Source: Dimorphilus gyrociliatus
Lineage: Eukaryota; Animalia; Annelida
Direction: 5' to 3'
Length of the DNA stretch: 60,323 bases
Assembly: GCA_904063045.1 (NCBI GenBank)
Contig: CAJFCJ010000066.1
Span: forward strand, 64,131 to 124,453
Part shown: one piece after another, positions 1-60,323 of the stretch
How the letters are laid out: each line of letters starts with the position of its first letter
Numbering within the stretch: position 1 is the first letter of the stretch
Translations under genes and position numbers: made by a program
Notes under the pieces: generated by a model
Databases searched by the model: none
What the model saw: only the letters and a program-made list of their open reading frames with translations
What the model was told of the DNA's origin: nothing

Positions 1-130
1 CACCTTTACACAACTAAGAAATCTAGACAATAATCCAATCAGCAAGAGAAAGTTGTACAGTTGAAGAAAACAGGTTGTTTTTTAAAAAAAAAACTAAAAA
101 ATAATAAATAAATAACTAAAAAAAAAACAG

Positions 131-2388
131 AAAAAGATTAAAAATCCTTTGTTTAGAGGACGAATTCCATAGATCTATCTGGTTTTTGCGGGAACAACGA
201 ACAACATGTTCACCTATCACAAGTCTGCGATTATCATATAGATTGCAAAGATAAGAGTGATGAACATGTTGATTTTTGCGCTCAACAACACCAACAATAC
301 ATAAAAAGAGGATGTTTATGGACATTTTCACCAGTTAGAACAACTGGTATTAGAATATTTTATCCATTTTATGAATTTAAAAAGTGTTCTGATAAAAACA
401 AAATTGTCGTCTGCAAATCTGGACAATATAAATGTTTTTATACAAAATATTGTATTTCAATAGATTTAGTATGCGATGGAATAAATCATTGTATAAAAAA
501 TGATGATGAATTATTTTGTGGTGAAAAAGAGAATTTTAAAAGAAAACAAATTCCTAACTTTTTTTTTGTTTTCAGAAGGAAAATTTATAAAATGGACATT
601 CAAATGTAGAAATGAAACAAACCACCATATTCATTTGGATAATGTTTGTAATGGTGTAGTTGATTGTACATATGGCAGTCATGAACTGTTTTGTTCAAAT
701 TTTTGATAAGAAATTTAAAATATACTTTAAATTTACTTCAACATCTAGACATTTCTAACAATAAAATTGAAAATCTTGAAGACATTATTCAATTGGAAAG
801 TTTCTATTTAAAATATTTAGATATTTCATCCAATCCATTTGAAATATTTCCAAATAATATGTCAATGTTTAAATATTTAAAAATTTTAAAAATAACTAAT
901 TGCAACATTAAAACAATTAGTAGTTTATCATTTAGTTCATTTTCAATGTTAAAACAATTACATTTAAATGGAACTGACTTTCCTGTTGGTGATAATGAAA
1001 AAATTGTAGATAATCTTAAAAGTATACAATTTATCTATAATAATCAATTTTCATTGTGTTGTTTAATATGGAAAATTAGAAAATTGAAAATTTTATGCCT
1101 ACCGTCTTCTTCGCAGTTCAACACTTTTTCAGATCTTTTAAGTTCAAATTATACTAGATTCATTTTTTGGCTTTTTGGTATTACTGAATTAACTGGGAAT
1201 ATTGTTCCATTTATATTGTTGATTAAAATGAAATGTTTACTATCCAGTTTTAGAGCAACGTTACTTTTTGCCAATTTTTTAACGTCTTTATACATGCTTT
1301 GTATAGCTATTTTGGATTTATACTTTAGAGAAAATTATATCGAAAATGATGTTAGGTGGCGCCACAGTATACTTTGTAGACTACTTGGATTTTCTATAAC
1401 ATTTTCAATGCTACTCTCCTATAGTAGCATTCTTGTGATAACTGTGGAAAGACATCAGGCAATACTTTATTCCTATAATTTATCAATTGTTCAAAAATGT
1501 AACAAACAAATATCAGCCATTTTAATTCTAATTTGTGCTTTATTATCAACTGTTCAAACAACTTGGTTTATGGTAAATATACTTTTTGTGTGACCTTGAC
1601 ATTTATGTACACCTTTCAATTTCTTTTAAGGAATCTTTTATAAACACACCAATATGCTTTAATATTCGAATTAGGAGTGAAAGTGAAAGAGGATGGATAT
1701 TTTCATTTATTATCTTCAATATAGGACTATTTTTAATTGCAATTTTAAATAGTATTTTATATATAAGAATACTTTTAACTATTCAAAAGTCAATGGCATA
1801 ATTTAAAGATAATATTAAAGTTCAAACAAATGCTTTTAAAGCATTTAGACTGGTTTTTATGCTGATAGTTTCAAATGTAATGTGTTGCCTACCAATTTCA
1901 ATGTTAGGAATTTTGTCTACATTTGTAAAAATTTATTTTTCAAATGATATTTATGCAATTATTATAGCAGTTTTTCTACCTTTGAAAAAAATCAAAAGAA
2001 TTTCACAAATAATTTTATGGATGAATATTACATTGAAATTCAATCAATACCTAAAAGAGAATTTTATACAAAATTAAAGTTTTTTTCAATGATTAAGGAT
2101 ATTGGCAATGAAATCTGTGAAATGCATAATGCATCTGTTACATTTGAAGATGACCTACTTTTAAATAACATTCTGTATCATGTTGTTACTAAAATTAATT
2201 TCTTGTACTTCTTTCAAAATAATGTTGATATTATTTTTTTTTGTTAGAAAATTAATGAAATTTTTTTCATCAAGTCAAGAAAATTTATCAAGTTAGATGA
2301 AGATAATGAAAAACAAAATATTCAAGATTTTGGTTTAATTGTTAGGAAATGTTTACCAAAATATCAAACATCTAACAAATTTTTGTAA
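131..2388 (+). pseudogene. GRL101/LGR-like LDLa-LRR-7TM rhodopsin-class GPCR (copy A), 5'-partial and disrupted, with kinase-like C-tail
   Basis: LDLa exons read by hand: ~185-350 (CGNNEQHVHLSQVCDYHIDCKDKSDE), ~365-520 (CKSGQYKCFYTKYCISIDLVCDGINHCIKNDDELFC) and ~580-705. ORF 691-1593 has LRRs (LQHLDISNN, LKYLDISSN), a hinge CC motif, TM1-4 and the ITVERH (DRY-equivalent) motif. TM5-6 lie at 1630-1980. Lesions: frameshift at ~700, in-frame TAA at 1799-1801, no TM7 NPxxY. Tail exons ~1985-2181 and 2248-2388 (intron 2182-2247). Confidence 0.85.
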
Positions 2389-2599
2389 ATAAATAAAATG
2401 TTTTTTTAAATTTAAAAATTTAATTTTGCGTATTTTTTATTTTGTGGCGGATTTTTTAAAGACTTGTCTTACCTAATGAAAAAGTAGTTAGGAAGAGCAA
2501 AATTTCGTATTTCTCTTGAAGGTCTATTTCCTCATCCTGTTTTTTTATCATTGAGGCTTTTATTAGGGATAAAGAATTTTTCCACATAAGAGCTTCCCA

Positions 2600-3330
2600 G
2601 GGCTCTCGAGATAAATCGTAGGGCTCAATAGGCTACAAAGAAATTTTATTGAAAGCTCTATGGAATCCTAAGGGTTGGTTACTCTCCGGCTTCTCCCTAT
2701 ATTGTTGTAACATTCAAAATCAAAGCCTGAGCTTGAGCAGTCCATTAGCTCCAGCTATTTTAGTAAGGAATAGATCAATATCCTTAATATCTTTCATCAT
2801 ATTTGTCAGATTCTCTCCAACAATATATTATATGATGATAGTTGAAGAATTCTTAAAAAAAAACAATAAGATGAGAATGTCGTTTACGATTTTATCTTCA
2901 AATTGTCACATTATCTTCTGAATGATTCAAAATCCATTACCGGTTTTCTGTAAATTTCTTCAGGAATTATAAATAATTCAACTACATTTTACTGACAATC
3001 AATCTGAGCAGATGTAGTAGATATTAATTCAACTTTTAAACATCCAATCCCAAGCTCTTTGAGGCTAAAGATTATATTTTTAATACTTTTCCAATAAGCA
3101 TAGAGGCTGCACAATTTTGAATAGAATGCATTGAGCTAGATCTAGTTCAGTTGTTGAGAAATACCTCTGAAATATGGTGAGGTTTTAATTGGATAAATTG
3201 TTAAACTACAGTTTCTCTTCACCCTTCTAGAGGATTTTTATTGGTACTGTTGGAAATACAGTGATAGCTCAAACAAGGAACTGCTGCTTGAAAACAACCA
3301 CATCTATTGTTCAAATATAATTTTTAATGG
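2600..3330 (-). pseudogene. Heavily decayed LRR-gene remnant, probably related to the LRRs at 35806-37734
   Basis: Short minus-strand peptides (KLYLNNRCG, TELDLAQC, SLKELGIG, KTGNGF) resemble KVNLSNSRCG and KIGNGF of the RING-B-box-LRR gene. There are many stops. Confidence 0.35.
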
Positions 3331-3443
3331 GAAATTTCGCAATAAATAGTTAAATAAATAGCTTAGTCAAAGTATCCTGTATGTATTCCAAAAACATGTT
3401 GAATCTGATAATGTTTCTTGCCCACATCTTCCTTTATACCTAG

Positions 3444-3956
3444 TTATAATAATTTAGGAAGTTTGGCAACTTCTAATTTTGGTTCTTCAATTTCACTGTT
3501 GATTTTCATTCTGATTGATTGTGCTGCTGCAGTTTGGAATCTGCATCCTTTCCTTGTATAATAGATAAATATCTTCTTGCAAGAATGCATAGGATATTGA
3601 TTTTGTTCTGCATCTACAAGATTTTTCTTGACCTTGAAGAAATACTGAGTTTGGTCACATGTACCATATCTTATATCTTCTTTTGTGATGTGGTAAGCAT
3701 GATGAAGTATTGGGTCTATTGAAAATAAGAGATCCTTATATTTGATCAAAATTTCTTTTGAACATAATTCATTTTTTGTTATAATTGTTGTGTCACAAAC
3801 TACTTGAACAATACGTGTATTGAGGGTTGTTAGATCTCCTAACCATGTACTAAGGGTTCCAAGTATTGTTGGTAGTTGAGGGGGTGATACTGGTGTAAGT
3901 AGTGCTATCATCTTGTTCCTCATGATAAATTCTTTGAATAAAAGTTGTTTAGCCAT
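3444..3956 (-). CDS. 170-aa ORF of unknown function whose ATG overlaps the upstream RING stop codon
   Basis: A 513-nt open frame in very AT-rich DNA. The ATG sits within gATGgcTAA, an 8-nt overlap with the RING ORF. I recognise no domain. Confidence 0.4.
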   Translation of the reverse strand: MAKQLLFKEFIMRNKMIALLTPVSPPQLPTILGTLSTWLGDLTTLNTRIVQVVCDTTIITKNELCSKEILIKYKDLLFSIDPILHHAYHITKEDIRYGTCDQTQYFFKVKKNLVDAEQNQYPMHSCKKIFIYYTRKGCRFQTAAAQSIRMKINSEIEEPKLEVAKLPKLL

Positions 3957-4290
3957 CAGTTGAAAAGTTTAAATTGAAGTTGTCAACATCCGATTTCACT
4001 TCAACATACCCTCTTATTAAATTTCTGCAACATGGACATTTTGGTGTTTGAAGGTTCATTAAACAATTTTTGCAACATATTACATGACTACAAGGAAGCA
4101 ATAGAGAATTTGCAATATGGTTAAAGCACATTTTGCATTGTAGATTATCATAAATTTCGTGATATTTTTTTGTTTCCTCGTTCGATGATGATTTTGCATA
4201 ATCTTTGGACGTCTGAAAGAGAAAATGTTTAATTTTGTATAAAAACAAATAACATATATGATAAACTCTCACATTTTTAAAAACTGCCAT
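3949..4290 (-). CDS. Small IAP/MDM2-type (C3HC4_3) RING-finger protein
   Basis: CKMC..LLPCSHVICCKNC..KCPCCR..IRGY. There is a probable in-frame 60-nt intron at 4272-4213 (GTGAGA...TTTCAG), giving MAVFKN|TSKDY... Confidence 0.8.
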   Translation of the reverse strand: MAVFKNVRVYHICYLFLYKIKHFLFQTSKDYAKSSSNEETKKYHEIYDNLQCKMCFNHIANSLLLPCSHVICCKNCLMNLQTPKCPCCRNLIRGYVEVKSDVDNFNLNFSTDG

Positions 4291-4649
4291 CTGAAATTGA
4301 ATGACTGTTATTGTGAAAGTATTACAGCAGTTTATAAATGAATCATGATATGGATATCCACTTGCATGGTTTTAAAATGGCTCTAGTTTAAATATTCCAT
4401 TTGGCACACTGCCAAATGCAAATTTGGTATAATGTTACGGTTATATGACTTTCTATTATAAAGGGATAGATATAGGAAAACTAGATGGTTGAGTGAGAAA
4501 ATATTCACATTTTATCATTGTTAGTGAATGTTTTCTCCTTAATATAGGCCTACTATTGTTTTCTTTTTTATTCCAATAGTTTCAGATTTTGATTGTTCGA
4601 ATAAATCAACGTGATTAGAAGCTCTTTAAGTTTGGGAAAACAGTGAATG

Positions 4650-4744
4650 TTTTCTGGGAATGTTTAGGTTAATGTATGTTGAATTCATGGATTATGACGA
4701 AACAGTTAACTTCATAAAGTAGGTGGGGACATTGAAGAGGTTAT
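4650..4744 (+). mobile_element. Mariner transposase internal fragment
   Basis: ttttctgggaatg...tgttgaattcatggattatgacgaaacagttaact...gaagaggtta aligns by eye to 16742-16838 of the full mariner. Confidence 0.8.
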
Positions 4745-5025
4745 CTAATACGGATGCGACAGAAAAACGTCCACAAATGAGTGCTTTTACCCTAACCCTA
4801 ATAGTTGATCTTAGCGAGAACATGAATCTTAGTCTACATAACATGTGTGAAGGACTTGATAATTCATCAAAAAGTTTTTCAGTTGTAAGAAATGCACTGA
4901 AAAAGATACTTTTAGTGAATGCATTTCCAGGTCATATGCTCTGTCAAAAGAAAAAAATGAAAGGTGAATTGTTCAGTTTACTTTCAATTGTAGGTATGGA
5001 ATGTGAGGCAAGCAGTTTTTAAAAA

Positions 5026-6660
5026 TTAAAAACATATTTTTTTAACAAACCAAATAGTTAATAAGAATATGATGAGTATAATTGTAAATAAATCTATATT
5101 ATAGAGTTTATAGGCTGGCATATCTATTGCAGAATGTCTTAAATGGTTGCCACCAAACTTTAAAATGTGCTCAATCCAATATACAGCTTTTTCCAAAGGT
5201 TTTGGTTTTTGAGAATTGAGAAGAGAGGAAACTCTTCTTGCTGATTCTGAATAGGATTTTACTTTTAACATTTTAAAAATATACTCATTAAGGGATGATA
5301 CACCCTTTGTATGGAATGGTAAAATTTCTAAAGCGCCGTGTCTTTTAAAACGGACTGAGTTGTCCATACTATCAGCAGGTAGAGGTAGGACTAAAACTGG
5401 AGTACTGTGATACATTGCCTCGTAAACGGAATTTAAACCACCATGAGATATAAGTAGAACACAATTTTCTTTAGAAAGAAGATAAACTTGAGGAATCCAT
5501 TTGAAGATATGAATATTTGAATATTCTTTATCCAACTGACACTTTAATGACCAAATCCAGTGGATATCTTTAAAATTTTTAAGAATATTACTTATTTTTT
5601 CTAACAAGGTAGGATGGTGGCAAAAGTCTAAAGCGCTTCCAAAGGCGATAATACCAAATCTGTGAGTAGTTATATTAATTTAAGAGAGATAAGTAAATAT
5701 ACAACCATTTTGTTACCTTTTGATGGTAATTTCATGGAATTTTTGGTGAATATTTGTATCATCTACTGGCTGAGATGCTAAAATCCCACCAACTTGTACT
5801 ATGTTTGGTGTTAAAGGACGTGGAAATTCAAAAATATAGTCCGAATTCACAAGGAATAGTTGGGCATCTTTTCGAATTTCAGATATACTTTTACCTGGAG
5901 AAATTTTCATTTCCACTTTTAAATCTTCAAAAATCCTATCCAAATTATCCAGAACAACTGTTAAGTGGATATTTGAAATGATATTTCTCATTCTATCAAT
6001 AATTGTCATCTTATCAGTTAAAGAACTCAAAAAGGTTGGAACCCATGACACTGGTCCAGGTATGGCTGCTTGGGAATATGTTATATAGGACGAACATTCG
6101 TACATGACGAATGGTTTCTTATATTTTTCAACTAATAGGAAACCACAAAAGAAATATTGATCAATAACAATTAGGTCAAATTTTTTGAGTCGTTCCTCAA
6201 CTGAACAATCCGACAACATTGTTCGGCAATCTTCGATAAAAGCATCCCAAACAACTTTATACAACTTATCCATTTTTATATAAGATATGTTCTGATATAA
6301 CGAATCAATTGAACTATTTCTGATAGCTTCCCCAACCAATTCAACATGCTCTGGGGAAACTGGGGAAGATATCTCAAAAAGTGAAATATTACCAAGATTG
6401 TCCAGGCGAACAGTTCCTTGTTTTGAAATGCTAACTTGATGTCCGGATTTAATTAATCCTTTTCCAAGAGCAATAAGATTATCTGCATGACTCTTTGTTG
6501 AATATTTTGTTACTGGTGGTGTTAATAACAACAGATTTGAACTTAAACTTGAAGTTATCCATTGGCTTAGAAGTAAAATTCGAATAAGCATTTTTCCTTC
6601 TTTTTCTTGTTGAATACTGGTTGCTTCTTTATCAGAGAGACTACTATCAGTAATTGTCAT
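5026..6660 (-). CDS. UDP-glucuronosyl/glycosyltransferase (GT1, UGT), 2 exons, 525 aa
   Basis: Exons 6660-5717 and 5659-5026, with a 57-nt GT-AG phase-2 intron joining ...ITIKR|FGIIAFGS. Signature WIPQVYLL...HGGLNSVYEAMYHSTPVLVLPLPADSMDN, N-terminal SH, C-terminal TM helix. Confidence 0.93.
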
Positions 6661-7199
6661 TATTTATATTCCAGATAGTACGATCTTATCTATGTGAGAT
6701 GATTGAATCAGTTACTTGTCGTATTTCATTTTTTTGTGCAATAGTTGAAGAAATATAGGACAAATAAGATATTACAAGATACTTCTTATCCTCTGATCGC
6801 ACATTCCAAAAAGTTTATGTCCAATCTACAACTCTATACTCTGACCTTTAAAAAAATAGCATATTTACTGGATTTTTTATTTAATTCAGAGAAGACACTA
6901 GATGTCACTCCTGCGTTTTTCCAATTTTATCTTAATTAAACAAAACGAAACAAACAGATAAGAAATTAAGAGTTTGCGATTCAAATTTTAACATTCCACC
7001 GCCAATTGATGAGTGTTTTACGCTTTTTTGAATTCAAAATGGATGTTTTACAGAAGGATTTAGGACTAATGAATTTCAATCAACATTAACTATTTTAAAT
7101 TTTGAGAATTATGCTAAAGAAACGTTTGAAGCTGCCAAAGGAGCATGTATTGTCAACTTCTATTCTGAACATTACAGACTGATACGTTTTGAACAAAAT

Positions 7200-10100
7200 T
7201 ATTGGGGGAAAATGTAGCATTTAATAGGCCTATTGAGTACATAGGTACCAAATAACCAGTGATAAAATGCATTCAATGTTATGTCCGAAAGGTGGCGTTA
7301 AAGGTCAATTTGTTGTTTTCCTCTCTAAGGAAACTGATAGCAAAAGCATTAAATTGAGAGAAATTGGTGTGTTTGGGAAATATTTAAGGGTTTCTGATCA
7401 GAAAAATACCAATAAAGTGGACGACATGTATATATGGACACCGTAAATTTTGATAGGCCAATTTTTAATTAATGGTTAAAATTGTTTGTCCTCTGCAAAT
7501 TAGTATTTTTTGTCTAAATTTATATAGAAAAAGAGTTAAATTGACATAATATTGAAAAAAATTTAAGAAAATGATAATATTTTGTGAAGATTATTAGCAA
7601 AAATTTTTAATAATTTTCATAAGTTTTTTCTTTATTTGGCCGCGCGACATGTTTATTGGAACATTGAGTTGACATCTGGTTTGACATTCAAATAGACATC
7701 TCAAACAAAAAATTTTTCAACTTTTTTCCTGTTTTAAGTTAAGTTAATTAGTTATTGAATATTAAAAATTACTGTACATAATTTATATTGTATTTTTTAA
7801 TTATAGTTTGGAGTCAAGATTTAAGGGATTTGGTAATCAAGAAATTTAGTAAAATAGGGAAATTAAGGGCAACAGCAAGAGTTTTAGGAATGGCACCATC
7901 ATCAGTCAGTAACATATTGAAGTACAAGCAGCCAGAACAAGACAATAGGGGAGGTCTGAAGAAGCTTTCTGACAGAGAGATAGCAAGGATGAAAAGAATT
8001 ATAAAGAAACTAAAAGATAACAAGCAAAGAGTGACAGCAGCAAAGATATTAAAGGAATTAGAAGTAGATGTAAGTGTAAGAACAATACAGAGGGAGCTGA
8101 AAAGACAAAATTTCAAATATAAAAGAGTCAGACAAAGAACTGATCTCACCTCCAAAGACTGTAAACACAGAAAAGTGTACTGCCTCAAAGTTATTAGTGA
8201 AAATCTAGACTGGTCTAGGGTTATTTTTACTGATGAGGCTAGCCTGATAAGTGGACCTGATGATTTTAAGACTTGGACCAGTAACAGCGAAAAGGACTTC
8301 AGGGTCACAAAAAATATGGGGAGAGGCGGGGTATTGGTGTGGGGGTTGATAACCTCTGATGGCATATTTGAAGTCTGGAGGATAAGGAGCAAGCTGAATA
8401 CTGAAAACTATAGCTCCTTCATTGTGGAAGATGTTCTGCCTGTGATAGAAGAAATTGAGGCAAAAATGGGCAGGCAGTACATCTTCCAGCAAGACAATGC
8501 TGGCTGTCACTGCAAGAAAAATGAAAAGGGCCTTTAAAATCAATGACATCAAACCAATAGATTGGTCAGCCAGGAGCCTTGATCTGAGTCCAATAGAGAA
8601 CATGTGGCATCTGACCAAGACAATGGTCTATGATGGTCCACAGTTCGAGACAGAGGTTGAACTGTGGGAAAAGATTAAGAAATGCTCCTACAAGGTTATC
8701 AACAGAAATCCACTCTTGTTGCCAAGTTTATATGAGGGAATGGGCCATAGAATAAGCAAATGTATAGAAAGAGAGGGTGGGCACATACAAAAATAGATCA
8801 AAATTTAACTATTGAACATTGTTCCAATAAACAATAAGAAAAAAAAATCAGAAAACTATGGTAATTTCTATAAAAAAAAAATATGTAAAAATGTACTGCT
8901 GTTTTAAAGAAATTTATATAAAGTTGCAAATTTAACCTATTATTAAATACTAAAAAAATAAAAAATATAATCTTTTTTCATCACAAAAAAGATTTTTAAT
9001 ATTTGGCCTATAAAAATTTCAGGTGTTCGAACATACCTGTCATCCACTTTATATTACTCAATAAACCAGCATGGAGTGATTCGATTTTCAATCCAGAATT
9101 TGTAACCCATAACAGTGTAAATGGAAATTATGCAGATTTATTCCATTCAAGAAACAGAGGCAAACCATGGATAAGGATTAATATGCTTGGAATTTATCAA
9201 ATTCTCCAGATGGCCATAAAAAATAGAGACACCAAGTAAGAATTAAGAAAATACCTCTCCCTTATCAATTCACTTTCTCTTTCAGATCATCAGAGAGCAA
9301 GATATATTGCTGGATTAGTATCAGATTATCAAAAGTTTGACATTGACCTTGAACATTTCTACTCGAAAACTTGTTTTATTAATAATTTCAACTTTACTGG
9401 TGGAGAATATAGAATTTGGAATTGTAGCCAACCGTTTCCAGTTGGGCGTTACGTAATTTTCTATTTAAATTCCAGTCATGTCTTTTTCAATATGAGGGAA
9501 TTTGAGGCATATGGTGAAAAATCAATAGATAATGATTCAAATATTTTACCATTGATCAAAAGTGATAGAAATGTAAATACAAAACTATACAGTATACAGA
9601 CAGAGAAGATAATGAGCAATATCCACTAAAGATTATTGATGGTTTGAGCAGCAATTCAAATTATCCAGATAAATTTTTATCATGTTCTGGAACATTGACA
9701 ACTGATGATAATTTTGAAGCAAGACTTACTGTTTATATGGATAATTATTACATGGTTAATCAACTTGTTCTTCTACTGATCTCTTTACATGAAAAAGGTT
9801 CTACCAGTTTTCTTTCTCTTTCTCTCTTTTTCAGTTAAGTACCAGTTTTTTTAACAATAGAAAATTTTGAAAATGTTCAGATGGCAGTTGAAATCTTTAA
9901 TAATGTATTACAATGACAAGTTTGCTCTTTAGCAAATGAATCTTCAGTGGAGCATTTATTATATGAATGTAACTTTATTGGCGATAGAGTATCATTCTAT
10001 AACATTGGCGGGAATAAATTTATGAAAATATGTGAAATATTTATTCTTGGCAAAAGAAAACCTTACAGCAATGATAGTTTAGGCAAATTTACTTTTGGAA

Positions 10101-10743
10101 CTTTAGGTTACTCACTGAATACTACAACAATTGAACCGAATTCAAATTGTCTACTTTCTCCTACTAAAGACAATTACATTCAATTTCCAGTTTATTCCAG
10201 ATTTTTTGCAGTTGGTTTTTTATTGTCTGAAACTGTAAATTTTCTCTCTTCGCCCCCTTTGAAAATTTATGGGGTAACACCAACAACCGAAACGCTATGT
10301 AAAACTTTTACAGATATTCTCAAAATTTCAAATGCTACGTATTTTACGTTCTACTGCAAAAATGAAATTGTTGCAAAATACATAAGATTTTATTCAGAAG
10401 ACAAATCGTATTCAATGTGTAGTTATTAAAATAATGTTTTGATAAATGAGGGAAAAAATCCCAATTCAATTCAATTCTCTTGAATATTTTCATTCAATTC
10501 TACACAGTTAAATTACTTTTAAAATTGGAAAATATTGTCCCAAAATCCATCTATATTTACTCTTCAAAGTTCAATATGACTTTTCAACAATGTTTCAATT
10601 ATTGTATCAGTGACGCAAATTGTGAAAATATGATTTATTCCATTTCTAGAAAAAAACTGCAGTTTAAGCAATTTTGCAGTTTTAAAAACTTTGAAAAATT
10701 ATACAACGGAATCGTCTATGACAAAAGTATTGATTTTATATAA
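7200..10743 (+). pseudogene. Tandem F-type lectin (fucolectin/FTP-like) domain gene with C-terminal PAN/apple-like segment, interrupted by Tc1
   Basis: The reconstructed frame across the Tc1 reads ...CPKGGVKGQFVVF..IKLREIGVFG..KNTN|ILLNKPAWSDS..FHSRNRGKPWIRINM..IKNRDT. A further exon reads ...PVGRYVIFYLNSSHVFFNMREFEAYG (9290-9510). More FTP-like text lies at 9640-10050 (MKICEIFILG), and FQQCFNYCISDANC at 10580-10625. Start is approximate; 1-nt frame conflicts are present. Confidence 0.75.
7415..9049 (+). mobile_element. Tc1-family (DD34E) DNA transposon, ~1.63 kb, transposase frameshifted
   Basis: TA TSDs at 7413-14 and 9050-51. Imperfect TIR AAGTGGA(C/T)GACA..ACACC..AAATTTT..ATAGGCCA. Motifs VIFTDE, FQQDNA and DLSPIENMW. 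A 2-nt loss at ~8508 splits ORFs 7788-8537 and 8455-8796; repairing it gives D-34-E spacing. Confidence 0.95.
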
Positions 10744-10879
10744 AATATATTATAACCCTTTTGAATTTTGTTAAACATTCCAAACCGGAAGTTGAAAAGT
10801 TGAATAAATATATCGAGTATAGAATTCGATATTCATCTTGATTAAACAATATATTTTGACTACTTAACATAGATTATTG

Positions 10880-11990
10880 ACAAAAAAAAAAACATCTTGA
10901 TTTCAAGCTCTTGAATTACTTCCCTGCAGTTTTACATGCAGAAAATCATTTCTAGATAAGGATAACACCACTGATAACAAATATGGATCATAATCATCCT
11001 TTTGGCCAGCATAGGAAGTTAATGGTAGATTATCATTAATTCTTATTTCATGTAAAGGATATGTTATAGATTCCAGTTTGCGGTATGACATACTTTGAAA
11101 TCAAGTTTTATATTGTGAAATCTTGCAAATTCCGATTTATCAATATCAAAACTATTATAGCTGCAACAGTAAGGCTTATCTTTACTGTCTAATTTGAATA
11201 AGGCTAAAGATGTTGACAAATCGGCTTCGACTTAGGATGTTCAATTGGTCAAGGTTAAGCCAATGTCGTCTCCAGCTTGTATGAAGGTTGGAAAGTTTTT
11301 GGTCTGATGAGTTGCATGGCGGCCTATATAGAATGTATTAAAGTTTCTATATTGTTCCTTAGCGTTATTTACATAAAAGCTGACAATAGTGTCATCTATT
11401 GGATTAAATCTAGAACTAAATCCAACAAAATATAAACCAGATTCACTTACTTGTAAATGATTATTTTCCAATCTAAAACCTCTCACAGCCATGATAATTG
11501 ATAAAGGAATTAATGATGATTTCTCAATCCATTCGTCATCTTAAGTGCCAAAGAAATTCAAACTAGTTTTGTAATAAAAACCAGCCCACAATGTATTACT
11601 ACCGCCAGTTATGTTTGCAGTACTATAGGCTTGTTGAGCAACTCTCTATCAGTTTCATCCAACTGAAGATTCTACAACCGTTGCTGTCATTAATAAAAAG
11701 TGCATTCCAGATCTTGGTATAAGACTATTATCAGATTGATTGAATAAGTCTCGAGAATTTAAATTCACTATTCCCCAATGCATTCTTCCTTCCTCAACAT
11801 TTGCAGATTTATCAACTGAAACCATAAATGCTGGATTATCTGCCTCTTTAACCAGAACATTCCAATTTCCAGTCAGGTCAAAAACATTTGAACTGCAAAG
11901 AATAACAAATAAACAAATATTTTTGATCAAGCTGATGGAAAGCCTAGCAACAGCAAAAATAGGTCAAATGGACAAATGTTGATATCAATC
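10880..11990 (-). pseudogene. Multi-C1q-like (gC1q/TNF-fold) domain gene, fragmented
   Basis: PAFMVS...MHWGIVNLNSRDLFNQSDNSLIPRSGMHFL, GFRLENNHLQVSESGLYFVGFS and LSRNDFLHVKL are C1q-like strands (F.v..sG.Y.F; L..gD.v.v.L). It is paralogous to 32400-33200. Confidence 0.65.
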
Positions 11991-12120
11991 ATCAAAATGT
12001 GGCTAGCAATTCATATCCAATCATCACCCATCTCCTTTTTTTGAAAATCAACCTTGGCTCCACTTCCTCCACTATAACTAGTCAAACTGTGAATATTGCT
12101 TATGAATCAAGTTTCTTATT

Positions 12121-15100
12121 CAGCTAGCCAAGATGGCAACTCCAATAGAAAAGAATTGGCATTGGATGATGGTATTTTCAAGAATATGGTAGAAAACGGC
12201 CAGAGTTGAAAATGGACAGAGCTCAGTTGAAAACGGCCAGAGCTATGATTGAAAACCGCCAGAACTCTGATTGAAAAAGGCCAAAGACCTAGTTTTATAT
12301 AAAAAATTATAATTATAAATAAATAATAATATTGATTATTCTAAATGATAAGAATAGTTTGAAGATATATATTTAATGAAAATGAAACAACATTAAAACA
12401 AATATAAAAAAGAGAAACTACTAAAAGTAACAACTTGAACTAAAAATATCTAATGTGAAAAATATATTTTTGAACAATTTTCCAAAATCTGAGGTGCTGT
12501 TATTTCACCATTTTTAAATTTCTCCCAAGTATCAAATATTTCTTTTTGGACATTTAAATAGATTTTTTTCTGTAATCTCTTCAATTTCTTTTCAGAAAGC
12601 AGCTGTTGACAAATTGGAATGAGATCAGCCTCTCTTTTCAGCTCATCTATCAGATTGTAAAAAGACTTGGACTTGCCCATATTTATATTCAATCTATTGT
12701 GGAATCCCTCAGCATCATTATTTGTTCTGATAGGAGATTCATATGCTGACCAAGATGATGGTGTCCACAGACTATCTTCAATCCAAGTAGCCTCAATATA
12801 GTTAACGAGATCCTCCAATTTCTGGATTGCTTTCAAATGTTGTTTTATTTTATGAAATTCATTTGGAATAACATCAGCAGGTAAGAATGGTAATGCCAAT
12901 AGCTTTTTCATTTCAGTCCATTGTCCAGTATGGCTTTTATATTCAGCAGAATAACCCAATTCCTAGAAAATCCAAAAGAAAATTAGTTTTTTAAGAAAAT
13001 ATTAAACACAAAAAAATTATGCACTTGAATCTTTCTGAAAACTGCCCGAGTCCAGTGAAAGAGACAGCCTTTTACTTCAGCATCTGGATAATGCTTTTGT
13101 AAATTCTTCCAAACTGCTCTTTCAAAATCTACCAATATTTTCTTTGGTGATTTGTCAGGAATCAATTTTTTTACAGCCTGAAGAAATATTTGTAGACTTT
13201 TTTCAAAATAGTATTTAAAGTATACCTTAAATAAAAGAGAATAACAGACTTGTTAGAAGAGGAACTTGTTTAAGCACACCATCTTTTTTCAGGAATGAGT
13301 GAATGGAAAACAGCTGTTTGAAGGGAGGATTTACAACTTTGAAAGTTCCATCTAAAAACCACATCTTTGCAGAAGATAGCAATTGCATTTGGTGATGAGT
13401 TCCAAAAATTATTATTCTCTCATCTTTTTTCTGAATATCCTCTCTGAAAAATCCATTTGGAATAAATGTAAAATTTAGCAGAAAAGCTATTGATTCTGGT
13501 TCCTTTGGTCTATTTTTCCTCCTTTGATAGTTAACAATTGCTTTTGATGTAGATATTTTTGGAAAATTGGACACATTTTCATTTTGCAGATATGAGTCTT
13601 CTACTATTCTTTTGCTGCTTACATTTAAATCCTTATTTGCTCTTTCTCTTATATTGATTTTCATTTCTGTGATTTTTTCCAAATTTGGTGTTGGAGGATG
13701 AATGTGTTGTTTGAAGCCTATTTGGCAATTACCCTTATATTCATTTATACTTCCAGGACACTTTTTGTTTTTATTTCTCACACTGCATCTCCATATTCTG
13801 AAGTGCTCTCCACATCCTTTTATTGTATATGAAAAGCCATTGTGAATCATTAATGGTTTTCCTTTTTGGCTTCCATTCTTGAAAATTTTAAATGCTCCAT
13901 CATCATCTAAATTTGCTTCATCCATTATGTCTTCAAAAGAGCTTTCTATATGATTTTGAGCATTAAATCCATTATTAACATCTTCTTGTACTATATCAGT
14001 TGTCATACATTCCTCTTCATGGTCAACTTCCATCATATTTTCATTCTCCAGAACAGAATTTAGGATTTCACAATGACTTGTTTGTATTTCGTCTTCCAAT
14101 TGAAATGCAGTAACAACATCTTCTGTCATGCTCTCTTCTGCCATTATTTTATCAGAAGTGCAAGCTTGGTTGTCCACCTCCATTGCAGTGTTTTTTTCAA
14201 CTTCTGGTTGTTGAAAAAGAATGGAGATGTCATCATGTTTGTTCAAAACAACTTTTAATTGATGTTTGTTGATTGTTGTACACATTGAGCAAAAACCATC
14301 TAAAACACAACTTTTAAAAGTTTAAAAAAACTAATGAAGTCTTACCTCTTAAACATTTCAAGTGAAATATTTTCTTGCATAGACTGCATATGCATTCATA
14401 TTTTTTATATATTTTTGTTTAGCAAGAATAGCAAGAAGGAGCCATTTTGAAAGTGGTCTCATATAAAGTAGAACTTTCTGTGGAAATGCAATCAAAAATT
14501 TTCTGAAAAAAAGTGATGACAAGAACAAAATTAGTTCTTTTTAAATATAAAATAAATAACCCCCTATTATGGCCATTATACATGTTTAAATTATCAAATT
14601 TATGAATGTTACCTAATGGTTTCAAACAGAAATAGTTTCAGTGAAATATATACATTTTACAAAAGAAAACTGGTATATTATTTTAGTTGTGACATTATCA
14701 CTCACAAACTTTTAATTATGTGAAGGTTTTGAGCAGTTAAAAATAATATAATTAAATACTAAAAATATCTACATTATTAAATAAAACAATAAGTAGCATC
14801 TAAGTCTTTTTTTTAACATTTATTTTTATCAGTATCTATATAAAACTAGGTTTTTGGCCGTTTTCAATCAGAGTTCTGGCCGTTTTCAATCATAGCTCTG
14901 GCCGTTTTCAACTGAGCTCTGGCCGTTTTCAACTCTGGCCGTTTTCAATCCTGGCCGTTTTCTACTGGTCCCTATTTTCAAACAGCTATTTCATCAGGAC
15001 AATCAGAATTTTAAATACTATAAGTCATTCAATGTCAAATATTTCATTTTTGACTAGTATTGAAGACACTAATCCTAATAACATCAATTCTTTCACATTG

Positions 15101-15319
15101 TGCAATCAAGGTTCAATTGGTTCAAAGCAATCTCTAACTGTTGATTGTTCAAATGGGCCACAATGTTCAAAATTGACTGTTATTAAACTTGAATCAGTCA
15201 ATGAACAATTAATTATATGGGAAATTGAAATATGGACCATGAGAGATATTGATAGAATTAAACTCAGTATCTTGGAACTAGGCTCAGCACAAAATAAAAA
15301 TTTTCTCATTGGAGAGTAA
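12121..15319 (+). pseudogene. F-type-lectin-like exon split by the MULE insertion
   Basis: Joining 12121-12180 to 14981 onward gives a continuous frame: QLAKMATPIEKNWHWMMVFS|NSYFIRTIRILNTISHSMSNISF...LCNQG..TVDCSNGPQCSKLTV...LIIWEIEIW. It runs in frame into ORF 15032-15319. Confidence 0.65.
12181..14972 (-). mobile_element. Mutator-like (MULE) DNA transposon, 2792 bp, intron-containing FLYWCH-DDE transposase, degenerate
   Basis: 8-bp TSD TATTTTCA at 12173-80 and 14973-80. TIRs of ~110-125 bp are built from TTGAAAACGGCCAG repeats. FLYWCH (HNGFSY..WRCS..C..HIH), WFLDGTFK, VDFE, CLFHW and RTNNDAEGFHN occur in ORFs 13227-14285, 12983-13165 and 12450-12959. Confidence 0.95.
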
Positions 15320-16001
15320 ATAATCAAAAATTGATCAAAACTAATTAATAATGTATTTCCAGATATAAAAATGACTGAAAATGTCATTATAACACCTAAA
15401 ATTAGACACAAAAAAATTATTATAAATGATTGCCAAAAATGAATTTTTCAGGAAAATTGATTTGAAGATTTTGGCAAAGATTTATAATTCTTTTTTATTA
15501 TAACAGCTTCTCAAATGTAGATATGATCTATGCAAACATTGGGAAAATATATTCCTGTTTTAAACAAATAATGAAAAATATTATTTCAAATCTTGTTGTT
15601 TCATGCATTCGAAAATATTTTCAACAGTGATCCCATTACTACTGCTTAATTATTCAAAGGGAAAATAATGACAGAAGAAGTGGAAGAGAACAAAATCAGT
15701 TTTGTAATGAAAATATGAATAGCATTGATAATTAATTCTATTGCATAAATACTTTAACTTCTCAGCACATGTACAGAGCTCTGATTGGTCAAAACCATTA
15801 TTTAACCATCACAGTCAAATTTAAATTATAAATAAAAGAAAACAAGTCAATGATTAATAAACAAGGTTTTACTTAAAAGGTTCTGTTTCAAAAGTTTCAC
15901 TGTTGTAAGCTTGAAAGAGAGGAAACTAAGCATTGTTCAAAAATTAATTAAAATATAGAGTAGAAATAAAAAAAAATGTGTATTTAATAGTCTTCAAACT
16001 A

Positions 16002-17300
16002 TTAGATGCGATCTGTATATTGTAGACGTTTTGCTGTAATTTTTTAATGGGTTAACTAATAGTATTGATACTTTCCAAATATATTACTTAATCTGTTAGC
16101 TTTCCTTGTGAAAACTTTCACCCTACTCTGTCAAGCCATTACAAAATTATTTTGGTGCAAGCAACTGTTAGTCATGCCTACACATTCTGATCAACAAAAA
16201 ATTATTTCATTTTTAGTACATGAGAAGGCCTCTCCAAAGAACATTCACACACAGTTAAAAAGCTATTGTGGTGATGAAACTCTGAGTGAAGGTTCAGTAA
16301 GAAGGTGGGTTATTAATATAAAAAAGGGAAGAAAAAACCTTGAAGATTTGCCAAGATGTGGCCATCAAAGAGGTTGACAAGCTTGTCAGACAAGATTAAA
16401 CCATATCTCAGAGAGCATTTGCCAAAAAATTAGAAAACAGTCAAGAGGCTGTTGGGAAGATGATTAAGGAGCTGGGGTACAGAAAAATTTGTGCTAAATG
16501 GATCCCCTATGATCTCAATCAGGATCAAAAAGAGTTGAGGGTGAGTCATTGTGTGAAGCTACTCCAAAGATACACAGCAGAAAAAGAAGCATTTTTGGAA
16601 AAAATTGTTACTGGAGATGAATCTTGGGTTCATCTTTATGATCCTGAATCAAAGAGGGCTTCTTTAACATATAAGCACACTTCATCTCCACCTGAAAAAA
16701 AGCTAAAAATGGCTAAATCAGCAGAAAAACTTATGTGCACCATTTTCTGGGACTGCTCAGGTTTAATCCATGTTGAATTCATGGATTATGGTGAAACAGT
16801 CAACTCCATCCAGTATGTGGAGACCCTGAAGAGATTAAGAAAGAGACTGCATAGGATAAGGCCTGGAAAACAGATCATTTTACAACATGATAATGCCAGA
16901 CCCCATACCAGTCTATATACAACAGATTTTATGATGAATCAGGGATGGTCTATATGTCCACATCCCCCATGCAGCCCTGATTTGGCTCCATCTGACTATT
17001 ACTTGTTTGGATGACTAAAAGATCATATCAGGGGAGTTGACTATGATAATTTAGATGAGCTAAAAAAGGATATCAGGGAATTTCTGAGGAGAAAACCATC
17101 TTCCTTTTATCGGAACAGCATTGACTTACTACCATCCAAATGGCAGACGTGTATAAACAATGGGGGGGACTATTAAAAACTCAAATAGTTAATTTCTATA
17201 GAGTAGACTATAGGCTATGACATTAAACAAATATTATTCAAATTAGTTTACTATTAGAGCTAAAAATATAAAACGTCTACAATATACAGATCACACCAAA
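16002..17300 (+). mobile_element. Mariner (DD34D) element, 1299 bp, defective transposase
   Basis: TA TSDs at 16000-01 and 17301-02. 31-bp TIR TT(A/T)G(A/G)TG(C/T)GATCTGTATATTGTAGACGTTTT. Motifs KWIPYDL, TGDESW, HDNARPH and HPPCSPDLAPSD with 34-residue spacing. Frameshift at ~16370, premature TGA at 17012-14, natural stop at ~17175. Confidence 0.95.
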
Positions 17301-17962
17301 TATATTACAAATACATATACTATTCAAATGACTCATAATGTTTGTAAAATTAAAAAAATTTTCAAATGAATGATCTGTTACCATGCAATTCAATGCTAAA
17401 ATTTAAAAATTATAAACTGTTTCAATTTTGAAAAATTCGAAAAATTTTTAAGCTCAGAACAATATGAAAGATACTTAATAAAACTATTTCAGAAAAGATA
17501 TTGACTTTCGCCAGAAGTGTTAATGAATTAGCTCATTTGGTGCTTGTTGACATAGAAAGTTCATAACTGAGATGTTTCAAGGCTAGATTTTTGGTTGAAA
17601 ACTGGCTAGGAAGAATAAGACAACTGCTTTTTTGTGTTTATGAGGGTTAAAGGCATTGAACAAAGTAATGGAAAGACAAGGGTTGGGTTACTGGAAGAAA
17701 CACAAACAAGACAATTTTCCAACAACAAACCAAAGTTTAAAAATGTTTTTAACCAGGATATCAAGGTTACTAGATTTCTATAACTATAATTGAAGAACTG
17801 CTAATCGATTATATTGTTGACATTTTTCTCCAGATCCATAAAACTTTTATGCATTTCTAAAAATTTCAAATGATCAACATTTTGAGATATGCAATTCTCT
17901 TTTATTCAAAGCAATTTAAACAGCATAAAAAAGTAAGCATTTTATTAATTTTTGAAAATCAT

Positions 17963-20453
17963 CTAAAGTATACTTTTTGACCTTTGAAGAAATTTTCTAA
18001 GAATATTTCCAAGAATGAGTACATCATGCCTTTCAGAAGTGCAAGTTTTTACTTTGATTTTTGTTAAATTCAATTTGTATGTATTACTTTTTTTCTGTTG
18101 TTGTTGCTATATTTAAAATAATAAAAAGAGACATTTGTTCAAAAACCTGATACAGAATGGACTCCAGAGTAACATTTTCATCAAATGAATAATTGTGATC
18201 ATTGAAAAATACTAAACAATGAAATATTCTCTCAATGCATTTCCTTATATGTTGATAACTTTTAAAGATTTTAAAATCTGTCTGTGTGCTCAATAACTCA
18301 TAATTTTCATTCAAGTTAGAACTAATTATTGCATATTTAAAGCATTTGTTTGTAAATTCTGTAGCTAAAAAGAAGGGAAAAATAGTTTTTTTTTTGATAT
18401 GTTGAAAAGTATTAATCAAATATACAAAGCTTTAATACTTCTTCCCTAATTTTAACTTCCATTGACAATCTGAAAGAAATTTTAAATAGAAATGTTGAAA
18501 AAAAGTAGTTATTTTAGTCATAGAAAAAAATAGATTTATTTGTTTTAACTTACTTTTCCTTTAGTGATAATTCTTTCAAAGTTTGAACATATTGAAAAAA
18601 TTTATTTGAATAGAATATAAATGGATTTATTATGGAATTGAATAATAGAAAAATGGATAGTAATAATGTATTGATTTCATGTTTTATTCTGATATCAGTG
18701 AAGATTGATAATATTCCTAAAAGAAAAAAGACAATGAAAGATGGATTACAAGACAGAGAGAGAGAGAGAGTATCTATATGTTTTTATCATTCAATCACTC
18801 TTTTTTTCTCTTCCCTTACCAACCTAACGCTGAAACTAGTTGCCATATAAATATATTTGAAAATGATAACATAAATAAACTTCTTCGAATTGATCTCCTT
18901 CCCGACTTTATAGCACTCAATGTTTTGACCTCTTTAGCTATATGCCTAACTTTTAGATAAAGAATTAATACAATAAGTTTAGATGCTGGTATCAATACAC
19001 TGAATAGAGTGAAAATGATAAACCATTCACCCTTGAAGCTCATCCTGACATATAAATGAAAACATACTGAGGTATCAGTAAACATTTCCTTAAATGATGA
19101 AAATACAAAGATTTAAAAAAGTATTGATCGAAATAATGTTTGTACTTGAAAGCCAAAGGAAATTGTTATTCCTATCAATATGCAAATTAGTGCTGAACAT
19201 GTTGACAGTAATTTTGAATGTTTGGCACAGAATGGTTTAGCAAATGGTTTGCTCATAGCCTGATATCTTTCAATTGTAATTAATAGCATACTTATAGATG
19301 ACATTAGCAATGACACAATCATAATTGGTCCAAGGAATCTACAAGTTGGACTATACCTCCAAATCTCATCATTTTTCATGTATAATTCACCAAAATATGT
19401 GTCAAATATGACAATAATAAAAGCATAAATTGCTGTTAATAACATCCCAATTGAGTAAAAGAGATGGAAATATTTTGATTGTAAATGTTTAGAGGAAAAA
19501 ATGACTATAATTGAGAAAAAATGTCCCAAAATACCAAAAAAAGAAATTATCCAAAATATAAAACGTGTTGAATTGAAATTAATTAAATTTGAACATGTTT
19601 TATACAAGTTTAAATTGAATTTACAATCAATATTTTTATTATTGTATTGCCATAAATGGCAACATAAATTTATATAATTTGTCCATACTTTTTGAACATT
19701 TTTTAATCCTTCAGCAATAGTTGCAGCTGAAAATCTTGGTAAATTTGTAAAACTTAAATCAATTTTACCAAGATATTTTTCAAATTGTTTAAATGATAAT
19801 TTTTCAATTAATTTTATATTACACTTTCTCATTTTTAAAATTTTCAAATATTTTAAAAATTTAAACTCTTCTAATAAAATTGTGTCAATTTTTGTTGAAG
19901 AAATATCAAGATACAGTAAATTATTAGCATTTAATATCTTCATGAATTTCACATTTTTTATAGGATTATTAGATAAGTCAAGATGTTTTAACATTTTTAA
20001 ACTTGATATAAACACTTTTGAAGTATTCCATGAATTTGAGTGAAAATTATCAAACTTTAGATAAATTACATTGGGAAATAGTTTTGAAGTGAAATTATCA
20101 GATGTAATCCCATTGAAAATTGTTAAATTTAATAGATTTATAGACTTTTCCAGATTATTACTATGCAATACACCTTCAATAACAATCCTTTTATAAATTA
20201 TATCCAAAATTGCAGATGGTTGAGCAACATTAAATTTACATTTTATAGTAAAAGGTGAAGGTTCAAAGCAATTTTTTATTGTTCTATTTGAATTTTTAAA
20301 TTCATCACAAAGTATTTCATCATTTCCATATAAACAATCAACAATACCATTGCAAACTTTTTTGTTAAGTAAGAAACGTTTTTCATTACTACATTTAAAG
20401 AATCCATTTGGTTGGAATACATCTTTAAAGAACAGGTAAAATGAGGTTGCTTA

Positions 20454-20493
<40 letters not shown>

Positions 20494-23400
20494 GGTAGAC
20501 TGGATACATGCCCACACACACATTCATTCATACATATTCTCTATCTGTATCTCTTTCCTTCCCTTTTCACTCTCTCTATCAACTATGATATAAATTTCAC
20601 CAACCACAATCTGTTTCATCATCGCCAAGAGGACAATGATTGATACCATCACAGATCTGCTCAATTGAAATACAATAGTTTAATCTATAGCAGCTGTATT
20701 CACCAAAGTTGCAGGTGATGTTATGGCATTGGTATTGCTTGAATAGGTTTGTCTTTGCATATCCTAATGAATTATAATATAAAAAGCACAACTCTTCTTG
20801 TCCAAATATTAATGTTATTTGTTTAAAATATTCGCTATTTTCATCAGATTTGTCTTGGCAATCATATTTTCCATCATTAAAAATCCAACTTGGTCTGCAC
20901 TGATTATCACAAAAATATTGTCCACGGAGGGAACAATCTGAATAATTTAGTTCTGTTCATTGTTTTTAAGCTTGAAATTATTTTATGAAAAAAAGTTACA
21001 TTCCTCTAACTTGTTTTTGAAATTGAAAGTTGATTAGGAAGATCTTCATCACTATAATCAAAACAGTTACGCTCATTATCCCAAAATTTCATTGTGTTAA
21101 TACATTGTCCATTTAAACAAGATTTTTCTCTTTATTTTTATAGTTGTTGTTTTAAAAATGGGCAAATAAGGTTGAAAATCAAGATAAAGGTTAATAAAAA
21201 AAAAACTTACCCATAGTCACAATCTTTGTATTCTATGATGTTTTAAAAGTAGTTAGCAGGGACAAACAAAAAACCATATAAAGCAACAATTGATTACTTA
21301 CCACAATTGATCTCGTCAGATTTGTCTAAACAGTCATAAATATGATTACAAACTAATAGAATAGAAATATATTGATCATTTGATGAACACAAGTAGATTG
21401 GGAAATGATCATTTTCACAATTGATTTCATCTTCAGACGAGAGACAATCATGTATTCCATCGCACACATTCGCAACATTGATAAAAATATCATCTTCTTT
21501 ACAAAAAAACAATTGATATCTTTGAAAAAGTGTTTCAATTCCAAGATTTTCTTGATGCAGAATAATTTTAACAACTGCATTGAAATTCATTAGAAATTCA
21601 ATTTTAATTAATTTCAATGAATCAATTTACAATGTCTAACTTTGATTTTGTGGTTTTTGACAAATAATCCATTTAAGATTAAAATCAGAACATTGAATAA
21701 GATATTCCTTTAAAGCACCTGATCCTTGACTTAAAAAAAGTATTGTCTAATTTAGTTTGTATAATTTTTAAAATAATAAAAATATTTTTCCAACAATTTA
21801 TATTCAGGTTCGTTACAAAATTTTATCTTGTAGTATTGCTTAATTTCTCTTAGTTCGAAACATTTTGTACATAATTGTTTGTTAGATTTTGAATAATTTG
21901 TATAAAAGAGATGACTATTTCTATTACTCTGTATATGTTGGGTATGTTGAGTTCTTAATCCTATTATTGGGAAATCTAGTGATGTTTTTGACATTGATAC
22001 AAATCTCTCTCTATATATATCATTTGTTATTCTATAGACTTAGTGAATAAAGATAAATTGAAGATATTGTAAGAGATAAGAGGGGAAAAGATACAAAATT
22101 AATAAAACTTACATCCATGAATACTATTGCGCAATGTAATTGACAAAACATTCTTTGAATAATCTTGTAGGTGTGTTAAAACTTGGAATTTTTTTGCTGT
22201 TGGATAGTCAGCTATTGTCAAATTTCTATCAGAGCAAAATGATTCTATTCCATGAGCTGTTTGCACTGAATTATATAGTAGAATGTAATAGCAAGTGTCA
22301 TCTATTATAACAACATTGTCAAATTCTGAACAATCATGAACTTTCACAACAGATCTTGAACATTCAATAGAAAGACGATTTTCCTTTTCATATACTCTGT
22401 TTTTGTTAGAAAAGGGAAAACAAAACAATGTGTACATTTTGAGTATTTGAAATATCAAGTTTTCTTTACATTGTTCTACTTGGAAGACATTCTTGAATAT
22501 TTGAAGAATTTCTCAAACATTTAAATATTTTCATATGAAGAAATGATGTTTTTGCTTTATTTGTCTCAGTGATTACTGTTCCATAATTAAATCCAAGAAA
22601 CTTGCAAATTTTTTGTACAGTATAATATGACATATATGAAAATTGAATATATATATTTCCTATTAGATAGTGAAATTCTCCTAGAAATTTTTGAAAATTT
22701 CCATTGCTGTCATTTATATAAATATATGCTTTGGAACTTCTATTGTATAATAAAGCTGCTTTATCTTTTTTTTTAAATAAAAATTTTGAAAATTTAAAAT
22801 AAGGAAATGATTTTTTTTGTCAATATTTACCATCCTTTCTCCTTGGCAGACATTTTACATTTAAATATCTTTGGTCACGTAAGTCATTTTTCATAGTTGG
22901 ATGTATGATGCAATCATATATAAAACTTTTAGAAATGTGACAATTTCCAATATGGGGTATATTGAAAATTTTCTAAAAGTAAAGTATATTTCTATATTTT
23001 TGACAAATGAGTAGATCCATATTTGTCTACAATTGCTCTACCTTTAAAACCTTTAGTCCATTATTTTTATATTTGGTGCCAATTATGTGTGTCATATTCA
23101 ACTTACCACAAATAAAAGAGGATATATGCATTTTCTCTAAAAGTGACATATTTTTTTCTTTAAACAAATATGTTGGTGGAATTATTCCATATGTTTTTGT
23201 TTTGATAAATAATGCTTCCAACTTTTTAGTTGTCTTGTTTAAATTTAAATTTCTCTTTACAATAACAATTTCTATTAAAAATTATATATTTGAAGAACTA
23301 AATCAATTACAAATCAACTACTATTGAAACAAAATAAAAAACCAAACCATTTAAATCTGAATAGGAACATTCAACATTTTTGAACAATTCATTTTTTTCA

Positions 23401-25441
23401 TTGCTCAATTTGTACCCATTACTTTTTGTAAAATGGACAAACACTTTTTGATGAATATTAAATTTATCTATAGGCTTTTTAATTGAAATTGCTGAATTGG
23501 CACAAAGGATTTTTCTGTTAATTGCTGAACTATAAATATAAAATGAAGTGAAATTTATTCTGATCAATAATATATAAACATTCAGTGATTTTTCCATGCC
23601 AATTATATCTGTGTGAGTATAGAATTTTTCCTTGTTAGGAGAGTGCAGAAAAATGAAGAGAGAGAGAGAGAAAGTTCGTATCCTTTTCTAAGTTCTGTGA
23701 TATGTAGAGAAACATAATTACTATTGTTCTTGATTGTTTTGTCTCCTGGATACTATTCAACTGTGACTGTCTTTCGCTTGATTCATTCTCTCTTTCCTCT
23801 CTCCCTACCTAGCAATCTCACTCTACATTCTCTCTTTTTTTTCTCACTTACATGATACATTTCTTTGATAGCATCTCAAAATGACAATTTGGAATAATTT
23901 TTTTCCATCTTTAACCCTAAAATTCAATAGTTTATTTTTAGCTTTTTCTTCGACTCACAATGAAAAAGAAAACAATGAGGTAATCTTACAGTCTACATGG
24001 TTTTGTCATGCAGTTCTCATTTATCATATAAACATTCTCTTTTCCATCTTTATAACTAGGTATTGAATGTATTGGATCATATCCTAACTTTTTACACACT
24101 TCATTTGATGGATATCTTTTAAGATTAACAAACCAAATTTGAGTTTTTTTTAGAATTACTGCCAATTCTCCTTCAACAATTGCATGTTGTTCTTTTTTAT
24201 TAATTAATATAAATTCTGCCACATCAATAGGGAAAGAAGCTGAAGTCAACAATATTTAATTGTGTTTAACATTTATTAAGTAGAAATGTATTTTTTTAAA
24301 AAATTAACCATCTTCAATTTTACTACATTGGAGTCCAATTGTGTAGGCTTTTGACAGTTTACTTGTAGGAATAAGTTGACAATTGTGAATTGTTGAATTC
24401 TTCTTATGTTCACAGTTGGATAAGACAGGTATAATAGAATTTCCTATAAAATATTTCTTCACAATACAAGTTCCCTTTATCAGAAAAAGTGCAAATTCCT
24501 TGCAGACAATAGTACACATCATTTTGTAGTTCTCCTGATTACTAATAAATAGATATGATAAGCCATATGTCTTTGACTTAAGAACATATTTTTTTTCCCT
24601 GACAAAACCATGGTTAATTATTAAGTTAAACCTCATTTGTTCATCAGTCAGTTTGATTATTGATAGATCTCCTAAATCTCCATATGAACAAGAAAAATTA
24701 GTAGTTAAATTGCTTTTCTTAAAAGCAAAAGAATGTGAAATGTTTGATTGTTTATGTGGCAGCAATTCAAGTGAAATTTTTTCAATTTCTAGTCTTTTCT
24801 TCAATGTGTATATAAATTCAGTTTGTTTACAAAATGCCTTTGATGCAATTGAATTATTTTTAATAAGGAAATTTTTTTCATTAGCCCTTACAAATAATTC
24901 ATAATTATTTAAATTTGAAATTTGCTTGGTAAAAAAATCTAATAAAAAATATATTACTATAAAAAATAAATTCCTAAGGGAAAAAAAGTTTTACATTGTG
25001 AATTTTTTATTATACACTTTAACCATAATCCTCGATTTTTATACGATCCTGCACGGTAACTAAATTAAAAGAATAAAAAAGTTTGGTTTTCATTAAATGT
25101 TTATAAAGTAATTTGTTTTTCTCTTACATTGCGCAACATTTTCCATTGAGTGCTATAGCTGTAAAAGGTTGAGCTCTTGGTGACTTTATTTTATAAACTG
25201 TTCCACTTGAGAAAAATGAGCTATAGCCAAGATGTTTGCAATACAAATTAGTCAGTTCAACATCTTTATTTTCTCTACTAAAAACATGCGAATATTCGCC
25301 TTCAGATTTTACATAAAGTATTCCTTCAATGTAAATTCCATTAACGGAAGCGGAATGTAAATACATTTCAAATTTATCATATTTTTTAGAATTTACAAAT
25401 AAATGTATGATATAGAACATTTTAAGAAAAATTAAAATCAT
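17963..25441 (-). CDS. Multi-exon SRCR(x~4)-C-type lectin-LDLa(x~6-7)-LRR-7TM GPCR (GRL101/LGR-like, copy B) with kinase-C-lobe-like tail
   Basis: Signal-like MILIFLKMFYIIHLFVNS at 25441. SRCR-like exons: GILYVK..YCKHLGY, VCKKLGY, VCKEFAL..NC..HNC..GLQC, ICGKLNM. CTL-like CYYILL..FCSDRNLTIADYP (22099-22458). LDLa exons at 20250-21620. LRR+TM1-4 at 19113-20207 (ITIERY), TM5-6 at 18830-19085, TM7 NSIINPFIFY at ~18600-18745. Tail exons run to TAG 17965-63 via a 40-nt intron at 18146-18107. Some junctions show frame conflicts, and single-gene continuity is inferred. Confidence 0.75.
20454..20492. repeat. Compound (TG)n(AG)n microsatellite, intronic in GPCR B
   Basis: tgtgtgtgtgtgtgtgagagagagagagagagagagaga is directly visible. 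Confidence 0.95.
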
Positions 25442-26220
25442 GATATCACTGTATCATTAATTTCTTTTGAAAAGAGTGTCTAAATGACATATATACACTT
25501 TTAAGATGAATTTAATCAAATTATTAGTAATTATAATTATTAAAAAAATATAGTTGATATTCTACAATTCCCTTTTAAGAAAATTATATCAAATGTAAAT
25601 ATATGTCTTTGATAAAAAAAATTCATATTTTCTTTCTTCTATACATACCTTAATCTTTAAATGATCATATAAGATTTGGTACTACTTTATGTTAGGATGA
25701 GGTTATTGAACGTCTCCTTTAGTCGACTGCTGGAAGGTTATCCACAATGCTGTCTTTGTAATTTTTTCTCTGCGTAGGCTGCATAATCATAGATATAGCA
25801 TATTTAATCATTAGCCAAATGAATATTTTGTTTATTTTTCTCAAACAAATTTATTTTAACATTATACACTTTTAAACAAAGAATTTGATTTTGAAATTTA
25901 AAACTTTGAAAATGTAAAATATTATAGGTAAAAGATTAGGGTTTAATATGTTTGAACCAAATACTGACATCTAAGCTCTGATGGCTGTTGACATCTGATA
26001 TATATGCTCCATAGATTTACCTACATTTCATATTCTCTTTTTCTTTTTATTTCATTTTTAATTCTTTTCATTTTTTAGATAAATGTATGTTTATATTTTT
26101 GGCTATATACATTACATCAGTATAACATAGATTTCATTATCACAAGTTTAATAAACATAACAATGCGTACAGTTTCACCACTATTCGGCACATACAGAAA
26201 ATAGACAAAAAATTCAAGAA

Positions 26221-26821
26221 TTTAACATTGTTCCAAAAAACATGTCGCGTGCATTTCCTTTTATACATTCAACAAAGCTTGGGTTCAAGTGGTCAAAGGA
26301 TTACAAAGTTGTAATCTGATGGTCTCATAATTCTCATGTAACAAAATATGAAAGACTTTTTATATCACACATATAAAATATAATTCTAAGATTAGGGCAA
26401 CATGCCAAACATGTGCCACAGTAAACAGGCCTGCCTCATCAGCATCTCGTGTTTGATATGCATCTTTTCCATGTTCTTTGTTCCTTTGTTAATTCTGTTG
26501 TGGTCAGAGAGTCTATTTTGTAAGAAATAGAGTTCTTTCTAAAGCACTGAAAGCTAACTCTACGAAATAAAAGTCTTTCTAAAGTTCCACCACTATAATT
26601 CCTACAAAAAAGAAGTATTTCTACAGTTGCACCAGTCTAATTCCTATAAAATAGAAGTCTTTCTAATGTACCCTTATATCTAAAGTCTAAGTATTGATAT
26701 ATCATTATATCTAAGTGCATACTGAAAAATTAAAAAAATAATCTTTTTTCATAATGAAAAAGATTTTTAATATTTGGCCTAAAAAATTTGAGGTGTTCCA
26801 ATATTCCTGTCGTTTACTTTA
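26221..26821 (+). mobile_element. Remnant of the same Tc1 family (right-end sequences)
   Basis: 26725-26821 matches 8955-9051 (atcttttttc..gatttttaatatttggcct..aggtgtt..cctgtc..actttata). 26224-26250 (aacattgttcca..aaacatgtcgcg) matches the inner repeat at 7640-7667 and 8814-8832. Confidence 0.75.
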
Positions 26822-26849
26822 TATGTATTATTTTCCATTAGATATTGCA

Positions 26850-27441
26850 GATATAAAGTTGGTTATGGAATGAAAGATCTGTGTCATCAATTTTCTGAAA
26901 TCTTTCCAGTCATCTCATTTTTCTTTATATTTCTTCACATATCCAAGAGCCTTTTCAATAATTCAAGTTATTTAATATCCAATATGTATGTTTTACATGA
27001 ATATAACTAACTTGTATTTTCCTATAAACTGCTTGTGTGAAATGAAACATACAGGTTGAAATTCAGAAATGGGGTATATTTTTCATAATGCTTTTCTTTT
27101 GGGTGCTCATCATTTATCAGATTGTTGATATGCTGAAAAACAACTATATTTCATCATAATTTTTGTTCAGAAGATAAGAAATATTCATCTGAAATGCTTG
27201 CATGTATGCTTTAGTTAAGAAAATTAAAGCAAGAGGAACTTGTTTCATATCACCACTTTTTTAACAAAAGAATGAACAGTGACAAGCTGATGAAGATGAT
27301 TCTTTGACAATTTTAAAAGTACCATCATTATACTAGTAGTTGGATTTTGATAATAAGTTTAAGTAGTGGTTTGTTGCAAAGATTAAAATTCTTTCTCCAA
27401 TTTCACAAATATCTTTCAGAAGAAATTCATCAGGTAAAAAT
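26850..27441 (-). mobile_element. Decayed MULE transposase fragment
   Basis: Hand translation gives FLPDEFLLKDI..ERILIFAT..YNDGTFKIV, HQLVTVHSFVKK.GDMKQVPL, HFTQAVYRKIQ| and LGYVKKYK..DFRKLM. These are colinear with the 12181-14972 transposase, including the intron after RKIQ. Confidence 0.85.
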
Positions 27442-27454
27442 CGGTGTTGTTTGT

Positions 27455-28043
27455 TTCTCTTTCATTAACACCATCAAAAAGTAGTATAATCTTTGTATTA
27501 TCATTTTTTGTATTCCCTATTAAAATAATATTTAAATAGGTCTTCAGATATCCAAGATGTTCTATCTTTAATGTTTTGGCAGAATAATTCTTGTCCTAAA
27601 TCCTGATTATCAGTACCTATCTCATTCAATCCAGCACTATCATTATTAAATTCTTGAGATATAAGATGTATTGGAATTGTAAAATCTTTAATGTTTACTC
27701 TTGTTCTATTTCCCCAAAATGGATATTGAAGAATTGATTTAAATTTTTCTCTAGTTTGTCTTTTTATTTCATTTTTAAATTCATGCCAAGTATTTTTAAT
27801 ATTTGTTGAAACATGTTCAATTTCACCATTTTCTCTATATAATGTTAATATTTCTAGAAACCTTTCAGTTGATAATTTTGAAATGCAGTCATCAAATATT
27901 CCTTGTGGTGATATAATAGAAATATCTCCATCAATTTCTTCTTTTTGGTAAAGTAGAGATACAAATAGTTCACTATTCTCTATAAAATCAATGATAGTTT
28001 GTTGGTGGTTGATTATCTCGTAATTTGAAACCCTCTCAACCAT
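27455..28043 (-). pseudogene. Probable death-fold + NACHT-type (NLR-like) remnant truncated by MULE
   Basis: ORF 27501-28043 has a helical N-terminal ~90 aa, then the pre-NACHT-like YPFWGNRTRVNIKDFTIPIHL. After a frameshift at ~27503 comes the Walker-B-like TKIILLFDGVNE. No Walker A is seen. Confidence 0.45.
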
Positions 28044-28859
28044 TTTATTGGAGTTTTAATCTAAAATTTAGGTTTTTAATCAACTACTATACATTGTATT
28101 ATATTGCATAACTAATAATGTCTAATCATTGCTTATTAAGCCCTACCTGAAATCTTTTATAAAATAGAGGTATCTTCAAAACTCTGTCAGTAACCAATAT
28201 ACAAGTGACCCTTTTGACTAAAAGCACTAACACAAACAAACACACAGTAACCATAGAATTTTTGGTTAAAGAAAGGATTATGGAAGTGATTGTTGGAAGA
28301 TTATTTCTTTCAGGACAGCAAACTAATTGAAAAGCCTTCCAAGAATATATACAGTATAGGCAAAAAAGTTCCAAGCCACCTTGTAAAATTTTTAGTTTAG
28401 ATATTAAAATTATCAACTTAAAGATTATACTTAATTAAACTGGTGTTTGATATTTTAAGCTAAAATACTTGAGAAATACTCTAATTATAAATAAATCTGC
28501 AAATTATAGAATGACCTTGACATTTATTTAATGGAAATATTAACACAACTATAAAAAAGATAATAACAGATACTGACATCCCAAATAATTAAGAAGATTT
28601 TTTAAGCCATATGTAATGTTAATCTTCAATTCCTTGACCTTTTCCTAATTCCAATGACACCAATTTTCAAATATCAATTTAAAGGTTAAAAACAGCATGA
28701 AAAGAGTAAGTTCAAATATCAAAAAGCATTTATTATCGCTCAGACAAAAGTTAGTGTATTATAATTATTATATGAAATTGAATGTCATAGCAAAATTGTC
28801 AAGATAACCTTAAGTTTGTTCTCTCTCTCTCTCTCTCTCCTCTCCTCTCTATTTCTTTT

Positions 28860-30941
28860 CTACAAGTCTGAAGAGTATAAATTACATATCAACTTGTCTG
28901 AAAAATTCCCTTTCCTCATAGATATCATATCTAAAATAATGAATTTCCTTTCAATATTAATTCCCTTACAAATGAAAGTGATCTTCTTGAAACTTTGAAT
29001 ATTCAAATCTTGTAAACAGAATGTTTGAAATTGATGAAATTGTTTATTTTCTGAAGAATATTGCCAATTATTAATAATATCTTCATTTAAAGACAATTGC
29101 TTATCAACAATGATAATTGGATTGATAAGATTTATCTTTAATTGGTCGTCAATCTCTAATTTCAATTCAAAAAATGAAAATTTTGATTGTAATGGAATGC
29201 AAGCATAGATAAATTCATCGAAGAAATTATAGACAGCACAAAATTGATGATGAGTTGTATTAAGAATAGTAATCTTTCTACCATCTGAAATATGAAATTT
29301 TAATAGAAAAATCAATTGGCAAAAAGACAAAAATTGGCAAAAACCTTGATGATTTATTTTGACATCATTTATTAAACCATCATAAATATTACGTATTAAA
29401 ATTTCATTCACATCAAAGAAATGGTCACCATAAATTGAAAAATATGACAGTAGCATTGCAGTTGGTTTTCCATAACCAAATTTTATTTGACCATATGAGA
29501 ATTCTAACCAATAATAGTTCCATTTGTCACAATCAATTATCGATTGTAATCTATTAAACCTTTGTATGAAATTTCCAGCTGTAAGTATATTTATCAGTGA
29601 TTCTTCATTACCCCAACTTTTAATATCTAAAACTAGATCTAAATATTCTTTGGTACTATTTCTAAAATGAAAAAATAGGCCAGAACAATCCCTGTTATGA
29701 TTCCTAATTTGACCTTTGACCTGGAAGCTAAACATAGTGAAATTCTTCCATAAATTCTTTGGTAAATAATAATAAACATAATCAGAAAGCTGGATACTAT
29801 AAATTTTCTGATTATCTTCTAATCATGGAAAGCAAGATGAACAGATTTGGAGAAGAGAATGAGAGAATATAAAATAATGTTTATAGTTAAAAAAATATTT
29901 TTAACCTTTTGCAAAAACATCTATAGTTTTCAGAGCATTTTGTTGAGTAGTATATCCATCTATAATTGTCAATTGAATCCAATATTCAATATCAGAATTT
30001 CCAGTATAGTTCCAACATTGTCTATCAGAAGAATGTGAAAGTTGAATTGTTTGAGTATAATTTGAACTCCAAGTTACTGTTAATGATTTTATATCATATG
30101 CTGAATCAGCACTAAAAAAACAAATTGAAAAGTCTTATTATCATAAAATTAAAATTATTGTAGTGTACCTATTAGCTGTACAAAATATATGTGGCTTGGC
30201 AGGAAAGGCAAATGTTACATTTATAAAATGGCCTTGACATCTATCATTTGATTCTTTCTGCGGACATTGTGTAAGCCAATAAGTAGTTTTAAAATTATTA
30301 ATTGCCTCTACACAATTTATGCCACTTGATGAATTACAAGTTGCTCCTCGATCACTATTAGCTATATTTATATAATATAAATCTTCATTGATTGTCTCGT
30401 CTGTAAAACTTAAAAGAATTGATTATATAATTAAAACTTAATGCAATTTTTTTACTGTCATAGGCATATATAAGTATTGATTGAAATCCAGCCAATCTTG
30501 TTTCTTCATGACTACCAAGAGTTTGAAATTTTACTTTAGAAACACTTTTTCCAATTTCAGTTAATAGAACACAAGTTTCATACAAATTCAAATGAACATT
30601 GATCGTATTTGAACTTCCTAATGTCATATTCATAAATGCAAGCAAATAAACATCTGGATAGGTTCTTTGATAAAGGCATATGTCAATTATATCATATAGT
30701 CTCTTGAAAGTGATTTCAATCCATTCATCTATGCAATATAGTCTTAAGCAATTTGATCCCCATTCAGCTGTGCTCTGCCAGACAAGATCAAGTGCATTTT
30801 CACAATTATAGAACTCACTCGATGCCTTACAACTAGCTGCATGATCCTTCGCATTAGCAATATTTATAAGTTTTCCATCTGTTTAGAATGTTGAAATAAA
30901 TTCACCAAAAATAACAAATAACAAACAATATTTCTATTCAT
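28860..30941 (-). pseudogene. Secreted F5/8-type-C (discoidin-like) repeats + farnesoic-acid O-methyltransferase-like domain gene, frameshifted
   Basis: Signal MNRNIVCYLLFLVNL at 30941. CKASSEFYNCENALD..WGSNC..EWIEITFKRLYDIIDICLYQR (30650-30870) and GATCNSSSGINCVEAINN..YWLTQC (30200-30370). FAMeT-like LDIKSWGNEES..IIDCDKWNYYWLEFSYGQIKFGYG in ORF 28860-29735. Confidence 0.6.
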
Positions 30942-31439
30942 ACCAGTTGATTTTAATCCATTTATGAATGTAAATACCAAAAATATTAAATATAATAAGA
31001 AAACACACCAAATTTTTATCTTTAACATTTCAAAAAGGATTTAGAATTAAACCGATGAATCTACCTGCAAAACCAAGTGTATTTAAAAAATACATGTTAT
31101 GGAATTCCAGTTTTTAGCAATATTTGAATATTTTATTGTCTGATGAATAATTCTGATTTTATATTTGGAACAAAAGCAGGAGTCATTGCACTTATTTTGT
31201 TATACTTTAATCAATAAATGTTAATTAATCATATTTCTCTTTAATCATAATAATCGGAAAAGCCTATTTAGTTATTTATCCATTTTTGAACATATAGGCA
31301 ATTGATATTCATTCTTAGAAATAGAACAAAAGTTATTGTCTACATATTAAACTATTATAGGATGAAGGGGAAGAGAAATTATGCAAAAACTAAGGTTAGG
31401 TTAGGGTTATACAGTATGGTTCATTCCATTATTCATTCC

Positions 31440-31590
31440 ATGTCCAATGCACTGATTCCCAAATGATGTAATGTGTTTCTTCAGCTATTGGCATTTTTAG
31501 AGGGAATAGGTTTGCGAATCTTGACCTGTGACCTACAATAACAAGTTTACACTTGTAAGAATCATGTCCTGTCAGAGATGCAATTATTTC
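31440..31590 (-). mobile_element. Possible retroelement integrase (rve) remnant
   Basis: YKCKLVIVGHRSRFANLFPLKMPIAEETHYIIWESV resembles the integrase-core consensus (Y.LVivD.fSrf...fPl....Ae.....i). It is short and degenerate. Confidence 0.35.
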
Positions 31591-32094
31591 CTTCATATTC
31601 AAAAGAATACTTGTTATATATACAAAGTATGAAATATAAAAATTGTAACATTGTGATGGACAAATTTGAGGTTCTATATGGTTTAAAGCAGACCAATCAC
31701 CTACAAATAATTCTTTTTAAGGTTTAAAATATAGACGAATTACTTGAAGAGAAAAAAAAAGAAATGCTACACAGTTATAACCACAACCATATGGTTATTG
31801 AACATAATTATAAGCATAGCTTTTAGGATATTGATTTATTAAGCATTTTCTTAAGTTCTAAGCAGTGTGTTTGCTGCCAGAATAGGGTCTCAACAAAGTA
31901 AGTATTAGGTTTCTCATTAGCATCAATTAGAAGACTTGTCTTTTCCAAAGCATTTTCCTTAATAGTATCATAACTGAATTTTGGTTGAGTAGGATCCGCA
32001 TACACCATACCTTTAGAAATTGTAGCTGTCCTAGTCATTAAATTGTATTTCAAAAAGCTATAAACAATCAACTTTGGCACCACTACTTTTAATG

Positions 32095-33200
32095 GAATTT
32101 CACATCCTCAAACTTGTCCACCTGGCCAGCATTTTCAATTTTCAATTGAAAGTTGTAGTTATATAATATGTGTACATCCAGATTTATCAGATTGCACACC
32201 AAAGTCAACTATTCAAGATGTGGGTGAAGATAAAATGTGTGAAGAATGTAACCAGAATTTTTCTACTACTTCATGCTATTTAAATAGTGATGAAATTGAT
32301 AAATGTTCACCAAATAAAAATAAACATCACAACGCTATCCTATTGGATACAATTGCGCAATTCCTGGAAGGTGGTCAGAATGGTCAGGATAGAGTAATTG
32401 TAATCCTTCTTTTGAAGAAAAAATCCAGCATTTATGGTATCTTTATCAAGATCGCAAACTTTCAGCTATGGCAAAATAAATTGGACATCTGTTGATATTA
32501 ATGAACACAATTTATTTGATGAATCAGAAAATAGTTTAAGAATTAATCAATCTGGAATCTAATATTTTTCAACAAGTGCAACAATTGAAAGCCATGATAC
32601 TACTTCCCTAATGCTTAACAATACAGGAAGGACTATTGGTTTGTTTAAATATGGTAATTCAAGTGTTACAACTGATACTACAACTAGAGCTGGATTATTC
32701 ATACCAAGTACATTTAATAAGCCTTATATCTTACAGTAATTCATTCTTACTCAAACCTTATTGAAAGTGAGAGTGGAAAAGAAACATCATGGTTAGGTTT
32801 TTACTATGAAAGCCAAAACTATTTATTTACTGCACGTGACTATTCACTAACTTCTCCTTTTAGTGAGGTTTATTTACCAAATACTTTTGCAATGAGAGGT
32901 TTTTCCATCAGTAATAATAGATTTAGAGTATTTGAAGGTGGATACTATTTTATAAACTTTGGATCAGCATCTGAAAACTCTACACGCTCTGTAATTAGAT
33001 TTGACTTTTCTCCTGGTGGTATAAACATTCATAGCAGTATTGTAATTTCTAACATTGCTGCAACACCTATTATACAATCCTTAGTTTTATTCAAAGGTTA
33101 AATTCTGGTGATTATATTAATCTAAAAACAATTGATGGTATTCAATATTCAGATTCTGATTATCTGATATACTTGTGTTTGTTCAAGTTAAATCAAAATT
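32095..33200 (+). pseudogene. Chitin-binding (peritrophin-like) Cys segment followed by tandem C1q-like domains, disrupted
   Basis: QTCPPGQHFQFSIESCSYIICVHP (32105-32180). GKINWTSVDINEHNLFDESENSLRINQSGI*YFST has an in-frame stop at ~32559. RFRVFEGGYYFINF is in ORF 32892-33101. Homologous to 10880-11990. Confidence 0.6.
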
Positions 33201-33289
33201 TACCAATATTTTCAATGGCTTCAAACAATCATGATTATTCTGACAGTCATTCAACAAAAGCTCTAATCAGAAGAGAGTGTGGAAGACTG

Positions 33290-33430
33290 CAGGAAAGGAG
33301 AGAGTTAGCAACTGCAAACAAAATTAAGCAAAATTTATAGCTAAACATCTCAAAGAGAACCATCCAAAGGATTCTAAATCAACAAGGAGCAGACTATCCC
33401 AAGAATGTGCCCTTTATCAACAAGAGCTAA
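33290..33430 (+). mobile_element. Tc1-type transposase N-terminal fragment
   Basis: ATANKIKQNL*LNISKRTIQRILN matches VTAAKILKELEVDVSVRTIQRELK of the 7415-9049 element. Confidence 0.6.
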
Positions 33431-33774
33431 AAATACTCAAATAGCTATTTGATAGATCCAACAACAAATTAATTTTAGTAATCTTTATCATGAGCCTAGG
33501 TTTGCCCTAGATGGTCTAGACCACTTAGACTTGGCCCTTGGTAAAAAAAGCTCTATTCTAAGCCTGACTGTTGGAGAGTACTGGCTAGTAGAATCCTGTG
33601 TTTGTCCACAAGTTTTATAATTATAACCATATTCTATAGTTTTGAGAGACACTGTAAAATACTAGAACAGGTTTCTGTGTAATGACTCAATAATTACATA
33701 TTGGTGAAAATTACATACTTCAATATTATAAATAGTAGCCATTTTGAATCAAAAGTAGGTCAATACAGAGGAAG

Positions 33775-35112
33775 ATGTTGATCTGTTCACTACAAACACT
33801 TTGCTTAAGAATAATTTATGATAATTTGTACTTGATCACTAAATTATGTATTAAGAAATGTTTAATTATACCTCAATCAATTGGAGATTTAATTTATGAT
33901 TATTCAATGAAGAATCAATGTCGTCCACTAACAAAAAAGGACTTAACATTATTTTCTGGCAAAAGATTTCAATTGGAAACAATTTTTATTGATTTTAATA
34001 GAATTAAAAATGTAAAAAACATTAAAATACTGACAAAATGCAATAATATAAAATCATTATCTATCTATTGGTCATTTATCATTTATTGAGTATTAAAAAA
34101 GTTTTACCAATTTTTTATTATGATTTACAACATCTGATAATAAATATTCCTCAAATGGATGAAAAAGATTATATTAAATTTTCAACAGCATTAGGTGAAT
34201 TGAAAAATTTAAAAACTTTTACATTAAATTTGGCCTATTCAATAAATTATTCTGGAAATCTTTTAATTAATGATTTAAAGTCTTATTGTTCAACACTTGA
34301 AAATTTTATGAAAAGGGTAGTTTTTCAAAGGAATGCTACTCATTAGAACATGTTCATGTTAAAAAGTACAATAATAAACTGCTTTTGGCAAAAGTGTTCA
34401 CAGAATTACAAATGTCTTGTAATACATTGAGAAAACTAGATTTTTATGGATCTTTTCTATCAAATACCAATTGTAAAGCTCTAACAAAACTTTGTAATTG
34501 TTGTCATTTTTTACAAGACATTAACATTTCTTTAAATGAAGATTGTAAAGAGGTATTTGAGAATTTTTGCTCTAGCCTAGATACATCATCTTCATCATTA
34601 TCTTCTATTAAATTTCGATTAATGCTCAGAGAAAATAGGTTTCTAGTGAAAAGTTTATGATATTGCTCAATGGTCTAGCTAACATATACCATACACTTGT
34701 AAAAATATCATTAAACACTGCTTCAAACTCAAAAACTCTTGAACATTTTCTTGGTAAATGTACAACATTGAAGGAATTTAATATGTCTGAGAATAAATAC
34801 TCAAGTTCATTTAATATCATTTGTAATGGATTAGAAATATCATCATTCAAATCATTACAAATATTCAAAGCTTCTGATTGTGAAATAGATGAAGAGAGTT
34901 TTTTAAATTTGACAAATTTATTAGCAAAATGTTGCTCAATAATTGAAATTAACTTGAGTAAAAATGTATATATTTCATTAAAGATTAAAGAAATGAATAG
35001 GCTGTCAAATCATTCTTGGCCTTGTATAAGATTAGTTGATTTGTCTGAATGTCATATAACTCAAAATCAACTCATTGATTTTAAAGATTTAAGAAGAATT
35101 TGTAAGGTATAA
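33775..35112 (+). pseudogene. BC-box/cullin-box (VHL-box)-LRR protein, ZYG11/PRAME-like architecture, in four frame-broken pieces
   Basis: SLQTLCLRII (BC-box) and IPQSIGDLIYDY (cullin-box-like). RI-type LRRs (NTLRKLDF, FLQDINISLN, NIICNGLEISS.KSLQIFKASDC) in ORFs 33775-34089, 34068-34346, 34385-34660 and 34657-35112. Confidence 0.7.
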
Positions 35113-35805
35113 AAAAAATGTAATGTCATATTCAACCAATGGAGACATTTTCACACTTCTCAATTAATTGATATATCAGCAAAATTTTTGGCTAGGTATA
35201 AACAGGATAGTGAAGAATTTTTAAAAAGGTACAATTACAAGAGATTGATGTATAGCATCTCTTTCTTTCTGACATGCCTATCTTCACAAGAGCGATCTCT
35301 TAAAAATTTATCTAATCCTTTAGATGGTTCTTGTTAATGTTTATTCCATTGTGCCATCTCTCAGGCAGAAAGCCATTAGCTTTCTTATGTCTCTCCTATT
35401 CTTAATGAATATTCAACTGCAATAAAAGAAACTGCAATGGTAATTTTTTATACTCAAAGCATAAATTTTGTATGGTAGAAATCATTGTTGGAGTAATGAA
35501 GATGAATTTCATTGCAGTTTAAATTTCTTTTTGCAGTGTATTTAAATAATTATAATTTAATCAGATTTCTATACTGATTCATTGGAATATGTGATTTTAT
35601 TGGTAATATTACATCCACTTTTCATAGGCCTTCTCATACTTTTTTTCTAGTGCTATCAATTTCCGATTTGGTTTTCTCTGCTAGATGACAGTAGTGAATA
35701 TTCAATACTAAGCATATTTCCTTCATATCACCTAAACATAGATAATAAAAATATGTTATCAAATGAATTTATTATTTTATTACAAAAGCTTCAGAAAAAA
35801 ACAAA

Positions 35806-37734
35806 ATGGCTGCCAGTAGATATTTTATCCAAGAACAAAGTCTTCAATGTTCCTTGTGTTCGGAATCTTGGGTAGATAAAGATCATAGAGTACTTCCTTG
35901 TCAACACACATTCTGCCTGCAGTGTTTGCTGGAACAAAACTTTGCGAAAAACACATTTATTGCTAAAACAGGAATAAAATGTCCCGATTGCGAAGAATTT
36001 CATGAATTAAACAAGGAGATGGTAAGGACATCATTACCTAAAAACTATTTCGCCAATTCTTTAAATAGAGCACTACTGGATGAAAAACTTTGCGAAAAAC
36101 ATGAACAACTCTCTACTTTGTTTTGTATAAGTCACAATATTGAAAATCTATGCAGTATTTGCTTTGACAATGATCATTCGCAATGTCAAGTTTCAACGAT
36201 GAATAGACAATTGAAAAATAAGGAATTGATAAAGTCTCATTTGAATATTGAAGAGAATAATCAAAAAGAACTTTTAAGTGAAATTGAACAAATTGAAAAA
36301 GATTATTTGTTAAAAATTCAAAATGATTTCAAAATGATTAGGCAAGTTTCTAAAAAATTAAGAAAGCAGAGAGAGGATTCTTTAATGAATCTTTCAAAAG
36401 ATATCACCAAACAGAAGAATTTATTGGAATATTTAGAAAATTTTTCAAAAAACAAACTACAATTAACAATACTTAAAAATCCAAAAGTTGAATATCAACT
36501 AAAGGAAATAGATTACCAAAACTATATTAACAATGAATTTTCATTGACTTTGAACATATTAAATAATAACACTACAGATACAGATAAAGGTCATATTACT
36601 AAAATTCTACAAATAAATAATAATTTGAAGAAAGTCAATTTATCAAACAGTAGATGTGGTCAAGATTATTGGTCAACTATTTGTCGACTACTTGAAAAAT
36701 CATCTTACAGGCTGAAAGAAGTTAATTTTTCAGATTGTGATTTAACAGAGAAATTTTGTAAACCTATTGAAAAATTATTAGATGAGTGTTGCCAAATTGA
36801 ATTATTTAACATATCTGATAATGGACTAGGAACTGGAATTCAAAACATCTGCAATGGACTGGAAAAATCATCAAGTACGCTAAAGGAATTGAATTTTTCA
36901 GATTGTGATTTAACAGAGAAATTATGTAAACCTATTGAAAAATTATTAAATGAATGTTGCCAAATTGAATTATTTAACATATCTGATAATAGACTAGGAA
37001 CTGGAATTCAAAACATCTGCAATGGACTGGAAAAATCATCAAGTACGCTAAAGGAATTGAATTTTTCAGATTGTGATTTAACAGAGAAATTATGTAAACC
37101 TATTGAAAAATTATTAAATGAATGTTGCCAAATTGAATTATTTAACATATCTGATAATAGACTAGGAACTGGAATTCAAAACATCTGCAATGGACTGGAA
37201 AAATCATCAGCTACACTAAAAGAATTGAATTTTTCTAACTGCGATTTAAAAGGGGAAAATTGGGATTTTTTTGAAATTCAAATGAGAAAATTTTGTAATC
37301 TTGAAGTAATAAATTTAAAGAATAATAAAAAAATTGGAAATGGATTCTTGAGTATTTGTAGTGGTTTTGCCAACTCAGGGACGACTTTGAAGGAAATTAA
37401 TCTATCAAACTGTAACATTACTAAATCTTACTGCTCCTCTTTACAGATTCTTTTATCCTTATGTTCAAGTCTTGAAATAATTGACCTTTCATTAAATAGT
37501 TGTATGGGAAAAGGTTTGTCAGATATAATTAATTCTCTGAAAAGATCATCTAAAACTCTAAGGGAAATTTCACTTTCAAAGTGTAATATAACTGAAAAAA
37601 GGTGTAAAGAGATTAAAGATGTTTTGATGAAATTTGACAAATTAAATATAATTGATTTGTCATTTAATTTTCAAATTGGAAATGGTTTATTTCATATTCG
37701 CAGTCAGCTTTCGAATTCTGTAAGAATTATTTGA
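35806..37734 (+). CDS. Intronless RING-B-box-coiled-coil (TRIM-like)-LRR protein, 642 aa
   Basis: CSLC..VLPCQHTFCLQC..KCPDC (RING-HC), CEKHEQLSTLFCISH..LCSIC..DH (B-box2), a helical coiled coil, then about 12 RI-like LRRs. Confidence 0.9.
   Translation: MAASRYFIQEQSLQCSLCSESWVDKDHRVLPCQHTFCLQCLLEQNFAKNTFIAKTGIKCPDCEEFHELNKEMVRTSLPKNYFANSLNRALLDEKLCEKHEQLSTLFCISHNIENLCSICFDNDHSQCQVSTMNRQLKNKELIKSHLNIEENNQKELLSEIEQIEKDYLLKIQNDFKMIRQVSKKLRKQREDSLMNLSKDITKQKNLLEYLENFSKNKLQLTILKNPKVEYQLKEIDYQNYINNEFSLTLNILNNNTTDTDKGHITKILQINNNLKKVNLSNSRCGQDYWSTICRLLEKSSYRLKEVNFSDCDLTEKFCKPIEKLLDECCQIELFNISDNGLGTGIQNICNGLEKSSSTLKELNFSDCDLTEKLCKPIEKLLNECCQIELFNISDNRLGTGIQNICNGLEKSSSTLKELNFSDCDLTEKLCKPIEKLLNECCQIELFNISDNRLGTGIQNICNGLEKSSATLKELNFSNCDLKGENWDFFEIQMRKFCNLEVINLKNNKKIGNGFLSICSGFANSGTTLKEINLSNCNITKSYCSSLQILLSLCSSLEIIDLSLNSCMGKGLSDIINSLKRSSKTLREISLSKCNITEKRCKEIKDVLMKFDKLNIIDLSFNFQIGNGLFHIRSQLSNSVRII
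36712..37236 (+). repeat. Three tandem 168-bp (56-aa, two-LRR) units inside the TRIM-LRR CDS
   Basis: The aatttttc anchor recurs at 36724, 36892, 37060 and 37228. Units 2 and 3 are essentially identical. Confidence 0.95.
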
Positions 37735-38817
37735 CAGAGATGTCAATATCATTTTAGTTGATTATATAGATTATTATTTGAATGTGCATGAATTGCTATG
37801 TTGATGCAATCATCTTGCTTAAGATTAAGAGCAAGGCTTTCTACGAAGAAACACCTCACTTGTTGGAAAAATATCTTCAATGCAGACAATCATTAATTGA
37901 GTTCTAGTTCAAGACCATTCAATCACTTTCCGTTTCTACTGATAAGAATAGTGTCAATAAGATAAATCTACAATATGTATTCTTTGAAGAATAGTTAACT
38001 TTTCATACACTAGATGGCGATAACTATAATAAATATTGATTTCAGTAAATTTAAATTGACTATAGTTAATTTTCAAATAATTTGGAAATATGCTCAGGGT
38101 TTGCTTAAAACTTGTAACAGTTAATTTTCAGAGGAAAAATACTGAATGTAGGCTGATATACCACGAATTATAAGGTCATATCAGTCATTAGCAATATAAA
38201 TATTTTACTTTGCATTAGAAGAATGACAATACTTTATTCTTTTTACCTATTTAATTAAACTATTAACTAAAGAATAAAAATTTAATAACGAGTCATAAAA
38301 AGTCCAACTCGGCACATTTGCAATCTTTGCGAACCATTCCCCAAAATGACATTGAAATGCTTATCTTGCAATCATACATGTATTGGAAATCATTTAATGG
38401 ATTTTAAGATATTTAATTTATTTCTTTAATTAAAGTAGAAATGAGTGAAGGCTTGTGTGAATCTTGTAATATGATTACAAAGAAACCATGGATTGTAATA
38501 ATTTTATAGAGGACTCATTTGAAATGAATGAAGAAAAAAAAGCAGATCAAAATGAAAAATTCACACTTCTTAGAGAAAGCCGGAGAGGCAAGGATATTAA
38601 AAAATTAATAATTGTTTGTTGAAAAGTTGACTTGAATGTAAGTGTTGCCATCTATCGACAAATACTTGTTGAAAAACAAGAAGAAAGATAAAAGTTTAAT
38701 TTTGAAAAATTATTGAAAAATACAGTTATAAATAAAAATGCGATAGATTAATTATGAATTTATTATGATGTCATCATTTTTTTTAATCAAAAATTAAAGA
38801 TACCAAAGCTCAACATT

Positions 38818-39716
38818 TTAACTTTTTGACATTATAATAGTAAATGTGATATCTGGATAGGATTCCTCACAACATGCATAATGTTTTACATTACGTCTAC
38901 CAGTATTTTTAATAATTCTATATTTTCCATAGTAGTCTGCAAAGTCAATATTTTTCATATCATTGTAAAAGTTTACATCTATCTCATTTCCGTGATAAGT
39001 CCACGAAGCATATTTAAAATTGCAATGATATTCTCCTCTTTTCTTATCCAGTGGACATCTTACCTTTGAAAAATAGATGGAATGTAGATGATAAAAGACA
39101 TTCTAACCTCTTCTAACATACCGTTATTAGTTTTGGAGGAATGTACAAAATGTTTCCATTATGTTTAACAATTGCAGGAACATTGGCAAGATTAACATCT
39201 TTACGTGCCCTAGTAAAACATAAACAAGAATATATGAGAATTTTTATGATTATAGGTGAATGATCTATTACTGATTGTATAGAAAAATATCAGGACTCCA
39301 AATCTTATTGATTGGTAAATGTAGAGATGTGACTTTGTAATCTTCAACTGACCAACGTAATCTAAAGTCTTCCCAGGACTATGATTTTTATGAATATTAC
39401 TTATATTTTGACCGAATTTCTTATTTACAAATTAATACTTTACCATTCTTTGCCAAACATTAAAAGTTAAAAGTTCACCATCAACTTCAGTGACATCAGT
39501 TAAACTTAATCCTATAGAAACATTAACATTTTGAAAAGAGAAAATATCATAGTCTCCTAATAAATTATAAATTAATCTGGCATTATCTTCATATTTCCTA
39601 GAAAACAAATTTCCAATGCAGAAGAAGATAGAAGAAAAAAGAAGAGAAACTTACACTGTATAGCATACTTGTAGAAGAAGCATAGAGATAAAAATTGATA
39701 AGAGTAGCACTCTCAT
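38818..39716 (-). CDS. AChBP: Soluble acetylcholine-binding protein-like (nAChR ligand-binding domain only), 5 exons, 218 aa, intact
   Basis: Exons 39716-39655, 39597-39444, 39378-39272, 39209-39122 and 39063-38818, all GT-AG with compatible phases. Signal peptide MRVLLLSIFISMLLLQVCYTV; loop D VWQ; WEDFRLRW; loop A IWSPDIFLYN; Cys-loop CPLDKKRGEYHC; loop B ASWTY; loop C HYACCEESYPDITF. A stop follows with no TM. Confidence 0.92.
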
Positions 39717-40025
39717 TCTGAAAGTATTGTCTCTTCCAAACTATTAGTAAAAGACAAAAATTCAGTTTATATACTCAAATGTGAAACATGGACAAATTTG
39801 ATGATTGGATAATTAATTTATTTTTATAAATAATCATTAATTGGTGTTATTGTATAGAACTAACCTAAGTATGTAATCTTATTTTCTATACTAAATCATT
39901 GGCAAACTAGTGAAAGAACTATTTATAGAACTATTTATAGCTATTTGATTGACAATTATCAAAAAAACTCAAATTATGTAGACCTGTATAGTAGTAAGTT
40001 AATAACTTTAGTAATCATTACTAAT

Positions 40026-40660
40026 AACTCATTTATTGCATTAAGAATAATTATTCTCCTATGCCTATTTTATTGATAAATAAAATTTTGTCCACACATT
40101 TCATAAAATTTCTTAGCTAAATACAGATTTGGGCAACTGATCAGATGCTGAATTAAGAGAATTTCAAAATGTTAAACATGTTAAAAGTGCAAGATTTACT
40201 TCAATAAGTCAACAGATGCTTTAATACATCCCTTCAATCATGTTATCAGTTGTTAAGAGTGCATTTCTAGTCTTCTAAATAATAATTGAATTTCACAGGT
40301 TGGAGAGTTGCATAAGATGTAACAATTTTCTTACAGCAAGTCCAACAATCAAGAAAACATGTCGATTATATATTTGACCCATTTTGTATTCTACTTTAAT
40401 AAATCTAATTAACTATCCTGTTTAAAAAACTTAGCATCAGTGTATGCAGAGGAAGCATGTCTAAATAATCCATATTAATAGTATTGTGTATACAACACTA
40501 TTGAATAGTGATTTAAAATCTAAAATTCCAAATAAAACCATAATTAAAGTAATATCTTATTGTTGAGGAGTTCATCTGCTATATTTCTTCTCCTTTTATT
40601 TTTCAAGAGATGTTATTGTTTCTATCATGAAGAAAGCAATCATGCTCAGTGTCTTCTTTA
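40026..40660 (+). repeat. Dispersed copy of 47280-48162 segment (with 286-bp internal deletion), containing a degenerate RING sequence
   Basis: Near-identical to 47280-47532 joined to 47819-48162. The junction is at the shared TCTTC. Confidence 0.9.
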
Positions 40661-41398
40661 CACAATCAACCAATGTTTCGAAATTTGATGAAACATTACG
40701 TAATATCAATTTGAATGATATAGAAGAATTGGAAATTACATTTAAACATTATATAATTTAAAAATACTTTGTTTAGAAAAATGTATGCTCTATTCTTCCA
40801 ATAGGGGAAAGTTTTTTGTAGCTTTTTCTTCTTAAAAGAAATTAACTAGTTTTATGGTATCAGTAGTTTCTTGTATTGTGTCAGATACATCTATTGATAC
40901 TTTTAAAGACTCAATTGTAAGTCATGGATTAGAAATATTCAATAATGATGAAAATAATATAAAAATAAATTCCTTTGATATTCTTCTAGAGGGATATTGT
41001 TGAAAACACCATGAGGTGTTTAAAAACTTAAAGGCTGTGTTTTTCACTTCACATAGGCTGCTTTTTGAAAAATTCAAGCAAATAATTTTTTCTTTAAAAT
41101 GAACAAAGTATTACAAAAAACTACTTTCAACAGTCAATTGGTTTGATGAGTAATACATGCAAAAGAGAGATTTGTGATTGTTAAAATAATGGGTTTTCCT
41201 CTCATTCCTAATGAAATAATTGGCGATCACAACAAACAATGATTTTTGAAGCAGTTCATAAAAGATTCAATTCAAAAGTAGAAGCCAACTGCTCGTATCG
41301 TTAAAAAGTTTATTTAAACAATTTCTTTAATATGATATTTATTTCCTATGATATGTCTGATAAAGACAAAAATAATGATAAAAAATTCATTACTGTTT

Positions 41399-42523
41399 CT
41401 ATATCCATGTTTTACTTTGTCTCTGTAACAAAGTACTGTTAATGCATTTCATTATTGAAACATTGTTCCTAGCACTACTTCTTGAAACTCCATACATTCC
41501 ATATGTTGAACTTTCACTTATAAAAGCCTCATTACACTCTCCCAAGAGAAAGAATTCTATGTATATATTTAAAATTAATTGGCAAGATGCATTTGGATCC
41601 CTGTAGTGAATTGGTGTGCCTTTGACAAAATAAATTGGATATTTAGTAATGCTCTTGATATAATGTTTCAGGATATCACTGTCAAGTGTAATAAATACAA
41701 TTGATGATGTATCTTCTCCAGGGGATGTTATATTTTCAAGATTTAAGATATCTTGAATGCATTTTTGAATCCATTTATTTGGGTGATCATATTCAGTCCA
41801 GCCAGTTCTTATTTGAATACATTTGACCCTTTTGTATTTGTTCAAATTGTTTTTATGCATTTGAAGTTGAGTTAAAAGTAATCCCTTAGGTTTAAACAGT
41901 TTCTCAAAATATTCTAAAAAAAGGCTTAGATTTCGTTTTATTCTCTTGAATTTTTTTGTTGAAAATCTAAGTTTATTTAATGTTTTTTTCCTTAAAAAGA
42001 AACTATAGGTTCTTACAGCAAAAATTTTCTCCTTATTAGCCATTAGTTTTTGAATAATTGTTACATTAGAATAAAGAATTCTATATGTAGAAAATGTATA
42101 ATTTCTTAACTCATAATTCTCAACAACTTGAAAAGAGTCAAGATTAAAATATGTATTAATGGAGCAGTCTTGTTTTGGAATATTTGAATATATTAATGTA
42201 GTTCTATTTAAGACTTCTGATAGAATTTTACACGCTATTATTGCCCTTATAGTATTAGCAAATCCTTTTTCTGGTATACACAACACATACAATTTCATTT
42301 TATCCAAATTAGTAAATAAACTCTGCAATGAGAATAATTATTGAAAATTTCAAATTTTATTTTTAAATACCTTGTTATTCTGTAATTTTTCTTGAGTAAC
42401 TATATCATTATCATAAAAATATTTTTTCAGTAAATAGGGTTTTTTCTTTATATGCATTAATATTCCAAATACACTTAATATTAAGCAAATACCAAAGCCG
42501 TACCATACTCTTGTTATTAACAT
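41399..42523 (-). CDS. Type II membrane fucosyltransferase-like GT-B enzyme (NodZ/FUT8/GT37-like superfamily), 2 exons, 358 aa
   Basis: Exon 1 42523-42371 (MLITRVWYGFGICLILSVFGILMHI, a TM anchor), 48-nt intron, exon 2 42322-41399. Motifs KGFANTIRAI, CIQIRTG, VFITLDSD and EFFLLGECNEAFISESSTYG. Confidence 0.8.
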
Positions 42524-45021
42524 ACTTTATCAAACAACTCAATGATACTGTAAATTTTTACTTTCAAGAGTTCTAATCTACAATAGATAATTAGTATCGA
42601 ACCAGTATTGAGCTGTACTGATAGGAAATATCAATATATATATAAATATGTCATAGAGTTGGTAATTGTCTAGAATAATCACTGCTGAAGAGAAAATGTC
42701 TAAAATCAATCTGGACCATTTATGAGTTTCATTATGCGTTGTCCTAGATGTCTCAATTTAGTTGGAGAAAATAGCTTAAAGAGAGCTTTTCAATGATCTG
42801 CCACATGATTATGTAGCTCTTATGGTTCAGACATGGCTGAGCTCATAACTCTGAAAATTTTTGAACTTGGGATTGAAAATTGAAAATATATTTTTTTTAT
42901 ATAAGTTTGACTATATCTGCAATAGATGGCGTTAGTGCAAGGATAGCCACTTGGTGCGTTAATATTTTTTTGATTTTGTTGACAGTGCCAACATTATCCC
43001 AGTCTATAGTTGCTAACACTGCAGAATAGTGCATGGACTCCAAACAAAATCCCAAACCAAACCTAACCAAAATCAAATGATAATCTTAACTGAAAAAATT
43101 CAACTAGGTTTAAAGAAAAGAATGATATAAATATGGATATTTTATCTGATTTTCTTGCCAGGATGATGTTGCTTTCTCTTCTCATCCAAGTTGTTTATTT
43201 TTACATAGGAGCAATAATACAACAGCTCTTAAAGGTTATAAAAATTAATCAACAAAATTGATGTCTGCTAGTTTATAGATATTTTTTTTCTATATCTTTA
43301 ATTTCTAAACAATCTTTTACAATATTTTTTAGTATTTGATGATTTTTTTTTGTAACATTTATTAATAATCTTCAACTAAAAACTATTGGGAATATAAAGT
43401 TTGAACATTGCATTCAGATTTCTTAAAATTTCAATCAATAAAGAAAGAATTTTACTTCCTTAAATTTTTTGATTTCTCGGAAATACTGTTTGAACAGCCA
43501 AATACAAAATCAATATTTGATTGTTTAATAATGGCTAACTCTAAAGAATAATTATTGTCTAAGTAGGAGATAAAACATTATTAATTATAGGAATTTGGGG
43601 TTAGGTGCAAATGTGCCTGTAGTTGAGCCGAGGATTCAGGGGTAGAAAATTAACATGATACTTCTATTTATTAATAGTTGCTCTTGTTGCTCAAGTAATA
43701 AAATTGAACAATACAAGCTTTTTGTGTTAGCTTATATTATTTTTCTCACAGACCTGTCTGTCTCCCCATTTGTGTCTCCTTATCTAGTTTTTGAAAAGGC
43801 TCACTTATATAATATCACCATTTAACTTGCCCCTAATCTCACTATTAAACTTTGGTTATTATGATTCACAAAGACTGTCCCAAGGGGAGTAAAAGTTTTA
43901 GAACAGAGATATATAGATTGAAAACTGAAAAGGCTATTGGAAAAATTGAATATGGAATTTATTTTTGTACACTATCTATACTTTTTAAGCTGTAAATAGC
44001 AATAATAATTATTGTTAATGAAAATTAACCAAGCATTTTATAATTTGTTGTGAATTAACTACACAGTGTCAAAATTAATCTTTTTCATTGTATTTTGCAA
44101 AAAGGTTGTTGAAAATTGTTCTAGTATTGATCATTTCCTCAAAATTGTCGTCTAAGCTGCATAAATCAAATAGGAAATCATCATATTATAATTATATCTT
44201 TGGTTATTTAAAGAAATGGTGGTCATTGATAAAGTAATTTATTGTTAAGTTGTTGAAAAACACAAAGAAGGGCTATCATTGAACAAAATTGCAAAAACAT
44301 GTCCTCTCTCTCTCTCTCTGTCCATTATATTTTATAAATCCAGAAACTATGACACTACCACTACTGTGCATATAAGTTCAATAAAGATGCCTTTTAGAAA
44401 ACTGTAGACTTAACTCAATACTATTTAAACTTTTCCAACTGTCTATTTTGAGTTATGTAGTCTACCAAGCCAATGCAGATCATTTATTCTTTAAATTGTT
44501 TGAATTTGTATTTTATATTCTGCACCATGACTGGTCTACAATTAATTTTTTTTTTGCTGCTATGTCTCAAATGGTCATTTTAGGCAGGCTCAATTGCAGT
44601 AGGATCATTTTTCCTTGGTGTTTGATAGGTCATCTATCTTACAGAAAAAAACTATTCCTAATCATAAATTTCATTTGTAATTGAAAATATTAGAATTTAT
44701 ACACATTTTTGACCTTAGAACCTATATCCATGATATTCTTAATTAACCATTTTAGTACATAATTTTTCAATATATACAATTCTTGAACAAAGCAAAGGGT
44801 CGATATTTCAAAAGTATCATAAAATAATGACTTATAGATAATTTTATGCGAGTTGTAATCAAGATTTCATGAGAACTTGTCAGCTGTTTTGTTTGACAGT
44901 AAAAAATCAACATCAATATCAACATCAATATACATGATAGAGAAAGAATAAGTGCATGAATTATTTCTATGCCATTTTATTTAAGAACATTTGCAGTAAA
45001 AGATACATCAATTAAAAGTAG

Positions 45022-45475
45022 TTACTCTGAATAACAATAGTCCAGTGATGGATGATTTCCATAATGGAGGTTCATGTTATCCAAATCCGTATTAATAATC
45101 ACATAGCCTCTGATGAAAGCTCTGCAGGATGGACACTCAGGTTTTTGAAGACTCAATAGACATTGTGTACAAGCCAGCAGATGGCCACAAGGTAAAATCA
45201 GAGAATTAGCTAAAATATTACAACACAATTTACACTCCAAAATAGTCAAAACTTCATAAAAAGTTTGTTTGTTTGACAAAACAACTGATTCATTTGTATT
45301 TCTGAAATTAAATTATTTCAAAATTTGAAAAAGTGAAAAAAAAATAAAATTAATTATTAATTAATTTATTAATTTTAGTTAAATACTTGTCTACTTCTTT
45401 AACTTTTGCTGCTTTCTCTTTGAAGGTCAATAGTTCATTCATTGAGGCATTTCGGTGGGCTATCAACTCTGCCAT
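45022..45475 (-). CDS. Small IAP-type RING-finger protein, 2 exons, 122 aa (paralog of 3949-4290)
   Basis: Exon 1 45475-45387 (MAELIAHRN...EVD), intron 45386-45302, exon 2 45301-45022. CKLC..LILPCGHLLACTQC..ECPSCRAFIRGY. Confidence 0.85.
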
Positions 45476-46280
45476 GTTTGTAATTTGTTGTATTGCAATT
45501 TCACCTCAAAGCAACTAGTTACAAAACTAAGCTAACAACTGTTCTATTATTAATGGTATTTATACTTTCCTCTAAATTAAACAATTTAGAATTTTATAGT
45601 TTCAGTTTCAGTTTCAGTTTCATTTTTCACCAAAAATGGATTTAATTTGGAAGATTTTCATCTTTTGGATAGTAATAATTGAGCACAAATATAAAAATTG
45701 ACTATCTTCAAAGAAAATCCTCAAAAAATTTTCTCTAAATGATAGAACATTTTAATTGGTTATTGAGATAAAAAAAGTTCAGTTTGCTGTCAAATCTATA
45801 TAACTTGTATAATTCAGCGCCATCTGTCTTCTGTCTAAAGACCTGCTAGAATTCATAGAATGTATATAAGGAGAACCATAGACCCAAACATCCCAAAGAA
45901 TTATTTTATATCAGACATAAAGAATCTCATGGCAGTATTCCAGTTTTTCCACCTGCAAATATGTTAGGTATAAACTAATGATTAATTTTTCTAAGATAAC
46001 CTCAGAGTTGTTGTTAAAATGATTTTGAATGATCACAAATCATTCCTATTACTTTTACCCTAAATCAACCCTAATCTCTCCTTAACCTTTTTCATCACCC
46101 ATAACCCTTAGACTAGACTCTCCTAAGTGCATTTTTTTTGCTATCTTGTTCTTTGTTACCAGTTTTCAATTGAAGTTTTCTGCAAAAAAATTGGTGACAT
46201 TACTTAAAAATCACCTATTTTTGAAAGTGTTAGAGTTTGAAGGAAATACTTTAATAGAATCTAAAGACTATGAATTTTGT

Positions 46281-47274
46281 ACTTTGTATTGTAATTGTAG
46301 GAATTTCTGGTTCGTCACAACTGTAATCGTCCTTTCCAATCATTTACCAACTTGCCAAAGTGCTGGTCCAAATAGAACCTTTAAAGTTCGTCCACAAATA
46401 GTCTAACAAAGGCAATTTTGGTAGAAATTGATTAACAAAACACCAGTATTTCGTGCAAAGAATATGTATTGAGTAAAATGAGCTTCTAGTTCTAAACATT
46501 TGAAGACAAAGAAAAGTTCTAAATATGGTCATGTTTTTATTGTTTTCCTCTTCTAAATACTAGTTGAACCTTTAAAGTTCGTCCACAAATAGTCTAACAA
46601 AGGCAATTTTGGTAGAAATTGATTAACAAAACACCAGTATTTCGTGCAAAGAATATGTATTGAGTAAAATGAGCTTCTAGTTCTAAACATTTGAAGACAA
46701 AGAAAAGTTCTAAATATGGTCATGTTTTTATTGTTTTCCTCTTCTAAATACTAGTTGAATTTCTCAGGTTGGAGAGTTGCATAAGATGTAACAATTTTAG
46801 TAGGACAAGTCCAACAATCAAGAAAACATGTAGATTGTATATTTGACCGTTTTTATATTCTACCTTAATAATGATATTGAATTGATTGAGTTAGTAAATT
46901 TAGCATCAGCATATAAGGAGGAAGGATATCTGAATAATGCATGTTAAGAAGAACAGTATTGTGTATACAATACTGTTGAATAGTGAATATAATCTAAACT
47001 TAGAATTGAAGCATAATTGATAATTAATTGAACTAGTTTTAGTTCGAAATCATAAATTTATGGATTAATAAATTGTAATATTAATGCTATGTTGCAAATA
47101 GCAAATATTCTTTATATAATTCAATAGGTTTTATTACTGCATAATGTGTATGCACTGCCCTATGCGAAACTAGGTCACTACTGCTTATCTTTATCAATGC
47201 TATCTGCATAGTACAATACTGGTTCAATACTACTTCTCTATTGTAGAATATAGCTGACGAATGTATGTGTACAA
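46281..47274 (+). repeat. ~1-kb direct repeat of 52801-53737 (also present inverted at ~54140-55080)
   Basis: Long near-identical stretches (gaacctttaaagttcgtccacaaatag..., ggttggagagttgcataagatg..., gctgacgaatgtatgtgtacaa). Confidence 0.92.
46375..46756 (+). repeat. Perfect 191-bp tandem duplication (2 copies)
   Basis: gaacctttaaag starts at 46375 and 46566. ctaaatactagttgaa occurs at 46553 and 46744. Confidence 0.95.
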
Positions 47275-47444
47275 CTAAAAACTCATTTATTGCATTAAGA
47301 ATAATTATTCTCCTATTCCTATTTTTTATTGATGAATAAAATTTTGTCCACACATTTCATAAAATTTCTTAGCTAAAATACAGATTTTGACAACTGATTA
47401 GATGCTGAATTAAGAGAATTTCAAAATGTTAAACATGATAAAAG

Positions 47445-47568
47445 TGCAAGATTTACTTCAATAAGTCAACAGATGCTTTAATACATCCCTGCAATCATGT
47501 TATCAATTGTAAAGAGTGCATTTCTAGTCTTCCAAACCAGAAATATCCATCATTTAGGGTATTTATTC
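47445..47568 (+). pseudogene. Degenerate IAP-type RING sequence
   Basis: CKIYFNKSTDALIHPCNHVINCKECISSLPNQKYPSFRVFI aligns with the two small RING genes, but several Zn ligands are lost. A partial copy lies at 40188-40274. Confidence 0.75.
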
Positions 47569-48167
47569 CAGAATATGTGCTTATCAAAACAGATGTACAT
47601 GAATTGAATTCTATTAGATAAAAAAAATGTTTATCATATTTAGATTTATAAATTGTGAACTATCAACCTTTAAAAGGGTATATAAACCCAACAAAATTAA
47701 GGTTTATATATTCTTTAAAGGGTTAATAGTTCACAAATTTCAATGTTCACATAAATAAAAGTAACATTGGAAGACAAAGAAAAGTTGTAAATATAGTCTG
47801 TTTATTGTTTTCCTCTTCTAAATAATAATTGAATTTCACAGGTTGGACAGTTCCATAAGATGTAACAATTTTCTTACAGCAAGTCCAACAATCAAGAAAA
47901 CAAGTGGATTATATATTTGACCATTTTTGTATTCTACTTTGTGTAAAAAACTAGGAAGCATGTCTAAATAATCCATATTAATAGTATTGTGTATACAACA
48001 CTATTGAATAGTGATTTAAAATCTAAAATTCCAAATAAAACCATAATTAAAGTAATATCTTATTGTTGAGGAGTTCATCTGCTATATTTCTTCTCCTTTT
48101 ATTTTTCAAGAGATGTTATTGTTTCTATCATGAAGAAAGCAATCATGCTCAGTGTCTTCTTAACAGC

Positions 48168-51100
48168 TTAATGATGAAAAGATGATAGAAAGATATTTTT
48201 TTGTATTTTTCTGGTTGCTGGCTGTGATTTTCCTATTTCTTCTTTGTTAATCTTTTTATAGATGTCAATGTTACCTTTACACCATAAATAGAATGCTGCT
48301 GCACCTGCACTTGCCTCCTTGACTTCTTGCAGATTTAATTCACAAATTATTTGTTCAGCTCTGAGAATGATTGCTGGATGTACAGTTAAGATTTTAAGAG
48401 CTTTAATTTTCTTTAAAATAGAATAAGAGCATGCATATTTAATAAAAACTCGACATTCTTTCCATTCATCAGTTTGTCCTTCATCAATTGATAAAATCAA
48501 TAATGTTGATTTTATAACCAGATGTACAACAGCAGGTGGTTGATTATACTGATTTAATTCTGCAATACACTTTGCATCAAGTTTTAAAATCCTGTTTTGC
48601 AAACCACAAATTTTTTCTAAATTTGCTTTTAATTCATTAGCTTTTGATAAATCTTTAATTAATAAAGGATTTATTGGTTTAACAGAAGCTTTGTCTATAG
48701 CTACTTTTAACTTTTTATAATCTTTTTCTTCATATGCCTTTTTCAAATCTACAATATTTTTAATGATATTTTTAATAATTTCAGTATCTAGATGTGAAAT
48801 TTTAATTACCTGATGCCTTCTTTGCTACATCTTCCTGATCATTGTGTTGTTGCTGTGATTTCTCTTCCTTTTCATCATTTCTATTACCTGGCTTTCCTGT
48901 GGTTTCTTCTGCATTATTTACAATTTCTTTTTTACCTTTTTCATTTCCATTCTCCTTTAGGAAGAAATAATCATTTTACAAAAGAGAAAAAAACATTATT
49001 TACAAATATCTTACATTTATTTTAAAAGTTTTATCCTCTCCATCATCAGAGTCATCAGCTGGTAGAAATTCACTGATATAGATAACTTCTTCCATTTTTA
49101 ATGACCAATCTATTTCACCAATTTCTTCTATATTAGTAGCATTTTCAATTGTCTCAAATTGAACATTTGGCACATATTTCATTGTTTTAATAAAATCATT
49201 TTCATCAGATACTTCATTTTTAGAAATATCAATTGTTTGTGAAGCATTTATCTTGTCTATATTTTCATTTTTACTAATAGCTTGGCTATTATCAATTGCA
49301 GGTTTATCCAGTGTACTGTTAATTTCACTATTCCCTATTACAGGTTCAGCCAGTTCACTAGTGGTTTCACAATTCTCTATTGTAGCTTCCTCTGGTTCAC
49401 TGGCGATTTCACTATTCTCTATTGCAGGTTTAGCCATTTTCATAATTGGATTTTTAAAAATTTTATAAATTAAAATTTCAGTAAAAAATTTTGCATTTTT
49501 ATAAATTTTTGCTCTAATAACTAAATCTCCAAAATTTTCACCAGTGTCAATTTCACATTCCCATATATCATTAAAGAGGTCAAAATGAAAAATTTCATTG
49601 TCATTTACACGACAGGCAATCATTTCATCAGCTTTAAAACCTTCAATCTGTATTAATACTTTTTCATTTGAGTAGAGTTTTCTAAATGGTTGAAGAATTT
49701 TATGAGTTTCACTAATTCTCCATTTATCAGTAACAATTGGAAATTGAAATGAATTTGTATTAGATTCAATTGCATAAAAATAAGAATTATAGATCAATTC
49801 ATAATTTTTTCTGGAATTTAATTCCTTTGCTTCAATTTCAAGTTTATACATTCCTGGTAATGGAAAATTGATGTAGAATGTAACATCTTCATAACTATTT
49901 ACAAAGAATGAATACATAGATAAATCATGTCCTTCATTGTTTTCATCATACCATTTTAATTCAATTTTAAATTGACATGATATCTTTTTAAATATCTTAA
50001 AATGTATATTTTTAGAACATTCTTGATAAGATTGGAAATTATCTTCCATCCTTAATTTTAACCTAAAGAAATGTGTTTGTTTGCCAATAGTTCTACTTCC
50101 ATTATCTGGAAATATTAAAGTATAATTTGCTTTTTCCTCACTTTTAACAATATATGAAGTAATTGTAGGCAAACTTTTTTCTGATAATTTTTCAAAAAAT
50201 TTAAAACATAAACAATTACAATGATATTCAATTTTTCGATTTTGTCCACAAATATTTATACCGTATTCTCCTTCAGATGGAAAAAAGAATTTTATAAGTC
50301 CTAGACCATTTTCAAATGTCGAGATGCAATATTGTTGCAGAAAACAAGAAGAATACTTAATACTTGTAATTTCTACAGAAAACTCATATTCATTATCATC
50401 TCCATTAAAATGAATCTCTGTATAATTTTTATTTGATGAAGTATACATTCCAAGTACAGGGAACATATTTGTAAAATTGCATTTTCTAGCTCTATAATTT
50501 GGTCCAAGTTCAGATAGATTTGTGTTTGGAAATGGAGGAATATATATATTATCTCTTTTTGTGTATTTAATAATGTAGTCAGTACACCATTTATAGTCAG
50601 GTTCTTTAAGTTTAATATCATCTTTGGACACCCAAAGTCTTAGCTTATATTTAGCTGTTTGAGGTAATCTCAGCCTAATGATTAGAAGGTTTTTTGATTT
50701 GTTTTGAAATATGGTTATATATAAACTTGGATCTATAGTTTCTTTTTTTATATCTTGTACTAGACCAGTATCTAAAACAGTCTCATCACTAATAAAAATA
50801 GTATAAGCAAATATTACAGGGAATTCTTTGTCTGTTCCAATAAGAATTTCATTCCTGGATTGTTCAGCAAAAACAGTACACTTGGGATGAGAAATAATTC
50901 CAAGCTTATGCTCAAAAAATGCAGGTCTTAAATATGCCATTTCCTCAAATTCTTGTAAAGTTACTGTTCTAGCTAAAAGCTGATGTTTACTCAAAACTGG
51001 AATATGCTTGTAAATGAATTCCTCTGGATTGGGCAAAAAATATCCATTATCATATTGATATTTTTTTTGACTTGTAAGATTTTTCTTTTTGAAGAAAAAC

Positions 51101-51931
51101 TGGAGTAATGAATATTTTTTTTCCCCTTGAAAAATTTTGTGACTTCCAAAATTAGCATCACAAAGATACCAGAAACCATTTATTCTAATAATATTCCAAA
51201 AATTCTTATCATTTAAATTTATTTTCTCTCCAATTTCATAATTTGCATGTTTAGCCCAACCAGAGACTTCTTCACAGTAAATATTTACAAAACTATTTGA
51301 AAACAAAAATCATTTGAGTACATTTAAAAAGTTATTTTATAAGTTTTCTTTTTATGCATACCTGCAAAGAATTTTTAACACTTTACCGTAGGATATATTG
51401 TTTTGTTTTAACCTATATAGAGTATATCTCATTTGATTGTCCATCAACTTATCATAATTTATTTTATCTAGATTGATTGAAGCTAACCAACGGAATAAAG
51501 CTCGAGCTCTTAACATTTCATCATTGAAATCCTTAATTAAAAAAATTGCAACTTGTTGTGGTGTTTTGTTTAAAAATGATTTGTTCATTTTTTTCATGAC
51601 AAATTTATCAACATGGCGAAAATCATAATTTTCTTCTATCCATTCTTTGGAAATTGGATTAGGAAAAATAATGTGAGGAGGTATTGCAATTTGTCTGTAT
51701 TTAACCAATTCATACCATTCTGTATTTGCTATACGTAGAGTAACATTAGTTGGAAAACCCATACTCATAAACTCTCCTTTAAGAGCATTATGAACATCAG
51801 TGAGTTGTTTTTCAATATCTTTTTTTTTTAAATAACAAGATTAAAGTTAATTTGAATTTAAAAATTTAAATATAACCTGGATTATATATTGCAGGAATGA
51901 TAACATTTTGTTTTGAGAAACAAATTCCCAT
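48168..51931 (-). CDS. Hillarin/KY-like pseudo-transglutaminase with N-terminal acylation motif and C-terminal dynein-MTBD-like domain
   Basis: Exons 51931-51877 (MGICFSKQ..), 51818-51362, then ~51297-49010 and 3' exons to 48168. Motifs ARALFRWL, SYGKVLKILC..VSGWAK, FWNIIRINGFWYLCDANFG, YQYDNGYFLPNPEEFIY and QLLARTVTLQEFE. Ig-like KY repeats, an acidic linker, then the PPAVVHLV..W..ASAGAAAFYLW domain. The last intron boundaries are uncertain. Confidence 0.85.
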
Positions 51932-54900
51932 ATTTCCAATTTAAATACTGATGAACAGTGTCTTGTAGGGAGAGAGACAAAAAAATAACTTTTAGGTGTA
52001 ACTGTAACTTTAACCAAGTATTCTATTTCTGTTTTGAGGGATTACAGTATGTTTAATAATTTTCTTTTTCACACAATATTGTAAATTAAACCTAAATGTA
52101 AATATGCAGACCAGGACATGCTACAACTTGGTCTCACCTATTTTTAAAACCTTCTTAACAACTGTAAACATTATTAATAACACAAGTTGGATTTTTTACT
52201 GCCAAGTTCTACTTTCCCTTTCTATTTCACCAATAGCTGCACAAGGGAAACAGACAAAGGATTTAATTAGCAAAAATTGAATGTGAAGTTAGGGTTGAGC
52301 CTGTTTGTTAAAACTAAATGAAATTGAGATGAAGAAATACAAAGGTTAAAGTGTGGCCCAGTTAGAACAGCCAGGTGTATCCGAACAAAACTCTAGTTGT
52401 TAGAGTTAAAAATTTTGGGGATGAGAGAAAACTAAACTAAAGTTTAGGGTAAATTTTTGGTCATTTCTAGGGTTGAAAAATATTTTTTACAATTGCAAAA
52501 ATTTTATTCTCATCCTTATTTAGTTCAGGGTTAGGATTTAGGTATGCGTTGCACTAAACAAATCTAGGACAATAATGCTTATCTTTATCAGTGCATTGAT
52601 ATGAACCATATTGGTTCAATACTACTTATCTATTGTAGAATAACCCTAAGCATAACAAGCTTAATTTCTATTTCAGTCTTCTTTTTTGTTTTTTGTCAAC
52701 TGTTACATTCAATAAAGTAGGGTTGATTGCAATATTTCTCTATCAGTGTTTCATTGACTAGCAGAAATTAATTCATTGCTGCCAAATTGGCCATCAACTA
52801 CTGTACTTTGTTGTATTGTAATTGGAGGAATTTCTGGTTTGTCACAACTGTAATTGTCCTTTCCAATCATTTACCACCTTGCCAAAGTACTCAAACAAAT
52901 AGAACCTTTAAAGTTCGTCCACAAATAGTCTAACAAAGGCAATTTTGGTAGAAATTAATTAACAAAACACCAGTATTTCGTGCAAAGAATATGTATTGAG
53001 TAAAATGAGCTTCTAGTTCTAAACAAGCTAGTTTAAACAACTAGCTGATGGTTAGAAAACTGAACTATCAACTGTTAATTTCGTAGGGTTTATATACTCT
53101 TTTAAGGGTTGATAGTTCACAAATTTCAATGTTCACAAAAACAAAAGTAACATTTGAAGACAAAGAAAAGTTGTAAATATGGTCACGTTTTTATTGTTTT
53201 CCTCTTCTAAATAATAGTTGAATTTCTCAGGTTGGAGAGTTGCATAAGATGTAACAATTTTAGTAGGACAAGTCCAACAATCAAGAAAACATGTAGATTG
53301 TATATTTGACCGTTTTTATATTCTACCTTAATAATGATATTGAATTGATTGAGTTAGTAAATTTAGCATGAGCATATGCAGAGGAAGTATATCTGATTAA
53401 TGCATGTTAAAAAGAACAGTATTGTGTATACAATACTGTTGAATAGTGAATATAATCTAAACTTAGAATTTAAGCATAATTGATAATTAATTGAACTAGT
53501 TTTAGTTCGAAATCATAAATTTATGGATTAATAAATTGTAATATTAATGCTAGGTTGCAAATAGCAAATATTCTTTATATAATTCAATAGGTTTTATTGC
53601 TGCATAATGTGTATGCACTGCCCTATGCGAAACTAGGTCACTACTGCTTATCTTTATCAGTGCTATCTGCATAGTACAATACTGGTTCAATACTACTTCT
53701 CTATTGTAGAATATAGCTGACGAATGTATGTGTACAAATTTATAAAATATATCTTCAAACTGGATTCTCTAAAAGACTAAAATTACAAAATGATTTTTTT
53801 GATAATAATTAGACTTGAATGATAAATAATTAAGTTGAAATTGAAATCTGTAGCATGTTCAAATAATGATCATAGTAATAATTTATTATCAATCAATCAC
53901 AATACAATGAAAAAATAATTTCTTATTTAAATATTCATTGGAATATTTAAATTGATTTTTTCAATCCTTGTATGTGATTGATTGATAATAAATTATTACT
54001 ATGATCATTATGAACATGCTACAGATTCAATTTCAACTTAATTATTTATCATTCAAGTCTAATTTATTATCAAAAAAATCTATTTTTGGTAATTTTAAGT
54101 CTTCTAGAGAATCCAGTTTGAAGATATATTTTATAAATTTGTACACATACATTCATCAGCTATATTCTACAATAGAGAAGTAGTATTGAACCAGTATTGT
54201 ACTATGCAGATAGCACTGATAAAGATAAGCAGTAGTGACCTAGTTTCGCATAGGGCAGTGCATACACATTATGCAGCAATAAAACCTATTGAATTATATA
54301 AAGAATATTTGCTATTTGCAACCTAGCATTAATATTACAATTTATTAATCCATACATTTATGATTTCGAACTAAAACTAGTTCAATTAATTATCAATTAT
54401 GCTTAAATTCTAAGTTTAGATTATATTCACTATTCAACAGTATTGTATACACAATACTGTTCTTTTTAACATGCATTAATCAGATATACTACCTCCTTAT
54501 ATGCTGATGCTAAATTTACTAACTCAATCAATTGAATATCATTATTAAGGTAGAATATAAAAACGGTCAAATATACAATCTACATGTTTTCTTGATTGTT
54601 CGACTTGTCCTACTAAAATTGTTACATCTTATGCAACTCTCCAACCTGAGAAATTCAACTATTATTTAGAAGAGGAAAACAATAAAAACATGACCGTATT
54701 TAGAACTTTTCTTTGTCTTCAAATGTTACTTTTGTTTTTGTGAACATTGAAATTTGTGAACTATCAACCCTTAAAAGAGTATATAAACCCTACGAAATTA
54801 ACTGTTGATAGTTCAGTTTTCTAACCGTCAGCTAGTTGTTTAAACTAGCTTGTTTAGAACTAGAAGCTCATTTTACTCAATACATATTCTTTGCACGAAA

Positions 54901-55945
54901 TACTGGTGTTTTGTTAATTAATTTCTACCAAAATTGCCTTTGTTAGACTATTTGTGGACGAACTTTAAAGGTTCTATTTGTTTGAGTACTTTGGCAAGGT
55001 GGTAAATGATTGGAAAGGACAATTACAGTTGTGACAAACCAGAAATTCCTCCAATTACAATACAACAAAGTACAGTAGTTGATGGCCAATTTGGCAGCAA
55101 TGAATTAATTTCTGCTAGTCAATGAAACACTGATAGAGAAATATTGCAATCAACCCTACTTTATTGAATGTAACAGTTGACAAAAAACAAAAAAGAAGAC
55201 TGAAATAGAAATTAAGCTTGTTATGCTTAGGGTTATTCTACAATAGATAAGTAGTATTGAACCAATATGGTTCATATCAATGCACTGATAAAGATAAGCA
55301 TTATTGTCCTAGATTTGTTTAGTGCAACGCATACCTAAATCCTAACCCTGAACTAAATAAGGATGAGAATAAAATTTTTGCAATTGTAAAAAATATTTTT
55401 CAACCCTAGAAATGACCAAAAATTTACCCTAAACTTTAGTTTAGTTTTCTCTCATCCCCAAAATTTTTAACTCTAACAACTAGAGTTTTGTTCGGATACA
55501 CCTGGCTGTTCTAACTGGGCCACACTTTAACCTTTGTATTTCTTCATCTCAATTTCATTTAGTTTTAACAAACAGGCTCAACCCTAACTTCACATTCAAT
55601 TTTTGCTAATTAAATCCTTTGTCTGTTTCCCTTGTGCAGCTATTGGTGAAATAGAAAGGGAAAGTAGAACTTGGCAGTAAAAAATCCAACTTGTGTTATT
55701 AATAATGTTTACAGTTGTTAAGAAGGTTTTAAAAATAGGTGAGACCAAGTTGTAGGCATGTCCTGGTCTGCATATTTACATTTAGGTTTAATTTACAATA
55801 TTGTGTGAAAAAGAAAATTATTAAACATACTGTAATCCCTCAAAACAGAAATAGAATACTTGGTTAAAGTTACAGTTACACCTAAAAGTTATTTTTTTGT
55901 CTCTCTCCCTACAAGACACTGTTCATCAGTATTTAAATTGGAAAT

Positions 55946-58900
55946 ATGGGAATTTGTTTCTCAAAACAAAATGTTATCATTCCTGCAATATATAATCCAG
56001 GTTATATTTAAATTTTTAAATTCAAATTAACTTTAATCTTGTTATTTAAAAAAAAAAGATATTGAAAAACAACTCACTGATGTTCATAATGCTCTTAAAG
56101 GAGAGTTTATGAGTATGGGTTTTCCAACTAATGTTACTCTACGTATAGCAAATACAGAATGGTATGAATTGGTTAAATACAGACAAATTGCAAACCTCCT
56201 CACATTATTTTTCCTAATCCAATTTCCAAAGAATGGATAGAAGAAAATTATGATTTTCGCCATGTTGATAAATTTGTCATGAAAAAAATGAACAAATCAT
56301 TTTTAAACAAAACACCACAACAAGTTGCAATTTTTTTAATTAAGGATTTCAATGATGAAATGTTAAGAGCTCGAGCTTTATTCCGTTGGTTAGCTTCAAT
56401 CAATCTAGATAAAATAAATTATGATAAGTTTGGAGCAATCAAAATGAGATATACTCTATATAGGTTAAAACAAAACAATATATCCTACGGTAAAGTGTTA
56501 AAAATTCTTTGCAGGTATGCATAAAAAGAAAACCTTATAAAATAACTTTTTAAATGTACTCAAATGATTTTTGTTTTCAAATAGTTTTGTAAATATTTAC
56601 TGTGAAGAAGTCTCTGGTTGGGCTAAACATGCAAATTATGAAATTGGAGAGAAAATAAATTTAAATGATAAGAATTTTTGGAATATTATTAGAATAAATG
56701 GTTTCTGGTATCTTTGTGATGCTAATTTTGGAAGTCACAAAATTTTTCAAGGGGAAAAAAAATATTCATTACTCCAGTTTTTTCTTCAAAAGAAAAATCT
56801 TACAAGTCAAAAAAAATATCAATATGATATGGATATTTTTTGCCCAATCCAGAGGAATTCATTTACAAGCATATTCAGTTTTGAGTAAACATCAGCTTTT
56901 AGCTAGAACAGTAACTTTACAAGAATTTGAGGAAATGGCATATTTAAGACCTGCATTTTTTGAGCATAAGCTTGGAATTATTTCTCATCCCAAGTGTACT
57001 GTTTTTGCTGAACAATCCAGGAATGAAATTCTTATTGGAACAGACAAAGAATTCCCTGTAATATTTGCTTATACTATTTTTATTAGTGATGAGACTGTTT
57101 TAGATACTGGTCTAGTACAAGATATAAAAAAAGAAACTATAGATCCAAGTTTATATATAACCATATTTCAAACAAATCAAAAACCTTCTAATCATTAGGC
57201 TGAGATTACCTCAACAGCTAAATATAAGCTAAGACTTTGGGTGTCCAAAGATGATATTAAACTTAAAGAACCTGACTATAAATGGTGTACTGACTACATT
57301 ATTAAATACACAAAAAGAGATAATATATATATTCCTCCATTTCCAAACACAAATCTATCTGAACTTGGACCAAATTAATAGAGCTAGAAAATGCAATTTT
57401 ACAAATATGTTCCCTGTACTTGGAATGTATACTTCATCAAAAATAAAATTATACAGAGATTCATTTTAATGGAGATGATAATGAATATGAGTTTTCTGTA
57501 GAAATTACAAGTATTAAGTATTCTTCTTGTTTTCTGCAACAATATTGCATCTCGACATTTGAAAATGGTCTAGGACTTATAAAATTCTTTTTTCCATCTG
57601 AAGGAGAATACGGTATAAATATTTGTGGACAAAATCGAAAAAATTGAATTCATTGTAATTGTTTATGTTTTAAATTTTTTGAAAAATTATCAGAAAAAAG
57701 TTTGCCTACAATTACTTCATATATTGTTAAAAGTGAGGAAAAAGCAAATTATACTTTAATATTTCCAGATAATGGAAGTAGAACTATTGGCAAACAAACA
57801 CATTTCTTTAGGTTAAAATTAAGGATGGAAGATAATTTCCAATCTTATCAAGAATGTTCTAAAAATATACATTTTAAGATATTTAAAAAGATATCATGTC
57901 AATTTAAAATTGAATTAAAATGGTATGATGAAAACAATGAAGGACATGATTTATCTATGTATTCATTCTTTGTAAATAGTTATGAAGATGTTACATTCTA
58001 CATCAATTTTCCATTACCAGGAATGTATAAACTTGAAATTGAAGCAAAGGAATTAAATTCCAGAAAAAATTATGAATTGATCTATAATTCTTATTTTTAT
58101 GCAATTGAATCTAATACAAATTCATTTCAATTTCCAATTGTTACTGATAAATGGAGAATTAGTGAAACTCATAAAATTCTTCAACCATTTAGAAAACTCT
58201 ACTCAAATGAAAAAGTATTAATACAGATTGAAGGTTTTAAAGCTGATGAAATGATTGCCTGTCGTGTAAATGACAATGAAATTTTTCATTTTGACCTCTT
58301 TAATGATATATGGGAATGTGAAATTGACACTGGTGAAAATTTTGGAGATTTAGTTATTAGAGCAAAAATTTATAAAAAGCAAAATTTTTTACTGAAATTT
58401 TAATTTATAAAATTTTTAAAAATCCAATTATGAAAATGGCTAAACCTGCAATAGAGAATAGTGAAATCGCCAGTGAACAGAGGAAGCTACAATAGAGAAT
58501 TGTGAAACCACTAGTGAACTGGCTGAACCTGTAATAGGGAATAGTGAAATTAACAGTACACTGGATAAACCTGCAATTGATAATAGCCAAGCTATTAGTA
58601 AAAATGAAAAATTAGAACATAAATGCTTCACAAACAATTGATATTTCTAAAATGAAGTATCTGATGAAAATGATTTTATTAAAACAATGAAATATGTGCC
58701 AAATGTTCAATTTGAGACAATTGAAAATGCTACTAATATAGAAGAAATTGGTGAAATAGATTGGTCATTAAAAATGGAAGAAGTTATCTATATCAGTGAA
58801 TTTCTACCAGCTGATGACTCTGATGATGGAGAGGATAAAACTTTTAAATAAATGTAAGATATTTGTAAATAATGTTTTTTTCTCTTTTGTAAAATGATTA

Positions 58901-59715
58901 TTTCTTCCTAAAGGAGAATGGAAATGAAAAGGTAAAAAAGAAATTGTAAATAATGCAGAAGAAACCACAGGAAAGCCAGGTAATAGAAATGATGAAAAGG
59001 AAGAGAAATCACAGCAACAACAACAATGATCAGGAAGATGTAGCAAAGAAGGCATCAGGTAATTAAAATTTCACATCTAGATACTGAAATTATTAAAATA
59101 TCATTAAAAAATTGTAGATTTGAAAAAGGCATATGAAGAAAAAGATTATAAAAAGTTAAAAGTAGCTATAGACAAAGCTTCTGTTAAACCAATAAATCCT
59201 TTATTAATTAAAGATTTATCAAAAGCTAATGAATTAAAAGCAAATTTAGAAAAAATTTGTGGTTTGCAAAACAGGATTTTAAAACTTGATGCAAATGTAT
59301 TGCAGAATTAAATCAGTATAATCAACCACCTGCTGTTGTACATCTGGTTATAAAATCAACATTATTGATTTTATCAATTGATGAAGGACAAACTGATGAA
59401 TGGAAAGAATGTCAAGTTTTTATTAAATATGCATGCTCTTATTCTATTTTAAAGAAAATTAAAGCTCTTAAAATCTTAACTGTAGATCCAGCAATCATTC
59501 TCAGAGCTGAACAAATAATTTGTGAATTAAATCTGCAAGAAGTCAAGGAGGCAAGTGCAGGTGCAGCAGCATTCTATTTATGGTGTAAAGGTAACATTGA
59601 CATCTATAAAAAGATTAACAAAGAAGAAATAGGAAAATCACAGCCAGCAACCAGAAAAATACAAAAAAATACTTTCTATCATCTTTTCATCATTAAGCTG
59701 TTAAGAAGACACTGA
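55946..59715 (+). pseudogene. Inverted copy of the hillarin-like gene, with many 1-nt indels
   Basis: It is the reverse complement of 48168-51931. The ORF is split into many pieces (56279, 56571, 56698, 57251, 57702, 59120, 59365), mostly at homopolymers. Confidence 0.85.
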
Positions 59716-60323
59716 GCATGATTGCTTTCTTCATGATAGAAACAATAACATCTCTTGAAAAATAAAAGGAGAAGAAATATACAGCAGATGAACTCCTCAA
59801 CAATAAGATATTACTTTAATTATGGTTTTATTTGGAATTTTAAATTTTAAATCACTATTCATAGTGTTGTATACACAATACTATTAATATGGATTATTTA
59901 GACATGCTTCCTAGTTTTTTACACAAAGTAGAATACAAAAGGTCAAATATATAATCCACTTGTTTTCTTGATTGTTGGACTTGCTGTAAGAAAATTGTTA
60001 CATCTTATGGAACTGTCCAACCTGTGAAATTCAATTATTATTTAGAAGAGGAAAACAATAAACAGACTATATTTACAACTTTTCTTTGTCTTCCAATGTT
60101 ACTTTTATTTATGTGAACATTGAAATTTGTGAACTATTAACCCTTTAAAGAATATATAAACCTTAATTTTGTTGGGTTTATATACCCTTTTTAAAGGTTG
60201 ATAGTTCACAATTTATAAATCTAAATATGATAAACATTTTTTTTATCTAATAGAATTCAATTCATGTACATCTGTTTTGATAAGCACATATTCTGGAATA
60301 AATACCCTAAATGATGGATATTT

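Follow-up and report, generated by a model that had tools for sequence, protein, structure and literature searches.

Structural studies of the binding sites of nicotinic receptors use acetylcholine-binding proteins (AChBPs) as their standard surrogates. Little is known of what these proteins do in nature and how widely they occur among animals; their function has been studied in a few molluscs, in a single annelid (Capitella) and for one candidate from a spider. The annelid protein, from Capitella teleta (PDB 4AFG; McCormack et al. 2010, as cited in PMC3423370), is secreted, consists of the ligand-binding domain (LBD) only, is ∼220–230 aa long and carries vicinal cysteines in loop C, and the molluscan AChBPs of Aplysia californica and Lymnaea stagnalis (PDB 2BYN, 2WN9) have the LBD fold, end after strand beta10, contain an aromatic cage and lack FPFD. 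Nicotinic alpha subunits differ in having TM1–TM4 (PF02932), a 13-residue Cys-loop and FPFD, all of which are absent from the protein described here. This protein comes from Dimorphilus gyrociliatus, a miniaturised marine annelid that otherwise shed genes, and its gene lies in a 60,323-nt stretch of contig C66 which was analysed as a whole and is called the window below. It shares with the Capitella AChBP the annelid origin, the LBD-only architecture and the loop-C vicinal cysteines, and with the molluscan AChBPs the fold, the end after beta10, the aromatic cage and the absence of FPFD. The locus is a real, intact gene for an AChBP-type LBD protein, already public but unnamed, and it is probably a working gene for a secreted, channel-less protein.

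We rebuilt the gene model from the raw window sequence. The gene spans 39716–38818 on the minus strand, which corresponds to C66:102948–103846, and has five exons and four introns of 57–65 nt (Table 1); all four introns are GT..AG, and the exons join in consistent phase into a 657-nt CDS that has one terminal TAA and gives a product of 218 aa. Thus the first-pass annotation, which described a five-exon, 218-aa LBD gene ending just past loop C, had the structure right. It also called the gene hidden and missed, which was mistaken, as the model is identical, letter for letter, to the public protein DgyrCDS14710 (P0151; 218 aa, GenBank/UniProt), which carries no functional name in public annotation; the gene is invisible to a simple list of open reading frames only because introns interrupt it. 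The introns fit the median of 66 bp published for this 73.8-Mb genome (PMC7854359), whose annotation drew on AUGUSTUS together with protein alignments and PASA transcripts, so that ab initio, protein and transcript evidence are mixed (PMC7854359). Neither the gene id nor ‘acetylcholine’ was found in the supplement of the genome paper (PMC7854359). The model was searched exon by exon, and whole-protein searches used the public DgyrCDS14710, identical to the local exon join. Exon 2 by itself has no Pfam match and falls within the whole-protein PF02931 match, and exon 5 alone matches PF02931 at 1e-9 and, in the PDB, alpha7/AChBP chimeras, Aplysia AChBP and alpha7, alpha9 and alpha4 subunits at ∼1e-12. 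The possible polyadenylation hexamers downstream of the stop codon are weak evidence, as the AT-rich window (G+C ∼27%) has ∼3.7 such hexamers per kb on each strand.

Table 1. Features of the AChBP-like locus, its neighbours in the window and its relatives elsewhere in the Dimorphilus gyrociliatus genome. Plain coordinates are window positions; C numbers denote contigs.
Feature	Position	Strand	Remarks
Exon 1	39655..39716	minus	ATG and hydrophobic, putative signal peptide MRVLLLSIFISMLLLQVCYT...; GTAAGT donor; equals N-terminus of DgyrCDS14710
Exon 2	39444..39597	minus	N-terminal helix, sequon N46-V-S, beta1-beta2, loop D Trp W69
Exon 3	39272..39378	minus	WxD / LRW motifs, loop A WSPDIFLYN (Y106); PF02931 alone at 7.4e-10
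Exon 4	39122..39209	minus	Loop E region (beta5-beta6); 88 nt, size common to four annotated paralogs
Exon 5	38818..39063	minus	Cys-loop C140-C151, loop B W158, loop F, loop C Y199/C201-C202/Y206, beta10, TAA 38820-38818
Possible polyadenylation hexamers	38759..38792	minus	ATTAAA +31, AATAAA +54 from stop
TATA-like TATATAA	39767..39773	minus	57 nt 5′ of ATG; pattern only
UDP-glucuronosyltransferase (PF00201)	5023-6492 (C66:69153-70622)	minus	E 5e-55; three TAA inside match
RING-finger and leucine-rich-repeat gene	35806-37734	plus	Single exon, 642 aa; near-identical internal repeats; convergent with AChBP-like gene
Family locus	C194		∼99% identical over ∼4.5 kb; gene differs by 1 base; allelic haplotig or very recent duplicate
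Family locus DgyrCDS14871 (P0152)	C93		87% aa identity to window gene; intact, annotated
Family locus DgyrCDS14572 (P0003)	C49		54% aa identity to window gene; intact, annotated
Family locus DgyrCDS7794 (P0010)	C9		46% aa identity to window gene; intact, annotated
Family loci	C78, C145, C58, C117		31–51% last-exon identity to window gene; last exon open
Family locus	C229		63% last-exon identity to window gene; last exon open; partly hidden by N
Decayed copy	C155:19024-19493		Exon 5 ∼74% aa, 85% DNA identity; two in-frame stops in exon 5; exons 3-4 lost
Decayed copies	C279:6606-6864 and C198:27654-27773		Fragmentary matches; truncated or degenerate

The whole protein matches PF02931 (Neur_chan_LBD) at 1.9e-36 and has no other Pfam match, PF02932 being absent. 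Its aromatic box is complete (W69 in loop D, Y106 in loop A, W158 in loop B, Y199 and Y206 in loop C, precursor numbering), loop C has the form Y199-x-C201-C202, and W69, Y106, W158, Y199, C201, C202 and Y206 each align to their counterpart in human alpha4, in agreement with the full box that had been read from the letters. W158, Y199, C201 and C202 are invariant and Y206 is nearly so in 24 channel-less relatives, and W69 and Y106 are kept in all four annotated Dimorphilus family members. The Cys-loop, C140-PLDKKRGEYH-C151, holds 10 residues between its cysteines and no FPFD, as had been noted, and in the alignment it is shorter than that of human alpha4 by a deletion of 3 residues. The TAA falls 16 residues past C201-C202, and there is no hydrophobic C-terminal tail. 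At the other end, the hydrophobic N-terminus MRVLLLSIFISMLLLQVCYT is typical of a signal sequence as judged by eye, and would take the product into the secretory pathway; the protein has a single N-x-S sequon (N46). An AlphaFold2 monomer model, made with the alignment of the 24 channel-less relatives as input, has a mean pLDDT of 94 and a pTM of 0.84. By Foldseek its top matches by TM-score are Aplysia AChBP chains (0.85–0.89, rmsd 1.6–1.9 Å, ∼26% identity), the best of them at 0.87–0.89 with rmsd 1.6–1.8 Å over ∼210 residues, and the extracellular domains of alpha4 and alpha7 are equal by E-value at 30–32% identity. The model thus predicts that the product folds as the 10-strand beta-sandwich of the nicotinic-receptor LBD and ends directly past beta10, without a membrane domain.

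The locus could instead be part of an ordinary nicotinic receptor subunit, with TM1–TM4 exons lying farther downstream or reached by splicing before the TAA. A weak donor-like GTTAA does overlap the stop codon, and in other species P0006 and P0009 join a short-Cys-loop LBD to membrane segments. However, a six-frame scan of the 77.9-Mb assembly with PF02932 gave ∼160 exon matches, and among the matches listed none is on contig C66. In tblastn with 102 ORFs from receptor loci of this genome, TM regions included, window matches fell within 38824–39602 only, and every alignment stopped where the LBD ends. Moreover, a custom TM-domain HMM made from 30 receptors reached a best E of 0.11 (9 bits) in the six window frames with filters off, and 1e-10 to 1e-57 on five control receptor loci, so neither strand of the window showed TM similarity. 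In the genuine receptors of Dimorphilus gyrociliatus a single open frame continues past loop C directly to TM1, as in ...YPDVTFYIVMRRRTLYYLFNIIFPC..., and the loci on C194, C93, C49, C9, C78, C145, C58, C117 and C229 have a stop 1–9 residues past the alignment end. The same stop position is kept in paralogs with only 31–55% last-exon identity, the introns of Dimorphilus gyrociliatus are ∼60 bp, the next gene downstream is convergent on the opposite strand ∼1.1 kb off, and the Cys-loop is without the FPFD coupling motif; all of this speaks against a receptor subunit, which is largely refuted and which we regard as very improbable. The channel-less reading of the first-pass annotation therefore survives the search for TM1–4, as tblastn and HMM found no membrane exons downstream and the PF02932 matches listed include none on C66.

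Relatives of the same architecture are found outside Dimorphilus. The library search with exon 5 returned several proteins of 212–243 aa in which the match reaches the C-terminus, two of them from Dimorphilus gyrociliatus. Among the best 150 library matches plus later matches, 29 full-length Met-start LBD proteins end 6–31 residues past the loop-C CC, the most frequent distance being the 16 residues of the Dimorphilus protein. Uncharacterised LBD-only proteins of this kind from Spiralia and other invertebrates, such as P0084 from Lineus and the tardigrade P0102, are 195–260 aa long, match PF02931 only and have a tail of mostly 16 residues and a variable Cys-loop; automatic naming has made most of them ‘receptor subunit alpha-like’, and they often come from metagenome contigs. 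In the ESM Atlas, LBD-only proteins form clusters of 64 and 214 members, for the most part from molluscs. The first-pass annotation had remarked that the Cys-loop is shorter than the 12–13 residues of AChBPs and nicotinic receptors, but the comparison does not support reading this as a special trait. The Cys-loop pair was not found by pattern search in 5 of the 29 channel-less relatives, and the others have 4–69 residues between the cysteines, often 8–10; in contrast, the loop has 13 residues in 42 of the 59 matches with >60 residues past the loop-C CC. Length variation among AChBPs is published, with 16 residues in a spider AChBP (PMC4569296), and the Biomphalaria AChBP has 12 residues between C126 and C139 (PMC3423370) versus 10 in the Dimorphilus protein. 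Because there is no pore to gate, a short Cys-loop is an expected relaxation; freed from the FPFD constraint, it may have shrunk here to 10 charged residues.

P0062 (252 aa) and P0145 (203 aa), both from metagenome contigs, are LBD-only and have Cys-loops expanded to 36 and 69 residues of highly acidic or charged low-complexity sequence. P0006 (427 aa, Logan), P0009 (Tubulanus polymorphus, 411 aa) and P0012 (282 aa) are close LBD relatives which run into hydrophobic membrane segments, their Cys-loop being short (10 or 8 residues) or its cysteines absent altogether; they resemble AChBP-like domains that have, unusually, been tethered to the membrane. P0197 (Bulinus truncatus, 356 aa) has PF02931 and PF02932, yet its NCBI name is ‘D-arabinose 1-dehydrogenase’, probably a mis-annotation. 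P0001 (Bursaphelenchus xylophilus, 7691 aa, with 30 loop B-loop F matches) was rejected as most likely a prediction in which receptor genes lying in tandem are fused.

The four annotated Dimorphilus proteins form one clade (SH-aLRT 97) in a tree of 58 LBDs made with IQ-TREE in ‘quick’ mode. The clade is placed among other LBD-only proteins, including Capitella P0050 (CAPTEDRAFT_200491), a hypothetical LBD-only protein distinct from the Capitella AChBP, on little support (85 and an open fork), and two Dimorphilus receptors which bear TM segments group away from it with chelicerate and vertebrate subunits; the tree is one without the characterised AChBPs of Lymnaea, Aplysia and Capitella, and its deep branches are without support. 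A profile search for named AChBPs had no characterised AChBP among its matches. Published trees likewise leave one versus several origins of channel-less proteins unresolved (PMC3423370).

The window gene belongs to a family within Dimorphilus gyrociliatus, found by searching the genome with DgyrCDS14710 and PF02931 and then reading the loci. In at least eight other loci the last exon stops at the same place, and three more copies are visibly decayed (Table 1). The open last exons all end directly past beta10 and have short, polar Cys-loops with 8–12 residues between the cysteines. The five-exon structure and its phases are common to the four annotated members, with exon sizes of ∼50–62, 145–160, 107–110, 88 and 237–246 nt. 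A heuristic exon-chain builder recovered the models annotated on C49 and C93 and, on C145, an intact one of 221 aa; for C78 the exon 4/5 junction is doubtful, and as C9 is annotated intact, the builder yielding no chain for C58, C117 and C9 is a limit of the heuristic and does not indicate broken genes. A 1424-aa ‘open frame’ at C229 was rejected as an artefact of an N run.

Whether selection maintains the window gene bears on a further alternative, that of a young non-functional duplicate, a pseudogene in waiting that is intact only through its youth. By Nei-Gojobori, dN/dS is 0.52 (dS 0.12) for the youngest pair, the window gene and C93, and 0.26–0.46 for older pairs of the four annotated members, in which dS is near saturation; on sequence comparison, selection on the family members thus lies below neutrality. 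For the window gene and C93, introns are 94.6% and exons 93.0% identical. Because introns are as conserved as exons and dN/dS is 0.52, constraint on this pair is weak, as would be expected of a young duplicate, and family members are spread over at least 12 contigs, many of them small and unplaced, with decay seen in the C155, C279 and C198 copies. These decayed copies also show what copies without selection look like. In contrast to them, the window gene has all five exons, eight splice sites, start and stop intact, with every ligand-contact aromatic and both disulfides kept and dN/dS still <1, and in its C93 copy, too, no splice site, disulfide or part of the aromatic cage has been lost. C155, with 85% DNA identity in exon 5, is already broken, whereas C93 and the window gene, 93% identical, are undamaged. 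Hence we consider a non-functional duplicate unlikely. Homology to C93 covers the gene, ∼100 bp upstream and 25 bp downstream only, so what was duplicated is the gene with its introns, and the family would appear to be lineage-specific and to evolve through duplication and decay.

For a working gene encoding a secreted, channel-less LBD protein, the steps from sequence to function can be set out by analogy with the molluscan and Capitella AChBPs. From these we infer secretion and assembly, the product being most likely a soluble homopentamer. The subunit interfaces would carry the aromatic cage of W69, Y106, W158, Y199 and Y206, closed by loop C with its vicinal disulfide. As for the ligand and the physiological role, we infer that the cage may bind acetylcholine or other quaternary-ammonium or nicotinic ligands through cation-pi contact with W158, the surrounding tyrosines and W69, and that the protein may act as an extracellular buffer or decoy. 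A secreted LBD-only protein could also have a non-cholinergic role, as a mineral binder like ACCBP, a binder of other small molecules or toxins, or a modulator of receptor co-assembly in the ER: ACCBP, an AChBP relative, acts in shell formation (PMC3423370), what AChBPs do physiologically is a matter of debate (PMC4569296), and the Dimorphilus family is diversifying quickly. But this copy has lost nothing of the aromatic cage or of the vicinal disulfide in loop C, which define nicotinic agonist sites, and Dimorphilus bears no shell, so a role of this kind seems quite unlikely to us. Within the reading as AChBP-like binder, about a dozen secreted proteins of this type, with intact, diverging and decaying copies in active turnover, might together form a diversifying set of extracellular binders for nicotinic-type small molecules or toxins from the environment or from microbes, instead of buffering acetylcholine at synapses, and could have arisen independently of molluscan AChBPs; we put this forward as a doubtful but conceivable extension.

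The gene was also said to lie in a defence cluster, with a hint of toxin sequestration, and this finds no support in the neighbourhood. The UDP-glucuronosyltransferase match is ∼32 kb off in a compact genome, and the three TAA within it may be introns or the mark of a broken gene. The convergent RING-finger and leucine-rich-repeat gene downstream is the one neighbour that matches Pfam; the closest large ORF on the upstream side has no match, and the paralogs are scattered over the contigs as described above. Elsewhere in the window, a ∼1-kb repeat is present in two opposite copies (47953–48992 and 58876–59912; also 47274–47536) that are 96–97% identical to C194:36290–37338; this repeat, near a hillarin-like gene, is probably a mobile element or a segmental repeat.

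Compared with known systems, DgyrCDS14710 is AChBP-type by architecture and no closer to the AChBPs by sequence than to human alpha4 and alpha7 LBDs. Human alpha4 (115.5 bits) and alpha7 (∼110 bits) are the best PDB sequence matches by HMMER, with 30–32% identity and a shared alpha-type YxCC loop C, and the crystallised AChBPs score ∼90–98 bits at 26% identity. The Capitella AChBP is distant, matching at E 1.8e-24 over residues 45–214 with 89.8 bits, below the human alpha4 score, and the molluscan AChBPs differ likewise, with ∼26% identity by Foldseek. Against the molluscan AChBPs, a multi-copy family on several contigs is a Dimorphilus feature. Known concepts are unchanged, the gene being already in the public protein set and just unnamed. 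The Dimorphilus family is further support for a wide occurrence of channel-less LBD proteins in Spiralia, and it provides a second annelid with AChBP-type proteins, here multi-copy and fast-evolving with Cys-loops from 10 down to 8 residues, and thus a natural variety for structural and pharmacological work.

What the first reader, a model, noticed from the sequence alone, without database searches (positions are those of the whole stretch)
48258..48602. Dynein microtubule-binding-domain-like module fused to a membrane-anchored hillarin-like pseudo-transglutaminase
Seen in sequence: LQNRILKLDAKCIAELNQYNQPPAVVHLVIKSTLLILSIDEGQTDEWKECRVFI...HPAIILRAEQIICELNLQEVKEASAGAAAFYLWCKGNIDIY. Established knowledge: the dynein heavy-chain stalk MTBD has the pattern QNav.si.k..l.Ev.sm.nPPa.Vklale.i.lllg...tdWk.ir..i...i..ai......n.e.v..aS.ac.....Wa.a...Y. 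The match runs through all six helices. The same gene begins MGICFSK (myristoyl Gly2, Cys4, Ser6-Lys7). Inference: a motor-less protein with a membrane anchor, an inactive transglutaminase fold, an acidic linker and an MTBD could tether membrane or cortex to microtubules. This is a candidate undescribed linker system.
Basis: partly seen in the sequence, partly recalled or inferred. Interest (0 to 1): 0.85.

Follow-up and report, generated by a model that had tools for sequence, protein, structure and literature searches.

The report
Dynein microtubule-binding module on KY protein
A worm gene joins a lipid-anchored, catalytically dead transglutaminase-like scaffold to a true copy of the tip of the dynein stalk (the part that grips microtubules), an unstudied architecture shared by many invertebrates and a good candidate for a motor-less membrane-to-microtubule tether.

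Summary
On the minus strand of a Dimorphilus gyrociliatus (annelid) window, 48602-48258 encodes exactly the quoted peptide. It is the last exon of a five-exon gene (51931-48171; DgyrCDS14711; my revised model is 1171 aa).

The C-terminal 190 aa is a true homologue of the dynein stalk tip and microtubule-binding domain (MTBD):
- Alone, it hits only dynein MTBDs in the PDB, marginally (E 0.04).
- A 42-sequence profile built only from KY-type proteins hits dynein heavy chains exclusively (top 60, best E 9e-12).
- The AlphaFold model (pLDDT 95.9) superposes on the mouse dynein MTBD at Z 15.6, rmsd 3.1 A over 142 residues.

- an MGxxxS myristoylation motif, present in 23 of 43 family members;
- a transglutaminase-like domain that has lost its catalytic Cys and His;
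- three Ig-like_KY domains;
- an acidic linker.

RNA contigs confirm the introns. The module is widespread (437 cluster representatives) in annelids, molluscs, brachiopods, echinoderms, hemichordates, tunicates and amphioxus. It also sits on cytoplasmic tails of CLCA/VWA and EGF membrane proteins.

Microtubule binding is inferred, not shown. The same fold occurs in the radial-spoke protein RSP2 and in a bovine sperm axoneme chain that is probably EFCAB5. I found no paper describing the architecture. The scan's first readers flagged it five times on other pieces of this genome.

The parts
51877..51931 (-). Exon 1: start codon and MGICFSKQNVIIPAIYNP (N-myristoylation/palmitoylation-type motif: G2, C4, S6, K7)
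   Evidence: Sequence read. RNA joint 51818/51877. The MGxxxS N-terminus is shared by 23 of 43 KY-type family members from several phyla, all with Ser at position 6.
51362..51818 (-). Exon 2: N-terminal helical region and first half of the degenerate transglutaminase-like domain (catalytic Cys position is N159)
   Evidence: RNA joints. Alignment with family members. Family profile against an active transglutaminase-like PDB chain (9crn_A) and FAP246.
49015..51292 (-). Exon 3: second half of the transglutaminase-like domain (His position is N201, Asp D216 kept), three Ig-like_KY domains, and the start of the acidic linker
   Evidence: Pfam PF23265 at E 2.5e-35 with 3 stretches. RNA contigs are contiguous with 0 mismatches. 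The annotated internal intron of P0001 is not supported.
48810..48954 (-). Exon 4: acidic, low-complexity linker
   Evidence: Splice joints 48953/49014 and 48751/48813 in RNA contigs. The linker as a whole (residues 786-978) has 46 D/E against 20 K/R.
48171..48748 (-). Exon 5: complete dynein-stalk-tip-like module (residues 979-1171); the stop codon follows at 48170-48168
   Evidence: AF2 model with pLDDT 95.9 and pTM 0.90. VIA Z 15.6 to mouse dynein residues 3263-3407. Family profile against the PDB at E 9e-12.
48585..48668 (-). CC1-like helix (residues 1006-1033), the ascending half of a short antiparallel stalk
   Evidence: DSSP helix 28-55 of the model. It is included in the alignments to whole dynein stalk structures 5ayh and 3wuq.
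48312..48575 (-). Globular MTBD-like core with helices H1-H6 (residues 1037-1124). It carries the family-invariant E, P and W, plus Y..PP, the L[GS] turn after H2 and the S before H6
48249..48308 (-). CC2-like helix (residues 1126-1145), followed by a tail helix and a conserved QPA..K.QK.IF C-terminal motif (to 48171)
   Evidence: DSSP helices 148-167 and 180-190. The tail motif is conserved in leech, Owenia and Nucella members.

Best explanation
The gene encodes a non-motor, probably N-myristoylated and palmitoylated scaffold. Its parts, in order, are a catalytically dead KY/hillarin-type transglutaminase-like domain, three Ig-like_KY domains, a roughly 190-residue acidic flexible linker, and a bona fide homologue of the dynein heavy-chain stalk tip. 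That last module is a short antiparallel coiled coil (CC1/CC2) carrying a six-helix MTBD. The hairpin is about four heptads long. It is flanked by two extra N-terminal helices and a conserved C-terminal helix, which may close it off. If so, it would be locked in one registry instead of being switched by an AAA+ ring. The most likely function is a passive tether: the lipidated N-terminus sits on a membrane or cortex, and the C-terminal module binds the microtubule lattice through the H1/H3/H6 face, which keeps several basic residues. Shown here: the homology and fold of the module, the gene structure, the loss of catalytic residues, conservation of the MGxxxS motif, and a wide phyletic spread. 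Inferred: acylation, microtubule binding, the fixed registry and the tethering role.
For: Homology: a KY-only family profile hits only dynein heavy chains in the PDB, always at the MTBD (best E 9e-12; top 60 all dynein, covering cytoplasmic 1 and 2 and axonemal classes). Single-sequence and three-paralogue searches point the same way. PF12777 hits 33 of 86 family members, and language-model neighbours include PF12777 clusters. Fold: the AF2 model has pLDDT 95.9. The top ~50 Foldseek hits are nearly all dynein stalk/MTBD, apart from one radial-spoke entry (7jtk_C), with prob 1.0 for most and TM 0.70-0.75 on isolated MTBD chains. VIA Z is 15.6/15.5/14.4 and drops to 4.6 for unrelated folds. One gene: GT..AG introns in phase, RNA junctions, and the same fusion in paralogues and in leech, Owenia, bivalves, gastropods, Lingula and amphioxus. 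Membrane theme: 23 of 43 KY-type members start MGxxxS. Other carriers of the module are type I or multi-pass membrane proteins with the module in the C-terminal tail after the TM helix (CLCA+VWA, EGF, tetraspan-like). Microtubule-facing surface: family positions equivalent to mouse Q3300, R3306, K3335 and N3381 are basic in 45-64% of members. The window protein has K at model positions 60, 97 and 144 and R at 100. Mean net charge of the core is +3. Mouse residue numbering is from my own knowledge.
Against: No binding data exist. Some classic dynein contact residues are not kept: K3298/K3299 equivalents are D/A, and the R3382 equivalent is E in the window protein and rarely basic in the family. 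The strongest family-specific basic motif (K.TGK.S loop and RR/KK on H4, 81-90% basic) has no dynein counterpart and may indicate another ligand. The same fold occurs in solved non-dynein axonemal chains: the radial-spoke protein RSP2, and 9fqr_Xl, which I take to be the radial-spoke protein EFCAB5. I did not check whether those domains touch the microtubule lattice. The exon 4-exon 5 junction was seen only in a contig from a 96-98% identical, roughly ten-fold deeper copy, not the window's exact allele.
Confidence: 0.5

Rival explanations
1. The module is a true dynein-MTBD homologue that has been re-purposed as a protein-protein docking domain. It would not bind the microtubule lattice. The protein would be a membrane-anchored scaffold for another, unknown partner, as I suppose (unchecked) for the MTBD-like domains of the radial-spoke protein RSP2 and of 9fqr_Xl, which is probably EFCAB5.
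For: Solved non-dynein chains share the fold: 7jtk_C (RSP2 residues 440-590) at Z 11.2 and 9fqr_Xl at Z 9.5. AFDB hits to RSP2, EFCAB5 and FAZ1 have prob 1.0. EFCAB5 is described as a radial-spoke stalk protein that contacts RGS22, LRRD1 and STKLD1 (PMC11779644). The best-conserved basic residues of this family lie on the H3-H4 loop and H4, not on dynein's contact helices, and the R3382 equivalent is lost.
Against: By sequence the family is far closer to real dynein MTBDs (E 9e-12) than to RSP2 or EFCAB5, neither of which is named among the top 60 profile hits. Basic residues persist on H1, H3 and H6. Repeated attachment to membrane proteins' cytoplasmic tails fits a cytoskeletal tether at least as well.
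Confidence: 0.4
2. The last exon belongs to a separate transcript or gene, and the fusion is an annotation artefact.
For: RNA contig depth is about ten times higher over exon 5 (177) than over the KY exons (12-25). The deep contigs differ from the window by 1.5-4%. The window's exact allele is therefore not seen across the exon 4/5 junction.
Against: A spliced exon 4-exon 5 junction with the predicted 61-nt GT..AG intron is present in RNA, and the same contig continues into a homologous linker exon. The exon 3-exon 4 junction is seen with 0 mismatches. All phases fit one ORF of 1171 aa. The same N-to-C architecture occurs in two paralogues and in at least six other phyla.
Confidence: 0.04
3. 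The similarity to the dynein MTBD is chance or generic helical-bundle and coiled-coil resemblance.
For: The single-sequence E-value is only 0.04. Pfam gives no hit for this protein. The best Foldseek E-value is a modest 8e-4. Helical folds often give middling Z-scores (note).
Against: The family profile gives E 9e-12 with exclusively dynein hits, aligned over the globular core and matching the conserved E, PP, LLG, W and S...W positions. Z 15.6 stands far above the next unrelated fold at 4.6. The check for contamination by dynein fragments was passed.
Confidence: 0.01

Closest known systems
Dynein heavy chain stalk tip / microtubule-binding domain (Pfam PF12777 'MT'; e.g. mouse DYNC1H1 3263-3407, PDB 3ERR, 6RZB; yeast Dyn1 MTBD 6KIO)
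   Same: Both have an antiparallel CC1/CC2 hairpin bearing a six-helix globular domain. They share the core signature (E in H1, (N)PP before H2, LLG end of H2, W in H3, S...W in H6). Profile E is 9e-12 and Z is 15.6 with rmsd about 3 A.
   Different: There is no AAA+ ring, linker or tail. The coiled coil is only about 4 heptads long. It is flanked by extra N- and C-terminal helices rather than running into AAA4/AAA5, so nothing is present to drive the ATP-controlled registry switching of dynein. Several dynein tubulin-contact residues are changed. A family-specific basic K.TGK.S / RR motif lies on the H3-H4 loop and H4.
KY (kyphoscoliosis peptidase) / hillarin family of transglutaminase-like proteins with Ig-like_KY (PF23265) domains
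   Same: The window protein has a transglutaminase-like domain followed by repeated Ig-like_KY domains. Databases name the orthologues 'kyphoscoliosis peptidase' or 'KY-like immunoglobulin-like domain-containing protein'.
   Different: The catalytic Cys and His are replaced throughout this subfamily. It has an N-terminal MGxxxS acylation motif and a C-terminal dynein-MTBD-like module. From my own knowledge, neither feature is described for vertebrate KY, leech hillarin, Drosophila Hil or C. elegans LTD-1.
MTBD-like domains of the radial-spoke protein RSP2 (PDB 7JTK chain C) and of the bovine sperm axoneme chain 9FQR Xl (probably EFCAB5), and of trypanosome FAZ1
   Same: These are non-motor proteins that carry the same hairpin-plus-helical-knob fold (Z 11.2 and 9.5; prob 1.0).
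   Different: They are much more distant in sequence and are not named among the top 60 profile hits. RSP2 and EFCAB5 are radial-spoke proteins and FAZ1 belongs to the flagellar attachment zone; they are not lipid-anchored KY scaffolds. I found no paper that describes their fold as MTBD-like.
Chlamydomonas FAP246 (central-apparatus protein, PDB 7N6G/7SQC)
   Same: It is the best solved-structure sequence relative of the transglutaminase-like domain (E 1.7e-8), and it is a microtubule-associated, non-enzymatic-looking transglutaminase-like domain.
   Different: The architecture is otherwise different. No Ig-like_KY array or MTBD-like module was tested or seen for it here.

Membership tests
Dynein stalk/MTBD domain (PF12777-type) | Significant sequence-profile similarity to dynein heavy-chain MTBDs | tested here: met
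   The KY-only 42-sequence profile against the PDB gives best E 9e-12, with the top 60 all dynein heavy chains at the MTBD. PF12777 hits 33 of 86 family members, best E 4.6e-7. The window protein alone is sub-threshold (E 0.04; no Pfam hit).
Dynein stalk/MTBD domain (PF12777-type) | Fold: antiparallel coiled coil (CC1/CC2) bearing a six-helix globular domain | tested here: met
   AF2 pLDDT 95.9. VIA Z 15.6 with rmsd 3.1 A over 142 residues to mouse 3263-3407, and Z 12.3 to the microtubule-bound 6rzb_C. Foldseek TM is 0.70-0.75 on isolated MTBDs.
Dynein stalk/MTBD domain (PF12777-type) | Conserved core residues (E in H1, PP before H2, LLG, W in H3, S and W in H6) | tested here: met
   E64, P71, W96 and W156 are invariant, and Y68, L86 and S147 are over 90% conserved in the family. 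They align to the same dynein columns. The window protein has LS instead of LG at the end of H2.
Dynein stalk/MTBD domain (PF12777-type) | Binds microtubules | not testable with these tools
   Only indirect evidence: basic residues are partly retained on H1/H3/H6, and the R3382 equivalent is lost.
Dynein heavy chain (motor protein) | AAA+ ring (AAA1-AAA6), linker and tail flanking the stalk | tested here: not met
   Pfam finds only Ig-like_KY in the 1110-aa annotated protein. The module is C-terminal, and the protein ends 26 residues after CC2. It is therefore not a dynein.
KY/hillarin transglutaminase-like family | Ig-like_KY domains (PF23265) | tested here: met
   E 2.5e-35 with three stretches. 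The same is found in paralogues and orthologues.
KY/hillarin transglutaminase-like family | Transglutaminase-like core domain | tested here: met
   Not detected by Pfam in the window protein itself. The region is homologous to one that scores PF01841 in relatives (1.7e-12 for P0014 and 2.5e-7 for P0032; 0.0017 for P0002). The family profile hits the transglutaminase-like PDB chains FAP246 and 9crn_A.
Active transglutaminase/cysteine-protease-like enzymes | Cys-His-Asp catalytic triad | tested here: not met
   Aligned against 9crn_A (VCNGYA ... HAWNAV ... VDVTW), the Cys column is K in most members and N159 here, and the His column is G/E/S in most members and N201 here. Only the Asp (D216) is kept.
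N-myristoylated (dually acylated) proteins | M-G-x-x-x-S/T consensus with permissive residues, plus a nearby Cys for palmitate | tested here: met
   The window protein starts MGICFSK. Paralogues start MGICVSK, MGFCFSK and MGICCST. 23 of 43 family members start MGxxxS, many of them MGC. Actual lipid attachment is not testable here.

The most novel reading that the evidence does not exclude
The tip of a dynein heavy-chain stalk was captured early in bilaterian evolution as a free-standing, registry-locked, ATP-independent microtubule-binding cassette. It has since been shuffled onto the cytoplasmic ends of at least four kinds of membrane-attached proteins: myristoylated KY pseudo-transglutaminases, CLCA/VWA type I proteins, EGF-repeat receptors and tetraspan-like proteins. 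This would define a previously unrecognised class of membrane-to-microtubule tethers in Spiralia and invertebrate deuterostomes. It may also explain the axon-hillock localisation reported for leech hillarin (recalled from my own knowledge).
Probability: 0.35. Interest if true: 0.8.

Novelty: new variant of a known kind. Interest (0 to 1): 0.68.

Why it matters
The dynein MTBD is generally treated as a part found only in the motor, with its affinity set by ATP-driven sliding of the stalk helices. This work finds an unmistakable homologue with no motor, as a mobile C-terminal cassette with 437 cluster representatives spread across many invertebrate phyla. Most of the long carriers checked are KY-type proteins, many of them lipid-anchored, or membrane-spanning proteins.

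If the cassette binds microtubules, it offers three things:
- a natural, minimal dynein MTBD that may be fixed in one registry, useful for dissecting how registry sets affinity;
- a new family of cortical microtubule anchors;
- a concrete molecular function for the poorly understood KY/hillarin pseudo-enzymes.

If it does not bind microtubules, it shows how the fold has been re-used, perhaps as in radial-spoke proteins. Either result can be obtained with a simple co-sedimentation experiment.

Tried and rejected
- **Direct Pfam scan.** Scanning the exon and the whole annotated protein gave no dynein hit, only noise such as BALF1 at E 0.011. The link had to be made through a family profile.
- **Contamination worry.** I was concerned that the 86-sequence profile A2 held dynein fragments. 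I rebuilt it from 42 proteins with a verified KY region, and the result held. My first KY filter was useless because the queries overlapped the C-terminal module.
- **Exon 5 start.** My initial model started exon 5 at about 48787 (DTEIIKNIIKNIV...). I rejected it because the RNA junction and the public annotation both use the acceptor at 48749/48748.
- **Annotated internal intron.** P0001 removes 61 aa of an Ig-like domain. I rejected this because an RNA contig runs through it and the paralogues keep the segment.
- **Acidic linker as a family hallmark.** Rejected. It is strong in the Dimorphilus paralogues (net -18 to -43 over 150 aa), but the family median is only -4.5.
- **Link to leech hillarin.** Searching the Helobdella C-terminal region for full-length relatives found only the query itself, and this tool's word filter makes that blank uninformative.
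- **Literature.** Searches for dynein + MTBD + kyphoscoliosis, 'MTBD-like', hillarin, and RSP2/EFCAB5 + MTBD found no description of this architecture.
- **Tubulin-contact list.** The Lacey et al. eLife 2019 text gave no usable list. Residue equivalences rest on my own knowledge of mouse numbering and are flagged as such.
- **Second copy in the window.** The copy on the plus strand (55.9-59.7 kb) is not an independent intact paralogue. It is part of a 6.3-kb inverted copy riddled with single-base indels.
Full report
**What is there**

The window is AT-rich animal DNA at about 27-30% GC. Protein matches identify it as Dimorphilus gyrociliatus, a small annelid. The plus-strand frame is full of stops. 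The peptide lies in the last exon of a five-exon minus-strand gene that starts at the ATG at 51931 with MGICFSK. The public annotation is DgyrCDS14711 (P0001, 1110 aa).

**Gene model**

I joined the exons at the junctions seen in RNA contigs of a public run:
- exon 1: 51931-51877
- exon 2: 51818-51362
- exon 3: 51292-49015
- exon 4: 48954-48810
- exon 5: 48748-48171

This gives one open frame of 1171 codons. The three introns printed in register show canonical GT..AG ends. The third intron (49014-48955) is GT..AG once its ends are shifted by one base, as read and allowed by the 'cut +1'.

The three upstream junctions come from contigs identical to the window. The exon 4/5 junction (a 61-nt intron) comes from a contig about ten times deeper. 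That contig differs from the window by a few percent and continues into a related but not identical linker. A very close second expressed copy therefore exists, with the same exon 4-exon 5 arrangement.

Two corrections follow:
- The public model's extra intron, which removes 61 aa of an Ig-like domain, is contradicted by a continuous RNA contig and by the paralogues.
- My own first guess for the exon 5 acceptor was wrong.

**The C-terminal module is a dynein stalk tip**

The sequence evidence strengthens stepwise:
- Pfam does not recognise the module in this protein.
- Single-sequence phmmer against all PDB sequences gives only five hits at E<=10. All are mouse cytoplasmic dynein MTBD constructs (E 0.04-0.18).
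- A profile of the three Dimorphilus paralogues gives nine dynein heavy chains among ten hits, from different classes and always at the MTBD.
- An exhaustive HMMER search of 1.84 billion representatives found 437 relatives at E<=1e-3.
- An 86-sequence profile of these gives E 5.5e-13 to the yeast dynein MTBD.
- To exclude contamination by dynein fragments, I kept only 42 sequences whose parent protein has a verified KY region upstream. The result held, with E 9e-12 and the top 60 hits all dynein heavy chains: cytoplasmic 1 and 2 and many axonemal classes from yeast, mammals, Chlamydomonas, Tetrahymena and kinetoplastids.

The alignment covers the globular core. It matches the family-invariant E, P, W and W and the near-invariant Y, L and S to the dynein signature columns. 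Pfam PF12777 matches 33 of the 86 family segments at E<=0.1, with best E 4.6e-7.

**Fold**

AlphaFold2 with the family alignment gives pLDDT 95.9 and pTM 0.90. The predicted elements, by model position, are:
- two short N-terminal helices
- a long helix at 28-55 (CC1)
- six short helices at 59-146 (H1-H6)
- a long helix at 148-167 (CC2)
- a C-terminal helix at 180-190

Foldseek against the PDB returns almost only dynein stalk/MTBD entries among its top ~50 (one is radial spoke 7jtk_C), at prob 1.0 for most. TM is 0.70-0.75 when normalised on isolated MTBD chains. VIA-align gives Z 15.6 to mouse dynein 3263-3407 (rmsd 3.1 A over 142 residues), then 15.5, 14.4, 13.6 and 12.9. It gives Z 12.3 to the microtubule-bound 6RZB. 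Unrelated folds drop to Z 4.6.

**The rest of the protein**

- Three Ig-like_KY domains are present (PF23265, E 2.5e-35).
- Upstream lies a region homologous to the transglutaminase core of relatives (PF01841 at 1.7e-12 in a pearl-oyster member; alignment).
- Its family profile hits the transglutaminase-like chains FAP246 (E 1.7e-8) and 9crn_A.
- Against 9crn_A, the catalytic Cys column is Lys in most members and N159 here. The His column is N201 here. The Asp (D216) is kept. The whole subfamily is therefore a pseudo-enzyme.
- The N-terminus MGICFSK fits the myristoylation consensus, with a Cys available for palmitate. Of 43 KY-type members, 23 start MGxxxS, always with Ser at position 6 and often as MGC. 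The others may be truncated gene models.
- The linker (residues 786-978) has 46 acidic against 20 basic residues. Such acidity is a Dimorphilus trait and not family-wide.

**Distribution**

- KY plus module is found in five or more Dimorphilus genes, and in Helobdella, Owenia, bivalves, gastropods, Lingula and amphioxus.
- AlphaFold DB adds carriers of the module in oyster, scallop, rotifer, orthonectid, sea urchin, sea cucumber and Ciona.
- The same module ends CLCA+VWA proteins in amphioxus, VWA proteins in Styela, an EGF-repeat protein in Saccoglossus and tetraspan-like proteins.
- Where a TM helix is present, the module lies in the tail after it.
- One amphioxus KY member also carries a CARD.
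- Database names are 'uncharacterized', 'kyphoscoliosis peptidase' or 'KY-like Ig-like domain-containing'. One 199-aa scallop fragment is auto-named 'cytoplasmic dynein 2 heavy chain 1'.
- I found no paper describing the architecture.
- First readers of this scan flagged the same architecture on five other pieces of this genome, none followed up.

**How it most likely works**

Shown:
- The module is a motor-less stalk tip with a coiled coil of only about four heptads.
- The hairpin is flanked by extra helices and is not connected to AAA domains.

Inferred:
- The extra helices may pack on the hairpin, so that its registry is fixed. I could not inspect model coordinates.
- Any binding would then be constitutive rather than ATP-gated.
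- The N-terminal lipid anchors place the KY scaffold on a membrane.
- The flexible linker lets the module reach microtubules.

Evidence for microtubule binding:
- The family is closely related to real MTBDs.
- Basic residues persist on H1, H3 and H6. Family positions 60, 66, 97 and 144 are basic in 45-64% of members, and the window protein has K60, K97, R100 and K144.
- The core has a mildly positive net charge.
- The module recurs on membrane proteins.

Evidence against microtubule binding:
- The equivalents of K3298/K3299 and R3382 are not basic here (mouse numbering is from my own knowledge).
- The best-conserved basic motif (K.TGK.S loop and RR on H4) is family-specific.
- The fold also occurs in the radial-spoke protein RSP2 and in the bovine sperm chain 9fqr_Xl, which I take to be EFCAB5. 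I have not checked whether those domains contact the lattice.

I put homology at about 0.95 or higher. The full tether model stands at about 0.5 and a non-microtubule docking role at about 0.4.

**Verdict**

The function is a well-founded, easily testable hypothesis. This is a new variant of a known kind: a dynein MTBD cassette outside a motor, on KY pseudo-transglutaminases. It is unnoticed in the literature I could search and only patchily caught by automatic annotation.

Noticed in passing
window 47541-53873 versus 54001-60323: The right end of the window is an inverted copy of the region that holds the gene. Identity is 98.96% over 6.3 kb, and the arms meet at about 53.94 kb. The two arms differ by 22 mismatches and about 40 one- or two-base indels, many in short base runs. 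This pattern fits a fold-back long-read assembly artefact or a very recent, poorly polished palindrome. The copy of the gene on the plus strand (about 55946-59712) is broken by many frameshifts. A 179-aa public gene model (P0010) sits on it.
   Followed up: partly
window 48100-48931 (RNA contigs of run X1): Contigs over exon 5 and exon 4 are about ten times deeper (163-177) than those over the KY exons (12-25). They carry 1.5-4% differences from the window and diverge upstream of 48931 into a related linker. Two of the differences (48380 and 48451, giving H>D and R>Q) are shared with the inverted copy. A third, near-identical and more highly expressed copy or allele therefore seems to exist.
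   Followed up: partly
window about 50160-50350 (minus strand, within exon 3): The public annotation DgyrCDS14711 removes 61 aa (SIKYSSCFLQ...EKLSE) as an intron. An RNA contig runs straight through it, and paralogues DgyrCDS14906 and DgyrCDS14921 keep the segment. The true product is probably 1171 aa, not 1110.
   Followed up: yes
window 45022-45279 and 45350-45475 (minus strand): The downstream neighbour has an ORF ending in a C3HC4 RING-finger-like motif (CKLCCN...CGH...C..C...CP.CR), preceded by a coiled-coil-like exon. It is probably an E3 ligase gene.
   Followed up: no
window 46344-46723 and 47087-47353, repeated at 52874-53032 and 53553-53768: Repeated ORF fragments (MTIFRTFLCLQMFRTRSS... 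and HIHSSAIFYNREVVLNQYCTMQ...) flank the gene on both sides. They are probably pieces of a transposable element.
   Followed up: no
P0012 (Dimorphilus, 311 aa) and P0011/P0013 (DgyrCDS14529, DgyrCDS14453): More Dimorphilus paralogues carry the module. P0012 appears to join a PAN/Apple-like N-terminus to a KY fragment and half of the module. It is probably a chimeric or truncated gene model.
   Followed up: no
PDB 7jtk_C residues 440-590; 9fqr_Xl residues 1326-1493; AFDB FAZ1 76-250, EFCAB5 1309-1480: The solved radial-spoke protein RSP2, the bovine sperm axoneme chain 9fqr_Xl (probably EFCAB5) and the predicted FAZ1 model contain a domain with the dynein-MTBD fold (Z 11.2 and 9.5 for the solved chains; Foldseek prob 1.0). 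I found no paper that says so. The fold seems to be a wider, undescribed superfamily in cilium-associated proteins.
   Followed up: partly
P0075 / P0174 (Branchiostoma KY proteins): An amphioxus KY protein with eight Ig-like_KY domains carries a CARD domain just before the MTBD-like module. This hints at a link to death-fold signalling.
   Followed up: no
transglutaminase-like region, residues about 96-260 (window 51588-51025, minus strand): The closest solved relative by sequence is FAP246, a protein of the Chlamydomonas central apparatus (E 1.7e-8). That protein is another microtubule-associated transglutaminase-like domain.
   Followed up: no
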